A DNA stretch of 64,000 bases from an uncultured Acidobacteriota bacterium (GTDB lineage: Bacteria; Acidobacteriota; Terriglobia; UBA7540): NCBI GenBank assembly GCA_963804995.1, contig CAWDSK010000001.1, positions 1-64,000 of the forward strand. Direction: 5' to 3'. Made by a program: the position numbers and the translations under genes. The first letter of the stretch is position 1. Each line of letters opens with the position of its first letter. Of the stretch, positions 1-64,000 are shown piece by piece. The notes beneath the pieces are model-generated. The model was not told where the DNA came from. It searched no databases and was given only the letters and a program-made list of their open reading frames with translations.

Positions 1-499
1 CCGCGGTCCCGTACGTGTCCTAAGTAATAACCTTTTTCACGACGAGGTCCCGAAGCATGAGGAGGTGTTCTCTAACGCCCGCGCCGAGTCTTCCGTGACG
101 CGATAAAGTTCCCGTGTAGTCACTGACGATCGTATGGATTTCACGTCTGCCAAACCGTGGAATGTCAATCAAAATTCCAGGTTTTTCCTTGTGATCCTCC
201 TAGCCTTGAGTCTCAAGCCTATTGCATCTCTATTCTAGGCGGGAAACTTGGGCCCGGTCATGCCAAAATGGTTACTTTTCCGCACGGGCAGACCCGCCAT
301 CTACCTTCCCGCCCGGCCTGCCTGTACCTTCTCCGGCTCGCCCGCTGGGGCCTCTTGGAGCGCCTCGTAAACCCTGTCCGCTACCGATGTGAACGATGCA
401 GAGCGGCTCTTTCTTCGGGTCAGCGTGCCGGGATGTTCGCGTGGGTGGGCGGGACGCCGCGTGGCCATTTTGATGCGTTAATCCCGGCGACGAAGTATC

Positions 500-2077
500 A
501 TACGGGTCCAGAGAGGTCTGAATTGTCTGGCAGAAAACGCGACCTGTATACGGCGTTGCTGATCGTCGGGATTGCGGGAGCGGGCGCCTGGACGATCCTT
601 TACGCAACCCATCCCGGCATCGGGCTTTAATCCGATTCGACCATTTACCTCAGTCTCGCGCGCCGGCTGCTCGCGGGACACGGATACACGATCCTCGATA
701 TTCACGGGAATGTCGATCCGGTGCCCCGGTTTCCCTTCGTTTACCCGACTTTGCTGGCGCTGCCATGCCTGTTCCGAGGCGACTTGTTGGCGGGAGCTCG
801 GTGGATGGGAGCGATCCTTTTCTTTGCCAACGTGCTGCTGATGGGAGCAATTTCCTATCGCCGGTGCTGCAATTCCATCGGCGCGGCGGCACTGGCGGCC
901 TTTTTGGGTTGCGCATCCTACGATATGCTTAAATTTCACACGTTTGTCCTCTCGGACGCCGCCTCCCTGCTCTTTATGCTTCTGGCCTTCATGTTCGTGG
1001 GGAATTACCTCGAAAAGCCCTCGCCGGGATCCTTCGTTCGTGCTGCCGCGGCCACCGGGCTGGCGTTCGCCACCCGGTATGCGGCAGCCGCATTCGTTGT
1101 CGCGGGCTTCACAGCGATCCTCCTGTGGGAGAAGAGAGCCTTGGCGAAGCGCCTGCTCGATGCGGTCCTCTTCGGCTTGGGCAGCTCTTCCCTGATGATT
1201 TTGTGGATTCTGCGCAACATGCGCTATGACCAGGGGGCCACCGGGCGCCACCTGAGTTTCCACCCGGTCATGGACATGGCCCTGTTCAAGGAACTTCTTC
1301 TCGGAATCTCCGCCTGGGCGTCGAATGGGGATCTTGGGGCAGCGGATGTATATGTTCGAGCGACCATTGTGGCGGCAGTAATCCTGGCGGTGCTGGCGGC
1401 GGCTGCCCGCACGTCATTCCGCAAGCTGGGGACGGATCTCCGGCCGGCACTCCCGTTGCTCTACATACTCTCTTACGCCGTTGTATTGCTGCTGACTTCG
1501 ACGTTTCTCCAGGCGGACCTATTTGTCGTCAGCGATCGCATTCTCCTCCCTATCCACGTTTTTATGATCATTCTGGTGGTGTACCTAGGGAACAGGTTGC
1601 ACCAGAGACTGGAGGCTGGAGTGCCGAAGGCGGCGGCCAGCGTATTCTGCGTAGTCATTTCGGTGTGTTTCCTGGTCTGGATGACGCAATGGGCCCGCAG
1701 CACCCGCGAGGACGGACAGGGGTACGCAAGCTCCACCTACACGCATTCCAAAATGCTCTCAGACCATCCGCAGCCTGCCGAAGGACGCGCGATTCTATAG
1801 TAACCTCCCATGGCCCATAGGCATCTACACCGACAGACTCTGCTCGCTACTCCCAATCAGGATCGACAACGCAACCTTTGGAGAAAACAGGGAATACTGT
1901 GTCCAGATGGAGGAATTTGCGAGTACGATGCGCGAAGATGATGTCTACTTGGCCTACTTCAAGGAGGGGGACGCCTGGTTTGCATTTCCCTCAATGAAAG
2001 ACATGCAGTCGTTCGTTCCGCTGCGTGCCGTCGCGGAGACAGAAGATGGGACAATATACGCGGCGACGGGTCAGTGA
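500..2077 (+). pseudogene. ArnT/PMT-like multi-pass membrane glycosyltransferase, disrupted
   Basis: Hydrophobic ORF 721-1800 is in frame with upstream ...GIGL*SDSTIYLSLARRLLAGHGY (TAA 628-630). The C-terminus continues after a frameshift near 1758 (QTIRSLPKDARFYSNLPW...) to TGA 2075-2077. Start is approximate. Confidence 0.65.
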
Positions 2078-3400
2078 CCTGGGAGCCTCGCTCGCCTGAA
2101 GTCCCCATCGAGGAAATTTGAGGTGGCAAAGCACTCGCTGGGATTGATCGCGAGAAACGCCGCAGGGGTTAGATTCGGCTACATTCTCAACGGCGACGGC
2201 AAAAAAGGCCGTCGCCGATGTCAAAATCTTGAAAGAAGAGAGAATCGCCGAAGCGGATTCTGCCGCTGCCTGATCTTGAGCAGTCGAAATCGGCTGTCCC
2301 CAACACCCTCACATCCAAGAGTGGCCAACGCACGTACCCATCAACTGGCCCACCGCCTGCCCCGGCCGGATTCCGGTGTGAATACGGGGATACACAGAAA
2401 ATGACCCAACTCGACCAAGATACCAACCTAGGAAGAATCGCCAAGTGGTATGCAGACGCCAAGAGAAATCCTGGTCTCTGCCGTGAAGAGGCTATCGTAC
2501 GATGAGAAGCGCTTCCGGTTCTTTGCCGGGGCGGCCCCTGGAGGACCGCGCCCGGCCTCATCGTCGCGTTGAGTTTCCATCTGGCTATTCCTTGGCAGGT
2601 TGCGCTCCCGCCGCCGCTTCACCAGCCGGCGCCCATCTTGCAAGAAAACGCTTTCGCGGTACAATGCAATTCCAGCGAACGGCAAGGAGTGCCTTAACTG
2701 TTTGTCTCACCCAAGGGGACAACCCCACTGGGTTCCGTGCTCACGTTTTCGAGTGCCTCTATCAGGCCTTTAACCAAGACTCGATACCGAGAATCCTGAA
2801 TCAGGGAGAAGGTGTACTCTCCTCCCTGAAACAAGGAGGATTCGACTGGTCTAAGCTCACCCAAGAGTCCCTCACTGTCTTGCTCGCCGACCTCCGCAAC
2901 GCGGAACTCGAAGCATCGTTCCAGCTTCCACGGCCTTCTGAACCGTGACCTCAAGCGTGGGGCACGCTCCATCAGGTAGGCCGTTTCGCGTTCGAGTGAT
3001 GCGGATGGGCTGTCCAGCCGACTTCCCAGAACGTTTCGGGACAACGATGCGTGTCCTCCGTACTAATTCCGATCCGCAAAGATCGTCCGTTACACTGAGT
3101 GGCTCTTAACAATGTTGAGAGCTCACTCCTAAGTTTTTGAAACCGCGTGCGATGGGTTATTGTTGAGGGACGGTAGAACAGGTGGACTCCACGCTCGGTG
3201 AGCCGCTGGACAGCCAAAACCCGACCGGCGCGATTGCATTCAGAGGTGCTCGGCTGTATGTTATCGGTCTGTTGAAGATTGAAAACGGAAATTCCGGTTT
3301 ACTTGACTTCCGCCCGTCAAGACATCGGGTTTCTCAAGGGCTGGTAATCCCTCAATCGAGCCACCTGGCGTAGCTTGTTTGATTGAATCAGGGATTCGAC

Positions 3401-4789
3401 ATGTATCACCGCTACCACCTTCAGACGAGCCCCGCGCCCGAAATCGCGCCTTTCCCGAATCGCACACGGGTCAAAGTCAGCAAGCGTGGCTTGGCCATGC
3501 ACCTGCTCAAAGAGCTGGTCCGCTATCGCCAAAACCCGGAAGTTGCACTGAGTCGGCCCTGCGTGTACGGCGTCTTCTCTGGGCCGGTGGGGGGATTCGC
3601 TCCTCGGAGCAACTCGTGTGTGGGATGCCTGCGTTGCACGATTGAGCACCCCGAGATGGTCCAGGTACACCTTAATCCGGAACACCAGTATCTGGGTGAC
3701 TCGTACTTCACACCCGAGCACGTGGACACGACTTGCTATGAAGCACGCACTGGGAGGATACCCGTAAAGGGCGCCGGCTACCGAGGCCGCTTCGGAGGCG
3801 AAGGCTGGGACGGCATGTGGACCGACATGTCGGAGATCGTACGTCCCACACGCGACGGGATTCACGGTCGGGAGTTCATTTCGACAAGCGTGGATATTGG
3901 TCAGAAGCCACCCTTCCTTACTCTTGATGAACAAGGGGTCATGACTGGGGAAAGCGTGCGGACTTTTTCCATTCCAATTCCGGTTTTCATCGATGTGCCG
4001 CCGGCATCTGTCCTATCCCGCAAATTCCTCGAGATCCTTGTGGAAGCAGCGCAAGAGGCAGGGACGCTGCTCGTCTTGCCGGCCAAGGTGCTCAGCAAAT
4101 TCGCGTTTCAGGGACAGCAGATTGTTCCGCTGGTGGGCCGCGGGGACGCATACACACTCCCGAAGCTCCGCTTCAGGCCACGAATGATAGAGCTCGACGG
4201 GGGGAACGAAGCGTTGCTAAAAGAAACTCGGGCTCGCTTCCCCGAGGTCACGATCTGCTTGCGCTACGAACTTGCCTCGAAGGAAGAGCTATTAAGGCAC
4301 TATCGCTCGGGGTTCCGAGTGTTCCACCTGGTGGCCAATTATCATGGCAGGGGACGGAACGGGCGGTTCGTGCTGGACCTCATCCGGGAGGCGCACAAGA
4401 CCTTTGTCGAGGCGTCGTGCCGGGATGAGGTGACGCTCCTGGGGAGCGGTGGGATCATCGCCGCCGAGCATGTTCCCAAAGCCATTATCTGCGGTCTGGA
4501 TGCCGTCGCCCTTGACACACCCCTTTTAGCAGCCCTACAGGCGCAGTTTGTGGACGAGTGCGCCGACCGGGAGAAAAGCCGCTTCAAGCTACCCAGAAGG
4601 CTGGCCGTCGATTGGGGCGTCCAGCGCCTCAAGAACTTCCTGACTTCTTGGCGCGACCAATTGCTCGAAGTGCTGGGGGCGATGGGCTTGCGGGAAGTCC
4701 GCCGGCTCCGCGGGGAGATGGGGCGTGCAATGTTCCAGAAGGAGCTGGAGCGCGAAGCGTTTTCCGGGATCGAAGGCTATGGCCAATAG
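3401..4789 (+). CDS. Glutamate synthase-related FMN-domain protein with N-terminal Fe-S motif
   Basis: CVYGV...CVGCLRC ferredoxin-like motif; GAGYRGRFGGEGWDGMWTD; GSGGI..AEHVPKAIICGLDAV; LLEVLGAMGLREVRRLRG typical of the GltB2-type barrel. Confidence 0.8.
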   Translation: MYHRYHLQTSPAPEIAPFPNRTRVKVSKRGLAMHLLKELVRYRQNPEVALSRPCVYGVFSGPVGGFAPRSNSCVGCLRCTIEHPEMVQVHLNPEHQYLGDSYFTPEHVDTTCYEARTGRIPVKGAGYRGRFGGEGWDGMWTDMSEIVRPTRDGIHGREFISTSVDIGQKPPFLTLDEQGVMTGESVRTFSIPIPVFIDVPPASVLSRKFLEILVEAAQEAGTLLVLPAKVLSKFAFQGQQIVPLVGRGDAYTLPKLRFRPRMIELDGGNEALLKETRARFPEVTICLRYELASKEELLRHYRSGFRVFHLVANYHGRGRNGRFVLDLIREAHKTFVEASCRDEVTLLGSGGIIAAEHVPKAIICGLDAVALDTPLLAALQAQFVDECADREKSRFKLPRRLAVDWGVQRLKNFLTSWRDQLLEVLGAMGLREVRRLRGEMGRAMFQKELEREAFSGIEGYGQ

Positions 4790-6095
4790 CATGAAGACCA
4801 CCGAGCAGCTCATCATCGAGAAACATACCGCCTCTCTGCATCAAGGCTTTCACCTCTGGCCTGAGTTGAAGAACCGCAAGCTACCTGCACTGGGTGACCA
4901 CCGCTGGACGGCGGACTTGATTCTCTCCACCTGGGTGCAAGCCGAAACCGGGAAGCCGCCCACCAACGGCCTGGAACACCGCGTGGGCAATTCCGGTGGT
5001 GGCTTCGATGTGCTGGATTTCAAATTCCTGCCTGAAGATCGGCGTCTGTCCAACGACGTGGCAGTTGATCTCTCTATCCCGCTCAATCGCCGACCCTACG
5101 ATCGCCAGATCGAGATCCCTATCCCCTTCTATGGGGCGGGCATGTCCTTTGGCTCAATCAGCGAGCAAGTGATGTGCGCCAGAGCCAAAGCGGCCCAGGC
5201 ATGGAATACCTTCACGTGCACCGGTGAAGGAGGATACCCGGACTCGCTGGTCGCCTATAAAGACCACGTAATCACCCAAGTTGCCACCGGCATGTTCGGA
5301 GTGAGAGAAGAGACAATCCAGCAGGCGCCGATTATCGAGTTCAAGTATGCCCAAGGGGCCAAGCCAGGCCTGGGCGGACACCTGTTGGGCGATAAGGTGA
5401 CGTCCAGCGTTGCAAGCATGCGCGAGTCGCTTCCGTGGGTCAGCCTCTTTTCGCCTTTCCCATTTCACAGCGTCTATTCAGTGGAGGATCACAAGAAGCA
5501 CGTGGATTGGATCAAGACCATCAACCCGGAAGCACTCGTTTCCGTGAAGGTCTCGACGCCCACGGATATCGACATGGTAGCCGTGGGGAGTTATTACGCC
5601 GGGGCGCACATCGTGCACATTGACGGCAGCTATGGCGGGACTGGCGCGGCGCCGGAAATCGCTAAGAAGACCATCGCCATGCCCATTGAGTTTGCGATCC
5701 CCAAGGTCCATCGCTACCTGCTGCAAGAAGGCATTCGACAAGAGGTCGTGGTGATGGCCAGCGGCGGGATACGCACTGCTTATGATGTTGCCAAGGCGCT
5801 TGCTTTGGGTGCGGATGGAGCCGTCCTGGGCACGGCCGAATTGGTGGCCCTGGGCTGCACCCGCTGTAGCAACTGCGAGCGCGGCCGGGGCTGTCCCTTT
5901 GGGCTGACGACCACCGATCCGGAGCTATCGCAATTGGTCGAAATAGACTGGGGCGCGGAGCGGCTCGGCAACCTGTATCGGTCCTTCCAATTGCAACTCA
6001 GCGATCTGCTGCGCAGGCTGGGGCTCACGAGCATTCGCGATCTCGTGGGCAGGACTGATTTGCTCATCTATCGTGGTCGTGCGGGAGCGCGGTGA
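4779..6095 (+). CDS. Glutamate synthase FMN-binding subunit (GltB2-like)
   Basis: GMSFGSIS, TGEGG, QVATGMFGV, EFKYAQGAKPGLGGHLLGDKV, FHSVYSVED, GGTGAAP, ASGGIRTAYDVAKALALGAD, CTRCSNC...CP cluster motif. Confidence 0.9.
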   Translation: MANSMKTTEQLIIEKHTASLHQGFHLWPELKNRKLPALGDHRWTADLILSTWVQAETGKPPTNGLEHRVGNSGGGFDVLDFKFLPEDRRLSNDVAVDLSIPLNRRPYDRQIEIPIPFYGAGMSFGSISEQVMCARAKAAQAWNTFTCTGEGGYPDSLVAYKDHVITQVATGMFGVREETIQQAPIIEFKYAQGAKPGLGGHLLGDKVTSSVASMRESLPWVSLFSPFPFHSVYSVEDHKKHVDWIKTINPEALVSVKVSTPTDIDMVAVGSYYAGAHIVHIDGSYGGTGAAPEIAKKTIAMPIEFAIPKVHRYLLQEGIRQEVVVMASGGIRTAYDVAKALALGADGAVLGTAELVALGCTRCSNCERGRGCPFGLTTTDPELSQLVEIDWGAERLGNLYRSFQLQLSDLLRRLGLTSIRDLVGRTDLLIYRGRAGAR

Positions 6096-8695
6096 TGATC
6101 TCACCAGAAACGATCGACAAGATCCTCGCGTCCAGGAAGTCTCTCACCCCAGAAAGGGATGGACATTTAACCACGCGCAAAGCCGAGGCCGAGGGTGGCT
6201 GCGGCGTCATCGGAATTGCTTCGAGCGAGAGGATGCCGGGACGCCATCTGTTCCAGGCATTGGAGCAAATGCGCAACCGAGGCAACGGCAAAGGAGGCGG
6301 CATCGCAGCCATAGGGCTGGTACCCGAGGACCTGGGTGTCACTCGGGAGATTCTGGAAAACGACTACCTGCTCACCATCGCCTATCTCGACGCGAGCGCC
6401 AGGCCGGAAGTCGAACGAAGCTGCATCGAGCCAACCTTCGAAATCCATCATGCCCACGCCCTCCCCAGCACCAATGACTCGCGCATCCTTAAGAGGCTCG
6501 ACGTCAAACCTCCGGAAGTTTTCCTGTATTTTGGACGAGTGAGACCGGAAGCCATCGAAGGGTTCAAACTGAGGAATGGCCTGGCGGCGGCGGTGGTGCC
6601 GCCCACATCCCCGGAAAGCATTGAGGACGAAATCGTCTACCAGAACAGCTATCGCTTGAACCGTGCGTTTTACGCGTCCACTGGCGAGAAGCGCGCTTTC
6701 GTCCTATCGCATGGTAAGAACATGTTAGTACTCAAGATGGTCGGTTACGGTGATGACGTGATCCGCTATTACCAATTGGAGAATACGCGCGCCCACATCT
6801 GGATCGGCCACCATCGCTACCCCACCAAAGGCAAGGTTTGGCATCCGGGCGGTGCGCATCCCTTCGTCGGACTTCACGAAGCTCTGGTGCATAACGGCGA
6901 CTTCGCCAACTATGCCTCGATCTGCGAGTACCTCGCGCAGCGGAACATCTACCCTCTCTTCCTGACGGATACGGAAGTTTCGGTCCTCGTCTTCGACCTT
7001 TTCCACAGGACGTACGCTTACCCACTGGAGTACGTCATCGAGTCTCTGGCGCCTACGACGGAGCGGGACTTCGCACTGCTGCCTGAAAAAAGGCAGTCAA
7101 TCTACCAGCGGTTACAAACCGTGCATATTCACGGCTCGCCGGATGGGCCCTGGTTCTTTCTTATCGCCCAATCTTCCCAAGCACAAGGCGAGTACCGCTT
7201 GATCGGGATCACGGACACTAGCATGCTGCGTCCGCAGGTTTTTGCCTTGCAGGAAGGTCCGGTCTCAGTCGGATTCGCAGCCTCGGAAAAGCAAGCCATC
7301 GACGCTGCTTTGGAGAGCCTTGCCCGGGAAGATCCGCGATTCTGGTCGCACGCCGACCGCTACTGGAACGCTCGTGGAGGTAGCCACACGGACGGCGGTG
7401 CGTTCATTTTCACCGTCCATGCCAACGGGAATGGCCATGCCAAGCTGCAATGCACGGACAAGTTCGGCAGGGCCATCAGGCCTGGTGCGCTGCAGAAGCC
7501 GTACGATGGGCGTGCAACCGCTGTGCGAACCGACATGGCGCTCCCCGACGTTCCCGTTGATGAGCTGTTCGCCTGGGTCAAGGGGCAGTTGTCGGGGTGG
7601 GACTATGGAAACCTGCTCGCGTTTCTCAAGGCTCTGGAGCGCACTGCCGACAACGGCGATGACCGCAGGCGTGCCTTGGAAGTCGTCACGCTGCTGATGG
7701 ACCGTCGCTATCCCACGGGCGCGATGCGGCGCAGCAGCTTGCTCTCGCTCTTCGATCAGGGCTTGGGAGCGATCGTCGAGTCTGTCCGCCGATCTCCTTC
7801 CGAAGCCTATGTCTTCGTGGACGATTGCAGTTCTATGCCAAGCCCATCGGGGCAGGCGCAAACGGTCGTTCTAGACGCTCGCGGCTTTGCGGCAGAGGGT
7901 GAACGCTCGCTGGCCCGCACAATCGTTTGGCTTTACCAGCGCGGCTTTCGAAATTTCATACTGGCTCACGTCAAGGGACATCGGTTTATCGCCAATGGCC
8001 TGGGCGCCGGCACCAAAGGCGTCCATATCGACGTCTACGGCTCCTCTGGAGACTATCTCGCCTCAGGCATCGACGGAGCGGAGGTGGTCGTTCACGGCGA
8101 CGCACAGGATCAACTGGCCCAAATCATGAAAGACGGGAGGCTCGTCGTATATGGCAGTGTCGGCCAGACGTTTCTCTATGCAGGCAAAGGTGGGCACGCA
8201 TTCGTGCTGGGGAACGCAGCCGGGCGTCCCCTCATTAACGCCGTCGGTAAGCCCCGCGTGGTCATCAATGGGACCTGCCTTGATTATTTGGCCGAGTCGT
8301 TCATGGCGGGTGACCCACTCAACGGCGGTGGCTTTGTTGTCCTCAACGGAATCGCCTTGAGTGACCAGGGGGAGGTCGTCGAACTGGATACTCCCTACCC
8401 CGGCGGCAACTTGTTTTCCCTCGCTTCCGGTGGAGCGATTTACATTCGCGACCCGCATGGGAAGGTTTCCGAGGAGCAACTCAACGGCGGCGAGTTTAGC
8501 CCGCTCGAAGAACATGACTGGGCGGTGATCCATCCCTTCTTGGAAGAAAATGAGCGGCTGTTTGGAATTCCGGTGGCGTGGCTGCTTGAGGTCGATGCAA
8601 AGCCTTCGCTTCCCGCCGAGGTGTACCGGAAAATTCATCCTCGGGCGATCGGCCCGCTTCAACCCGAGGAGGCCTGGGTGAAGATGCATGTGTGA
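6092..8695 (+). CDS. Glutamate synthase subunit: class II glutamine amidotransferase fused to GXGXG domain (GltB1+GltB3-like)
   Basis: EGG-CGVIG Ntn-hydrolase Cys after a short propeptide; RNRGNG; GHHRYPT; GAHPF; VHNGD; TDTE; C-terminal beta-helix repeats (GSSGDYLASG, GSVGQTFLYAGKGG, SLASGGAIY). GTGA overlap with the preceding stop. Confidence 0.9.
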   Translation: MMISPETIDKILASRKSLTPERDGHLTTRKAEAEGGCGVIGIASSERMPGRHLFQALEQMRNRGNGKGGGIAAIGLVPEDLGVTREILENDYLLTIAYLDASARPEVERSCIEPTFEIHHAHALPSTNDSRILKRLDVKPPEVFLYFGRVRPEAIEGFKLRNGLAAAVVPPTSPESIEDEIVYQNSYRLNRAFYASTGEKRAFVLSHGKNMLVLKMVGYGDDVIRYYQLENTRAHIWIGHHRYPTKGKVWHPGGAHPFVGLHEALVHNGDFANYASICEYLAQRNIYPLFLTDTEVSVLVFDLFHRTYAYPLEYVIESLAPTTERDFALLPEKRQSIYQRLQTVHIHGSPDGPWFFLIAQSSQAQGEYRLIGITDTSMLRPQVFALQEGPVSVGFAASEKQAIDAALESLAREDPRFWSHADRYWNARGGSHTDGGAFIFTVHANGNGHAKLQCTDKFGRAIRPGALQKPYDGRATAVRTDMALPDVPVDELFAWVKGQLSGWDYGNLLAFLKALERTADNGDDRRRALEVVTLLMDRRYPTGAMRRSSLLSLFDQGLGAIVESVRRSPSEAYVFVDDCSSMPSPSGQAQTVVLDARGFAAEGERSLARTIVWLYQRGFRNFILAHVKGHRFIANGLGAGTKGVHIDVYGSSGDYLASGIDGAEVVVHGDAQDQLAQIMKDGRLVVYGSVGQTFLYAGKGGHAFVLGNAAGRPLINAVGKPRVVINGTCLDYLAESFMAGDPLNGGGFVVLNGIALSDQGEVVELDTPYPGGNLFSLASGGAIYIRDPHGKVSEEQLNGGEFSPLEEHDWAVIHPFLEENERLFGIPVAWLLEVDAKPSLPAEVYRKIHPRAIGPLQPEEAWVKMHV

Positions 8696-9260
8696 GCCTG
8701 TCCCTGCGCGAGTAGCTGTCGATCCACTCGGTTAAGCCATCCCTAGTAGGATCGAGGGCCGGCGCGGTGGTCTTACGACTCCGCTCTTGCCCGCTTGGCG
8801 ACAAAGTTTATGCAACCTATCTAGTCGGGAATGCTTTCGTCTTGGACTATGGAGCCAACACTTACTCCACATTCTCAAACCCCTTCAGTCTTCCTCTTGC
8901 CGTATATCTTCTGACTCCGGTCTTGCAGATTACCGGGCGTTTTTATTATTTCGCCCCTGTTTTCCTTTTCGTCAGAAGAGCTGCGGAGCACAGGTGACGG
9001 GCGTTTTCCCATAAGGGCGTTTCCCAATCCTCCTTGGCAGTTGATCTCGCCTCCGACCGCATTCGCGGATCGGGTACACTTCTCCGTGTAGCGCGTACGC
9101 GTCCAAGTGAGCGGCGCTGATCATGACATGAAGCGAGCTTCACAGGAGTTGTCGCTGAGAGCCACTTTTCAGGAAGTGGCACGGGCGCGTCTCGGTATCT
9201 GAGCCCGCCACCTGAAGAGAAGAATACCGAGACAAACGGAGCCGCGAAGGACCGAGGCGT

Positions 9261-10463
9261 TCAGTCTTCTGCGAAGAACCTTTTCTTAACCTCCTCGTTC
9301 ACAGGCAGGGCGGGCCCGGAGAAGAGCGTGTCCGGTTGGCGGCTGGGGTCCTGTGCGATCAAAGGCAATGCTCGTGCGCGACGGGCGTCCGCCTGCGAGC
9401 CCGTTTCCAGATAGAATTCCGTGAACCATAGGTTCGCGGTATGAATCACTTCGGTGTGGCGGTCGTGCTCCGCGGCGTAGGCGTGACCAGCGGTTTCCCA
9501 GTCATCTGTGGCCAGCAAGTGATCGCGCAGCACGCGGGCGTCGCGCAGGGTCAGCGACAAGCCCTGGCCCCAGGACGGGTCGCTCGCGGCCGCTGCGTCT
9601 CCAACGAGAGCCACGCCATCCCGGTAGGGATGCTCGATCCAGACTTCCGCTGCGTCGAACGTGGCGAGCGGCCCGGCCGCCTTCGCGCCATCGTAAAACG
9701 CAGGATTCACCCCCGTTCTCGTGCATCCCTCGATGTATCTCGGGAGGTCTGCTGTGCCCTGGTACCGAGGCTGGGTGCCCGTGTGAAAGCAGAGGTAGGT
9801 GCGGGCGCGTCCTCCGCCTTGAGGGAATACGATCGCGACCTGACCCAGACTGGAATTGATGACGATTTGGCCGATGTCTTCCGGCGCGCGTATGTTGTCC
9901 ATCAAAGCGCCGGCCACCAGCATGTCTTCGGGGTCGCGGCGAAGCTGGAAACCCACCGACGCACGTACAGTGGAAGATCGCCCATCGGCGCCGACTACCA
10001 ACCTTGCGCGTATCTCCTCGCGGTGACCGTTGTCTCCCGCAACGACGGTTACGGGGGTTCCCGGCAGGACTTCCTTGACACAGACTCCGCGCCGCACGCA
10101 CGCCCCCGCGCTCGCTGCTGCGCCGATCAGCAACTCCTGCATGGCGGGATGGTAGAACGAGAGGCAGGGAAGTTGGTGCGGTGTGGTGGCCACCACCGGG
10201 CGATGCGCCGTCAGGACATTCCCCGAATAGAAATCCACGCAGGGGACTTCGTGCGCGCACCGATCGCGCAGCAATTCGAAAACTCCCAGCCGGTTTGCCT
10301 CGGCGACGCCCCAGGGCGTCAGGAACTCCCCGCGCACGCGATCTTTAAACTGCCGGTCGCGCTCAAGAACCAGGACTCGCGCTCCGCGCTCCGCCATCGA
10401 ACCGGCGAGCGTGGAGCCCCCGAGACCTCCGCCCACCACAATGAGATCGTATTGCTCAGACAT
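9261..10463 (-). CDS. FAD-dependent monooxygenase/oxidoreductase (UbiH/FixC-like)
   Basis: VVGGGLGG...VLER, VVGADGRSS, LVGDAAAASDPSWGQGLS motifs; GGAGG RBS before MSEQYD. Confidence 0.88.
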   Translation of the reverse strand: MSEQYDLIVVGGGLGGSTLAGSMAERGARVLVLERDRQFKDRVRGEFLTPWGVAEANRLGVFELLRDRCAHEVPCVDFYSGNVLTAHRPVVATTPHQLPCLSFYHPAMQELLIGAAASAGACVRRGVCVKEVLPGTPVTVVAGDNGHREEIRARLVVGADGRSSTVRASVGFQLRRDPEDMLVAGALMDNIRAPEDIGQIVINSSLGQVAIVFPQGGGRARTYLCFHTGTQPRYQGTADLPRYIEGCTRTGVNPAFYDGAKAAGPLATFDAAEVWIEHPYRDGVALVGDAAAASDPSWGQGLSLTLRDARVLRDHLLATDDWETAGHAYAAEHDRHTEVIHTANLWFTEFYLETGSQADARRARALPLIAQDPSRQPDTLFSGPALPVNEEVKKRFFAED

Positions 10464-10617
10464 GATCGCCTCCTCCGACATTCCTTTCTTCTCCACCCAG
10501 GTCAGAGTACTCGATCGACAAAGGATTTGTTCCTAAATGATTCCTAGAGGGTTCCTAAATCTTTCCTAAGAGAGCGCAACCCGCAGCGATGCCCGCTTGG
10601 TATAATCTGATGACAAA

Positions 10618-11115
10618 ATGAGATCTGCAAAGAAACGGTTTTCGGTCCCCAGAGAGCTATGGGCTTTCCTCGAAAGCGGCGTTGCTGTGATTGTGGGCAC
10701 GCGCGACGTGGGAATGGTCCCCGAGATCACTCGAGGCTGGGGCCCGCGTGTCCTGAAAGATGGGCGAAGGATTGACCTTTGCATCGCATTCGGCGCGGGG
10801 CGTAAGACCCTGGAAAACCTTCGAGACAACGGCCAGATCGCACTCACGTTTTCCCTTCCCAGCAACTACAAAACGGTCCAAATCAAGGGGAGCTGTCTTG
10901 AAATCGTAGATTCCCGTTGAGAGGACCTGGCCGCGGTCGAGCGGCATCGGGAGGCGTTTGCCCGCCAGTCCGAGATGACCGGATTTCCACGGCATCTTAG
11001 TGAGGCCTTCTGGGGGAGAGAGCTCACTGCCTCACCAGCTCTCGTCAAGATCCGCTTCTTGGCTGAGCAGATTTTCGACCAGACGCCCGGGCCTGACGCA
11101 GGTTCACCGCTATGA
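10618..11115 (+). pseudogene. Pyridoxamine 5'-phosphate oxidase-like (split barrel) protein with in-frame stop
   Basis: IVGTRD...P...RGWG, LENLRDNGQIALTF, TVQIKG; TGA at 10918-10920, then the frame continues to the FDQTPGPDAG motif and TGA 11113-11115. Confidence 0.7.
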
Positions 11116-11633
11116 GGGCAACTTCCCCGCAGTTCTTTCCTCTGGACAACATAACATCGTGTTTCGAAGGAATCATTCCTTCGCCCATCTGTTCGTGCTC
11201 AGGTGCAGGAACCCCAAACCTGACATATCTCTCGATCGTGCATCTCATCGATGAAAATCACGTAGGACTTTCCTACCAGTTCTTCAACAAGACGAAAGAG
11301 AACATCCAGGAGAACCCACGAGCGCAAGTGATTGTTGTCTCGCCGGAGACTGCGGATCAATACCGCTTGGACCTGCTGTATGAGCGAACGGAGATGGAAG
11401 GCGCGTCCTTCGATTACATGAAAACGCGGCTGGAAGCTGTTGCGTCGCAAACCGGGATGAGTCATGTTTTCAGGCTGCGTGGCGTGGATATCTACCAGGT
11501 CCGCGATTGCCGGCCACTGAATGTGGAGGTCCGTCCGGGGGGCGCTGCTGCCCCTTTGCACGCACGGGCGGCTTCGTTCAAGTCGCCTTCACGCCTATTG
11601 GCAGCCAGTTGGCCGCATAACGCACTTCCATGA
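11112..11633 (+). pseudogene. PNPOx-like N-terminal domain of a GAF-type regulator, truncated
   Basis: CFEGIIPS...GTPNLTYLS...VGLSYQFFNKTKENIQENP...GMSHVFRLRGVDIY; similarity ends near 11530; ATGA overlap with the preceding gene. Confidence 0.65.
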
Positions 11634-11755
11634 CAACGAGCATTTCATGTCTGCACCCCAGGCCCGGCAGCACGCACAAGGGCGGTCCGAATGTCGGATC
11701 CAAAGGCAAGGATTCACCGCCAATGGTAAGCAATGTCCTGACTGGTCGTTTCACC

Positions 11756-12295
11756 TCAAGGGCCCAGACTGGCCACGTTCCGCAAGCGGCAGCACAGTTC
11801 TGCGACGAAGGCGTTGCGATTAGCCTCTGTCAAAGTGAGCAATTCCACGTCGGGGCGCTTCCGCACAGATTGCAGGAACGGCAGGTGAGCGATTCCCAGC
11901 GTAGCCAAAACACCAACCTGAGCGTTCAGCGCTTCCTCCACTGCGCGACAGAAGCCACCTGAAACGCATTCCATCCTGCCGATCTCGTCAATCACGATCA
12001 GATCAATGTCGCGACGGGCCAATTCTGGAAGAGCAAGACGCTCGAATGCTTCCAAATTCACGCCATACCGGCCCACGCGTACTGAACTTCGAAATCCTAC
12101 ACGTGCCAGTTCGGCCTCCTTCCCTTCAACCGTGAGTATGCGGAAGCCCGTCCGTTGTCCAGAGGGATCGCGCACCTCGGTAGTGGTGAACCCGGCGAGA
12201 CGCAACGAGCCGCGGAGTTGCTCTGAAACGCTCCCCAGCAGCGTGGTCTTGCCTACACCAGGCCTTCCCGTTACCAGCAGGTTCAGCCCCGTCAT
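11756..12295 (-). CDS. THEP1-type nucleoside-triphosphatase (NTPase)
   Basis: LVTGRPGVGKTT P-loop, GFTTTEVR...RTGF, VGRYGV, LIVIDEIGRME, LTEANRN. Confidence 0.9.
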   Translation of the reverse strand: MTGLNLLVTGRPGVGKTTLLGSVSEQLRGSLRLAGFTTTEVRDPSGQRTGFRILTVEGKEAELARVGFRSSVRVGRYGVNLEAFERLALPELARRDIDLIVIDEIGRMECVSGGFCRAVEEALNAQVGVLATLGIAHLPFLQSVRKRPDVELLTLTEANRNAFVAELCCRLRNVASLGP

Positions 12296-12498
12296 GAAAC
12301 TCCCTCGGAAGAGACCCTCACCGGGTGTCTTCTCGAACCATTTGCTTTGTTGCAGAATCAGAACCCTGACTGCGGACTGGGTAACACCGTCGCCGCCCAA
12401 TTGCTCTCATGGCTCGGTAGATTCTGTGCCGCCCTTCCGTGCTCAACTGCCTCGAAAGTTATCCGGAGTGTTTTCACCCCTTCAGGTAATTTGGCCTG

Positions 12499-13566
12499 TT
12501 ATTTGTTACCCCAGACACCGGCGATTCGTCGCTTGCATTCAATACACGTCCCGTTGCGTAATTTGTACTCCACGAGGTCGAAGCCCGACCGGCGAATAAA
12601 CACCGTGCCGCATGCCGGGCAATACGTGTTGTCATAGGGATGGCCGGCGACATTACCAATGTAAACGAATTTCAGTCCCGCCTCCTTGGCGATTTGCCAG
12701 GCAAGCTCCAAGGTTCGAATCGGGGTGGGGGCTTGCGTGAACTTGTAAGCCGGATAGTAGCCGCTGACATGCCATGGTACTTCTCGGCCCAGTTCTGTCG
12801 CGATCCGCTCTGCAATTGCGCGCAGGGTCACCTCGGAATCGTTCACGGTAGGAATCACCAGTGTTGTGATTTCGAGATGCACGCCGCGCGAGCGTGCAAG
12901 CTTCGAGGCAGCCCAGACCTTATCGACGTCGACCATTTTGCAGAACTTCTTCACGGACGTGGCATCACCTTTGAGATCGACGTTCATAGCCTCTAGGCCC
13001 GAGTCAATCAACAGTGACAACGCCTCAGGCGTCATATAGCCGTTGGTGACAAAGGTGTTGTAGAAACCGCGCTGCTTGGCCAGGCGAAATACATCCACCG
13101 ACCACTCCAGGGAGAGCGTAGGTTCATTAAACGAAATGGATGTTCCCTGGCAACCGGTCTTCTCCACCAGGTCAACGAAGCGCTGCGGAGAGACATAGTC
13201 ACTTTTCACCGGCGGGGGCGACTTGCTGATATCCCAATTCTGGCACCAGGGGCAGCCGAAGTTGCATGACCAACTCCCTGCGGTGAGGGCCTTAGTGCCC
13301 GGATAAAAGTGGTAGAAAGGCTTTTTCTCAATGGGATTACTGGCCACGGAGGAAATCGAGCCATAAATTAGCGTGACCAACCTTCCACCGCAGTTCTGAC
13401 GCGTACGACACCAACCGAAACCACCCGGAACGAGCGTGCACCGGCGCTCGCAGGCATGGCAGCGGACTTTGGCGCCCATTGCTTCTTGCAGGAGCGCCTC
13501 ACGCACGAAAATGCTCTCGACTTCTCCTGACCAAGAGCGTGCTGCAGGCGGCTCCGACAAGGCCAT
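12499..13566 (-). CDS. amrS: AmmeMemoRadiSam system radical SAM enzyme
   Basis: CHACERRC...GWCRTR, NPIEKKPFYHFYPG, CNFGCPWCQNW, NEPT, VTNGY, HLEITTLVIP, YIGNV...NTYCPAC. Confidence 0.88.
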   Translation of the reverse strand: MALSEPPAARSWSGEVESIFVREALLQEAMGAKVRCHACERRCTLVPGGFGWCRTRQNCGGRLVTLIYGSISSVASNPIEKKPFYHFYPGTKALTAGSWSCNFGCPWCQNWDISKSPPPVKSDYVSPQRFVDLVEKTGCQGTSISFNEPTLSLEWSVDVFRLAKQRGFYNTFVTNGYMTPEALSLLIDSGLEAMNVDLKGDATSVKKFCKMVDVDKVWAASKLARSRGVHLEITTLVIPTVNDSEVTLRAIAERIATELGREVPWHVSGYYPAYKFTQAPTPIRTLELAWQIAKEAGLKFVYIGNVAGHPYDNTYCPACGTVFIRRSGFDLVEYKLRNGTCIECKRRIAGVWGNK

Positions 13567-13820
13567 AGCCCTCTCAATCTGTTTTCCTTGCACCAGTATA
13601 CCTTCGAAGCAGGCGCACGGGGCGCGTGGCAGCCCTTGGCGAGTTCGCGGTATAGCGAGAAGCTCTGCTTGAAGCACTGCGTCACCAAGTCATCGTGCCA
13701 GGGGTTTACAGGTGCGTCGTCTGCCAATGGACGTTCGCGCTGGCACAGTGGTCGGTGCTAAAGCTCCCCCGTTCGTAGTCCGATTCACCGGGCATCTCTT
13801 CACTAAGGAGGCCGACTGCC

Positions 13821-14945
13821 TCAATAGTCATGCGACAACAGGTGGCGGTTGCCGATGCGGACGTTAGCGAGGCCAGCCGCGCGGGCCGCTTCCTCCGCCG
13901 CTTGTGCATGGCGAACGGAGGTCCTGGGCAGGTCCTGCATGCAAAAGTGCGGCGCGAAGCCCAGCAGCGCGTAAGGGATGTCCGGATTGATGCTGGCGAT
14001 GAAGCGGGCGATCCGGTCCACTTCAGATGAATCTACATATCCCGGCACCAGCAACGTACTGGCGACGAACAGCGGCGGGTTCGGGCGTTCATTAAACCGC
14101 CGTGCGGCCTGCACGAAGTTCTCCAGCGTGCGCTGATTGGTCGCACCGGTCAAGGCAATGTGCAGAGCCTCGTCATGAGCTTTGAGGTCGAATTTGATGC
14201 AGCCGCCCGTCTTGAGCGTGAGATCCACCGCGCGGTCAAGCAACTTGGGATTGGACGTTCCGGCTGTCTCCCAACAGATGACTACTCCTTTTTTGCCCAA
14301 CTTATCAGCCGCGGCGAGAGCATGCAGCATTTGAGAAGCGGGATCACCGCCGAAAAAACAAACGCAGAAAGTCCGCGAATTAGCGGCGTCGGCAAGGTGA
14401 CCTGCGCTTGTGCCATCCGCGGCTGTTGGAGAAACTTCCCGGAAGTGCCAGTTCTGGCAGAACAAGCAATCGAGTGTGCAGCTCGAATAGAAGACAGCAA
14501 GATTATGATAGCCGACCTGCTGGCTGCCCGCGCAGACCCAGTCAGCCACGCAGTTGGTCGGCAGAGGATCACGATACCATTGCAGAATACCACGCAGGGG
14601 AGTGCCTGCAAGATGTACTTGCCGACCTTGGCGTACTGTCCGCAGACCGCAGTATCCGTGCTCACCTTCTCCAATCACACACTCTCGGGCACACAACAAG
14701 CAACGCACCCCGCCAACGGTTTGTGGAGGGGATACTGGCAGACGGAAAGCCTTCCGACTCTGAGTATGCAGGGCGGAAGCAAGAGACAACGCCTCGTCGG
14801 GACGAGTGCGGATGCAGCCGCCACACAAGCCTAAAGTGGCAGTGATCAGTTGCGATCTTCGATGGCAGAGTGTGCACACTTGCTCGGGAGCGCCAAGGGG
14901 GAGGTCATACCCATTGTTCCGGGGTCTAATCGGTCTCCAAATCAT
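13821..14945 (-). CDS. Radical SAM protein, PFL-activase/AmrS-related, with extra N-terminal CxxC motifs
   Basis: CTLDCLFCQNW; FFGGDP; ICWET; IKFDLKA; STLLVPGY; NVRIGN; N-terminal CTLC..CGGC and CLLC..C..C. Confidence 0.88.
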   Translation of the reverse strand: MIWRPIRPRNNGYDLPLGAPEQVCTLCHRRSQLITATLGLCGGCIRTRPDEALSLASALHTQSRKAFRLPVSPPQTVGGVRCLLCARECVIGEGEHGYCGLRTVRQGRQVHLAGTPLRGILQWYRDPLPTNCVADWVCAGSQQVGYHNLAVFYSSCTLDCLFCQNWHFREVSPTAADGTSAGHLADAANSRTFCVCFFGGDPASQMLHALAAADKLGKKGVVICWETAGTSNPKLLDRAVDLTLKTGGCIKFDLKAHDEALHIALTGATNQRTLENFVQAARRFNERPNPPLFVASTLLVPGYVDSSEVDRIARFIASINPDIPYALLGFAPHFCMQDLPRTSVRHAQAAEEAARAAGLANVRIGNRHLLSHDY

Positions 14946-15683
14946 TTCTTCTAGGCCAACAATAACCCTGCTCGATCAAGGGAACAAGCTATCCTGCTGC
15001 AAGAGACCCGCTGTGCTGCGATCATTGATACTGTTGGCTTCCGCGGCCAACCTGTCCCACGTTTGCGTACTCTGACCTCCATAGTGCCCTTAATCTTCTG
15101 TCGCGGCTTCCGAACTCACGCGGGGCTGCAGACCGAGCGGAGTTCCCCTGGGGAAAGGGCCGGGGCGTTCTCGGAGAAGCTATTCTTCATGTGTATGCAC
15201 CGAGTCGCCACTGCTCGGGGCTCAAAGGCAACGCAAGTCCCGCGCGAGGTTATTCGCCTTGACTTGGAACTTTTTGGGAGTAAGCTGTTGTATATACGGA
15301 GGTCTTCAATGGGCCACGCGAGCCTCTCTGTTCCATTGCTGATCTTCGTCGCTTCAGGGAAGGGCCCCCTTCCAAGAGTCAGCGCCGCTGACTTCCATCG
15401 ACAGACGACATCCTCACGCCAAGCCTCATCATTCCCATGTAAGCCTGCGCGTTGCCGAGTTGTTGATAGAACGGCGCCCGCCCCTGCGGTTGGCGAAGTT
15501 TCCTGCGTGCAGACAATTTTATGAGGGAATAAACAACTCTCGGTGCAATTGCGCATTGATCGCCTTGTGTGAGCAAAGGCGGTGTCATTGGCAGCTCGGG
15601 CGAGAGCCCCAGGGAAGGGGCCGCCGGGTGGGTTCTTTCCGCCGAAGGCGGAACACGGATCGCCGACGCATTGGAGGTGTCTT

Positions 15684-16112
15684 ATGAGGCCAAGAGGCAC
15701 GAACCAAGAAGAGAGCGCGCAACCTCTCCGTGTTCCTAAAGCGAAAGCGCTCCTGGTGGACGAAGATTTCGGAGATCTTCAATATTATTTCAACATACTC
15801 CAAGGGTATGGGTATCGTGTCCGGGCGTGCAACTCTTATCAGGAAGGTGTCCGCTGCCTGGCGGACGAAGTCTTCGATTTCGTTATGGTAAGTCAGGGAA
15901 CTCTCAGCTTCGAAGGGAGCTGCGTGCTGAAGCGCGCGACAGAGATCAATCGCAGCTTGCCCGTCTTGGTCGTGGCGCGTTGCCTTGACATGGGCTGCTA
16001 CCTGGACGCAATGCAGTTGGGTGCTGTGGACTATTTGGTTGAGCCGTTGACAGTTTTGGAAATAGGCCGAGTGTTAGAAAAACATCCGCCGGTTCAAAGC
16101 ATTGCGGATTGA
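15684..16112 (+). CDS. Stand-alone response-regulator receiver domain (atypical)
   Basis: LLVDED, GYRV, FDFVMV, LPVLVV, AMQLGAVDYL; GGAGG RBS. Confidence 0.85.
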   Translation: MRPRGTNQEESAQPLRVPKAKALLVDEDFGDLQYYFNILQGYGYRVRACNSYQEGVRCLADEVFDFVMVSQGTLSFEGSCVLKRATEINRSLPVLVVARCLDMGCYLDAMQLGAVDYLVEPLTVLEIGRVLEKHPPVQSIAD

Positions 16113-16266
16113 ATGAGCGGAGTTGCGCGATAGCGGGTGGTTTAGTTTTCAGTGCGGATGATAGTAACTGCTCGGTGTTCGTGATTGAGCGGTGGGACTC
16201 ATTTCTTGATGTTCCTTGGTGTGAAGGACCGAGGTCCCAAGAGTGGTTAGTTGGGGAGGTGGAAAC

Positions 16267-16605
16267 ATGATCGGAATGAATTTCCGGGCATTCTTGGTTT
16301 TGTTGGTGGCAGGCGTGATTGCAGCCTACGTGATCCATTACCTGGTTCGCTATCGGCTCCTGGAGAGTTTCGATGGCTTTCTTGTTAAGGCGATCGCCGG
16401 CTGGGTGGGTGCCTGGCTGGGTTCACCCATCATCGGTCACTGGTTTGAGCGAGTCAAAATCGCCAACATATACTTGATTCCGGCCTTGCTGGGTGCCTTT
16501 GTGGGAGCGTTCGCTGTGGTCGCGACCGGGAAGGCAATGGCAAAGGCACTAGCTCCCACAATAATTTCAGGCGCAGAAAGCCACGAGACCAGGAAAGCTG
16601 CGTAG
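16267..16605 (+). CDS. GlsB/YeaQ/YmgE-like (transglycosylase-associated) small membrane protein
   Basis: GWVGAWLG and IPALLGA motifs in three hydrophobic segments; GGAGG RBS. Confidence 0.7.
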   Translation: MIGMNFRAFLVLLVAGVIAAYVIHYLVRYRLLESFDGFLVKAIAGWVGAWLGSPIIGHWFERVKIANIYLIPALLGAFVGAFAVVATGKAMAKALAPTIISGAESHETRKAA

Positions 16606-16676
16606 AAGTCGGGATCGCCAGGAAGGGGTCGGGCATAATCTCTTGTCCGCGAACCTCGCAACCTCCGAGGTGGAAG

Positions 16677-16940
16677 ATGGTTGGAGAAGCGGTGTGTCTT
16701 AGTGGGTGCCTGCTTTCGTGGGGAACAAGGGCTTACCTTGCCGCTAAATACCGGATCAAGTACCAGATCGCGAGGGAGGATCATTGGGCATGGAAGCACA
16801 GAACGCCTGGCTGGGTCCCCCGCATTATGCCATGGCTGGGATTCCTGGGCTGGGTGGCATTGCTTAGCTTTCTTGCTTGGTGGGCGTTTCATGCTACTCC
16901 CGTCCTGGCCATTTTCCGACTCGGGACGGCTCGGTGCTGA
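16677..16940 (+). CDS. Hypothetical small membrane protein
   Basis: GAGG RBS plus ATG; Trp-rich hydrophobic segment. Confidence 0.4.
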   Translation: MVGEAVCLSGCLLSWGTRAYLAAKYRIKYQIAREDHWAWKHRTPGWVPRIMPWLGFLGWVALLSFLAWWAFHATPVLAIFRLGTARC

Positions 16941-17033
16941 GAACTGATTTGATGGGCACGGGGGTTGGCGGGAGGAATGAAGGTCAAACGCCTCCGTGAA
17001 GGCTGACTCGCCAAAGAGCGCAAAGGAGGGATC

Positions 17034-17264
17034 ATGAGAGCCTATGTACTCATCAAGGTAAAGCCCGGCAGGTCTCGCGAGGTGGCGGGGAAAATCGCCC
17101 AGATTGCCGGGGTCAAGGCAGCGCACGCTTGTTGGGGAGTTCCGGATGTGATCGCCCAGGTAGAAGTGGAAAGTGATGCGGCCTTGGAAAACCTTGTTCT
17201 GGGGGCGATCCAAGCCATTGAGGGTGTAACGGAAACTGACACTCACGTGGCGTTGGAAAAATGA
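17034..17264 (+). CDS. Lrp/AsnC ligand-binding (RAM) domain protein, no HTH
   Basis: AYVLIKV.PG...VA..I..I.GV......G..DVIA.VE...I..IEGV.ET.T pattern; AGGAGG RBS. Confidence 0.85.
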   Translation: MRAYVLIKVKPGRSREVAGKIAQIAGVKAAHACWGVPDVIAQVEVESDAALENLVLGAIQAIEGVTETDTHVALEK

Positions 17265-17319
17265 AGGGCGATCGCCACATCCCGCTAGCCCCTCGTCGGG
17301 AGGCACGGAGGTAGAGATC

Positions 17320-17550
17320 ATGGAAGCCTACGTCTTCATATCGACAAAAGTGGGTCAGGGCCCGAGAGTGGCCCAACAGGTCACAAAGCTGCCCGGCGTG
17401 AAACTGGTCGACTGTTGCTGGGGGAGGCCTGACGTCGTGATGTTCGCTGAGGTGGCTGAAGTGAGTGCCTTGAAAAAGCTGGTCCTCGGCGGCATCGCCA
17501 AGATGCGCGGTGTCGAGGCAACAGAAACGCACTTGGTGCTGACTCCTTAG
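17320..17550 (+). CDS. Lrp/AsnC ligand-binding (RAM) domain protein, tandem paralogue
   Basis: Same pattern and same 76-aa length as the preceding gene; GGAGG RBS. Confidence 0.85.
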   Translation: MEAYVFISTKVGQGPRVAQQVTKLPGVKLVDCCWGRPDVVMFAEVAEVSALKKLVLGGIAKMRGVEATETHLVLTP

Positions 17551-17833
17551 GCCCGAGGTACCTAACGAAGGTTGGCCGGTCGGAAAAAACCTTGAAGCAA
17601 GACCCAAGCGGAAAGTATGAGGAAGGGACGGAGAATCTTCGCATCCAAGGGGGACCTATTCTGTTCAGATGGCAGTACTACTCTTCCGGATGAAGAAATC
17701 GAGGAGGAAGACGAGGAAGAGGAGCACCTTACAGGACATGCCTCATATCGCCACGGTCACCGGTAACGGACAACCTTATCGGCGGCACATTCTTGATCTG
17801 AGTCATGATCAATGCAAGAAAACAGGGGGTGAG

Positions 17834-18121
17834 ATGGCTGTCTATGTAATCCTAAGTCGCTTTTCTCCAGAAGCATTCCGAGACCCGAAAGAGTTCACAC
17901 AAATCGCCGCTACGGTGACAGAGAGAATCAAGAACGAATGTCCAGGTGTCATTTGGAAAGAAAGCTTCGCCACTTTGGGGCGGTTCAACGTCGTGGATAT
18001 TGTCGGGGCTGAGGACCCGAAGGAAATTGAAAAGGCTGCCATGATTATCCGCGCGTACGGACACTCAACTACAGAGACACTACTCGCAACACCGTGGAAA
18101 GAATTCCTCGCGGCACTCTAG
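17834..18121 (+). CDS. GYD domain-containing protein
   Basis: MAVYVILSRF...FATLGRFNVVDIV...G...TETL.A. Confidence 0.8.
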   Translation: MAVYVILSRFSPEAFRDPKEFTQIAATVTERIKNECPGVIWKESFATLGRFNVVDIVGAEDPKEIEKAAMIIRAYGHSTTETLLATPWKEFLAAL

Positions 18122-18381
18122 TAGGATTGAGCGCGAATATCGGGTCGGGGATCCTCAGGTTCTTAGAGTGCGGGGGATGGTTTGTCGGCTCCTGACGCTG
18201 CTTGCGGTGGATCTTGATTGTAGGGGGTATGCCTGACGAGGCCAAAAGTACCGAGCAACGCAGACGCCGACGTACATTGCTACGCACACGCGAGAGTTGC
18301 TCCCTCTTTGCGACGCGCGCCATACTCCGATGCGCTACCGTGGAGGTTGCGCCGCTTCAGGCAGAACCGCAGGTAACGCCT

Positions 18382-19221
18382 TTAGGGAATCAGATCATCT
18401 TCCCATCTCTCCGCTTCTGACGAGACCCTGCCTTCCAGCAGGGCAACAAACGCATTCAGCGCCTTCCCAGCATCTCCTATTGGATAATAAAAAGCCTCCC
18501 AGTTATCGCTTTCTTCCCCGTCGTGGTTCGGGATTACATAATCGAAATGCCAAGCCTCCTTAAGTTCGACGTATGCACTGGTTGCTCGTGTCTCGATGTT
18601 CTCCAAATCCTTCGCAGAAAGCTCGAGTTTCTGGCGTCGCGTACGGCGGAGGAGTTTGCGCCTCATGATGTCCGCAACAAGACTCGGAAGCGAGACATTC
18701 CTCTCCGGCGCCTTGAGGAAAACAATCTCTTCCCTTGAAAGAGGAGAAAGGAAGATGCTGAACCGATCGATGCCGGCCAGGCGCGGATGCGTCTGGAGTG
18801 CCCGGCCCACAAAAGGATTTCCCTCAAAGAAAGCGTTACTGCCTTGCAGCAAGATCCGTAACTCCTCAATGTCAAGTGCTTGCAGGTCCCCGCGCACGTC
18901 TAAGACCGCGAAGCGATCTTCCGTCCGCAATGCTTCGATCTGCTTCCGCATCCGAAAATGATAATCCACTCCATCCACCTCACCCAGGCGAGGCGCGCGG
19001 CTGTTGTATAGAACAAGCTTCCGCAACCCACCCCGCAGCTCGGGATAAAACCTCCCTAAAGCTTTGTCGAGCGGACTCTTTCCGACACAGGACGGCCCGG
19101 ATAGAATTACAAGTCTTTTTGAAGGATTGACACTCACTACCCACCTGCCGGTGCCCAAGTTCCTATGGGCCATTCGATCGTATGCTAGCCAGAGTATACA
19201 AGAATGATTCAACCTGTTCAC
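18382..19221 (-). CDS. Divergent guanylate kinase-like protein (start probably GTG 19137)
   Basis: LVILSGPSCVGKS, NSRAPRLGEVDGVDYHF, IFLSP, FDYVIPN. Confidence 0.75.
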   Translation of the reverse strand: MNRLNHSCILWLAYDRMAHRNLGTGRWVVSVNPSKRLVILSGPSCVGKSPLDKALGRFYPELRGGLRKLVLYNSRAPRLGEVDGVDYHFRMRKQIEALRTEDRFAVLDVRGDLQALDIEELRILLQGSNAFFEGNPFVGRALQTHPRLAGIDRFSIFLSPLSREEIVFLKAPERNVSLPSLVADIMRRKLLRRTRRQKLELSAKDLENIETRATSAYVELKEAWHFDYVIPNHDGEESDNWEAFYYPIGDAGKALNAFVALLEGRVSSEAERWEDDLIP

Positions 19222-19352
19222 GCCGGGCGTGGGGAAACCCCAGGGGGAGCCACTCCTGTTTCATTCGTGCGGGGGTGCCGTGGCCGGCGGTGCAGAATTT
19301 CAAGCTGGGAGAATGATCGCGACCGGCAAGGCCGCTAGCCCTTACCGAGTGG

Positions 19353-20207
19353 TCAGAGCGGCGGGCCGAGGGCGCGCAGCCCCTCGGCGATAGCCCGCCC
19401 TATATTCGCGAGGAGGTCTGGCTTAGCGTTCACCGCATACACATGAGGAGTCAGCGACCAGAGTTCCCGCACGATCCGACGCGGTGTAATGGCCTGGGTC
19501 TCATTCCTGCGATGCTCTAACTCTGCCACGAGCATGGGCAGAAGCTTGTCGCTGAGGCGCAACGCGGTGTCCACGACAAAGAGAGTCACGTCGGGCCGGA
19601 GCATGTGCACACGGTCGAATAAGGCGGCGACCTCCCGGACCGCGATGTTTTTGGGCGGGGACAACTTCAACTCGAGATAAGCCAACTTTCCTTCCGCGGC
19701 TGCAACCACATCCAGGTCTCCCCCTACGCCGCGGGTATGAAACCTGACCCCTGCCACCGCGTCGAAGCCGAACCTTCGATTGAGCTCTCGCGCGACGTAC
19801 CACTCCAGGGTTCCACCAAAGCTCTTCGCAGTCCGGATCAATCGGGAACGGCCTCGAAACGTCTGTTCGGCGAGACCCAATTTGACCAACCCCTCCGCGT
19901 ACGCCCTCAACTGAGTCCGCTTCAAGTATCGCGTGGCACCGTGTGGAACAAACCCTTGGGGCAGCAGGATAGACCCGCGCAGGAAAAGGCGGAACGCATA
20001 GTGGCCAAGCAGTTCCGAAAGCCGCTCGCTCGACCCCTCGGGCAGATCCTCCGCGAACGGCAAGTCAAGCCGAGCCGTGCTCGGACGTAAACCGCGTCGA
20101 GCCAGCATGGCCATTGCTTCTCCCCGAGGCAAAAGTGCTTTCTGCGCCTTCGGTGGCCAGGCTGCTGCCTCGATCTCTAACTCGCGAGCGGTGCGGGCTC
20201 TCTTCAT
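19353..20207 (-). CDS. Hypothetical protein with PD-(D/E)XK nuclease-like C-terminal domain
   Basis: GGTLEWYVA...GGDLDVVAAAEGKLAYLELK resembles restriction-endonuclease-fold motifs. Confidence 0.6.
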   Translation of the reverse strand: MKRARTARELEIEAAAWPPKAQKALLPRGEAMAMLARRGLRPSTARLDLPFAEDLPEGSSERLSELLGHYAFRLFLRGSILLPQGFVPHGATRYLKRTQLRAYAEGLVKLGLAEQTFRGRSRLIRTAKSFGGTLEWYVARELNRRFGFDAVAGVRFHTRGVGGDLDVVAAAEGKLAYLELKLSPPKNIAVREVAALFDRVHMLRPDVTLFVVDTALRLSDKLLPMLVAELEHRRNETQAITPRRIVRELWSLTPHVYAVNAKPDLLANIGRAIAEGLRALGPPL

Positions 20208-20388
20208 ATCGTGGTCCTGGGCCGGATCCCCTTCAGCCTAGCGCCAGCGACACGCACGATTCTCCCTCCACCATTGAGTGAAAATCCTCCAGAGCGTGTC
20301 CGGGTCAGACTTCATGTTTATTTCCGCTCCCGCGGAGCAAGAAATGCCTGCACGGCTTGGGGCGTGTCACGATCTGCGATGAATCGCA

Positions 20389-20847
20389 TCAGTTTCTTTC
20401 TGCGGGCCTGCCAGATGGATACCCGATAGGACGCACCTCTCGCAGAAAAATCTCGACGGTTTTGGGACCAATATACTTGAACTCCTGCAACCTCGCAGAA
20501 AGTTCTCGGGGAGTTTTGGACTGGGCGAGAAGGTTGGTGAGCGTGCCGTAACGCTCCTTGAGGTCCTTGCAGATGTGAAGGAGTTTCGTCGCCGTGGAGA
20601 AATCATAGCAAACATAATGCGCTTCATCCAACAGCCGTACCAACTCATCCCAACCGGTGCGAAGGATTGCATCAGGATTCAACAATCGAGCTGTGGCGAA
20701 CGTCAGAAAAGCTCGCTCCGCAACCTGCTGCCGAATCGGCTTGCCGACGAGCAGACAAACCAAGAACCATTTAAATAACTCTTCCTCTGCTTTCGATGAT
20801 AGGTGGATGCCTAGATCTTCAGCGATGTGTGTTCCTTCTGTGCCCAT
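20389..20847 (-). CDS. HhH-GPD (endonuclease III-like fold) protein
   Basis: LFKWFL..LL.GKPI, GWDELV..LDEAHYV.YD, LQEFKYIGPKTVEIFLRE helix-hairpin-helix. Confidence 0.75.
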   Translation of the reverse strand: MGTEGTHIAEDLGIHLSSKAEEELFKWFLVCLLVGKPIRQQVAERAFLTFATARLLNPDAILRTGWDELVRLLDEAHYVCYDFSTATKLLHICKDLKERYGTLTNLLAQSKTPRELSARLQEFKYIGPKTVEIFLREVRPIGYPSGRPAERN

Positions 20848-22326
20848 CTCTTGCCTCGGACGCGAAGAAGAAGATTCTCTTAGCAGTTGGGCCAACGTCA
20901 CAGTGATCGCATGGGGCATGCCCACCGGCGGCCTTAGCCATGCTGCACGTCAAGCACTGCTTGGCCGCGGGGTTTGTTCGTAGAGTTGGTGATAAGCCTT
21001 TCTCACTCCCAACTGAGTGAAGAACGAGTCCTTCGCGACATCGAGGGAGGGACGATTTCGGACCGCTTGAATCGTCCGCTTGAGAATCCGGCCCATGCTG
21101 TAACCTTTCCTCATGACTTCGGCGCTGAGCTCAAACATCTCATCTGCCGACATGGTGGGGTGCCGGTAGATAATGTGACCGGTGCCGTAGTGATCCCAAG
21201 GTCGGTCTGAAAAGATTCGTCCTTGCTCGATGTACTCTTGATAGATTTGACTACCGGGCATGGGTGTTAGGGTGAAGATGAACGGCGTGATGCCGCATTC
21301 GTCGCAGAAACCCAGGGTCCTGCGGTAGGTCTCGGGTGTATCCCCGTCCCAACCCACAACGAAGAATCCTCGCACTTCGATTCCCAGGCTCTGGATTGTG
21401 CGAACATTCTCCTTCAGCTTCTGGATGTCGAAGCAATCCGGCGAGGTGTAGTGCAACTTCCTCCAGGCCCCGGATTGCTTCTGGCCCTGCGCGGATATGG
21501 ATTCCAGGCCGGCAGCGATGCTGCAGAGGCCGCTTTCGGCAGCGAGCTCCAGAATTCTCCGCCCATCTTTGTAGTTCACCGCAGACAGCCCTCCGCCCCC
21601 GCTCCAGAGACGCTTGGGGCGCAGACGGGCTAGTTCGCGGTAAAGGTCAAGGTAGTATTGGTTCTCCTCGGGCCGATCGACGATCTGGGGATGCCCAAAT
21701 ACGCTGTCATCGACGTTGTAGTAACGTGGCCCGAGGCTGGAGACCTCGGCAAGCACATCGTCAATTGGACGGTGCCGAATCTTGGCGCCGAAGATGTCGG
21801 TGACGGGGCAGAACCGGCAATGATTGGGACAGCCGCGCGTGGTAAAAATGGAGTCCATCATGTAGCGTCCGCGAGGCAGTAAATCCCGTCGCATCGTGGG
21901 GAGCTTCTTCAGTGTGGGTCGTTGCTTGATGTGGTGAACTGTGCCGTGCAGGTTCTGGACCGGGTATGGCCCGCACACGTAAAACTGCTTTAGCTCGTTC
22001 CGTTGGAAGTCCTCGAGGATTTGTTGGCCAAAGATCCTCACCTTCACCGATGGCGACCACAGTCGCGTGCCCCTTGGCCTCTTCGGGAAACGCGAAGATG
22101 TGCGGCCCTCCCAGTACAACCTTCTTGGCGCGTTGGAGGAATTTGTCAGCGATTTCGTACGCGACTGTCGCCAGCGGAGATCGCACGGTGATGGCGACGA
22201 CATCGACGTGCGATTCGTAATCCACCTGGTCGCCGAGGAGCATGTCTACCAATGACACGTCGTGTTCCTTGGGCGACAGGGCCGCCAACAGGCACGGAGC
22301 TAACGGCATGACGGAGGCCGTTGGCC

Positions 22327-23664
22327 CATAAGCGCTAAGATAAGGATTGTCATTTTTGGGGTTACAAGCTATGTTTAGGGCATGTCGACGTTGCGTGAGG
22401 ATTGGCAGGTGTTGGTAGGATTGCTTCCTGCCGAATGGGAGCAGTTGGGGAGAAGTACCGGGGCGGTGAAGCGCTTGCGGGGCTTCGACTCGGTGAACAA
22501 CCTACTGCGCACGCTCCTGCTGCATGTGGGTTGTGGGTGGTCCCTGCGGGAGACGGCGGTGCAGGCGAAATTGGCCGGCATTGCCGCAGTCTCCGATGTC
22601 ACCCTGCTGAATCGTTTACGGCAAGCCGAAGGTTGGTTCCAGGCGCTTTGCCGGCAATTGTGGAAAGACAATGGGGTGAATCTGCAGCCTGCCTTGCAAG
22701 GCCGAGCGGTGCGTTTGGTGGACGGAACGCTGGTGAAAGAGCCGGGCAGAACGGGAGGACAGTGGCGGATTCATTACAGTCTGCGCTTGCCGACGCTGGA
22801 GTGCGATCAGTTCGATCTGACGCCGTCGCAGGGGAAGAATACGGGTGAAAAGTTGGGGCGGTTTCGCTTGCAGGCCGGGGAACTGGTGATGGCCGATGCG
22901 GGTTACTGTAACCCGCCGGGAATTGCGGCAGTGAAACAGCAAGGAGCGGAAGTCCTGGTACGGTTAAATCCCCTGTCGTTGCCGTTACAGGATCGGTCGG
23001 GGCGTGCTTGGTCGGTACTGGAAGCGGTGAAGCAGTTAGGGCGGGCAGGAGAAATGGGCGACTGGCCGGTGGTGGTACCCGCGCCCGGAGGAGGAATCAG
23101 GGGACGGGTATGCGGGGTCCGCAAAAGTGAACAAGCGATCGAGAAGGCGCAGCGCAAGCTGACGCGCCGGCAGCAGCAAGGCAAAGCCCAGGTAACCGCG
23201 GAGACTCGCCAGTACGCCTGTTACGTTCTGGTCTTCACGACCTTGCTCGTGCGCCAAGCGAGCCGGCGGCAAGTGCTGGAGAGTTACCGTCTGCGTTGGC
23301 AGATCGAGTTGATCTTCAAGCGCCTAAAATCGATCGTGCAAATGGGTCACGTGCCCAAGCAAGACGATCACAGTAGCCGGGCCTGGTTGTATGGAAAGCT
23401 GTTGGTGGCATTATTGACCCAACGGTTGGCCCGCGAGGGAAGCGCCATTTCCCCCTGGGGCTATCCCCTGCGGGAAGAAACCACCCCTTCGCAGTCGCTG
23501 GCGTGAATTCCAGTTTGCCTTTCATCGGGTTACGACGGCTATCTGCCCGGCGGTGCCGCTGCAGTCAGTGTTGATGCGCTGGAATCAGATCGCCGACGCG
23601 CTAGGAGAACGAAATCGAAGACGAAAACCCCGGCTGTAGGCACTTTCTTATCTTAGCGCTTATG
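22327..23664 (+). mobile_element. IS4-family insertion sequence, 1338 bp
   Basis: Perfect 18-bp IRs CATAAGCGCTAAGATAAG; 11-bp direct repeat GGCCGTTGGCC at 22316-22326 and 23665-23675. Confidence 0.95.
22382..23506 (+). CDS. IS4-family DDE transposase
   Basis: LVDGT, MADAGY, YRLRWQIELIFKRLKS (YREK motif). Confidence 0.93.
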   Translation: MSTLREDWQVLVGLLPAEWEQLGRSTGAVKRLRGFDSVNNLLRTLLLHVGCGWSLRETAVQAKLAGIAAVSDVTLLNRLRQAEGWFQALCRQLWKDNGVNLQPALQGRAVRLVDGTLVKEPGRTGGQWRIHYSLRLPTLECDQFDLTPSQGKNTGEKLGRFRLQAGELVMADAGYCNPPGIAAVKQQGAEVLVRLNPLSLPLQDRSGRAWSVLEAVKQLGRAGEMGDWPVVVPAPGGGIRGRVCGVRKSEQAIEKAQRKLTRRQQQGKAQVTAETRQYACYVLVFTTLLVRQASRRQVLESYRLRWQIELIFKRLKSIVQMGHVPKQDDHSSRAWLYGKLLVALLTQRLAREGSAISPWGYPLREETTPSQSLA

Positions 23665-24184
23665 GGCCGTTGGCCTGGCCGTCTCAAGGCTTCGCCCGGG
23701 GAAGATGATGGCGATTTTCACCGTCCACCTCCTAAACGTGGGTTTCCTTTCAGACTCCGGGCCGGCTACAAGTGTACACCCGACAGCTTTGCTTTGGACG
23801 GCTCAGAGCCTGGTTTTCGGTCCAGGGCGTTCCCATGGCTTGCGAGGCGAAATCCCCTCGCGATGAGTCGGAGAATGTCGCCTACCGAACAGAAGCTGAC
23901 GCCAGACTGCTGGAACACTGCCCGGTGGATTGGCGCTAACGTCAATGGAGTATCGGGCTTGAAGCGGTTGAGCGCTGGCGACATTTGCGGAACTTCCAGT
24001 GGCGGGTCAGGTGTCCTCTCCAAAACTCTGATGATCCCCCAAACTTAGGGATACAATGGCCTCAACCAAAGAGGGCCGAATATGCAATTAAAGAAAAACG
24101 GCCTTACTGCATTTCTCGTTGTACCAAGACGATGTCCACTGACTGAACATGCGCGGCAAGCCGCGAAAGGAGGTGTCTGGAGTC

Positions 24185-24868
24185 ATGAACAGAGGATTTA
24201 GCGCTTGCCTGCTTGCATTCTTGGTTGGTGTCGCGATGTCTTCAGCCACAGGTTTTGCCATGGTCCAAACCAGATCCGATTCAGTAAACATCATGCAACT
24301 TCCGGCCCCGGAACAGAAAGGGAAGATGTCATTGGAGGAAGCGCTGGCGCGCCGACGCTCAGTGCGAGAATTCACCACCAAAGCTCTGACCGAACGGGAA
24401 CTCTCACAACTGCTCTGGGCCGCCCAGGGCATAACACATCCGGAAGGTCTGCGGACGGCTCCTTCCGCGGGAGCGCTTTATCCCCTCGAAATATATGTGG
24501 CCACCGCCAGCGGGTTCTACCATTACGAACCGCGCCCCCATCGGCTCATCCAACTTTCCGAGCGCGACCTGCGAGCAGCCGTGCGCCGCGCCGCACTGGA
24601 CCAGGAGGCAATCACCCAGGCTCCGGCGGTGTTCGTGATTGCAGCGGTATACGAGCGGACATCGCGCAAGTACGGTGCAGCTCGCACTTCCCGTTATGTC
24701 CACATGGAAGCGGGACACGCCGCACAGAACCTGCTTCTGGAGACCGTGGCACTCGGCTTGGGCGGGGTGACGATCGGGGCCTTCAAGGATGACGTCGTAC
24801 AGAACGCCCTGGCGTTGCCGGCGGATCACCGTCCCCTCTACCTGATTCCCGTAGGGCACCCGCGTTAG
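24185..24868 (+). CDS. SagB/ThcOx-family nitroreductase-fold dehydrogenase with signal peptide
   Basis: LEEALARRRSVREF, LLWAAQG, RTAPSAGALYPLE, EAGHAAQN, GVTIGAF. Confidence 0.9.
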   Translation: MNRGFSACLLAFLVGVAMSSATGFAMVQTRSDSVNIMQLPAPEQKGKMSLEEALARRRSVREFTTKALTERELSQLLWAAQGITHPEGLRTAPSAGALYPLEIYVATASGFYHYEPRPHRLIQLSERDLRAAVRRAALDQEAITQAPAVFVIAAVYERTSRKYGAARTSRYVHMEAGHAAQNLLLETVALGLGGVTIGAFKDDVVQNALALPADHRPLYLIPVGHPR

Positions 24869-25167
24869 CACGGCGCCCTCCGGTTCAGAGGAGGCCGGGA
24901 CATGCTTATGGCTGCGGCAACAGACCAAGTCTCGTTTTTCGTCCGCGAATCCTTGCCCGGGGTGTCTCTTAGGCCAGAATCGGATGTGCGTCATCGCGAC
25001 TTGAAGTCGGTGACGTAGATCTCCGCAGTGCCGCTGAGCATCTTCAGGATGTGGGACCCAGCGTTCCCGGTGAGCCGCATGGGTGCTGGGCACGCCCAAT
25101 GAATTGGGAACGATGGGTCGGCATGTCAGAGACTGTCGCCCGGGATTTGGACTATCGGTAGCCCCTG

Positions 25168-27123
25168 GTAGGGTCGGGAACTGGCGCGGCGGCTCCGAGA
25201 AAGCTCCGAGCCCCGTTTCCAGCTCCCGCCACATCACACGTAGCGTGCGGATTTCCCGCACTACGCGTTCCTGCACACTTCACGGCAAGGGTTATGGGGC
25301 CTATCGGGTCGGGGCGGCTGCCCAGGAGGATGACTGATGGACCACGCGGTACTCGTGGAAGAGCCCGAGCGTGCCATACAGCCACTCCTTACGCCACCGC
25401 TTCCATCCGAAGCCTGGGCGTTGTCTGGCCCTCGCCAAGTGGCACCGAATCTTCTTCTCTACCCAGTCGCGGATATACGAGAAGCACCGGCTGGAGTGCC
25501 CGACCGCAAAGTAGTTCACCCAGCCGCGCAGAATGGGATTGATCTGCTCGATCAACCCCCTCACAGGCTGAGAGCGATAGCTCCGGAAAACTAGCTTGAG
25601 CTTGCGTAGCAATGCCGTCCGCTTCTTGCCCCGCGGCGTACGCAGCGGCATCCATCGGCCCCGCCGACTGCGGATGCGACGGAACTCAAACCCCAGAAAT
25701 CCGAAACTCTCTCCTTGCTGAAGATCCACCCTCCGGCTTTTCTCCTCGTTCACCTCAACCTGCAGCTTGGCCAACTCCTCCCGTAGCCGCTTTTCCACTG
25801 CCTTGCGAAGCCAGGCCTGCCGGGGATGAGCGTTCACCAGAACCACCAGATCATCGGCGAATCTGGCATATTCGACGTTCATCCACCGCCCCTCGCGGGT
25901 GACTTCCTTCGCCTTTTCCAGCATCTTGTCCACCTCATTGAGGTACACGTTACTGAGCAAGGGCGAAATCACCCCGCCTTGCGGAACACCCTGCTTCCCC
26001 GACGCCTTCAGCAGCAGTTTGAGCAGCCCTAGGACCTCGGTGTCGTTCACTCGCCGTGCCACCTTCTCCAGTACGAGGGAATGTCGAACCGTATCGAAGT
26101 AGGAACGCAAGTCGAGATCAACGACAAAGGTCATGTGCCGCACGATTGCCTCCGAGACGCGTTGAATCGCAGCGTGGGCTGACTTCTTCGGCCGGTAGCC
26201 AAACGATCCCGGTTGGAAATCGGCCTCAAAGATCGGTTCCAGGATCAGCTTCAACGCTCCCTGGACCACTCGGTCGCGAATGCAAGGAATCGAAAGTTGG
26301 CGAACCTTTCCGCCCTCCTTCGGAATCCCTACCTTCCGCAGCCGTCGAGGTCGATATCTCCGCTGCACCAGCTCCTCGCGAAGCTGTTCGAGAAATCCCT
26401 GCAAGCCTTCAGCCTCGATTGCCTGGAACGTGACCCCATCTACTCCTGGGGCTCCCTTGTTCTCCTTAGCTAGCTGATACGCTTCCCAGAGAGTTTCTCG
26501 TTTGCAGACGTGGACATACAACCCCCAGAATCGCCAAGTCGGTTCAGCCTTCGCCTTGACGTAAAGTCTTCGCCGCAGGTCTTGCAGCTTAAAGGGCGCT
26601 TTTATCATTTCACCCCTGCCTCCCATGTTGGCCAAGACTTGCTGTGCAGCAAGGCCCCTTCGCTCCATGGGCGTTACCCCACTTCGTCGCTACTTCGAGC
26701 CTAACCGCCACCGTCTCGCCGTCAGCCGATTTCCCGTTGTCTCCGGTTATACGGCCTACCCTGCTCCACCGATCTCTCGATGGGACGAGGACGGTTTCTC
26801 CAGTTGCTTGACATGCCCTTGCCACCGTGCTGCCCCTACCACCCCGCCGGAGTGACATGTCGTCTCGGTCAGCCCACGTCATGCCATGCTGCCTTCGCCC
26901 CGAAGGAGAGGGCTCGGCCTCCGGATTTATTTTTTTGTCGAGGCCACCTATGGGTTCACTTGCGTTACGGCCCGGTGACTCGCTCACCATCCCTTGGATG
27001 GCTTTGTCGGTCAGCTTCATCCGCTTCGTTTCCTCCACGGATGCGACCCAAGCTACAAGGCTCCTGACTCTTGCCTTGGTGGGACTAACTCCCACTGAAC
27101 ATACCAGCCTTTGCTGGACACAC
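25168..27123 (-). mobile_element. Complete group II intron (~1956 nt)
   Basis: 5' GTGTG at 27123; domain V-like GAACGCGTAGTGCGGGAAATCCGCACGCTACGTGTG; domain VI ending CCCGACCCTAC at 25168; EBS1 loop TCCTTCG (26901-26907) complementary to the 5' exon end CGAAGGA. Confidence 0.92.
25301..26608 (-). CDS. ltrA: Group II intron reverse transcriptase/maturase, no endonuclease domain
   Basis: GAPGVDG, IPKEGG..RQLSIP..RDRVVQ, SFGYRP, DLRSYFD, GVPQGGVISPLLSN, RFADD, FLGF, LRGWVNYF. Confidence 0.95.
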   Translation of the reverse strand: MIKAPFKLQDLRRRLYVKAKAEPTWRFWGLYVHVCKRETLWEAYQLAKENKGAPGVDGVTFQAIEAEGLQGFLEQLREELVQRRYRPRRLRKVGIPKEGGKVRQLSIPCIRDRVVQGALKLILEPIFEADFQPGSFGYRPKKSAHAAIQRVSEAIVRHMTFVVDLDLRSYFDTVRHSLVLEKVARRVNDTEVLGLLKLLLKASGKQGVPQGGVISPLLSNVYLNEVDKMLEKAKEVTREGRWMNVEYARFADDLVVLVNAHPRQAWLRKAVEKRLREELAKLQVEVNEEKSRRVDLQQGESFGFLGFEFRRIRSRRGRWMPLRTPRGKKRTALLRKLKLVFRSYRSQPVRGLIEQINPILRGWVNYFAVGHSSRCFSYIRDWVEKKIRCHLARARQRPGFGWKRWRKEWLYGTLGLFHEYRVVHQSSSWAAAPTR

Positions 27124-27473
27124 TCCTTCGCCAAAACTACATTTGTGAATCGCTGTGCCCTCAAGGAATCCTCTTCTTGCCATTTACAGCGCAACGGATG
27201 GCCGTAGCAGGTTCCGGCATCTCATGTCTCGGGTGTATCAAAGGGTCGCGCAGGGCGCGCCTGCATCCATTTGATTCTACATGGCGGCTGAATGCCTGTT
27301 TTGACTGTGCCAAAGGATGTGGTTTTGGCACCGCTGAAAGGTGAGAAGTCAGATTCGAGGGATCAGCAACTCGCGAGTGGCGTCTTGGGCACGTTTTCGG
27401 CACATTCCGTACACTGATACCACCGAGCGTCTTGTGATGTCCACGCGCTGCAGGAAAATTGCGTTCCTTGCCA

Positions 27474-28034
27474 TCACATGAGCAAAAGGGCTTGGCCTGG
27501 TTTTAAACGTTGGGTCTTGCCGTCCACCAGCACTTCGATCGGGTTTTTTCGAGAAGAAAGGAGAACCTGTTTGACAATAAAGATATTTCCAGCCAAGCAG
27601 AACTCATCTACACCGCCAACTCCCAGAAAGATGTCCGACCGACCTGCACCCTTTTCCGAAGGCACCAAGGCTACACTCCTTCCGACTACATTGTCTAGTC
27701 CCATCCGGTGATCAGCAGGTGTAGCAACAATCAATTCATGGAATCGGGGGAACAACTTTACAGGCTGACCGTTTTGGTACACACGAACTTCCAGCCGGTC
27801 GCGATCAATCCGCGTTGTAATTGTGGCAATCAGCTGAGGTGCAGGTCCAACTGGCGCTCTGTTTGGCGAGACTTCTTCCGGTTGAGTCACCGCGCGCAAC
27901 CGCATCTCGTTTCTAAGTGCCTGCGGGCTTGGGGGCCGCTGTGCGGTAAGTTCGGCCTGCGAGACATTGAAGAAAAACACAAATGCTACAACATGGAGCG
28001 AGGCTGACATCTTCTGAAACATCGAAGCCTCCAC
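27474..28034 (-). CDS. Hypothetical exported protein
   Basis: 186-aa ORF with an N-terminal hydrophobic segment and an SQA cleavage-like site. Confidence 0.55.
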   Translation of the reverse strand: MEASMFQKMSASLHVVAFVFFFNVSQAELTAQRPPSPQALRNEMRLRAVTQPEEVSPNRAPVGPAPQLIATITTRIDRDRLEVRVYQNGQPVKLFPRFHELIVATPADHRMGLDNVVGRSVALVPSEKGAGRSDIFLGVGGVDEFCLAGNIFIVKQVLLSSRKNPIEVLVDGKTQRLKPGQALLLM

Positions 28035-28520
28035 CTTGATTCGGTCTATTTTTGCTAGCGCAATTGTGTGCCTGGAGATCTAGTAAGTCAAGTGATGCAG
28101 GTAACAGCGGATCTGGGGATGATGTCTAAGGAGGGATTGGCCGACGTGCCAAAAGGGTTTCCAAACGAAAGCCTGTGACTGCCTGATTCTCCGCGTCGCG
28201 CGGTAACGCTAGGAGCAACGCCAGAACCGCACGGTTATGGTATGCGAGGGCCCACGGAGAATCACCTATTCCCTCGGGTACCCTGCGCAATTGCGAGTCC
28301 TTCTGGGGTGGGCCAACACGTGCACCCTTCGCTTTGGCGCACCGTAGGGGGAAGCTCAGACCGCCTTCCGGAACGGCTCCTTCAGTACCACCTCCCTCCC
28401 GGCGATCGTGCCCGTCACGGCGTCGAGCGCCTCGCCGCCGACCTCCTTGGTGCCGCGCAGCACGCCGATCACTGCCCCTTTGGCCGCCTGTTGATGGAAT
28501 TCCTGTGTGGGAGAGGCGGT

Positions 28521-29894
28521 TTACGGAGGGGTGCGGCGAAGCGCGTCAACGTTCCGATCATTCAAGTGATTGTGGCGGCAGGTAAGGTTGGTGATGAGGC
28601 TGAGGAGCACCGTCTTGGGGCTTCGCGTGTAGAGGAGCATTCGCAACCCGCGAACCAGCATCTTGGGGTAGGAGTCGAACCGGTCGTGGAACTGATTCAT
28701 CTCCTGCACCAGCTCGCTCCGGGTAAAGTGGAGGTACTGGGAGACAGGGTGAGCGAAGGTGTAGTACCGCCAATCGGCAGGATAGTCGTTGGCGATGATC
28801 CGCCCTTGCTGCTCCATTTCCTTGAAGAGCGCCGTCCCCGGCAGCGGCGTGAGGATCTGGGCATTGGCCATGTCGAGCCCGTAATCCTCGGCGGCGCGCG
28901 CGGTGGTGGCGCCGATGCCTGGCCGGTCCGTATCGATCCCCAGGATGAACGAGCCCATCACGGTGATCCCGTGCCGCTGGGTCCGGTGAACAGCAGCGCG
29001 CAAATCGCTGCCTTTCCGGATGTTGAACCTCTTGTGCAGGGCAATCAAGCCTTCGACCGTCGGCGACTCGAAGCCGATGAAGACCCCTAAGCAACCGGAC
29101 CGCGCGGCCAAATCAAGCATCTCTTCGTCGTCGCCAAAGTTGATGGTGGCCTGGCAGATCCAGGGCCGGGTTAAACCCTCGCGGATCATCGCCCGGAACA
29201 GATCCTTGGCGTAGGCGGTATGGTCCCGGCGGGTGCCGATCAGGTTGTCGTCCACGAACAGGATTCTCTTTTCGCGGATCTGGCGCAGCTCGGCGATCAC
29301 GTTCTCGACCGGCCGGTGCCGGAACTGGCCACTGTTGAAGGCGGTCACGCTACAGAACGAGCAGTTCAAGGGGCAACCCCGGGTGGCCTGGATCGAACCG
29401 AAGAGGTACCGCCCCGCCAGCAGGTCGTGGCGCGCCGGAGGGATCCCCGCCATCGGAACTGGCCCGCCGGCGTACACCCTCTGGAGCGTTCCCGCATGCA
29501 CATCAGCCAGGACTTGCGGCCACACCGACTCCGCCTCACGGGTGACCACGGCATCTACGTGGCCCAAGGCCTCATCGAGGCACATCGTGGCGTGAATGCC
29601 CCCCATCACTACCGGGACTCCCATCGCGCGAAAAAACGCGGCCAGTTCGAAGGCGCGGGTGGCCTGGCAAGAGAAGGCGGTGATGCCGACCAAGTCGGGG
29701 CGGGGCAGGGCCTCGGCATCGATCGGGTCGAGGTTCTCGTCGATCACCTCGACCTCCCAGTCTGGCGGGGTGAGACGAGCCAGGATCAGCAGGCCCAGCG
29801 GCTTCCAGACCCGGTACTTGTTTAGGCGGTTCCACCGCTGAATCTTGGTCGCGCTGACCACCGGATTGCATGGGTTGATTAGAAGAAGCTTCAC
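28521..29894 (-). CDS. B12-binding domain radical SAM protein
   Basis: KLLLINP, PLGL..LA, DLVGIT, VVMGGIHA, TRGCPLNCSFC, FVDDN, IGFES, LTPLPGT. Confidence 0.92.
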   Translation of the reverse strand: MKLLLINPCNPVVSATKIQRWNRLNKYRVWKPLGLLILARLTPPDWEVEVIDENLDPIDAEALPRPDLVGITAFSCQATRAFELAAFFRAMGVPVVMGGIHATMCLDEALGHVDAVVTREAESVWPQVLADVHAGTLQRVYAGGPVPMAGIPPARHDLLAGRYLFGSIQATRGCPLNCSFCSVTAFNSGQFRHRPVENVIAELRQIREKRILFVDDNLIGTRRDHTAYAKDLFRAMIREGLTRPWICQATINFGDDEEMLDLAARSGCLGVFIGFESPTVEGLIALHKRFNIRKGSDLRAAVHRTQRHGITVMGSFILGIDTDRPGIGATTARAAEDYGLDMANAQILTPLPGTALFKEMEQQGRIIANDYPADWRYYTFAHPVSQYLHFTRSELVQEMNQFHDRFDSYPKMLVRGLRMLLYTRSPKTVLLSLITNLTCRHNHLNDRNVDALRRTPP

Positions 29895-30006
29895 AATCAC
29901 CCCGCTCCACCCCTGACTTGCCAATGGAGTGCATTATCGCAAATTTCTGCTCAAAACCTTTACCTTTAGTGCGGCCGTACAAGCTGAGATTATGAAGAAT
30001 GGACTA

Positions 30007-30052
30007 CTGGTCTGGGGAGATTGGAACTCCCGACCCACGGTTTAGGAAACCG
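30007..30052 (-). repeat. Degenerate 3' half of tRNA-Arg(CCT); probable att-site remnant
   Basis: Minus strand reads CGGTTTCCTAAACCG (anticodon arm, CCT), TGGGTC, GGGAGTTCCAATCTCC (T-arm with mutated TTCG); no D arm. Confidence 0.75.
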
Positions 30053-30639
30053 TTTACCCTCGTTCTTTCGCATCCAATAACTCACTGAGAATCAGCTTGT
30101 TACAAGCCATTACAGCGTTCGCAGAAAACCCACTGTAGTTGATTCTGTAGCTGCTAATTTCCACAAGTTTCAACAGCCGCGAGAACCCATCGGATTAGCT
30201 GGATGGGACGTGCAGACTCCTGCTCTAACTCTCGAAGCCAATCCGACTCAGGACGCCGGAAGAAACTATTGCGGACCACAGCTGGCAGTTATCTTCATCA
30301 GGGTCAACGAAGCCCCACTTTATGGGCAATTCACGCCGGCCTACGACATCTCAGGTATGTGGACCGGCAGAGACCCGGGCCCCCATGTGTGGTATCAAAA
30401 TGGAACCGAGATAAGGGATGTCAATGTAAACAGAATGTGCGGACACTTCATAACCGGGAAATATGTGAATCCCACCACCATCGTGCCGATAGTTTACAGG
30501 CGAAACCGGTCCAATGGTTGTCTGACCCTATCCAGTCACATCGGTGAGTGCTGCAGACATACGTGATTGATTGTAACCCATCAGCAATCTGGGCAGGGAC
30601 ACGGATGAGTGACAAATGGAGGGCGGCTCTACTGGTGCC

Positions 30640-31046
30640 ACGATCGTGCTGGGAGAAGGACATCTGCGAAAGATTTTGAAAAGCTATCTAAAGTATTATC
30701 ACGGCAGCCGGATTCACTTAGGTTTAGGCAAAGATACCCCTGAGCCGAGGGCCATTCAGCCGCCAGAGGTGGGAGGGATTGTTGAACTCCCGCTGGTGGG
30801 AGGTCTCCACCATCGCTACGCCCGACGGGCGGCTTAAGCACTGCAACCCGTCGAGCCAGACTTCTGCAACGATCCAACGGTCGCCCTCTGGGGGAAGATT
30901 CTTGTTCCACCGGCAACCGAGCCTCGCCGCCTTTCAGACGGCTTCCAGACAAATTCCCCAAACTGATTTCATTCTGAGGCGAAATGGAACAGAGGCTGTC
31001 GGCCAAGATGTTTTTTACGATTGATCCGGTATTGGCGAAGCACAGG
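30640..31046 (+). mobile_element. rve/integrase-core IS remnant (3' end plus right IR)
   Basis: IVLGEGHLRKIL..Y..YYH..R.HLGLGKDTP...GGLHHRYARRAA*; IR GTATTGGCGAAGCACAGG at 31029-31046. Confidence 0.8.
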
Positions 31047-31230
31047 TATGTGAAGCGCGTGTTTCCTCGATGTAAATGAGGCTTTTCACAAACGTAGTTT
31101 GCCGAATTCATTTCAACAAAGGTCACTGCGGCCTCAGCCTGGGGACGCAGATCAGAGCCGCGAATAACCAAGCCTCCGTCGGCACACCCTCCCTCACCAC
31201 GTTCAGGGCGCGTAATGGTCACGGTAGCCT

Positions 31231-31612
31231 TTATCCTAGCCCTTCTGAGCACTTGGCACCGGACCTGTCCTCCTGTGCTGGTGAAAAGCTTGTGAAATCG
31301 GTCAAGCGATCCAACACCTCTGCGTCAAGCTGGACCAACTCAGATGGAAGGACCGGTGCCTCCACTTCGCGGTCCGACTCTTCGAGTTGGAGTTCCGATG
31401 CCTCCAGGACGTTGACCAGGTTACTGACTCTTTTCGCGAAACGCGACAATGCTTTCTTATCGCCTTCGAAGGCGAGGGTGACCTTCAGTGGCCCCGGTTC
31501 AGCCGTGGGGGTCGCGGAAAGGCTTCGTATGGCGCAGCACTGAGCAGTGATTATAGTTAGGATTCTTTGCAGTGCTCCGGCAGCGTTTTCAAGTAGCACG
31601 GCAAGCAATTTT
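31231..31612 (-). pseudogene. Remnant C-terminal ACT domain of an ilvB-ACT paralogue, truncated by IS256
   Basis: LLENAAGALQRILTIITAQ...LKVTLAFEGD..ALSR.AKRVS.LVNVLE closely matches the C-terminus of 55236-57362. Confidence 0.75.
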
Positions 31613-31615
31613 TGT

Positions 31616-31990
31616 GTGAGGGGCGCCGCGCGCAGTCTCGAGGAAGGCCTGGAGGAGACCCTCACGGTTCACCGTTTGCGGGTGCCCCTCAAACTCCGCC
31701 GCACCCTCGCCAGCACCAACGTGATCGAGTCTGCCTTCTCCATCGTGGAGACGGTATGCCGCAACGTGAAGCGCTGGCACGGCGGAGACCAGATGGAGCG
31801 CTGGGTGGGCTCAGGCCTGCTGGTGGCCGAGCGCAAGTTCCGGAAGGTGCGTGGCTATCGAGAGATTCCGTTGCTCATGGCTTTCTTGACCAACGCTGTC
31901 TCCAAGAAGCCGCTTGCCAAGGGAGTCGCTGCTGCGTAACCTGTGACGGTTGAGGGTCGCTGACTTTCAACGGAGTTTCGGGCAATCTCC
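31616..31990 (+). mobile_element. IS256 (Mutator) family remnant, 3' end
   Basis: LEETLTVHRL...LRRTLASTNVIES...RNVKRW...RW...LL.AE.KFRKV.GY; terminus ...TTTCAACGGAGTTTCGGGCAATCTCC. Confidence 0.8.
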
Positions 31991-32504
31991 CTTCCCGGCA
32001 TCCGTCGCGTTAAGAAATAGTAAGAAAAATTCAGGTATGCGCCTTGTCTCATCGCTCCGTCTGGCTGTAGAAATACTATCGAGTTTACTGAAGCGTAAGG
32101 ATGTAAGGCAGGAATGGCTACTTCGTGTTTGGGGAATTTGAACCCGCACCTTCGTCTCTCCATTTCCTTTCGTCGGATGATGGCTTGGGGGTTTAGATGG
32201 AAGTCTACGCAATCAGGAGACTATTACTGTTGTTCGGAGCCCCTCTGCTAGCCAGCACTGCCCTTTGGGCGCAGCACAAAGCTGACATTTTGGGGACTGT
32301 AACGGATTCATCGGGGGCCGTCATCCGGAATGCAAAAGTTGTGGTCTCCAATCCTGACAAAGGTTTCTATTGCGATATGAAGAGTAACATGCTCGCATTG
32401 CGGGAGAATAGTGCCACCCCTACCTTACCGGACGGAGGCTCGGCGGATCTCTATAAAGCATTCCTCCCGTATTTTGAGACCACCGAATCCATCGGACTTC
32501 ACAC
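31990..32504 (+). repeat. ~515-bp direct repeat, copy 1
   Basis: Identical by eye to 46970-47484. Confidence 0.92.
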
Positions 32505-33303
32505 TGCCGTTTCCAATTACAACTCGTTACAGTTGAATTTCCGGCACACGTTCGGCCGCGGGCTCAACTTCCAGGTAGCCTATAGGTGGTCCCATGACAT
32601 TGATGACTCCATCTCAACATATTCTAGTTCCGCCAATGGGGTCGACCCCTTCAATCTCACACGCTGGTATGGAACCTCGGATCTGAACCGCACGCAGGTG
32701 CTGGGCATGAGCTACGTCTATGAATTGCCCATCTTCAAGAACTCCACGAACGGTGCCCTAAATAGCGTCGCAGGCGGGCGGAAAATCAGAGGCATTATCA
32801 GTCTCTGGACAGGGCAACCTATTACTTTCAACTGCGGGGTCAGCGGTACGAGTAGCGCCATCGGGAGCGGGGTGATGTGTAGCACACCGGGACGGGTTCG
32901 AATCAAGAAACGAACGGTCAACGATCTCCAATACAGGCCGACCCCCACCTGGTTTGATCCTGCAATGCTCGCTCGGGCGCTCTTCAGCCAGCTCTTCGCG
33001 AACGGCCAGTCCGGGATGTTCGACTATATGGGCCGGAATGTTCTTACTGCCCCAGGGCGCAACACGTGGGACCTTGCCTTGCTTAAAGACTTCCAGTTGT
33101 CCTGGGTCCACGCTGAACACTCTACGCTGCAATTTCGCTGGGAGACGTTCAACACGTTCAATCATCCCCAGTTGAAATCCATCAACGCCAGTTGCAGCAG
33201 TAGTACCGGATTTGGCGAACCCTGCACACAGCAGGGGAATGCAGAGGTGACGGGGGACTGGGGTCCCCGCGTTATGCAATTTGCTCTGAAATTCAGCTTC
33301 TAG
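32197..33303 (+). pseudogene. Internally deleted TonB-dependent receptor
   Basis: Signal peptide plus GTVTDSSGAVI start joined to a barrel C-terminus (SNYNSLQ...ETFNTFNHPQ...PRVMQFALKFSF); only 368 aa. Confidence 0.8.
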
Positions 33304-33464
33304 CTTAGTTGTCGTTCATTCCCCTCCAGAGGGAGATGCGACGTGAAACGTTCTGTGCCAGCATTTGTTGGGTGGGTCCCTGCCGTCACCGCTTCAGCAA
33401 ACCGGGCGCAGATGAGATCTTGAAACCACAATAATGGATGAGCACAACACAGGGAGGAGAAAAT

Positions 33465-34394
33465 ATGTCTGAGGAATCCGCTTTAAGCCGACGCGAATTT
33501 TTTAAAACGAGCGCAGTAGCCGGAGCTGGTCTTGCCGCCGGTGCCACTAACCCTAGCGGTCTTTTGGAACCGCCCTCAACGTCTACAGCACAAGCGAAGT
33601 CGGTAAAGGTTTACATGGTCACCGATATGGAAGGTGTACACGGCATTTTCAACTGGGAAGACCAGTGTCAACCGTTCAAGAGCGCTCGGTGGGCAGAGTC
33701 CCAGAAGTTGCTGACGGGTGAGGTCAACGCCGCTGTTGAGGGGCTGTGTGCTGGTGGCGCGACGGAAGTCATTGTGGCCGATCTCCATGACAGTAGTCGC
33801 TCACTTTCAACGGAAACAATTGACCCGCGAGCACGATTACTTCAGGGTGTAGGTATCCCGGCCACTCTTGGGTTAGACTCTTCTTACAGCGCCATGATCT
33901 TCATCGGCCAACATCCGATGGCCGGCGCCAAAAACGGAGTCATAAGCCACAGCTACGCTTTTGAGATTCAAAATATGTGGTTGAATAACCAGATCATCGG
34001 TGAAATCGGGTCCACAGCGGCGTTTGCGGGCTACTTCGGAGTACCGGTAATCATGCTTGCCGGGGACGCGGCAGCTTGCCAGGAACTGCAACAACTGGTC
34101 CCCAATGCCGAGTGTGCAACGGTGAAGACAGGTTTAAGCCGGACGGGAGGGATTTCGCTCTCGGATCAGGCCGCGTATTCATTGATTCGCGAAAAGGCGC
34201 GCCGCGCTGTAGAACGACTCCCAGAGTTCAAACCTTACAAGGTCTCCGGGCCAGTGGAATTCAAGGTCGAGTTCACAGTACAAGGCATGCCGGTTTACCG
34301 GGAGCGCGAAGGCGTTGAGCGGTTGGACGACCGGACCTATGTATACCGGGGAAAGGATCTCGTCGATGCTTGGCTGAAGTGCAGTGTCTTCTAA
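33465..34394 (+). CDS. M55 family (DppA-like) D-aminopeptidase with Tat signal
   Basis: SRREFFK twin-arginine motif; TDMEG, EVNAA..G, DLH, FIGQH..AG, SHS, GEIG, GVPVIML.GD. Confidence 0.9.
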   Translation: MSEESALSRREFFKTSAVAGAGLAAGATNPSGLLEPPSTSTAQAKSVKVYMVTDMEGVHGIFNWEDQCQPFKSARWAESQKLLTGEVNAAVEGLCAGGATEVIVADLHDSSRSLSTETIDPRARLLQGVGIPATLGLDSSYSAMIFIGQHPMAGAKNGVISHSYAFEIQNMWLNNQIIGEIGSTAAFAGYFGVPVIMLAGDAAACQELQQLVPNAECATVKTGLSRTGGISLSDQAAYSLIREKARRAVERLPEFKPYKVSGPVEFKVEFTVQGMPVYREREGVERLDDRTYVYRGKDLVDAWLKCSVF

Positions 34395-34839
34395 GGGCTG
34401 ACAAAGCCTATGTGTGTCGTCACAAAGGCGGCGCCTGAGAAAACGGCCAGCTTTCAGCAGCATCACCGCTCTTTCACGAGCCTTCTTGTTGTGGCGCGAT
34501 GTCGTGCCCCTCGCGATTTTTCCGAATGTTTTGACAGCCTGATGCGCCCGACTTCCGGAGCATAGGTGCTTGGCGCGGCCATTTCGCCGTCCATGGATTC
34601 CTGGTCCCACTCATCAAAAGCGATGTAGGTCAACATTTCCGTTTTCAAATCTCGACCGACGCATAACATACACCTGACTGCCCCTGCATGCAATCGTCGT
34701 CGTCGCGGGCGGGTTTTCGGTGTCGAGCGCCTCAGTGATCCCACAAGGCTCTCGTCCTACCTCTTCGGAGGGTTTCAAGGCCCTTAACTGCCGCTTTTCC
34801 AACCCATAACTCGGACACCCCTCTGACCACGCCTACCTT

Positions 34840-35031
34840 GCCGCCGAGTTCCGCCTCCGGCCAGCGCTTTCGCCTCCCCGATGGTGATGGTACCGCCGCA
34901 ATCCTGAACAGCATGGCTCCAAAGACCTGCCGCGTCAGATAACTCTCCGCCAAAAGCAGCCAATAATACCCGCACGCTTCGCCAGCCGTCCGCCAGTTTT
35001 CACCAGCCGCTGCTTCAAGTTGGTCAACGAC
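34840..35031 (-). mobile_element. IS1380-family transposase C-terminal remnant
   Basis: SLTNLKQRLVKTGGRL.K.A / YYWLLLAESYLTRQVFGAML.RI, frameshifted. Confidence 0.6.
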
Positions 35032-35861
35032 GGATGTGTTGCCAGAAGTCGCGGATGGTCTGTCACTCTTGAGAGACCATTGCTGGACCCTAATGACTGG
35101 CGAGCTTCAAATGGCGGCACTTCACCCCCGAAATCATTCTGTGAGCCGTCCGTTGGTACCTTCGCTATTCCCTTTCCTATCGTGATACCCAAGAGTTGTT
35201 GGTCGACAGAGGTTTGGACATCGATCATACGACCGTCTGGCGGTGGGCCCAGCGTTACGTGCCGAAACTCGAGGTGCGGACCCGGCCCCACCTGAAACCG
35301 ACGAATAAATCCTGGCTGGTGGACGAGACGTACGTGTGGGTCAAAGGCCGCTGGTTTTACATCTATCGAGCGATCGACTTGGCAGGGGCGACGGTCGATT
35401 TCTTCCTATCGGCGTTTCGTTCTGCCGATGCGACCAAGGCGTTGTTGGCCAAGGCGCTGACAGACCCTTCTCACCCGCAGCCGCGGGTGATCAACACCGA
35501 CAAAGCCAAGTGTTATCCGCCATCGATTCTTGAACCCAGGGAAGAAGGAGCCTTACGGAAGCGCTGCCGTCATCGGCCGGTTCAATATCTGAACAACATT
35601 TTGGAGCAAGACCACCGCGCCATCAAGAAACAGATCAGTGCCCAGCAACATTTTCGGCTGGTCGGTTCTGCGCGGAGAACGATTCCAGGTTACGAGGTGA
35701 TGCACAAGATACGGAAGGGCCAAGTCCAGCCGGTGAAGAAGGGTGACATTCGAGGCCAGACCCGATTTATTAATCGAGTCTTCTGCCTCGCTGCCCAACT
35801 TACTACCTCGGTCGCCGTCCGAGCCGATCCCTGTCCTCCCTTCAATCTTTTCAACACATCC
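35032..35861 (+). mobile_element. IS6-family element (830 bp), transposase inactivated
   Basis: IRs GGATGTGTTG / CAACACATCC; FKWRHF.PEIIL*AVRWYLRY (in-frame TGA); VDETY, YRAID, INTDKA, YLNNILEQDHR. Confidence 0.88.
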
Positions 35862-35864
35862 AAT

Positions 35865-36050
35865 TCACTTGGTGGTTGCCAACCCCAAGGCGGGGCGTCG
35901 TTTCGCCGAGCCGATGAGTAGCAAGAACAACCGTATCGACGCCGAGGTCTTATTGGAATACGCGGCTCGCATGCCCTTCCGGCCCTGGCAGGCTCCTGCC
36001 CCCTTGGCTTTGCAGTTGCACGCCGTCGCCCGCCGCCGCGAGGAGCGCCG
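35865..36050 (+). mobile_element. IS110-family transposase fragment
   Basis: VVANPKAGRRFAEPMSSKNNRIDAEVLLEYA resembles the NP..R.FA...K.D.IDA motif. Confidence 0.55.
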
Positions 36051-36191
36051 GCGCGATCCGATCTTGGTGGGTCGACGTGAAAAAATCAAAGCAGAAAGCC
36101 CACTGTCTTTCTGCAAGGACAACGGAGTTCTGCATTGCAGGCTGTTTCCTGCTCAAAGGTTTTCGCTCTCGATGAAACGCCCGTTCGATCC

Positions 36192-37076
36192 TTACTCCGG
36201 CAGGTACTTTAACCAGGCATCGAGAAAGTTCTTCCCATGGAAAATCCAGGTACGCTCATCCAACCGTTCGACTCCATTACCTGTCCGCCAGCGGCTGGTT
36301 CCACGTGTGGTAATTTCCACCTTCACGTCCACGGGCCCCGACATCCTATAAGGCTTCATTTCTCCTAGCCGTTCCATCGCACGCTGTGCCTTCTCGCGAA
36401 TCAGCTTGCAAGCAGTAGGGTGCGGGAGCATATACCCTGCTGTGCGACCGACGCCGGATTTTACTTCTGCGCACTCGGCTTGCGGCGCAGTATCGTGCAG
36501 TTCGCGGCAGGCAGCAGCGTCACCGGAAAGCATTGCGACCGGAATTCCAAATTCTCCCGCCAGCATGATGGTGGTGGCGATTTCACCCTCCGGCGTGCCA
36601 TTCACCCACATGTTCTGGATTCCCAGCGAGCTATAGCTGTGGCTCAGAATTCCATCCCTAGCCCCGGCCATCGCGTGCTGGCCAATGAAAACGATAGCGC
36701 TATAAGAGGAATCAAGCCCCATGGTAGGTGGAATGGGGCTGCCCGTAAGCAATCGACATCTGGGATTGATGTTGAGCACCGAGAGCGTTTCCGAGCCGTC
36801 GTGCCCGTCATACACAATGACCTCCGTCGCGCCACCGGCGAATAAGCCATCCACCGCCGCGTTGATCTCGCCGGTCAACAGGTTGCGCGATTCTTCAAAT
36901 CGCCTGCTACGACCCGGCATGCACTGCAAATCGCTGTCGAAAATTCCACTCACGCCTTCCATATCCGTAACCATGAAGACCTTCTTCGGTGGCGTGGCCT
37001 GTCCAAAAACCGAGCCTACGGATACCAAACTTATCAACAGGCAATACCCGGCGAAGATTCTTCTCTTCTTCAACAT
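36192..37076 (-). CDS. M55 family (DppA-like) D-aminopeptidase with Sec-type signal
   Basis: TDMEG, EINAA, DGH, FIGQHAMAG, LSHSYS, GIPVAMLSGD; paralogue of 33465-34394. Confidence 0.9.
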   Translation of the reverse strand: MLKKRRIFAGYCLLISLVSVGSVFGQATPPKKVFMVTDMEGVSGIFDSDLQCMPGRSRRFEESRNLLTGEINAAVDGLFAGGATEVIVYDGHDGSETLSVLNINPRCRLLTGSPIPPTMGLDSSYSAIVFIGQHAMAGARDGILSHSYSSLGIQNMWVNGTPEGEIATTIMLAGEFGIPVAMLSGDAAACRELHDTAPQAECAEVKSGVGRTAGYMLPHPTACKLIREKAQRAMERLGEMKPYRMSGPVDVKVEITTRGTSRWRTGNGVERLDERTWIFHGKNFLDAWLKYLPE

Positions 37077-37407
37077 GATTTTGACACCTCGTTTCAATGG
37101 GATGTTGATGCAACTACGAGTACCCTGAAAACCGCTTGCCCGTCCCCAGAAGGGGAAATGTCATCGTCTCTGCTGCCGATGGACCGGCCAAATCTTTACT
37201 TGCGGCGCTCACGGTGCGCACTTCCGAGACGCAAACGGCAGCACATTGTACATCTGATTTATCTTCCAGAGAGGCGTTGTTGACCGATCGCAGTCACTTC
37301 AGACACAATAAGTGAGCCATTGTCACATGCCGCGGACGGTGATCGAGATCGGCTCGGGCCACCTTCATCTGAACCGGCAGACAAGGCGGAGGCAGGAGCT
37401 GTGAAAA

Positions 37408-38586
37408 GTGCATAAGACATCCATGGGTGTCGTCCTCTTATTCTTATTGGTTGGGCGGCTTCCGTTGGTCGGTGTGCCCCAGAAACCCGGACCTGATCCA
37501 CGCGCGTTGTTCGGGGAGGCACAGCGGGCCCTCCTCGCTCACGACTACGCCAAGGCGGAGCGGGATTTCCAAGAAGTCCTTAAGATCGATCCGCACTCGG
37601 CAGGGGCTTATTCGAATCTGGGCGTGGTCGAGATGCGTCTGGGCAGGTACGACTCCGCCATCCAGGCTTTCCAGGAAGCCAAAAAACTCGAGCCGCAATT
37701 GATAGGGTTCGACCTGAACCTGGGCCTGGCTTATTACCGCAAACAGGACTATGCCAATGCTATTCCCGCATTCGCGCGGGTGCTGCAATCCAACCCTGAG
37801 CACGCACAGGCGCGCTATCTGCTGGGCATGAGTTACTTTATGCAGGACGACTTCAAGCGTGCGGTCGCTACACTCGAGCCGCTTTCGGGCGAAGAGAAGA
37901 ACAATCTTGATTACCTCTTCGTGCTGGGTGTTGCCTATGACAAGGTCAAGCGGCCTGCGGACTCCCAGCAGACCTTTGAGCAGATGATTCGCGCAGGAGG
38001 CGACACCGCTCATCTGCACTTGCTTCTGGGGAAGGCCTACCTGGACAATTCACAGACTTCCAGGGCCGAGACTGAACTGGAGAAAGCAGTGGCACTTGAT
38101 CCCAAGCTGCCCTCCGCTCACTACAATCTGGGTGTGGCCTATCAGCGCGAGGGGAAGTTAGATCAAGCGGCAGCACAATTCAAACAAGAAATGCCGCTCA
38201 CTCCGGATCATCCCTGGAGCTTTGAGAATCTAGGCGTTGTCTATCTCGATCAGGAAAAGCCCGACGAAGCCATCGAGGTGTTTCGCAAAGCGCTCGACAT
38301 TGATCCCAAGCTCCCCTATTCGATCGACGGAATTGGCAAGGCCTATTTGCTGAAGGGCCAGCCGGAGAAAGCCCTACCTTACCTCCAGCGCGCGGTGGGA
38401 CTGATGCCAGACAGTGCCATGATGCACTTCCAATTAGGTCAGGCCTATCTGAAAACCGGTCAGCGCGAAAAGGGTCAGAAGGAAATCGTCGTGGCAGGGC
38501 AGCTCCAGGCGCAGGCCCGGAAGAAATTCGAGGAGACACTCTCAGGGAAGTTACCCGCTCCGAAGGCTCCCGGGGATGACCGATAG
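37408..38586 (+). CDS. Exported tetratricopeptide repeat protein
   Basis: Multiple TPRs (AYSNLG, NLGLAYY, AHYNLGVAY, FQLGQAY). Confidence 0.9.
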   Translation: MHKTSMGVVLLFLLVGRLPLVGVPQKPGPDPRALFGEAQRALLAHDYAKAERDFQEVLKIDPHSAGAYSNLGVVEMRLGRYDSAIQAFQEAKKLEPQLIGFDLNLGLAYYRKQDYANAIPAFARVLQSNPEHAQARYLLGMSYFMQDDFKRAVATLEPLSGEEKNNLDYLFVLGVAYDKVKRPADSQQTFEQMIRAGGDTAHLHLLLGKAYLDNSQTSRAETELEKAVALDPKLPSAHYNLGVAYQREGKLDQAAAQFKQEMPLTPDHPWSFENLGVVYLDQEKPDEAIEVFRKALDIDPKLPYSIDGIGKAYLLKGQPEKALPYLQRAVGLMPDSAMMHFQLGQAYLKTGQREKGQKEIVVAGQLQAQARKKFEETLSGKLPAPKAPGDDR

Positions 38587-38692
38587 GCAAGCGCGAAGCC
38601 TGTTGCAGCATGCAACGGACTTGGTCAAGTCGAAGTTGGTCCCTTGACGCTCAATTGACAACCCGACAGCAGTTTTTCAATAGGGTCACAGG

Positions 38693-40519
38693 TTACGACT
38701 TCGCAATGGGGGGCTTCGCCGCCGCAGTCGGGGCTTTTTCTGCCTTGATGATTCCAGCCCCTTCTTTGATGGTAAGGAACTGGTTGGCTTCGATGTTCGT
38801 GAATTTCTCGGCCCGCTGGGTAGTAGGCCACTTCACCTCAATCAGGTCCGCCTGTGGGGCTCGCCCAAGGCCAAAGTGCAGGCGCAAATCACTTTGCGAC
38901 ATCACGCTGGTTCCGGAGTGCACCTCATCGGTTTGGATGTGTTTTCCGGTTACCACTCGCACGCGCGCTCCGATGGCTGTGCGGTTACAGGTTGCGCCGA
39001 CAAGCTTGAGCTTGATCCAGTTGTTTTTATTGCCGCCGTCGTTGCGGAGCAGTGACGGGTAATCGTTCATATTCAAGACCAGCACGTCGATGTCGCCGTC
39101 GTTGTCATAGTCGCCAAAGGCGCACCCTCAACTCGCAAAGCGCGAGGCTATTCCCGGCCCCAAGTCCTTGGAGACGTCCTTGAACTTGCCATTCCCGAGG
39201 TTCCTGTACACGATCCGCGGTGAAGTAAATTGGGCGTCCAATTCCAGCTCCGCGAGCTCCGGGTAAATGTGGCCGGTGACATGGAAGATATCCTCCCAAC
39301 CGTCGTTGTCGTAATCCATGAAACCCGCGCCCCAACACACGTACTGCTTGTTCAGGGCCAAGCCGGCCGAGCGGGCCACCTCTGTGAACATCCCGTCCCC
39401 GTTGTTATGATAGAGGTCCACCGTATCGTCTGAAAAGTTCGTTTTGAAGATGTCGAGCCAGCCGTCGCAATCATAGTCCCCCACCCCCAGTCCCATTCCA
39501 GCCTGTTCCTCCCCGTCCTCGCTGTAAGCGCATCCGGCACTTATGGCGATGTCCTCAAACGTCCCGTCGTGCTGGTTATGAAACAAAATGCTGGGCTCGG
39601 AATCCACTGCCACGTAAATATCGGGCCAGCCGTCGTTGTCAAAATCGTAGGAGACGGCGCTGAGGGAGTACCGAGGGCCGGGTTTCAGGATACCTGCCTT
39701 TTCCGAAACATCCGTGAACGTCCCGTCCCCATTGTTGTGGTAAAGGATATTCATCGCGCCGGGCAGGCCTCGCGGCCCGCAAATCACCGGATGCTGACGA
39801 TACTGGCAATAGCCCGTCTCTCCTGGCAAGGGCACTTTGTTCAGGTCCAGCTCGATGTAGTTGCACACGAACAAGTCCAGGAATCCGTCACGGTCGTAGT
39901 CGAGCCACGTGCAGCCGGTGCCCCAGCGGACGCGCTCTTGCCATAGCCCCGACTGCTTCGTTACGTCGGTGAAGGTGCCGTCGCCATTGTTGTGCCAAAG
40001 CACGTTATGACCCCAATAGGTACAGAACAAATCATCCCAGCCGTCGTTGTCATAATCGCTTACGCAGACGCCGGTGCCCCATCCCGTACGAATGAGGCCG
40101 GCCTTCTCGGTTACGTCGGAGAACGTACCATCGCGGTTATTCTTGAAGAGGCGCTGGGTGGGAGTCCTGCCGCCCGGATACGGCTCTTCGCCCGGCAAGC
40201 GGTCACCGTTGGGCAAATAGATGTCAAGCCAGCCGTCCTGGTCATAATCGAAAAAAGCCAAGCCGCTACCTTTGGATTCCACGAGGTACTTCTTGCGTTT
40301 GACACCGCCCCAGACATTCGGCACGTTTAAGCCGGCCTCTTTGGCGACATCCACAAAGGTGACCGGGCACGGGTCGTCGGGATGGGAGACCGTTGCCGCC
40401 AGCGCGGGAATTCCGGTCCATCGCCACAGCGGGGTAGTAAGAACTTCCAGTAGTCTTGACCCCAAGAGGATAGCGGAAGAACCCAGAAAATGGCGACGAG
40501 GCAGTCTCATTGATGTCAA
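38693..40519 (-). pseudogene. CRTAC1/ASPIC-UnbV family FG-GAP repeat protein with an in-frame stop
   Basis: Repeated DYDNDGWxD and NNGDGTFTDV; LHFGLG ASPIC motif; in-frame TGA at 39128-39130 in AS*GCAFGD (Arg expected). Confidence 0.88.
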
Positions 40520-40896
40520 TTGTAGGCCCCCGTACTATTCCATAGACAACAACTCTATTTACCTCTCCAAGGGTACGCAAGAGAATAAATCCGGTGAGCA
40601 ACGACCTGGACCAGCCATTTCTGGGGACTCTGATCCGGATAGGACCCTTCCCGCCAACTAATCCCTTGTGCGATCTTATGGCTTGATGGCTGCGGTCCTG
40701 CGGGTTTCACTAGGGCGGAATGCATTTATCGAATAGAGCTTGCGGTGCGAAATCGAAAACGGTCGGCAAGAATCGAGGACCCTGAGGTCTCGCCGTCGCG
40801 GCTGGCTCACTGCCGCCGCGGCTCTCCACACTAGACGATGGGGGTACAGGAAGATTCTCGCTGCCTCGCTGTACCCCCGCCCCCAGAACATTCACG

Positions 40897-43800
40897 TCAG
40901 AAGGTAAACTTCATAGCGAACTGTAAAACGCGCGGCGTCCATGCCCCTGACACCTCACCCATGCCATAATTGTTGGCGATGCCGCTGCACGGAGATCCAA
41001 AAGGCGTACTGCCGCCACAGCCAGCGTTAATGTTATTCCACTGTGTGTGATTGAAGGTGTTAAACGTTTCGAAGCGGAATTGTAGCGATGAGTGTTCGCC
41101 TCGCGCCCAAGGCAATTGAAAGTCTTTGAGCAGGGCTAAGTCCCAGTTATTTCGGCCCGGTCCAGTGAGGGCGTTCCGTCCCATATAGCCGAACATCCCC
41201 GGTTCACCGCTGGCGCTGAACTGGGAGAGATTCGGCTGGCCGACACTATTTGGATCATACCACATCTGAGTAGGTCCGAATTGAGGGTCGTTGTAAGTAG
41301 ATTTCCTGATCTTGACCGGGGCGAGCGAGTTGCAACGCATTCCTTCACTGATACCGTTGCTCATTCCGTCTACACCGCAGCCGAAGTTCACCGGCTCCCC
41401 GCTGTAGAAAGTCGTAATCCCACTCACCGCCCAGCCACCCAGCGCCGTCTTTACTGTGGCCTTAGAGGCATTCTTGAAGAACGGCAGGTCGTACATGTAA
41501 TTCATCACCAGAGCGTGGGTACGGTTAAAGTCCGACGTGGCAAACCAGCGGTTTAGGTTGGACTCGTCCACATACAAATAGCCGTTTCCGCTCTCGTTGT
41601 CAATCCCGTGAGCATATGTGTAGGCCGCCTCGAAGCTCACGCCATGTCCAAACCTATGGCGCAAGTCCGCTTGCAAAGAGTTGTAATGAGAGGAGGCTGC
41701 ATATTCGTAATAGTCGATCTGGCTGTAAGCGCGATACGGAAAAAAGAAGATGTTCGGCTGGATCTGGTTCATCAGGATGGACTGGACATCACAGTTGCCC
41801 GAGACATCGCATCCCGTTGTCCCGGCTAGGGCTGGAACGTTCATAGTTCCTACACCATCAGGTATGCGGGTGAGGTTCGAGGTGCGGCTCAGGTGCCGCC
41901 CCAAAGTCCCAACCCATCCTATGCTCAGAACAGTATCCGATGGAAACTCGTGCTGCACCGTGAGATTGTACTGCTGCGACGACTGCCAAGGTCCGGAGGA
42001 TGGATAGGCGGATACATACACCGGAGCTAGAGGGCCCTGCGCTAAGCTCTCGTAACCGTTAATGTTGTACCCGACAGGTTTAAATGACGATCGGCGGATT
42101 TCCAATTCCCACTTCCGAATTCCCGTAGGAAGACAAGTTGTCATAGAAAATGCCATATCCCCCACGGATAGAGGTCTTGCCACTGCCGGTAGGATCAAGG
42201 GCAAACCCGAGGCGCGGCGTAAACATATTCCGCGGCACGTTCCGGCAACCTACGGGAATCCCTGTCGACCCGCATTGTACCAAGCCGTTCCCGAACATCG
42301 TGTAGTTATATCCGGTACCTTGGACTATGTTTCCGTCGATATCGAGCTGAGCTTGTTTCGCCGGATCGTACAGTGCAGGGAAGAAATCCGCGTCGTTGGT
42401 GGGAATGGAGAAATCGTGTTCGGGTGTCGAAGCGTAGTAACGCAACCCCAGGTTGAGGGTCAACCTGCGGTTAACCTTCCAGTCATCCTGGATATAAGGC
42501 TCGTATTGCTGCTTGCGCTCGCGCGTCCAGCCCCATCCCCCCACCGGGACGCCACCAGAAACGGCGGTGCGCTCCGTGTACGAATAGATCCGGCCCAAAA
42601 ACATATCGGCTAAACCATTCTTCGTCGTGAGAGGTCCTCCGCCCGTAAAGACGTAGTTCCCCATCGGGTCGGCATCCGACCCCGGGCCCGAAGTGTGATA
42701 GATCAAAGCCTGCAACCCAAACTTAAGGGTGTGTCTACCCACCGTCCAGGCCACGTTGTCTCTCAACGTATTCACGGGGAACCACTGGCGATAGTTGGTC
42801 AAATGCACGGCCATGGTAAAATGGAAGGGCGTGCCCCCAGAAACCTTGATTCCAGGCAGATAGGGGATCGCAGCGTTGGGAGCGAAGAAGTTTCCCGCGG
42901 TCCAGTTGGAGGGCTTGGTGATCGATCCTGAGGGAGACGTAGGGCTGACCAAAGGAGTGTAAATCTGATCCGTGCGAGAGTACCCATAGATGAACTCGTT
43001 CATCAGGTTGGGCTTGAAGGTGTGGACCAGGTGCAGCCAAGCCATCGGAGTCGGAATCGACCTGTGCGTCTCTACGGTGTCGTAAGTGTTGGAAGAATAT
43101 AGGGCCGGGGCGACGATCTTGGTCCACGACTTGTGTGAGTACTTGACGAAAAGTCTAGTATTGTCACCGATATTCTGATCCACACGCGCGCTGATTTCCA
43201 GCAAATCCGCCGGCACCTTGATAGAACTCACGTAACTGTCAACGCCGTTATTGGGAAGAGGAACGAACGCATCGAGCATCGGCTTTGCGTTGGGATCGAT
43301 AGGCACAGTGTCCCCTGGGAACGGCTGGCCGGTGGCAGGATTTATGGGTAACCTGCAGCCGGAAGCAACCACGGCGTTGTAATTGGCAGACATTGGGTCG
43401 CATTCACTGAAATCCCCCTGCCGCATCCGCAGACTCGGCACACCGCTGGGGCCAATTTCCTTCCCGTCACGATACTTCGCCCAGTACTGGGAATAGTAGA
43501 AAAAAGTCTTCGACTTATCCGTGTTGTAATGGCCGGGAATATAGACCGGCCCGCCGAGGGTGAAGCCGAAAGTGTTAGCTTGCAAGGGGGCCTTTGGAGC
43601 GTTACAAGGTCCGGCAGGGTTTCCGCCACAGTCTGCTTGCACATTTAAGCTGCTCCAAGGTTCTCGGTTAATAAAAAAATCATTGGCGTTGAGGGCTTGG
43701 TTCTTGACGAATTCGAACGCCGTGCCGTGAAAGTCCTTCGTCCCAGACTTCGTGACAACGTCAATCTGGGCTGCGCCCCGTGAGCCCAGATCTGCGCCAT

Positions 43801-44539
43801 AGTTGGCGGTGGAGACCCGGAACTCGGCAATGGATTCGATGCTCGGAAACTCCACCAGGGTAACGCCGCCGCTGCTATTATCCTCGGCGCTCTGGCCGTC
43901 GAGATTCCAATTGGTGGAATCCTCCCGCAACCCGTTGAAGGACATGTAAGCTCTGTAGCCGTGGCCGATATGCGAAAGGTCTGCACTATTATCGGGGCTT
44001 GCCCCGGGAACCAGGAAGCTAAGCTGCTGAAATTGGCGCCCGGCTAGGGCCAGGGTGACGATTTGACTTCCTGTCACCACGTCGGAAACGGATCCGCTCT
44101 CCGTTTCCACTTTCGTGACGTTCCCAGCGACGGTGATTTGCTGCGTCACCTGACCGAGCGTGAGCTGCATGTCTAACCGGAGCGTCTGGTCGACTTCAAG
44201 CCTGATCCCTGTGCGCACCAACTTCTGGAAACCCGAAACCTCGGCGCTGACAACGTAGTTGCCGATGGGAACCTTATCGGCCCTATATTCTCCCGCTGAA
44301 TTCGTCACCGTATTGCGAACAAAGCCTCGGTCGGGATTTGAAACCACAATCTTGGCTCCTGGCACGATGGCACCTGTGGAGTCCGTCACTATGCCCACAA
44401 TCGTGGCTTGATCCTGCGCCCAAGCCGCGACCGGCGAGAGCAAAACAAGGGCCAATATGAGCAAGCCCAGCTTCCCGATGGCGTCTGTCGCCGATAAATA
44501 CTCGCATCTCTTGTCAAACCGCTGAGATTTATGCTCCAT
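40897..44539 (-). pseudogene. TonB-dependent receptor with carboxypeptidase regulatory-like domain, frameshifted
   Basis: GIVTDSTGAIVPGA, VTKSGTKDFHG, YIQDDWKV..RLTLNLGLRY, PRLGFA.D, IRGGYG; frameshift near 42085; C-terminal PRVLQFAMKFTF. Confidence 0.88.
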
Positions 44540-44731
44540 AAATCACTCTCCTTAACGCTTATAGATTCTTCTCAAGAGCGACGCTTTATAGGTTAACTAT
44601 CATGAGAGCCGCAAACCTAGCGGAGAAGTCCTTCCCTTTGCGTTTCGCCCGACGGAATGGTAACCTTTTAGCTCAATGGGAGCGCCGAGGCAACGAGAGA
44701 AGCTTATTTTTTCTTAGCATTTCTTACTAGA

Positions 44732-46507
44732 ATGCGTTCAAGAAAGAGTGTTGTCTACGAATTCGATCGTTTTCGGTTCGATCCTCGCAGGCGATTGCTA
44801 TGGGAGGAAGGTAAGCGTGTCTCCGTCCACCCGAAGGCACTTGACCTGCTGTTGGTCCTTCTTGAAAATCGCGATCGAGTGATGTCTAAAGAACAGCTTG
44901 TCCAGGCACTGTGGCCCAGTACCGTCGTGGAAGAATCCAACCTGACACAGAACATATTCCAACTGCGCAGGGCACTTGGTGAAGATGCCCACAACCACCA
45001 GCACATTGTCACGCTTCATGGTTCCGGGTATCGCTTTGTCTCAAATGTGCGGCCAGTGGCAGCAGGCGGCACCAGCTTCAGCCAGGAGGGGCGGAGCAAA
45101 GCAAGCGAGAAGGAAGGTGATCCGGCGGCTCGATCGATTGCGATATTGCCACTCCGGCCTTTGAGTACAGATGCGGCTGATGAATATCTAGGACAGGGAA
45201 TGGCGGAGGCACTCACCGCCAAGCTCTCCAGCCTCCCACAATTGGTGGTTCGACCGACGGCGGGCATCGTGCTAAAGGAACATGGGGCACAACAAGAACC
45301 TGTGCGAATCGGACGCCGGTTGGGTGTTGCGTCGGTTGTCTATGGGACCGTGCTGCGAGTGGGTAAAAGAATTCGGATCACGGTTCACGTTGTGAGCGTG
45401 CAGGATGGCGCGTTGAAGTGGGCAGCCCAGTTCGAGGGAAGGCTCACGGAGATTCTGACGCTTCAAGACCAAATCGCTGCACAGGTGGCTGGTGCGGTCG
45501 TGTCAATACTTACCAGCGAAGATAGGGAACGCCTCAAGCAGCGGCACACCGAGAACACCGATGCGTATCTAACATACATTAAGGGCCGGTACTTCTTGAG
45601 CAAGCGATCGCCTGAAGGGTTTCGCAAAGCGGCAGAGTATTTTGAGCAGGCAAGCCATCTCGATCCTGCGTACGCTTTGGCCTTTGCCGGCTCGGCGGAT
45701 TGCAACTGCCTGCTTGCATGTTACAGTGTGGGCCCGCCACTGGAGGCGTGGCCAAAGGCCAAATCCGCCGCTCTCCGTGCTCTGGAAATTGATAGTGGGC
45801 TTGCCGAAGCTCATGCCACCTTGGGGTTGGGTCGGCTCGGGTACGAGTGGGATTGGCCAGGGTCAGAACGCGAATGCCTGCGAGCCTTGGCTCTGAACCC
45901 GAACTGTGCGATCGCGCACGACTACTACGCCGACTACTTAACCGCCATGGGCCGGCACGATGAGGCGATCGCCGCGGTCAAACGAGCCCAGGAACTGGAC
46001 CCTCTTTCGCTTATCGTTAATTGCGATGTTGGCGCCAATCTATACAGGGCGCGGCAATATCAGGAGGCTGTAAGGCAACTCAAGAACACCGTCACGATGG
46101 ACCCTGACTTTGCCTTGGCGCACTGGTGGTTGGGATGCGCGTACGAGATCCAAGGAATGTACCAACAAGCTCTAGCACAGCTTGAAGAGGCATTCAGGCT
46201 ATTCAATGACGGTCCACCGATGCTCGCCTCCCTGGGGCACGTGTATGCTGCGTGTGGAGAGAGGGAGCGGGCCTACAAAGTGGTGGAGCAATTGCACGAG
46301 GTTTCTCGGCATCGTTATGTTTCCCCCTTCGATATGGCTCTCCCGTACGTCGGACTGGGGGACAAAGATGAAGCCTTTGGCTGGCTAGAGAGGGCCTGCG
46401 TGGACAAGCCCTGGCAACTGGCTTTCCTCAAAGTGGAGCCAAGATTGGATCCCCTTCATTCTGACGCACGTTTTAAGAACCTACTGCGCCGACTCGGTCT
46501 GGAGTGA
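44732..46507 (+). CDS. OmpR/CadC-type wHTH, TolB-like and TPR transcriptional regulator
   Basis: YEFDRF...KALDLL..L...LWP...VEESNLTQNI..LRRALG...GYRF; SIAILP; TPRs; EPRLDPL..D.RF..LLRRLGL. Confidence 0.92.
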   Translation: MRSRKSVVYEFDRFRFDPRRRLLWEEGKRVSVHPKALDLLLVLLENRDRVMSKEQLVQALWPSTVVEESNLTQNIFQLRRALGEDAHNHQHIVTLHGSGYRFVSNVRPVAAGGTSFSQEGRSKASEKEGDPAARSIAILPLRPLSTDAADEYLGQGMAEALTAKLSSLPQLVVRPTAGIVLKEHGAQQEPVRIGRRLGVASVVYGTVLRVGKRIRITVHVVSVQDGALKWAAQFEGRLTEILTLQDQIAAQVAGAVVSILTSEDRERLKQRHTENTDAYLTYIKGRYFLSKRSPEGFRKAAEYFEQASHLDPAYALAFAGSADCNCLLACYSVGPPLEAWPKAKSAALRALEIDSGLAEAHATLGLGRLGYEWDWPGSERECLRALALNPNCAIAHDYYADYLTAMGRHDEAIAAVKRAQELDPLSLIVNCDVGANLYRARQYQEAVRQLKNTVTMDPDFALAHWWLGCAYEIQGMYQQALAQLEEAFRLFNDGPPMLASLGHVYAACGERERAYKVVEQLHEVSRHRYVSPFDMALPYVGLGDKDEAFGWLERACVDKPWQLAFLKVEPRLDPLHSDARFKNLLRRLGLE

Positions 46508-46969
46508 TGAAGCTTGATTTGCAGTGCTTTCAAGATGCATGCCCCTCACGACTGACCTGCACCGATGAGGGGTCAAATCTACGGCGCGAATAAGTAATGC
46601 CATCCCCTACCCTCACACGGAGCTGGTTGCGGTATCAGAAGCCCGTGTGTAGCGCTTTCGGCGAAAGCGACGGGATCCCATTCTTGCGATGTGTGTTGAC
46701 TGCGCGTTCGCCCGTGCAGATTGATCGCGTGGCTTCGCCTCATCCTGACCTGACGATTTTATCGGCAGTTCCAACCGCTGCAAGATATTGACTAGGACCC
46801 TTTTGGCCACTAGCGAGAGTTGTCCCTACCAACAATCTCTTTCAGACTGAAATCCTTGCTCATATTGAGGGGCGTTGCTGACGTCGTCCTGCAACCACCC
46901 GGTTTGTTGCGGGGGCAGTACGGGAAACGGAGTGATCACCCTCAGTTAAGGCAAGAAAGTATATGTACA

Positions 46970-47484
46970 CCTTCCCGGCATCCGTCGCGTTAAGAAATAG
47001 TAAGAAAAATTCAGGTATGCGCCTTGTCTCATCGCTCCGTCTGGCTGTAGAAATACTATCGAGTTTACTGAAGCGTAAGGATGTAAGGCAGGAATGGCTA
47101 CTTCGTGTTTGGGGAATTTGAACCCGCACCTTCGTCTCTCCATTTCCTTTCGTCGGATGATGGCTTGGGGGTTTAGATGGAAGTCTACGCAATCAGGAGA
47201 CTATTACTGTTGTTCGGAGCCCCTCTGCTAGCCAGCACTGCCCTTTGGGCGCAGCACAAAGCTGACATTTTGGGGACTGTAACGGATTCATCGGGGGCCG
47301 TCATCCGGAATGCAAAAGTTGTGGTCTCCAATCCTGACAAAGGTTTCTATTGCGATATGAAGAGTAACATGCTCGCATTGCGGGAGAATAGTGCCACCCC
47401 TACCTTACCGGACGGAGGCTCGGCGGATCTCTATAAAGCATTCCTCCCGTATTTTGAGACCACCGAATCCATCGGACTTCACAC
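46970..47484 (+). repeat. ~515-bp direct repeat, copy 2
   Basis: Identical by eye to 31990-32504. Confidence 0.92.
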
Positions 47485-48340
47485 CCCCCATACAGTACCT
47501 AACATAAATGACCGGTGTCGACGCGTTGGTTTCGCGTTTCGTGCATTCGGCAAGAACACGATTCTTCGCGCAGGACATGGAATCTATTACAATTACAACA
47601 TCCAGCCGTCGGGGGCGGGAGAGGCCCAAAATATCCCTTTTCAAGCAGCGCCTGCGCAGAACGCTAACACCGCGCTGCCGGGCAACCCAACGTCAACTTT
47701 TCTACCGGACATAACGGTCCAAAATCCGCTCGGTGCGGCTTCGGTCCCCATTCCTCTCCATCCGACTGTCATATTGCAACAACGTGATTTTGTGAATGCA
47801 GCCGTCCAGCAGTGGAACATTACTCTTCAACACCAAATTAAACAGAATTGGATTGTAAGGAGATCCTACGTCGGCTCTCAGCTGCATCACCTGCTATGGT
47901 ACCGTGGCGAGATCAATCAACCTTTGGTCCAACTTCCGAACAAAACTAATCAGCAACAGAGACCCTTCCAGCCTTGGGGGAGGGGCCAGGCGATTCGGAG
48001 TGGGGCCAAGCAGAATTTCGACCAGTTCCAGTTGGAGTCCATTAAGCGCCTTTCGAATGGATCCTCCTTCCAGGTCGAGAATAATTGGACGCGTAGCCTG
48101 GACAATGCGGACGTCTTCTTTGGTCCGCAACAATGGCACTTCCCGAACCTAGCGCCGGCATCCAGATCGATTGACAGAGCCGTAGCTCCGGCGCGGAGTG
48201 CATTGCAGCACGCGGGAACTGGAAGCGCCATTTTTGCACTGCCTCGACCAGTACGACTGGAACCCCAAACCCTTCGTCTGGACAAGGACGGCAGATCAGA
48301 TCTCTTCCGGTATCGCGAGACTTTGTCCGTGACCTTGTGA
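47177..48340 (+). pseudogene. Chimeric TonB-dependent receptor fragment
   Basis: Same first ~103 aa as the 32197 ORF, then RVGFAFR.FG.NTILRAGHGIYY, QQWNITLQHQ, SYVGS; lacks the C-terminus. Confidence 0.75.
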
Positions 48341-48394
48341 CTCAGGTCACTGGCGACGAAATTTCAGCTTAAAAGCAGGGAGGACCCACAACGC

Positions 48395-49249
48395 ATGCAT
48401 AGATTCCTATTTCATAATGACCGGATCTTGGCTCTTCAGGACGTTCGTCTCTCGCCCGGCCAAGCAGGCCTCTTTAATGGTTGGGGCGTGTTCACCACTC
48501 TCCGTATTTTCAACGGGTGTCCATTTGCTTCTGAGCATCACTGGAAGCGACTTTCGATTGATGCCAAGCGTCTCCAGATCCCATTCGATTTCAAATATGA
48601 GACCCTGCTCGCCCGCCTCCGCGAACTGATACAAGTCAACGAGGTGAAAAATGGATGTGCGCGCGTCTACTTTGTGTACAACAAAGTCGGCTGTTGGTGC
48701 AGCGACGAATCCTTTCCCGTAACCGACGTAGTGATGTACACCAACGAACCAATCGCCCGCGAAGGCATGGCGAAGTTGTGCCTCATTCCCTATGGGCGTC
48801 TGGCGGCTGGGCAATTGGCAGGTACAAAAGTGACATCATGGCTTGACAACGTCTGGAGCCTGGAACAAGCGAGACATCGCGGGTTTGACGAGGCAATCCT
48901 TCTGAATGAGCGCGGCGAAGTAGCAGAGTGTACGGCAGCGAACCTGTTTTGTGTCCGAAATGGCAAGGTGGAGACCCCGCCCTTGTCTTCCGGTTGTCTC
49001 GCCGGCGTCACCCGTGAAATTCTGCTGGAAATCGGACCCACGGCTGGAATTCCTATAATCGAAAGAACTCTTTGCTTACAGGATTTGTATCGCGCAGAGG
49101 AGGTTTTCATTACGTCGACAACGCGTAACGCTCAGGCGGTCAGCCAGATTGAGCATCATACTCTTCTACAAGCCCCGGGCGTAATCACAGCGCGCTTAAG
49201 TCAACTCTTCTCAGAATATGTAGATCGATATCTCTTGGAGCATTCGTAA
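48395..49249 (+). CDS. PLP-dependent aminotransferase class IV (IlvE/Dat/PabC family)
   Basis: GWGVFTTLR, HWKRL, GTKVTS, GFDEAILLNERGEVAECTAANLF, LAGVTR, EVFITST. Confidence 0.9.
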   Translation: MHRFLFHNDRILALQDVRLSPGQAGLFNGWGVFTTLRIFNGCPFASEHHWKRLSIDAKRLQIPFDFKYETLLARLRELIQVNEVKNGCARVYFVYNKVGCWCSDESFPVTDVVMYTNEPIAREGMAKLCLIPYGRLAAGQLAGTKVTSWLDNVWSLEQARHRGFDEAILLNERGEVAECTAANLFCVRNGKVETPPLSSGCLAGVTREILLEIGPTAGIPIIERTLCLQDLYRAEEVFITSTTRNAQAVSQIEHHTLLQAPGVITARLSQLFSEYVDRYLLEHS

Positions 49250-49279
49250 CAAATACCACAAAGCGAATGGGGGGAAGGA

Positions 49280-50287
49280 ATGAGCGAAACAATTCGTGTA
49301 ATTCAGTACGGGGTTGGCCCGATCGGCGCGGGCCTTGTTCGTCTAATGCTGCAGAAACCCAACCTCGAAATCGTCGGCGCCATTGACACGGATCCGGAAA
49401 AAGTAGGGAAATATCTGGGGTGTCTTGCGGGAGCTGATCGGCACGCGGGTGTTATGGTCAGTGATGACGCCAAATCGGTACTGCATTCCGGCGCTGATGT
49501 CGTACTTCATGCCACGTCGTCTTACCTGAAACACGTCAATGACCAGCTCATGGCCTGCATGGAGGCTGGGCTCCATGTAATTTCCACCTGCGAAGAACTT
49601 TCTTATCCGTTCCGGAAATACCCGGAGTTGAGCGCGCATCTCGATCAATGTGCCTGCGAAAACAAGGTGGCGGTGCTCGGCACTGGGGTGAATCCAGGCT
49701 TCGCAATGGATAAGCTAGTATTGACACTAGCCACGGCTTGCCACCGAGTTGATAAAGTCCAGGTCTGCCGCGTTGTTGATGCTTCGAAAAGACGCCAACC
49801 CCTGCAGAAGAAGATAGGATCGGGGCTCACCGTAGAACAGTTCCACGTGCAGCGCGACGCGGGAACCATTAAGCATCATGGCCTTCCCGAATCTGCCGCA
49901 ATGATTGCCGATTCGCTCGGTTTGCGGGTTGACCGCATCGAAGAAAGCATAGATCCGGTGATCGCCAAAGAAACCGTGAAAACTGACTTCTTTGAAGTTC
50001 CCCCCGGTCGGGTAGTGGGTGTGCGTCAGGTAGCGCGCGGATTAAAGGACGAGGAGGAGAATGTTCGGTTGGAACTCCAGATGTACCTGGGCGCAGCAGA
50101 TCCGATCGATGCCATCAAGATCACAGGGGTGCCGGGACTGAACCTTCAGATCCCTGGGGGGATTCACGGAGACCTCGCCACTGCTGCGGTAGCAGTCAAC
50201 TGTATCCCCGCGATGCTGGAAGCAAAGCCGGGTCTTCGTACCTCGAAAGATATTCCGATGTGCTATCTGCCGGTCAAGCCGAACTGA
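49280..50287 (+). CDS. Dihydrodipicolinate reductase-like / 2,4-diaminopentanoate dehydrogenase-like NAD(P) oxidoreductase
   Basis: IQYGVGPIG, ISTCEEL.YP, LGTGVNPGF, HHGLPES, GD.ATAA..VNCIP....KPGL. Confidence 0.85.
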   Translation: MSETIRVIQYGVGPIGAGLVRLMLQKPNLEIVGAIDTDPEKVGKYLGCLAGADRHAGVMVSDDAKSVLHSGADVVLHATSSYLKHVNDQLMACMEAGLHVISTCEELSYPFRKYPELSAHLDQCACENKVAVLGTGVNPGFAMDKLVLTLATACHRVDKVQVCRVVDASKRRQPLQKKIGSGLTVEQFHVQRDAGTIKHHGLPESAAMIADSLGLRVDRIEESIDPVIAKETVKTDFFEVPPGRVVGVRQVARGLKDEEENVRLELQMYLGAADPIDAIKITGVPGLNLQIPGGIHGDLATAAVAVNCIPAMLEAKPGLRTSKDIPMCYLPVKPN

Positions 50288-50348
50288 GCTTGACACGAGA
50301 GAGCAGCGGGGGTACGAGTTCGCGCCCGCTCGAAGTCAAAAACTCGGA

Positions 50349-51824
50349 GTGAGCACAGAAGCCATGCACAAACCCATGCCGTTCATATTCTTGCTCGCCA
50401 GCCTGGCAGTTGCCCAACGACCCTTGTTCCGCGTCGTGGATATTGACGTGGGCGCGACGGATCGAGTCCAGTTCGCAGATGGCAAGAGCGCGACCGTGAA
50501 GCTGCTCGCGATCAATGAAACTCGCTACCAAGCTCGTTCGGCGATCCGGGACGCGCGCGCGGAGGTGGAGATCAATGGGTCCCGAGCCACTCTTTCCTGC
50601 GGGAACTACCGTCTGCCGGTCACAGTGGGTGGCGTGCAGGCTGACTGCGCTGTGACCAAGGCCTACTATCAGGACACCAATCAGGATCACTGGGCGCTTG
50701 AAAAGGATGCCCGTCTGCGCCTCTGGCCCGCGGGGCCGCCCTTCGTGCCACCCGGATCATTGGTTTATCCGGTTCGGCAGCGCTGGTTCGCCTCGCTGAC
50801 GCAAATGGCGAACGAACCGTGCTACGTCGCCGCGGAAGAGAGTATCAGTTCGGCGAAAATCTACTATCACAACGGCCTCGATATTGGCGGGGCCGAGGGC
50901 TTGGTGGATGTCATCGCCGCGACCAGTGGTCTCGTGGTGGGCCTCGGAACAGCGGTGATCGACCAAGAAGAAGACAATAAAACCATCCACACAAGTTTCA
51001 ACGATACCATCTGGGTGCAGGATGAGCGGGGCTGGTACCATCGCTACACGCACCTCTACTCCTATGACCCGTCGGTGAAGCTGGGCGGACGGGTCGTCAT
51101 GGGGCAGAAGATCGGCACGCTCGGGAAAGAAGGTTCGAGCGGCGGCTGGTCACATCTCCATTACGAGATCGTCGCCCCGCAGCCGTCCGGCAAATTGGGG
51201 ACTCTTGAAGGCTATGTGTTCCTGTGGGAAGCCTACCGGCGGCAGTACAAGCCCTCGCTGATCGCCGTTGCGCGGCCTCACCAAGTCGTCCTGGTGGGAG
51301 AAAAGGCGACGCTGGATGGATCGCGATCGTGGAGCGAGTCGCACCTTGCCCGCTACGATTGGACTTTCACGGATGGCGAGAAAGCCTCGGGATCGAAAGT
51401 CGAGAGGTCTTATTCGAAAGCCGGCACCTACAGCGAAATTCTGATGATCACCGACGACCACGGCCGCATCGCTTATGACTTCGAGACGGTCAACGTGCTC
51501 GATCCGAAACATCCTGAGCAGGTGCCGCCGTCGATTCAAGCCGCGTACTTTCCTACCATGGGCATTGCGCCGGGGAAGCCGGTCACTTTCAAAGTCCGGA
51601 CGTTTGGCACAACGGATGGACAGGAGACTTGGTCATTCGGGGACGGCTCGACCGCCACCACCAAGTCCGATGGCAACGTCGAAAAATATGCGAAGGATGG
51701 GTTCGCCATCACCACGCACGCCTTCCAAAAGCCGGGAGACTATATCGTGCGTGTAGAGCGCTCATGCCATCTAGGCCAGAAGGCGATCGCCCATCTGTGG
51801 TTGCGCGTGGGCGGCTCCGAGTAG
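50349..51824 (+). CDS. Exported M23-family peptidase domain protein with PKD domains
   Basis: YHNGLDIG, YTHL, GQKIG..G..G.SGGWSHLHYEI; LDGSRS, WTFTDG, WSFGDG PKD motifs. Confidence 0.85.
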   Translation: MSTEAMHKPMPFIFLLASLAVAQRPLFRVVDIDVGATDRVQFADGKSATVKLLAINETRYQARSAIRDARAEVEINGSRATLSCGNYRLPVTVGGVQADCAVTKAYYQDTNQDHWALEKDARLRLWPAGPPFVPPGSLVYPVRQRWFASLTQMANEPCYVAAEESISSAKIYYHNGLDIGGAEGLVDVIAATSGLVVGLGTAVIDQEEDNKTIHTSFNDTIWVQDERGWYHRYTHLYSYDPSVKLGGRVVMGQKIGTLGKEGSSGGWSHLHYEIVAPQPSGKLGTLEGYVFLWEAYRRQYKPSLIAVARPHQVVLVGEKATLDGSRSWSESHLARYDWTFTDGEKASGSKVERSYSKAGTYSEILMITDDHGRIAYDFETVNVLDPKHPEQVPPSIQAAYFPTMGIAPGKPVTFKVRTFGTTDGQETWSFGDGSTATTKSDGNVEKYAKDGFAITTHAFQKPGDYIVRVERSCHLGQKAIAHLWLRVGGSE

Positions 51825-51970
51825 TCATGCCCGGCTCCCCGGCGCGTCCCCAGTTGGAGCTTTGGGCCGGCGCTACTGTTGGCCCGAGGGTTCTCCTGGT
51901 AGTGGGTCAGTTTGGTTGGTTGCGGCGGTGGTCTCTGACCGCCGGTTTTGAGATTCAACGACTTCGGCGC

Positions 51971-52350
51971 TCATAGAGCGCCGCTACAGGTCAGCGAGCG
52001 GTCATAGCTTACGACCAGTCGTCGGTAGTTTCCCAGCCAGCCGATGTTGCGCTGGACGATCCAGCGCCGTTTATACCGGCGCAGGGGACGACCGTCGTGA
52101 GTGGGCGGTCGGCTTCGGTTCTTGTGGTGTGGAGTGATCAATTCGATTCCGCGTCGGGCCGGCCGGTCGCCCAGCGGATCGCTGTCGTAGCCGCCGTCGG
52201 TAATCACCCGACGCGCCTTCTGCCAGGAATAACCCGGCTGGTGCCGTCGGCCTACCCGGATCGTCTGCAGCATCGCCTCCGCCAGCCGGACTTCCGCCAG
52301 GGATGCAGAGTGAAGGTCGTTTCCCAAAGGAAGACCCCGGGCGTCGACCA
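51971..52350 (-). mobile_element. IS5-family transposase remnant
   Basis: VDARGLPL, ITDGGYDSD, YKRRWIVQR..GWL.NYRRL..YDR. Confidence 0.75.
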
Positions 52351-52389
52351 AGCGCGGCAGGGACGCCCGTTGACGGGCTGCCCCATCGC

Positions 52390-52581
52390 TATCGCTTAAA
52401 GTCAGGTCGGAAGATTCGCACGCTGAAGACCAAGGAAGTTCGAGTGCCGGTACGCCCCGGCGACGTGTTCCTGATTGAGTCCGGCGGAGGAGGCGGCTGG
52501 GGCAATCCCGCGCGGCGCAACCACAAGGCGAGGCAGGCAGACGGCGACGATGGCTTTGTGACGCGCCAGAAGCCGAAGTAA
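52390..52581 (+). pseudogene. Hydantoinase B/oxoprolinase C-terminal fragment
   Basis: VRPGDVFLIESGGGGGWGNPARR. Confidence 0.7.
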
Positions 52582-52738
52582 TGGAGACCGATGGCCTGAA
52601 ACACGGTATTTCTGAGATGGGAATCAGCCACAGCCCCAAAGGGGCTAAACAAATTTCTTCGACTCAAGCTAACCTGAAACGTTGTCACGTAACGAATCAA
52701 TCCCGATTTCGCCATTACCGAAACAGGGGAGACGCTCG

Positions 52739-52900
52739 GTGAAGTATCGAATTGGAATCGACGTGGGTGGAACCTTCACCGACGTGGTCGGAGTGGACGC
52801 GGCGGGGAAGGTCACCTTCACCAAAGCGGCCACAACTCCGGCCGATCCTTCAATGGGGGTGATGGAGGGACTGACCCTTCTGGCTGCGGCGCTCGACTTC
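52739..52900 (+). pseudogene. Hydantoinase A/oxoprolinase N-terminal fragment
   Basis: YRIGIDVGGTFTD...K..TTPADPS.GV..GL; GGGGAG RBS. Confidence 0.8.
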
Positions 52901-53108
52901 GTAAACGACGGCGGCCTTGAACTTGACCTCGAAGACGCCCCCGAGCCCGGAAGAATCGTCTTCACCTACAAGAAGTCATCCAAAGCGCCCCATTGATCTC
53001 TTCGTATTGGGTCGGCCCAAGTCATCTTCGGCAGTAGAAAGAACGCGCTGATTAGAGAACAATGGGCCCACAGGCAGCGTATCACGCCGGGAACACCTAT
53101 CCACCCGC

Positions 53109-53236
53109 CCCACGGTTTGGGAAACCGTTGGCCTATGGGCTGGGTTGCAGCAGAACACTTGTAGGATCAAGCGATTCCTGGCTGTTCTTTGGCTCGGGGA
53201 GGACCTACCGTAGTCGATTTTGTAGCTGCCAATTTC
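53109..53236 (-). repeat. Second degenerate tRNA-Arg att remnant plus adjacent conserved motif
   Basis: CCCACGGTTTGGGAAACCGTT (20/21 identical to 30034-30054) and ACCGTAGTCGATTTTGTAGCTGCCAATTTC (cf. 30132-30161), with identical 98-bp offset. Confidence 0.75.
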
Positions 53237-53721
53237 TAGAGATCTCAACAGAATCCAATCTGATACACTCCTCGTCGCCCCAAATGGTGTCAAGGAGGAA
53301 ATAACGGTTTCGATTCAGTTGTCAGGCCCGCAGTCCCGTGTGTAACTTTGGCAATCTCCGCGTCAATACACTATTTCGCCCGAAGGACCCGGCAAACGGC
53401 CCCACTTGCACGCACCGTCGACATCTCGAAGGCCGGAGAGCTTGAACCACCAGAGGTTTTACGGAGCCCCCTATCTCACCGCCGATTTCAGCTGGATAGC
53501 CCCACGAGCGGATTGGGCCTGTTCAAGTCGCCTTCATGGAGATTATCTTACCTAATGTGCGACCGTGCGAGAGCAGGCGTGTACAGTCTAATGCAGCCAA
53601 AGCCACTCACTTTCCCCAGACGCTCTGCAAAAGAAATTGAGCAATGTTCATCGCATATGCCCCACTCAGGACGGCGACTAAAGCTGCATGACAGAGGCAT
53701 GAGCATTGCTATAAGGTTCAT

Positions 53722-53748
53722 CAAAACCCCCTCTTTCGGGGGGTTTTG
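53722..53748. terminator. Hairpin resembling a bidirectional intrinsic terminator
   Basis: CAAAACCCCC-TCTTTCG-GGGGGTTTTG. Confidence 0.45.
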
Positions 53749-53876
53749 CAACGGAGAATGACACGGCTTTCACAACCCGGTCTCTATCGCCCCAGGAGAG
53801 CAGGATCGTGCTTGCGCTCAGCGAGCACGGCGGCGGGAGACGACGCGAGCGGAAATCGTCGAACTGCTCGGCGTAA

Positions 53877-55193
53877 CCTGTACCTGCCAAAAACTCCGTC
53901 CGGATTGAAATCATTGATGTTGGTTGGCTCCCACTGCTAAGCTTCCCGCTCCCATGTTTACCCTATTCTTTTCCTTCCTGGGCACTCTCCGCTCCTGCTT
54001 CCAAACCCGGGCGGCCTTGCAGTTGGAGATTCTTGCCCTCCGCCACCAGATAAACGTGCTCCGAAGGTCGCAGCGTGGGCGCGTTCGACTCACGGAGGTG
54101 GACCGCCTCTTGTGGACATGGCTGCTGTACCTCTGGCCCGGCTGGCGTTCTGCGCTCATCATCGTCAAGCCGGAAACGGTTATTGCCTGGCATCGCCGGG
54201 GATTCCGCCTGTATTGGACATCGAAGAGTAGACCGGGTAGGCCGGGAAGGCCTGAAGTGTCTCGTGAGGTTCGGGACCTCATCCGGAAGATGAGCCTGGC
54301 GAATCCGCGCTGGGGAGCACCAAGCATCCATGGCGAGCTCCTGAAGCTCGGAATTGAATTATCTCAAGCCACCGCTGCCAAGTACATGGAGCGTCACCGA
54401 AGACCACCCTCCCAGATGTGGCGTACGTTCCTCGATATTCACCTGAAGCAATTGGTCTCCACGGATTTCTTCGTCGTGCCGACGGTGAACTTTCGAATCC
54501 TCTTTGTCTTTGTGGTCTTGGCCCATCAGCGGCGCCGCGTGATTCATTTCAACGTTACTGCCCATCCCACCTCGGAATGGACGGCGCAACAGGTTGTCGA
54601 GGCCTTCCCTTGGGATACGGCCCCACGCTATCTGCTCCGTGATCGCGATAGCATCCATGGCGACGTTTTCCGGCAAAGAGTCCGAGGGATGGCGATTCGC
54701 GAAGTCATGACGGCCCCGAGGGCGCCATGGCAGAGTCCCTATGTGGAGCGCCTGATCGGATCCGTTCGACGGGAGTGCCTGGATCACCTCATCGTACTCA
54801 ACGAGGAGTCTCTGCGCCAGAGGCTCAAGTTGTATTTCGCTTACTACCACCGGGCCCGCACTCACTTGTCGTTGGATAAAGATGCACCGGAGAGCAGACC
54901 GGTTCAACCGCCAGAGCTGGGGTCCGTCGTTGAATTGCGGGAGGTGGGTGGACTGCATCACCGCTACGAACGGCGGGCGGCTTGAAGAATTGTTCACAGA
55001 CTCAAGAGGGGTGTGTTCCCACTGGAGTCGGCCGAGATCGGTGAAGCCTCCCTCCCGCTGGGAACAGAACCTTCCCCGCACTCGCACCGCCATAAAATCT
55101 GGAGGCCGCGTCCGCCCAGCAACTCCCTCGACCCTTTGACACGGTGCGAATTAGCCGCACTTTGCGGTCGATCGAGTTTTTGGCAGGGACAGG
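53877..55193 (+). mobile_element. rve/integrase-core IS element, apparently intact
   Basis: IRs CCTGTACCTGCCAAAAACTC / GAGTTTTTGGCAGGGACAGG (19/20); no target duplication seen. Confidence 0.88.
53954..54985 (+). CDS. Integrase-core (rve) DDE transposase
   Basis: LEILALRHQ, VKPETV..WHR, NP.WGA..IHGEL, DFF.V, LLRDRD, PWQ.PY.ERLIGS.RRECLD, GGLHHRY. Confidence 0.92.
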   Translation: MFTLFFSFLGTLRSCFQTRAALQLEILALRHQINVLRRSQRGRVRLTEVDRLLWTWLLYLWPGWRSALIIVKPETVIAWHRRGFRLYWTSKSRPGRPGRPEVSREVRDLIRKMSLANPRWGAPSIHGELLKLGIELSQATAAKYMERHRRPPSQMWRTFLDIHLKQLVSTDFFVVPTVNFRILFVFVVLAHQRRRVIHFNVTAHPTSEWTAQQVVEAFPWDTAPRYLLRDRDSIHGDVFRQRVRGMAIREVMTAPRAPWQSPYVERLIGSVRRECLDHLIVLNEESLRQRLKLYFAYYHRARTHLSLDKDAPESRPVQPPELGSVVELREVGGLHHRYERRAA

Positions 55194-55235
55194 TCTACCC
55201 CGCGGTGGGAATGGGTCGAACTGCTTCCCGATTCG

Positions 55236-57362
55236 TCAGGCAGCGCTTACGCCACTATCGCAATCCTTTCTTGCGGTGGATTGGGGTTTCTTGCTCTCCC
55301 CTCGAAGTTGCAGGTCCAACGCCTCCACCTGGCTGGGCAAAACTTCTAGCGGCGGTTCCAACAATTCCAGGACGTTAACCAGTTGACTTACTCTTTTGGC
55401 CACTCGCGACAATGCTATCTCATCACCTTGGAGCGCGATGGTAACCTTTAAATGGTCCGATACCCCCGTCGGAACGGCGAAGAGGCTCCGGACAGCGCAG
55501 CCCTGGGTCGTGATGATGGTAAGGATTCTTTGCAGGGCTCCGGGGAGGTTTTCCACCAGCAGGGCAAAGGACTTTTGCGTGGGCAGAGCAGCCTCATCAC
55601 GCTGCCCCTGGGGTAAGGCCGCGGCTGCTGGCGAGGTAAGCTCACCGCTCCGTTCTTCTGGTCCCAAGACCATCTCGTGGATTCCCGCGCCCGAGGGCAC
55701 CATGGGGTAGACGTTTTCGAAAGGCGCTACTTTTACATTGAGAAGGCACGGGCCGGGCGCGCTGGCGGCGTCCCGCAGGACTTGGGTCAGCATCGAGGGG
55801 CTGTCGATATTGAATCCCCGCAGGCCATAGGCCTCGGCGAGTTTCGGTGCATCCGGGAAGGTGTCGAGCTTAACGGCGCTCAGCCGGTTGTGATGGAACA
55901 GTTCTTGCCACTGGCGCACCATTCCCAGGTGGCCGTTATTCATGACCACGATCTTGATGGGCAAGGCGTAATTAGCCACAGTGGCTAGTTCCGGGATGGA
56001 CATCTGGAAGCCGCCATCACCAACCAGGGCAAATACCGGCTTATCCGGACAGGCAATCTGCGCTCCGATGGCGGCGGGCAAACCAAAACCCATGGATCCC
56101 AGGCCCCCGGAGTTGAGCCACAGGCGCGGCTCATTGAAGCGGATCAGTTGTGCGGCCCACATTTGGTGCTGCCCCACATCAGAACAGACCAGCGCGGCGC
56201 CCGCAGACACCCTGTCGATTTCCGCCATCAGGTGTTGCGGCTTGATCACCTCGTCGGACGCCGGGGTGGTCAGCGGATACTGGGCTTTCCAACCTCGCAC
56301 TTGAATACGCCAGGCCTTACGCTCACGGGCACATTCCTCAGCATACTGGGACTTTGTTTCCCTGAGATAATGGTTCAACTGTCGTAGCACGCATTTTACG
56401 TCCCCTGTGATCGAAATATCCGCGCTGCGGTTTTTACCGAGTTCGGAGGCGTCGATATCCACATGAATGACCTTGGCATGTGGAGCAAAAGTGGAAAGCT
56501 TTCCGGTCACGCGATCGTCAAAGCGCACCCCGAGGGCAATCAGCAGGTCGGCATGAGTCAGGCCCATGTTGGCAGCGTAACTCCCGTGCATGCCAGGCAT
56601 ACTCACGAAATTCGGATCGTCGGCGGGTAATCCCCCCAGGCCCATGAGGGTGCAAACCGTGGGGGCATCAAGGAACCCGACGAACTCTTGTAACTCCGCA
56701 GCCGCTCCGGCCGAAACAATTCCGCCTCCGGCGTAGATGATCGGGCGCTCGGACGCCCAGATCAACTGACCAGCCTGTTGGATGTACGCGGGATCGCCGT
56801 CCGCTGGGACTTTGTACCCCGGAAGGTCGAGCTCATCGCAGGGGACGAACTGAGCTTTCGACTGTTGAACGTCCTTGGGGATGTCAATGAGGACAGGACC
56901 TGGACGTCCCGTTGAGGCAATGTGGAACGCTTCATGTATTACGCGGGGTAAGTCCTCAATCTTCCGAACCTGGTAATTGTGCTTGGTGCAGGGGAGTGAG
57001 ATGCCGAAGGTATCCGCTTCCTGGAAGGCCGTGGTCCCCAGGACTTTTGTTGAGACCTGGCCGGTGATGGCGACGATGGGGATGGAATCCAAATAAGCGT
57101 CCGCCAGGCCGGTCACCAGGTTAGTGGCGCCCGGGCCGGATGTGGCGCAGCACACGCCAACTTTACCGGAAGCGCGCGCATACCCTTCAGCGGCAAAGCA
57201 GGCGTTCTCCTCGTGCCGCATCAACACATGGCGGATGCCGTGGTCGTAAAGAGCATCGTAGAGCGGCAAGGTGGCGCCCCCCGGAAAGCCGAAGATGTCC
57301 TTCACCCCTTCTCGGGCCAAACACTCCAAGAGGATTTCTGCACCTGTCATCATATTCGGCAT
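55236..57362 (-). CDS. ilvB: Acetolactate synthase large subunit fused to a C-terminal ACT domain
   Basis: FGFPGG, RHEE, TSGPGATN, FQEAD, GRPGPVL, GMHG, RFDDRVTG, DVGQHQMW, SGGLGSMG, GDGG..NN..LGMVRQWQ, PMVP; extra ~140 aa with an LVENLPGALQRI ACT motif. Confidence 0.95.
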   Translation of the reverse strand: MPNMMTGAEILLECLAREGVKDIFGFPGGATLPLYDALYDHGIRHVLMRHEENACFAAEGYARASGKVGVCCATSGPGATNLVTGLADAYLDSIPIVAITGQVSTKVLGTTAFQEADTFGISLPCTKHNYQVRKIEDLPRVIHEAFHIASTGRPGPVLIDIPKDVQQSKAQFVPCDELDLPGYKVPADGDPAYIQQAGQLIWASERPIIYAGGGIVSAGAAAELQEFVGFLDAPTVCTLMGLGGLPADDPNFVSMPGMHGSYAANMGLTHADLLIALGVRFDDRVTGKLSTFAPHAKVIHVDIDASELGKNRSADISITGDVKCVLRQLNHYLRETKSQYAEECARERKAWRIQVRGWKAQYPLTTPASDEVIKPQHLMAEIDRVSAGAALVCSDVGQHQMWAAQLIRFNEPRLWLNSGGLGSMGFGLPAAIGAQIACPDKPVFALVGDGGFQMSIPELATVANYALPIKIVVMNNGHLGMVRQWQELFHHNRLSAVKLDTFPDAPKLAEAYGLRGFNIDSPSMLTQVLRDAASAPGPCLLNVKVAPFENVYPMVPSGAGIHEMVLGPEERSGELTSPAAAALPQGQRDEAALPTQKSFALLVENLPGALQRILTIITTQGCAVRSLFAVPTGVSDHLKVTIALQGDEIALSRVAKRVSQLVNVLELLEPPLEVLPSQVEALDLQLRGESKKPQSTARKDCDSGVSAA

Positions 57363-57389
57363 CGGCTTCTCCTCCTCAAAACATGAACC

Positions 57390-57435
57390 AAAACGAAAAA
57401 AGCCATCAGGCGGTTTGTCTTTCCCCGCTGATGGC
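57390..57435 (-). terminator. Attenuator terminator hairpin upstream of ilvB
   Basis: GCCATCAGCGG...CCGCCTGATGGC followed by TTTTTTCGTTTT on the minus strand. Confidence 0.8.
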
Positions 57436-57459
57436 CTCTAAACTTAACTTCGAAAGCTA

Positions 57460-57564
57460 TCAGACGGGGCGAGACACCACGACCCCAATAATGAGGATGG
57501 TAATCGAAAGAGCGAGAGACGGCGGAATGGAACGAGAAGTGCGAGTTTGGGTGTGCTCTAACAT
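57460..57564 (-). promoter_or_regulatory. ilv attenuator leader peptide (34 aa)
   Basis: MLEHTQTRTSRSIPPSLALSITILIIGVVVSRPV*, with a Leu/Ile/Val cluster ending ~25 nt before the terminator. Confidence 0.8.
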
Positions 57565-57659
57565 ACGTCGAGACCATAGTACCATTAGTAATCCAAGGGA
57601 AGCCAACAAAAGAAATCTATGGAAAGCATAAAGCTGACTGTGGGGAGGCCAGCAGGGGG

Positions 57660-59007
57660 TGTCTACCCGAAATACTTCATATCCCTTTAGGTCCAAGGAA
57701 TTAGAAAGGTTGCAAAGCCTGCCTAACGATTACCATCTTTGAGCATGAAAACAATCCAGAATCTCTGTCGGCAGCCCCTCTCGTTTCTGCGATTCGGGCA
57801 AGAGGTCATCCATTATGCACTGATCTTTGTCTCGGCCTTCTTCCGCAGCCGCGCCTCACTGGGATGTGAGTTGGTGGCCATTCGAAGTCAGCTCAGCTTT
57901 TACAAAGAAAGTATCCGGCAAAAAAACAGACCCGACCCCGGTTCACCCCGGCTTTCCGTCTCCTGTGGGTGCTGTTGTCCGTGGTTTGGAGGGGGTGGAA
58001 ACCTGTCGCAGACTTGATGCAGCCAAAGACTGTTCTCAAATGGCATAAGAGAGGTCTTCGCCTGTGGTGGCGCTGGAAATCGCGGGGCGTGGGAGGGCGC
58101 CCCCTAATCAGCCAGGAAATGCGCGTTCTGATCCGACAACTCAGTGGCGAAAACGCGCTGTGGAGTGCCGAAAGGATTCATGGGCATTTGCTGCTTCTCG
58201 GTTTCGATCCTCCCTGCCCGGACACGATTCGCAAGTACATGGTCAAGCCTAAAGGAGGAACGGAGAAGTCCCAGAACTGGCTGACCTTCCTGCGCAATCA
58301 TACGGACGTTCAGCTGGGGAATGGACTTTTTCACTGTGCCCACCATTCGATTCCAAATCCTTTATGTCTTCGTGATCCTCAATCAAGCCCGTCGTCAGGT
58401 GGTACACGTAGCCGTGACGGCTCGTCCCACGATGGCTTGGGTGATCCAGCAGCTGCGCGAGGCGATGCCCTTTGGCATCCAGCCCACTTACCTATTCCGG
58501 GATAATGACGCAGTTTATGGAGATGAGGTGGGTCGATTCCTAAAGGGAACGGGCATCGAAGAAGTTAGAACTGCCTTTCGCTGTCCCTGGCAAAATCCAT
58601 TCGTCGAAAGGTATGGCGGCACCCTGCGGCGGGAGCTGTTGGATCACGTCATGATTCTCAGTGAAGAACACCTAAAACGACTGCTGAGGGAATACATCAA
58701 AGAGTATTATCACATCGCCAGGCCGCATTATGGTTTGGACGGCGAGACGCCCTTTCGCACCAATAAGCCTGAGCCCGTCACAGAGCCGAGCAGGCTTGTT
58801 TCCGTTCCAGTTGTAGGCGGCCTGCATCACCGTTACATCCGGGTGGCAGCATAATCTTCTTAGGGATCGCACAATCACAATAACGCTGCGAAGACGAGAG
58901 TCACTACCGAAGGACAGTGCATGTGAGAGATTCTTGTTCATCCACCGTTGCAGTACCGCAACGCTCATCAAGGAATCTGTGGCTTTAAGGTTTTTCGAGT
59001 GGACAGG
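57660..59007 (+). mobile_element. rve/integrase-core IS element, transposase frameshifted
   Basis: Three ORF pieces (57739-58017, 57969-58505, 58321-58854) with P.TV.KWH, DFFTV, FRDND, PWQNP..ER, GGLHHRY; IRs TGTCTACCCGAAATAC (57660) / GTTTTTCGAGTGGACAGG (58990-59007). Confidence 0.82.
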
Positions 59008-59437
59008 ACACAGACAGCCGCTGGACGACACGGTCGTCTTGGTCATGCGTAACGCCAATGATCATGGGGATTCCGCCTTTTGTGCCTGACTCGGGCGGCT
59101 AAATGTCAGAAAAAGGTGATAAATACCAGGAGCCCGTTATGATGTCCAATCTCTTGAGAAGAAAGCTCTTGCTGCTTTGAGGCCCAGGCTTTATAAATGC
59201 AAGGGAGATTATAAAGGCCCAGCCGGACCACAGTTGTAGCCATGAAAGAACATCCCGGTGTCAAAGTATTGAGAGAGATGACCGAGCAAATCAAGCAACT
59301 CCCACAAATGGAGAAGAATGCTGTTGTCTTAAAGATTCTGAAAGAATTGGGTATTGAAGCAGAGGAGCAGCCCGTTAGGAAGGATCCTGCTGGTCGGTAG
59401 GGGACGCAACTCCCCCAGCAAAATGACGGGGGGACCT

Positions 59438-60629
59438 ATGATGAGACGTAGATTTTCCTTGTTGGCAAGTCTAGCTCTGGCAGTTCTTCTCACCGTACCG
59501 CTCCGCGCGCAAGAAGCTGAGCCGGTCCGCGCTCAGACGGGAGCGTCGGCGAGCGCGACCACGCGCTTATCTTTCTCCGGAACGATTGATGGGAGGCTCG
59601 CGATCCGGATGCGGCTGGAAATTGTCGGCAGCCAGGTAACCGGCTCCTACTACTATGAAAGACACAAGGTACCGATAGCGCTCGGCGGGACTCTGGACGA
59701 GCACCGTCAGCTTAAACTTGAAGAGCAAAGCGCAGACGGTAGGGTGACGGGAACCTTCAGTGGACATTTCGTCAGCGACAACCGTGTGGAAGGCACGTGG
59801 GTCACGGGGAACGGCACGAAAGCATTCTCGTTTGTGCTCGATCGCGCTGGCGATAACGATAGCCAGCCTGCCTTGAAGCCCTCCGCGGCAGTGAGCGCGG
59901 GCGGCTGGTCGGGAACTTGGACCCGGGAAGACAAGAGGGGTTTCGATGGGGCAAACGTCACGATCAAGGAGGTTACCGGCCAGAGTTTTGACTTCGATAT
60001 CTTGGCCAGCAGCGGCGGTCATACGGGCGAAATCGAAGGCCAAGCTTCGATTAACGGGGAGAAAGCGCGCTTCGCGGAGAAAACCGCGTCCGGTGGTGGC
60101 GCGACACACGAATGCATAGTTGACTTTGTGTTGCGGTCAAAGGCCATCGAGATCAGCACGAATGGCGGCTGCGAGGGCTACGGCGGGATGGGCGTGGTGT
60201 ACGACGGCAGTTACCTTCGCGGGAAACCCCAAGCGGCGGAATTGACACTCACGGGTCTGGACGACATGTGGACGGCTGAGAACGACCGGGTCTTCGTCCA
60301 GCTCACCGGGAAGGATTACAAAAAGTTCGCCGATACCTGCCAGTCCATTACCGCGATTGAGGATCTAGACGACTTCGGGGCGAAAGCGCGCGCGTGCGGC
60401 GTGCGGCGTGCGGGGATTATACACGATCATGGAATCGATCATCATGACGACGGCCAGCGGGAAGATTTACGCAGCCGTGATCGATGTGGAGGGTGACTCG
60501 AAGAACCCGAAGGTTCTCTACTTCACAAACGACCCGCGCTATGCGGGGACCTTGCCGAAAACAATCGACCACTGGCGCGAGCGTTTCCGCGAGAAGGCCA
60601 TCGTCTATATGAACCGGAAGGCACACTAA
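59438..60629 (+). pseudogene. Exported hypothetical protein, frameshifted by a 7-bp repeat expansion
   Basis: Signal peptide; GSYYY...I.L.G..L.E..GTFSG...EGTW; (GCGTGCG)x3 at 60392-60412, and removing one unit joins the ORF to GVRGLYTIME...WRERF. Confidence 0.75.
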
Positions 60630-60645
60630 CCCAGAAAGTGCGAGT

Positions 60646-60729
60646 CGGCTACCGACCGCGGCTTCGCGGACGATTCTGGGGCCGTTAAGCCCCTTTTCTC
60701 TGGGGGGTCAGACAACGCAATACAAGATC
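60646..60729 (+). repeat. ~85-bp intergenic direct repeat, copy A
   Basis: About 85% identical by manual alignment to 61799-61883. Confidence 0.85.
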
Positions 60730-60902
60730 GCAGGGGCTTCAGATGCATGAGTGCAAAAGCAACTATGCCCTTGATGCATGCAGCGACGAGAGACCAATCA
60801 CGGCGTTGGGCGCTCACCGGGCCGTACCCTACTTTAGTCCAAACGTGGCGCGGCCGACTGTGGCACCCGACCCAGGCCCCGGGCAACAATTATGGTGGTC
60901 AG

Positions 60903-61715
60903 ATGGGCGCAGATCCGCGTCATGAGACGCTTGTCCGGACTTGGAACTGGTACCTCGTTCGGTTTGTTTTGTCGGCAATGCTGCTTTGCCAGGCACAAGG
61001 CTATGCACAATTAGGACCGCAGCCGCCATGCGGAAAGGAATCTGTTCCGCCCTATCCTGGTCTGGATAACTCGGCCATCGTGAAGTTGTGGAGCACGTCT
61101 GATTTCGGCCGCGACTGGAGACCGCCTGCGTGCACCGGTTGGGCTCAGGTGGGCTTTACAACGTTGGTAACCATAGTCGCGCGATTTCGGCATACTTCGG
61201 AAGCTGATGGCTTGCTTCGCCACATCGGGGCAATTTCAGAACTCGCGGGCATGCGCTACTGGTCGACCACTCACCAGCAATGGGAAACACTAATTGTGGA
61301 TGCCTACGCTCTGACCGGCTCGCAGACCGGTCAACGTCGCGGAGACTTTTTACCCGATGAGATGAAGGAAGGCACGGTACTCTACTATGAACAGGTCGAT
61401 AACCGTTCTGGCAAAGAGGTCTACCGAATGCACATTACTGAGGCTTCGGCGGACCGGCTCGTCATCGATGTCGAGAATGTCAGCACGATTCGCTATCTCT
61501 TCGTGCCCCTCTTCCACCCGGGTGAGATGCAGTCGATCTACTTTCTGGATCGCGAATCGGAAAACGTCTGGCGATATTACGGCATCGCGCGCACAGGAAA
61601 GAACGTGAACCGGCTGATCACGGGAAATGAGTCTTCCGCGATCAACCGGGCCGTTGCCTTCTATCGTTACCTAGTCGGAATTCCCACCGACCAGGAGCCG
61701 CCGGCGGCGCGATAA
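60903..61715 (+). CDS. Conserved-looking hypothetical exported protein
   Basis: Long ORF with a signal-like segment; GPQPPCG..P.YP, G.RYWS, Y.Q.DNR motifs; start uncertain. Confidence 0.65.
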   Translation: MGADPRHETLVRTWNWYLVRFVLSAMLLCQAQGYAQLGPQPPCGKESVPPYPGLDNSAIVKLWSTSDFGRDWRPPACTGWAQVGFTTLVTIVARFRHTSEADGLLRHIGAISELAGMRYWSTTHQQWETLIVDAYALTGSQTGQRRGDFLPDEMKEGTVLYYEQVDNRSGKEVYRMHITEASADRLVIDVENVSTIRYLFVPLFHPGEMQSIYFLDRESENVWRYYGIARTGKNVNRLITGNESSAINRAVAFYRYLVGIPTDQEPPAAR

Positions 61716-61798
61716 AGGCAAGAGATTGTAGCTCTCGCAGATTCGCTCACAGATACCCCCTTAGTTCGAGCTACGCGCTGATTCGGAATGCATTCAAG

Positions 61799-61883
61799 CG
61801 GTTACCGACCCCGGGGCTTCTCGAACGATTCTGGGACCGTAACGCCCCTTTTCTCTGGGGGTCAGACAACGTAATACGAGATC
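61799..61883 (+). repeat. ~85-bp intergenic direct repeat, copy B
   Basis: See 60646-60729. Confidence 0.85.
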
Positions 61884-61916
61884 CCGGGCGTAAGGAGGAT
61901 CAGGTTTTCACTCAGC

Positions 61917-63518
61917 TTACCTCCGCCATCCTGCTGAACTCTTGAGCCGAAACTTCATCTCCCGGCTCTTGTCCGGGTCTGTGGACCCAGCCAAGCTTTC
62001 GCTGTACAGCAGCAGCCCCTGCTCGGACTTACTCGGGTGAAACCGCACGAACACTCCCGCCCGGATTGTTCCGCTTTCATTGACCGTCAATGCTCTCACT
62101 TCGGCGATCTGACCCGTCAACAAGTCACGGTGCTCCCAAATCCACTGCCGCTGTTCATTGGTTAGCTGGAAGGAACCAATCTCGCTCTCTATGCCGGTCG
62201 GTCCTTCCACAACCATGGCGCCCAGGCTGCCGGCGAACTTCCCAGTGCCTTCAATGCAGCGCACAACTTTTACATCGAGCGTGTCGTTCGCCTTCACTTT
62301 GAACCATTCGTCCACGGCGTCTTTGTGCTTCACGACCACGCCTTCACTCCAGGGCAGACCGCGGGGATCGTTGACGATGGCGCGATAAAACTTCACAGGG
62401 TCACCGTTTTCTGGCATTGCGGGAACAATATGGAGATGCCTGTTGAACAGTCGGATCTCCGCGATCACGGCTTCATAGAGTTCACGCCGCTGTCCATAGG
62501 GCGTCTGGCTGACGTCCCTGCCCTTGAGCTTCGCAATGTCCCAGGCGTAGAACTCAACCGGACCTCTCTCCTGCTGAATCCGGATGGACTTCTCAGGCAG
62601 GGCATTCAGGATTCCGCCCACCCGGGCGGCTCCATCGGGATGGTGAAGCTCGCCGCGCAATAAGGTTCCTTCCTGCTCGGGGCCTGGGAAGAGCCTGCGG
62701 GCCAGCCACACGGGAGAGCGATTGCGGAGGTCTTCGATGGCCGGGAGCTTGTCGTAATAAGACTCTCCTTCCGGCCGATGGCTGCGATACACAGCTCGCA
62801 GGTTGTGGATTGCCACATTCGCGAGACTGCCATCGTCTTTCCACTCCACGCTGACTGGTCGGTTGGACTGGCGGATGGTCTTGAGGAACTCCGGCGGCTT
62901 CAGGTGAATATCCGGTTTCTCGACCAGGACAGATTCGTCCTTTATGCGGACAACCAGATACCGGTTCTTCTCGAAGGCTTGGCGGAAGGCATAGCGTCCC
63001 TTGAGGGCACCGTTTGCAATGTTGACCTCAAAGGACTCCGTGTGTGGGTCGATGCCCTCGGCAACGAAGTCGTAGTGAAAGCCGGCCTTGTCAGCCTCGT
63101 GTTCGTGAACATTGATTTTCCCCAACTTGCGGCTTCCATCAACCTTGATGACGCCCGCGCCGGAGTAGATAAGCCTCTTTTCGCCCTTTCCGTAACCTTC
63201 CTTGATGACTCCGTCGAAGTTATCTACGGAATGAGGCGCATTTTCAATCGCCATAGCTCTGGGCCGCTGCTCGGTGGGCAAGCCTTTCTTCAGTGTGAAC
63301 TTGGCGTATTCCTTCCCAGTCCGTGGACCTGCCAGTAGAGCGCCATCCACCGCCTTCTTCTGCAGGGCACGGTTCAAGGCCAGTTGCCGGGTTCCCAGCG
63401 GCTCGGGTGTACCGAGAAGTACCTTCGCCCTACCGAGAGCAACTCCGAACAACAGCCTGCCACCTTCATGAACGAGGGTTTCTCCTACGCTGAGAGTGAG
63501 GTTCGCCAGAGGATTCAT
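61917..63518 (-). CDS. ATP-dependent DNA ligase (phage-like) with an N-terminal LigD phosphoesterase-like region
   Basis: Motif I EWKDDG, III LRGEL, IIIa FYAWDI, IV EGVVVK, V WFKVK; OB fold EGTGKFAGSLGA..IGS; GAGG RBS before MNPLAN. Confidence 0.85.
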   Translation of the reverse strand: MNPLANLTLSVGETLVHEGGRLLFGVALGRAKVLLGTPEPLGTRQLALNRALQKKAVDGALLAGPRTGKEYAKFTLKKGLPTEQRPRAMAIENAPHSVDNFDGVIKEGYGKGEKRLIYSGAGVIKVDGSRKLGKINVHEHEADKAGFHYDFVAEGIDPHTESFEVNIANGALKGRYAFRQAFEKNRYLVVRIKDESVLVEKPDIHLKPPEFLKTIRQSNRPVSVEWKDDGSLANVAIHNLRAVYRSHRPEGESYYDKLPAIEDLRNRSPVWLARRLFPGPEQEGTLLRGELHHPDGAARVGGILNALPEKSIRIQQERGPVEFYAWDIAKLKGRDVSQTPYGQRRELYEAVIAEIRLFNRHLHIVPAMPENGDPVKFYRAIVNDPRGLPWSEGVVVKHKDAVDEWFKVKANDTLDVKVVRCIEGTGKFAGSLGAMVVEGPTGIESEIGSFQLTNEQRQWIWEHRDLLTGQIAEVRALTVNESGTIRAGVFVRFHPSKSEQGLLLYSESLAGSTDPDKSREMKFRLKSSAGWRR

Positions 63519-64000
63519 GTTCAACCTCGATGGGGACTGGGGAGCGGAAATCTGCGCAGCGTGAGTAGCAGACTTGCATGCCAAGATTGACAATCCGCAC
63601 CTTTTCGCTTGCCCTCGGTTGTGCTCCCTCCTCCCCCAAGGAGGCAACATCGGCCACAAGTGCCCGATGGCATCCGAGTTGCTCTAGACCGTACCGTGAG
63701 CGCAAAGCGCCAGCATCAGCATCTTGCCGCGCAAACACTTTTTCACCATATGAGTGATATTGAGCAGAAAGGCTGTGTCCGGGGGCGCAGTAGGCAGACT
63801 GGCATCCCAAGATGCTGAGGGGGCGAACCAACACGGAACAGGTAAGTGGTCGGGTCTTATTAGTAGACGACGAGCCTCTTATCCGAAAGCTCATCTCGGG
63901 ATATTTGGTGGCTGCGGGGTATGTCGTAAAGGTGGCAGTTGACGGGCTGGATGCGCTCGTAAAACTCCGCGGGGGACTCCCGGACCTGATTATTTCCGAC

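Follow-up and report, generated by a model that had tools for sequence, protein, structure and literature searches.

A mobile class F group II intron and the probable adaptation of its clade to terminal inverted repeats in an rve-type insertion sequence family

The window analysed here, a stretch of 64,000 nucleotides from an uncultured Acidobacteriota bacterium of the UBA7540 lineage (contig CAWDSK010000001.1), carries a group II intron together with a complete element, a frameshifted element and a remnant of an rve-type transposase family (Table 1). The intron runs from GTGTG at 27123 (minus strand) to CCCTAC at 25168, the same terminal bases that delimit six near-identical copies in the host genome, and it shows the group II hallmarks of domain I, V and VI structure and GUGYG...AY ends. 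Its protein scores 368 bits on TIGR04416 (cut-off 300) and has RVT_1 and GIIM as its only Pfam domains. In the predicted fold six nucleotides of EBS1 lie in a loop and the seventh closes the stem; taken alone, the fold of the EBS region is no stabler than shuffled sequence (z -0.38). Joined exons were absent from the one RNA run, X15, which is not evidence against splicing, and in none of the sequencing runs was half of the words reached.

With respect to class, FADD in RT5 and the lack of an En domain characterize g2 introns (PMC3552965), and the translation and Pfam search of the window intron reveal both. Like the class F/g2 introns typified by B.th.I3, it has FADD, an RT-X protein only and a length of about 1.95-2.0 kb. 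Its RT is 49% identical to that of B.th.I3 (g2), for which NC_009841.1 was taken as the record of the plasmid named in Table S2 of PMC3552965, versus 38% to that of Ni.ha.I1 (g3), and it groups with B.th.I3 at 68% ultrafast bootstrap in a tree with one g2 and one g3 reference only. We file the intron as apparently class F, nearest g2, an assignment limited by this 68% support. FADD and the similarity to B.th.I3 point to class F over class D, a class without a reference in the tree.

Table 1. Features of the window, in order of position
Feature	Position	Strand	Details
Terminal TG of end motif (start of 3' exon)	25166..25167	plus	
Group II intron	25168..27123	minus	1956 nt, lacking an endonuclease domain; class F (nearest g2)
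Domains V and VI	25168..25275	minus	two hairpins, z = -5.3, 0/200 shuffles equally stable
Intron-encoded RT/maturase	25301..26668	minus	455 aa; FADD active-site motif
EBS1, 7 nt	26901..26907	minus	equals element-end positions 3-9; fold and covariation
A-rich loop, putative EBS2	26932..26937	minus	seen in fold; probable register
Part of domain I	26960..27097	minus	Rfam group-II-D1D4-4, 125.9 bits (gathering 49)
Remainder of end motif (5' exon), orphan stub of ~20 bp	27124..27143	plus	matrix score 22.5
Small repeat	27144..27317	plus	other copies without adjoining rve gene
C-terminal rve stub (30640-30831) and right end	30640..31044	plus	TGT at 31044, minus
Complete intron-free rve element	53879..55191	plus	ORF 53924-54985; both ends on matrix
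Frameshifted rve element with both ends	57660..59005	plus	

The protein of the complete rve element contains Pfam rve_3 and an N-terminal HTH_32, and plasmid records label its relatives only 'integrase core domain-containing protein'. It shares with IS3 and IS481 the rve_3 core with N-terminal HTH and ends of the TG...CA type, but falls below both NCBIfam cut-offs (72.6 bits against 160 for IS3 NF033516; 70.8 bits against 224 for IS481 NF033577), has TGT or CGT ends and shows no duplication above 3 bp at 20 of 20 repeat pairs. In other genomes a pair of YGT repeats was found for 20 of 36 near-complete rve genes, a register partly imposed by a script that sought a TGT or CGT start near the best pair. 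Within a search covering up to 12 bp, none of these 20 pairs was flanked by a target duplication longer than 3 bp (0 bp in 12, 1 in 5, 2 in 2 and 3 in 1). Most IS481 elements generate 6 bp duplications (PMC10045372), which the host family apparently lacks; absent duplications may also result from rearrangement (PMC11708052). The paired terminal repeats, with homology stopping at the tip in different flanks, are those of an insertion sequence, and we regard the host family as an unclassified, IS3/IS481-like rve family. Its genes concentrate in a few regions of the host genome.

The ends in the window start at TGT (53879, 55191, 31044 and 59005), and 25 unique intron-free rve ends of the host genome, taken from 40 windows beside rve genes, yield the consensus TGT-N7-A-tract. 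An earlier note on this DNA had given the motif as CCTGT...AAAAC. The TGT and the A-tract stand, whereas CCTGT as the element end was rejected: identical ends carry differing flanks directly outside TGT or CGT, and CC precedes only 16 of 29 TGT ends, so that CC is a flank preference and the motif proper is YGT. Two further observations concern this family. The right ends at 31044 and 55191 are each located just beyond the 3' terminus of a gene or remnant resembling an ACT-domain acetolactate synthase (31231-31665 and 55236-57362). In addition, four copies, more than 99% identical, of a 3.39-kb element encoding a large serine recombinase (C1:136163-139557, C6:304396-307790, C6:764607-768001 and C6:882530-885919; L261) occupy one conserved position common to four divergent rve genes; this element is a second site-specific parasite of the rve family.

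Joining the exons of the window intron gives a sequence that matches rve ends and that the insertion splits as TG|T, with the terminal TG on one side of the intron and the remainder of the motif on the other. EBS1 is complementary to the final seven exon bases at 7/7 positions. The joined site is identical to the rve end at 31029-31046 at 16/18 positions, and at 13/18, 14/18 and 12/18 to those at 53877, 55193 and 59007, respectively. On the matrix of the 25 intron-free ends it attains a score equalled or bettered at 20 of 15,104,418 genome positions. The boundaries, the 16/18 match and this score bear out the earlier note's placement of the intron in an rve-type terminal repeat, and the resemblances and the division of TGT that it reported hold as well. 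A contig skipping exactly 1956 bases, so that 25167 is joined to 27124, was recovered in one of four runs (X3, its kind guessed to be DNA) at depth 2, with 51 letters on the short side and a likeness of 88, and is a weak sign of an empty allele.

The surroundings of this site are sparse. On its 5'-exon side the first 3 kb are free of rve genes, the nearest being the stub at 30640-30831; no partner end was found within 2.6 kb (best score 5.6), and the identity to the end at 31044 does not extend further. After about 20 bp the sequence turns into a non-rve repeat, which matches G065 at 88.5% and 82.9% and C6 at 82.5% over part of its length. None of four loci with this repeat gave an rve profile hit, and the homology between the window and G065 begins only at 27144, past the end stub. 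A search of the genome and the loci for the motif continuing beyond the stub returned a single unrelated-looking match with 6 mismatches. The window site is an orphan end of about 20 bp without a recognisable element body; together with the end at 31044 it may form a composite of 3.9 kb.

The host genome holds six full intron copies at five sites, differing from the window copy at 0-3 nt, from which we infer that the intron is mobile, as well as one fragment at 92%. At C6:293628-297539 two copies are joined exactly head to tail within one end motif, the top-scoring one of the genome, which is followed by nested ends and by an rve gene 1064 nt away. At C5:1125512 the intron occupies a left end, with an rve start 102 nt away; an empty end 92% identical to it lies at C1:140391. 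On the intron-free-end matrix three of the five sites are among the top 20 of 15.1 million positions, and the other two, interrupting one gene with a PAS domain and one HigB-like gene, are ectopic; the five thus comprise one plain element end, two ends without an adjoining gene and two ectopic insertions. The intron is in sense with the G-rich strand at four of five sites, with the window site ambiguous and the skew itself noisy and weak. Other mobile DNA here includes the reverse case at C5:1233825-1235545, where a CGT-type rve element cut into a related intron and left a 497-nt 3' fragment; a second intron family (38 RT hits), whose members share a 3' flank motif; and a g3-like third family with three copies.

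The sparse surroundings of the window site are what one would expect if the lineage targets ends while this particular site is a chance look-alike that was never part of an element. That reading is an unlikely one in our judgement, given that the site also matches end positions not read by EBS1 (T1 and most of 16-20), scoring 22.5 versus 7.1 for the PAS-gene site, that its first 17 bases are those of the C6 site with its nested ends, and that the right end at 31044 faces it.

The set of related introns comprises the 80 best among 424 hits in genomes and the 80 best among 567 in metagenomes, together with the five sites of the host genome itself. A 5' boundary could be placed at 132 of these 165 loci, and the 33 lacking one were left out. 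The loci are related, so the counts are not independent, and identical 5' exons were collapsed. Four loci (L106, L127, L128 and L136) stand outside the clade counts because two trees place them differently; L229, L237 and L247 were omitted from the matrix owing to a slipped register, and L168, from genome G075, was unused; none of the conclusions depends on G075, G097 or G254. A clade around the window intron received a FastTree support of 0.99, and IQ-TREE gave 96% (31 sequences) to a similar group that also contains L127 and L136.

Of the 41 clade sites whose 5' exon spans 300 nt or more, 16 abut an rve gene in the geometry of an element end, eight at left ends and eight at right ends. By contrast, this geometry was seen at 0/39 sites of other relatives and at 0/32 on the 3'-exon side. 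On a matrix of 55 intron-free ends, the 99.9th percentile of the null for the end motif was exceeded at 31 of 53 clade sites versus 0 of 47 sites of other relatives; this score is partly circular in that any chosen site must match EBS1 and EBS2, and only rve adjacency is independent of it. When proteins were clustered at 95%, the geometry was present in 14 of 28 clusters, geometry or motif in 21 and neither in 7. With two sites of shorter flanks included, 18 sites are geometry-positive, of which 16 are split as TG|T or CG|T and one as GG|T, while the remaining one has no 3' exon. Their proteins are 67-100% identical and come from records of Acidobacteriota, Gammaproteobacteria and Gemmatimonadota. 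The earlier note's proposal that an endonuclease-less lineage homes to transposon ends is upheld by this geometry and common register, as a preference: two of the five sites in the host genome are in ordinary genes and the 7 of 28 clusters lack both motif and rve gene, so end targeting is not exclusive.

Individual loci illustrate the use of both ends. In one 99.65% identical element the end occupied by the intron is the left one in L011 and the right one in L012/L013, and in L016 one end holds an intron while the other holds the 5' end of another intron. An rve gene in end geometry is missing from 25 of the 41 clade sites, 15 of which are also under the motif threshold, and some motif-only sites are ends of MITE-like units of 109-162 bp (L175, L171, L181 and L163/L021). 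The main set showed no enrichment of partner ends (4/41 clade sites versus 2/39 others), and no common transposase family adjoins motif-only sites in the 51 of 99 candidate frames that were scanned. A class-wide search added 13 sites off the tree, five over the motif threshold and two with the geometry, one of the latter motif-less.

Beyond the clade, L127 and L128 insert inside an rve reading frame, and a pattern taken to be domain-V-like was matched at 35 of 46 sites of other relatives. The wider group of introns has thus specialised, with several different parts of other mobile elements as its targets. The relatives also include ORF-less forms (L171 and L174, 771 and 864 nt), the former in the end of a 130-bp MITE-like unit, and a single relative on viral contigs, at 59%. 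The CGT-type left end of L011-L013 resembles the reverse complement of the intron 3' terminus at 8 of its first 9 bases, which may be chance. The 5' flanks of L081 and L084 apparently do not stem from the same sites as their 3' flanks, which points to recombination among intron copies or to a chimeric assembly.

The comparison of homologues and of EBS1/IBS1 covariation that the earlier note had proposed places relatives at rve ends, and it shows EBS1 to covary with its site. Across 23 distinct EBS1 hexamers the pairing with the cognate site averages 5.6/6, versus 3.08 after shuffling (maximum 4.26 in 5000). Positions 2-7 of EBS1 each covary (0.84-0.98 paired versus 0.38-0.49 shuffled), with 0.90 versus 0.43 at the seventh; position 1 is nearly always T, and an eighth position does not pair across the relatives (0.11). 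This covariation, position by position, indicates that EBS1 reads end positions 3-9. Furthermore, when hexamers are ranked for end positions 3-8, the top 10% includes 16 of the 23 clade variants, against 2 of the 22 from other relatives. Within the clade the EBS2 loop is rich in A, and most other relatives differ there; we infer that its pairing partner would be the run of T facing the element end's A-tract. The register YG|T is constant in the TGT and CGT subfamilies.

Collectively, these data make it highly probable that the window intron, of class F (g2-like), is young and mobile and belongs to a clade with an adaptation to rve-family terminal inverted repeats. Target, register, EBS1 pairing, use of both ends and recent mobility are established by comparison of sequences. 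The intron RNA would reverse-splice into the strand running out of the element, between end positions 2 and 3, with EBS1 reading positions 3-9, as the covariation argues, the A-rich EBS2 probably reading the A-tract, which is conserved, and the G that is invariant in YGT presumably serving as first 3'-exon base. Such fixed landmarks would hold the register while EBS1 drifts after subfamily variants, including the TGT/CGT split. The cDNA is probably primed at replication forks, as the class and its missing endonuclease suggest; fork priming is attributed to endonuclease-less introns (PMC4424553). Either end of an element, left or right, would be a usable target, as would MITE-like derivatives and orphan stubs (the window site among them), and loose matches would give rise to ectopic copies. 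After insertion the inner end would start with ACT, its terminal TG 1956 bp away, and would thus probably be inactivated.

A variant of this scheme couples the clade to the transposase, which would fix the position of insertion and, on cleaving beside the end, expose a single strand as target or a flank 3'-OH as cDNA primer, in place of an endonuclease. In copy-out transposition the 3'-OH of the flank primes replication. The donor 3'-OH during copy-out/paste-in transposition attacks the flank beside the other end (PMC7780238). The insertion strand does end in CA-3', 2 nt from the cut expected by analogy with DDE enzymes, and the register stays constant while EBS1 varies, but base pairing suffices to explain that register, the strand bias fits ordinary fork priming, and insertions occur all the same at ectopic sites, in orphan stubs and in MITE-like targets. 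We consider the coupling very improbable; if true, the intron would both exploit and shut down active elements. That the intron shows no adaptation at all, taking any EBS-compatible sequence and meeting rve ends through shared islands, has in its favour the clustering of rve genes, the ectopic copies and the presence in the host genome of 84 unoccupied, loosely compatible sites, only 6 of which lie within 300 bp of an rve gene, but it is largely refuted by the asymmetry of side and register and by the clade's bias towards end hexamers, co-location predicting rve genes on either side at any distance, and we give it almost no credence.

Adaptation to transposon ends, the reading we prefer, has a precedent in RmInt2, all seven copies of which in Sinorhizobium meliloti GR4 lie in ISRm17 inverted repeats (PMC4615759, PMC5894124), a case missing from the known group II targets that the earlier note listed. 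The papers on it consider target doubling, a site on the lagging strand and copies in head-to-tail order (PMC4615759, PMC5894124, PMC8496243). RmInt2 resembles the window clade in having no endonuclease, in using left and right inverted repeats, in its relaxed specificity and in its head-to-tail double copies. It differs in being a class D intron of one strain, whereas the window clade is class F/g2-like, is found in three phyla and has an EBS1 tracking a diverse IS family; moreover, homing of RmInt2 was demonstrated by assay, while the window clade is known from comparative data. Homing to IS ends is already known and is not a new principle, and the sheltering of introns in mobile elements is general (PMC7306698).

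Class C introns, at terminators and attC sites (PMC4424553), and a groEL-type IIB1 clade (PMC12584367) are likewise tied, as whole clades, to one genomic feature; unlike them, the window clade targets a transposon end through a 7-bp EBS1, with no sign of a need for a hairpin. The g2 loci in Table S2 of PMC3552965 comprise transposase genes, non-coding DNA and a hypothetical gene, and that table names no inverted-repeat target; the accessible text of PMC8919778 contains no match to 'inverted repeat'. The literature searched, with subscription papers mostly out of reach, yielded neither a published account of the window clade's target nor a published name for the host IS family. The maintenance of a fixed register across a clade in three phyla is apparently unpublished.

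In the papers located, a single intron of a single strain is the basis for IS-end homing, which here appears as the long-lived habit of a class F clade. The 23 natural EBS1 variants paired with their sites form a ready set for testing the target rules of class F introns, among them the 7-bp EBS1 and the fixed register, and would be equally useful for asking whether introns curb the spread of insertion sequences by breaking their ends. Finally, these introns mark the ends of an unclassified and apparently duplication-free IS family.
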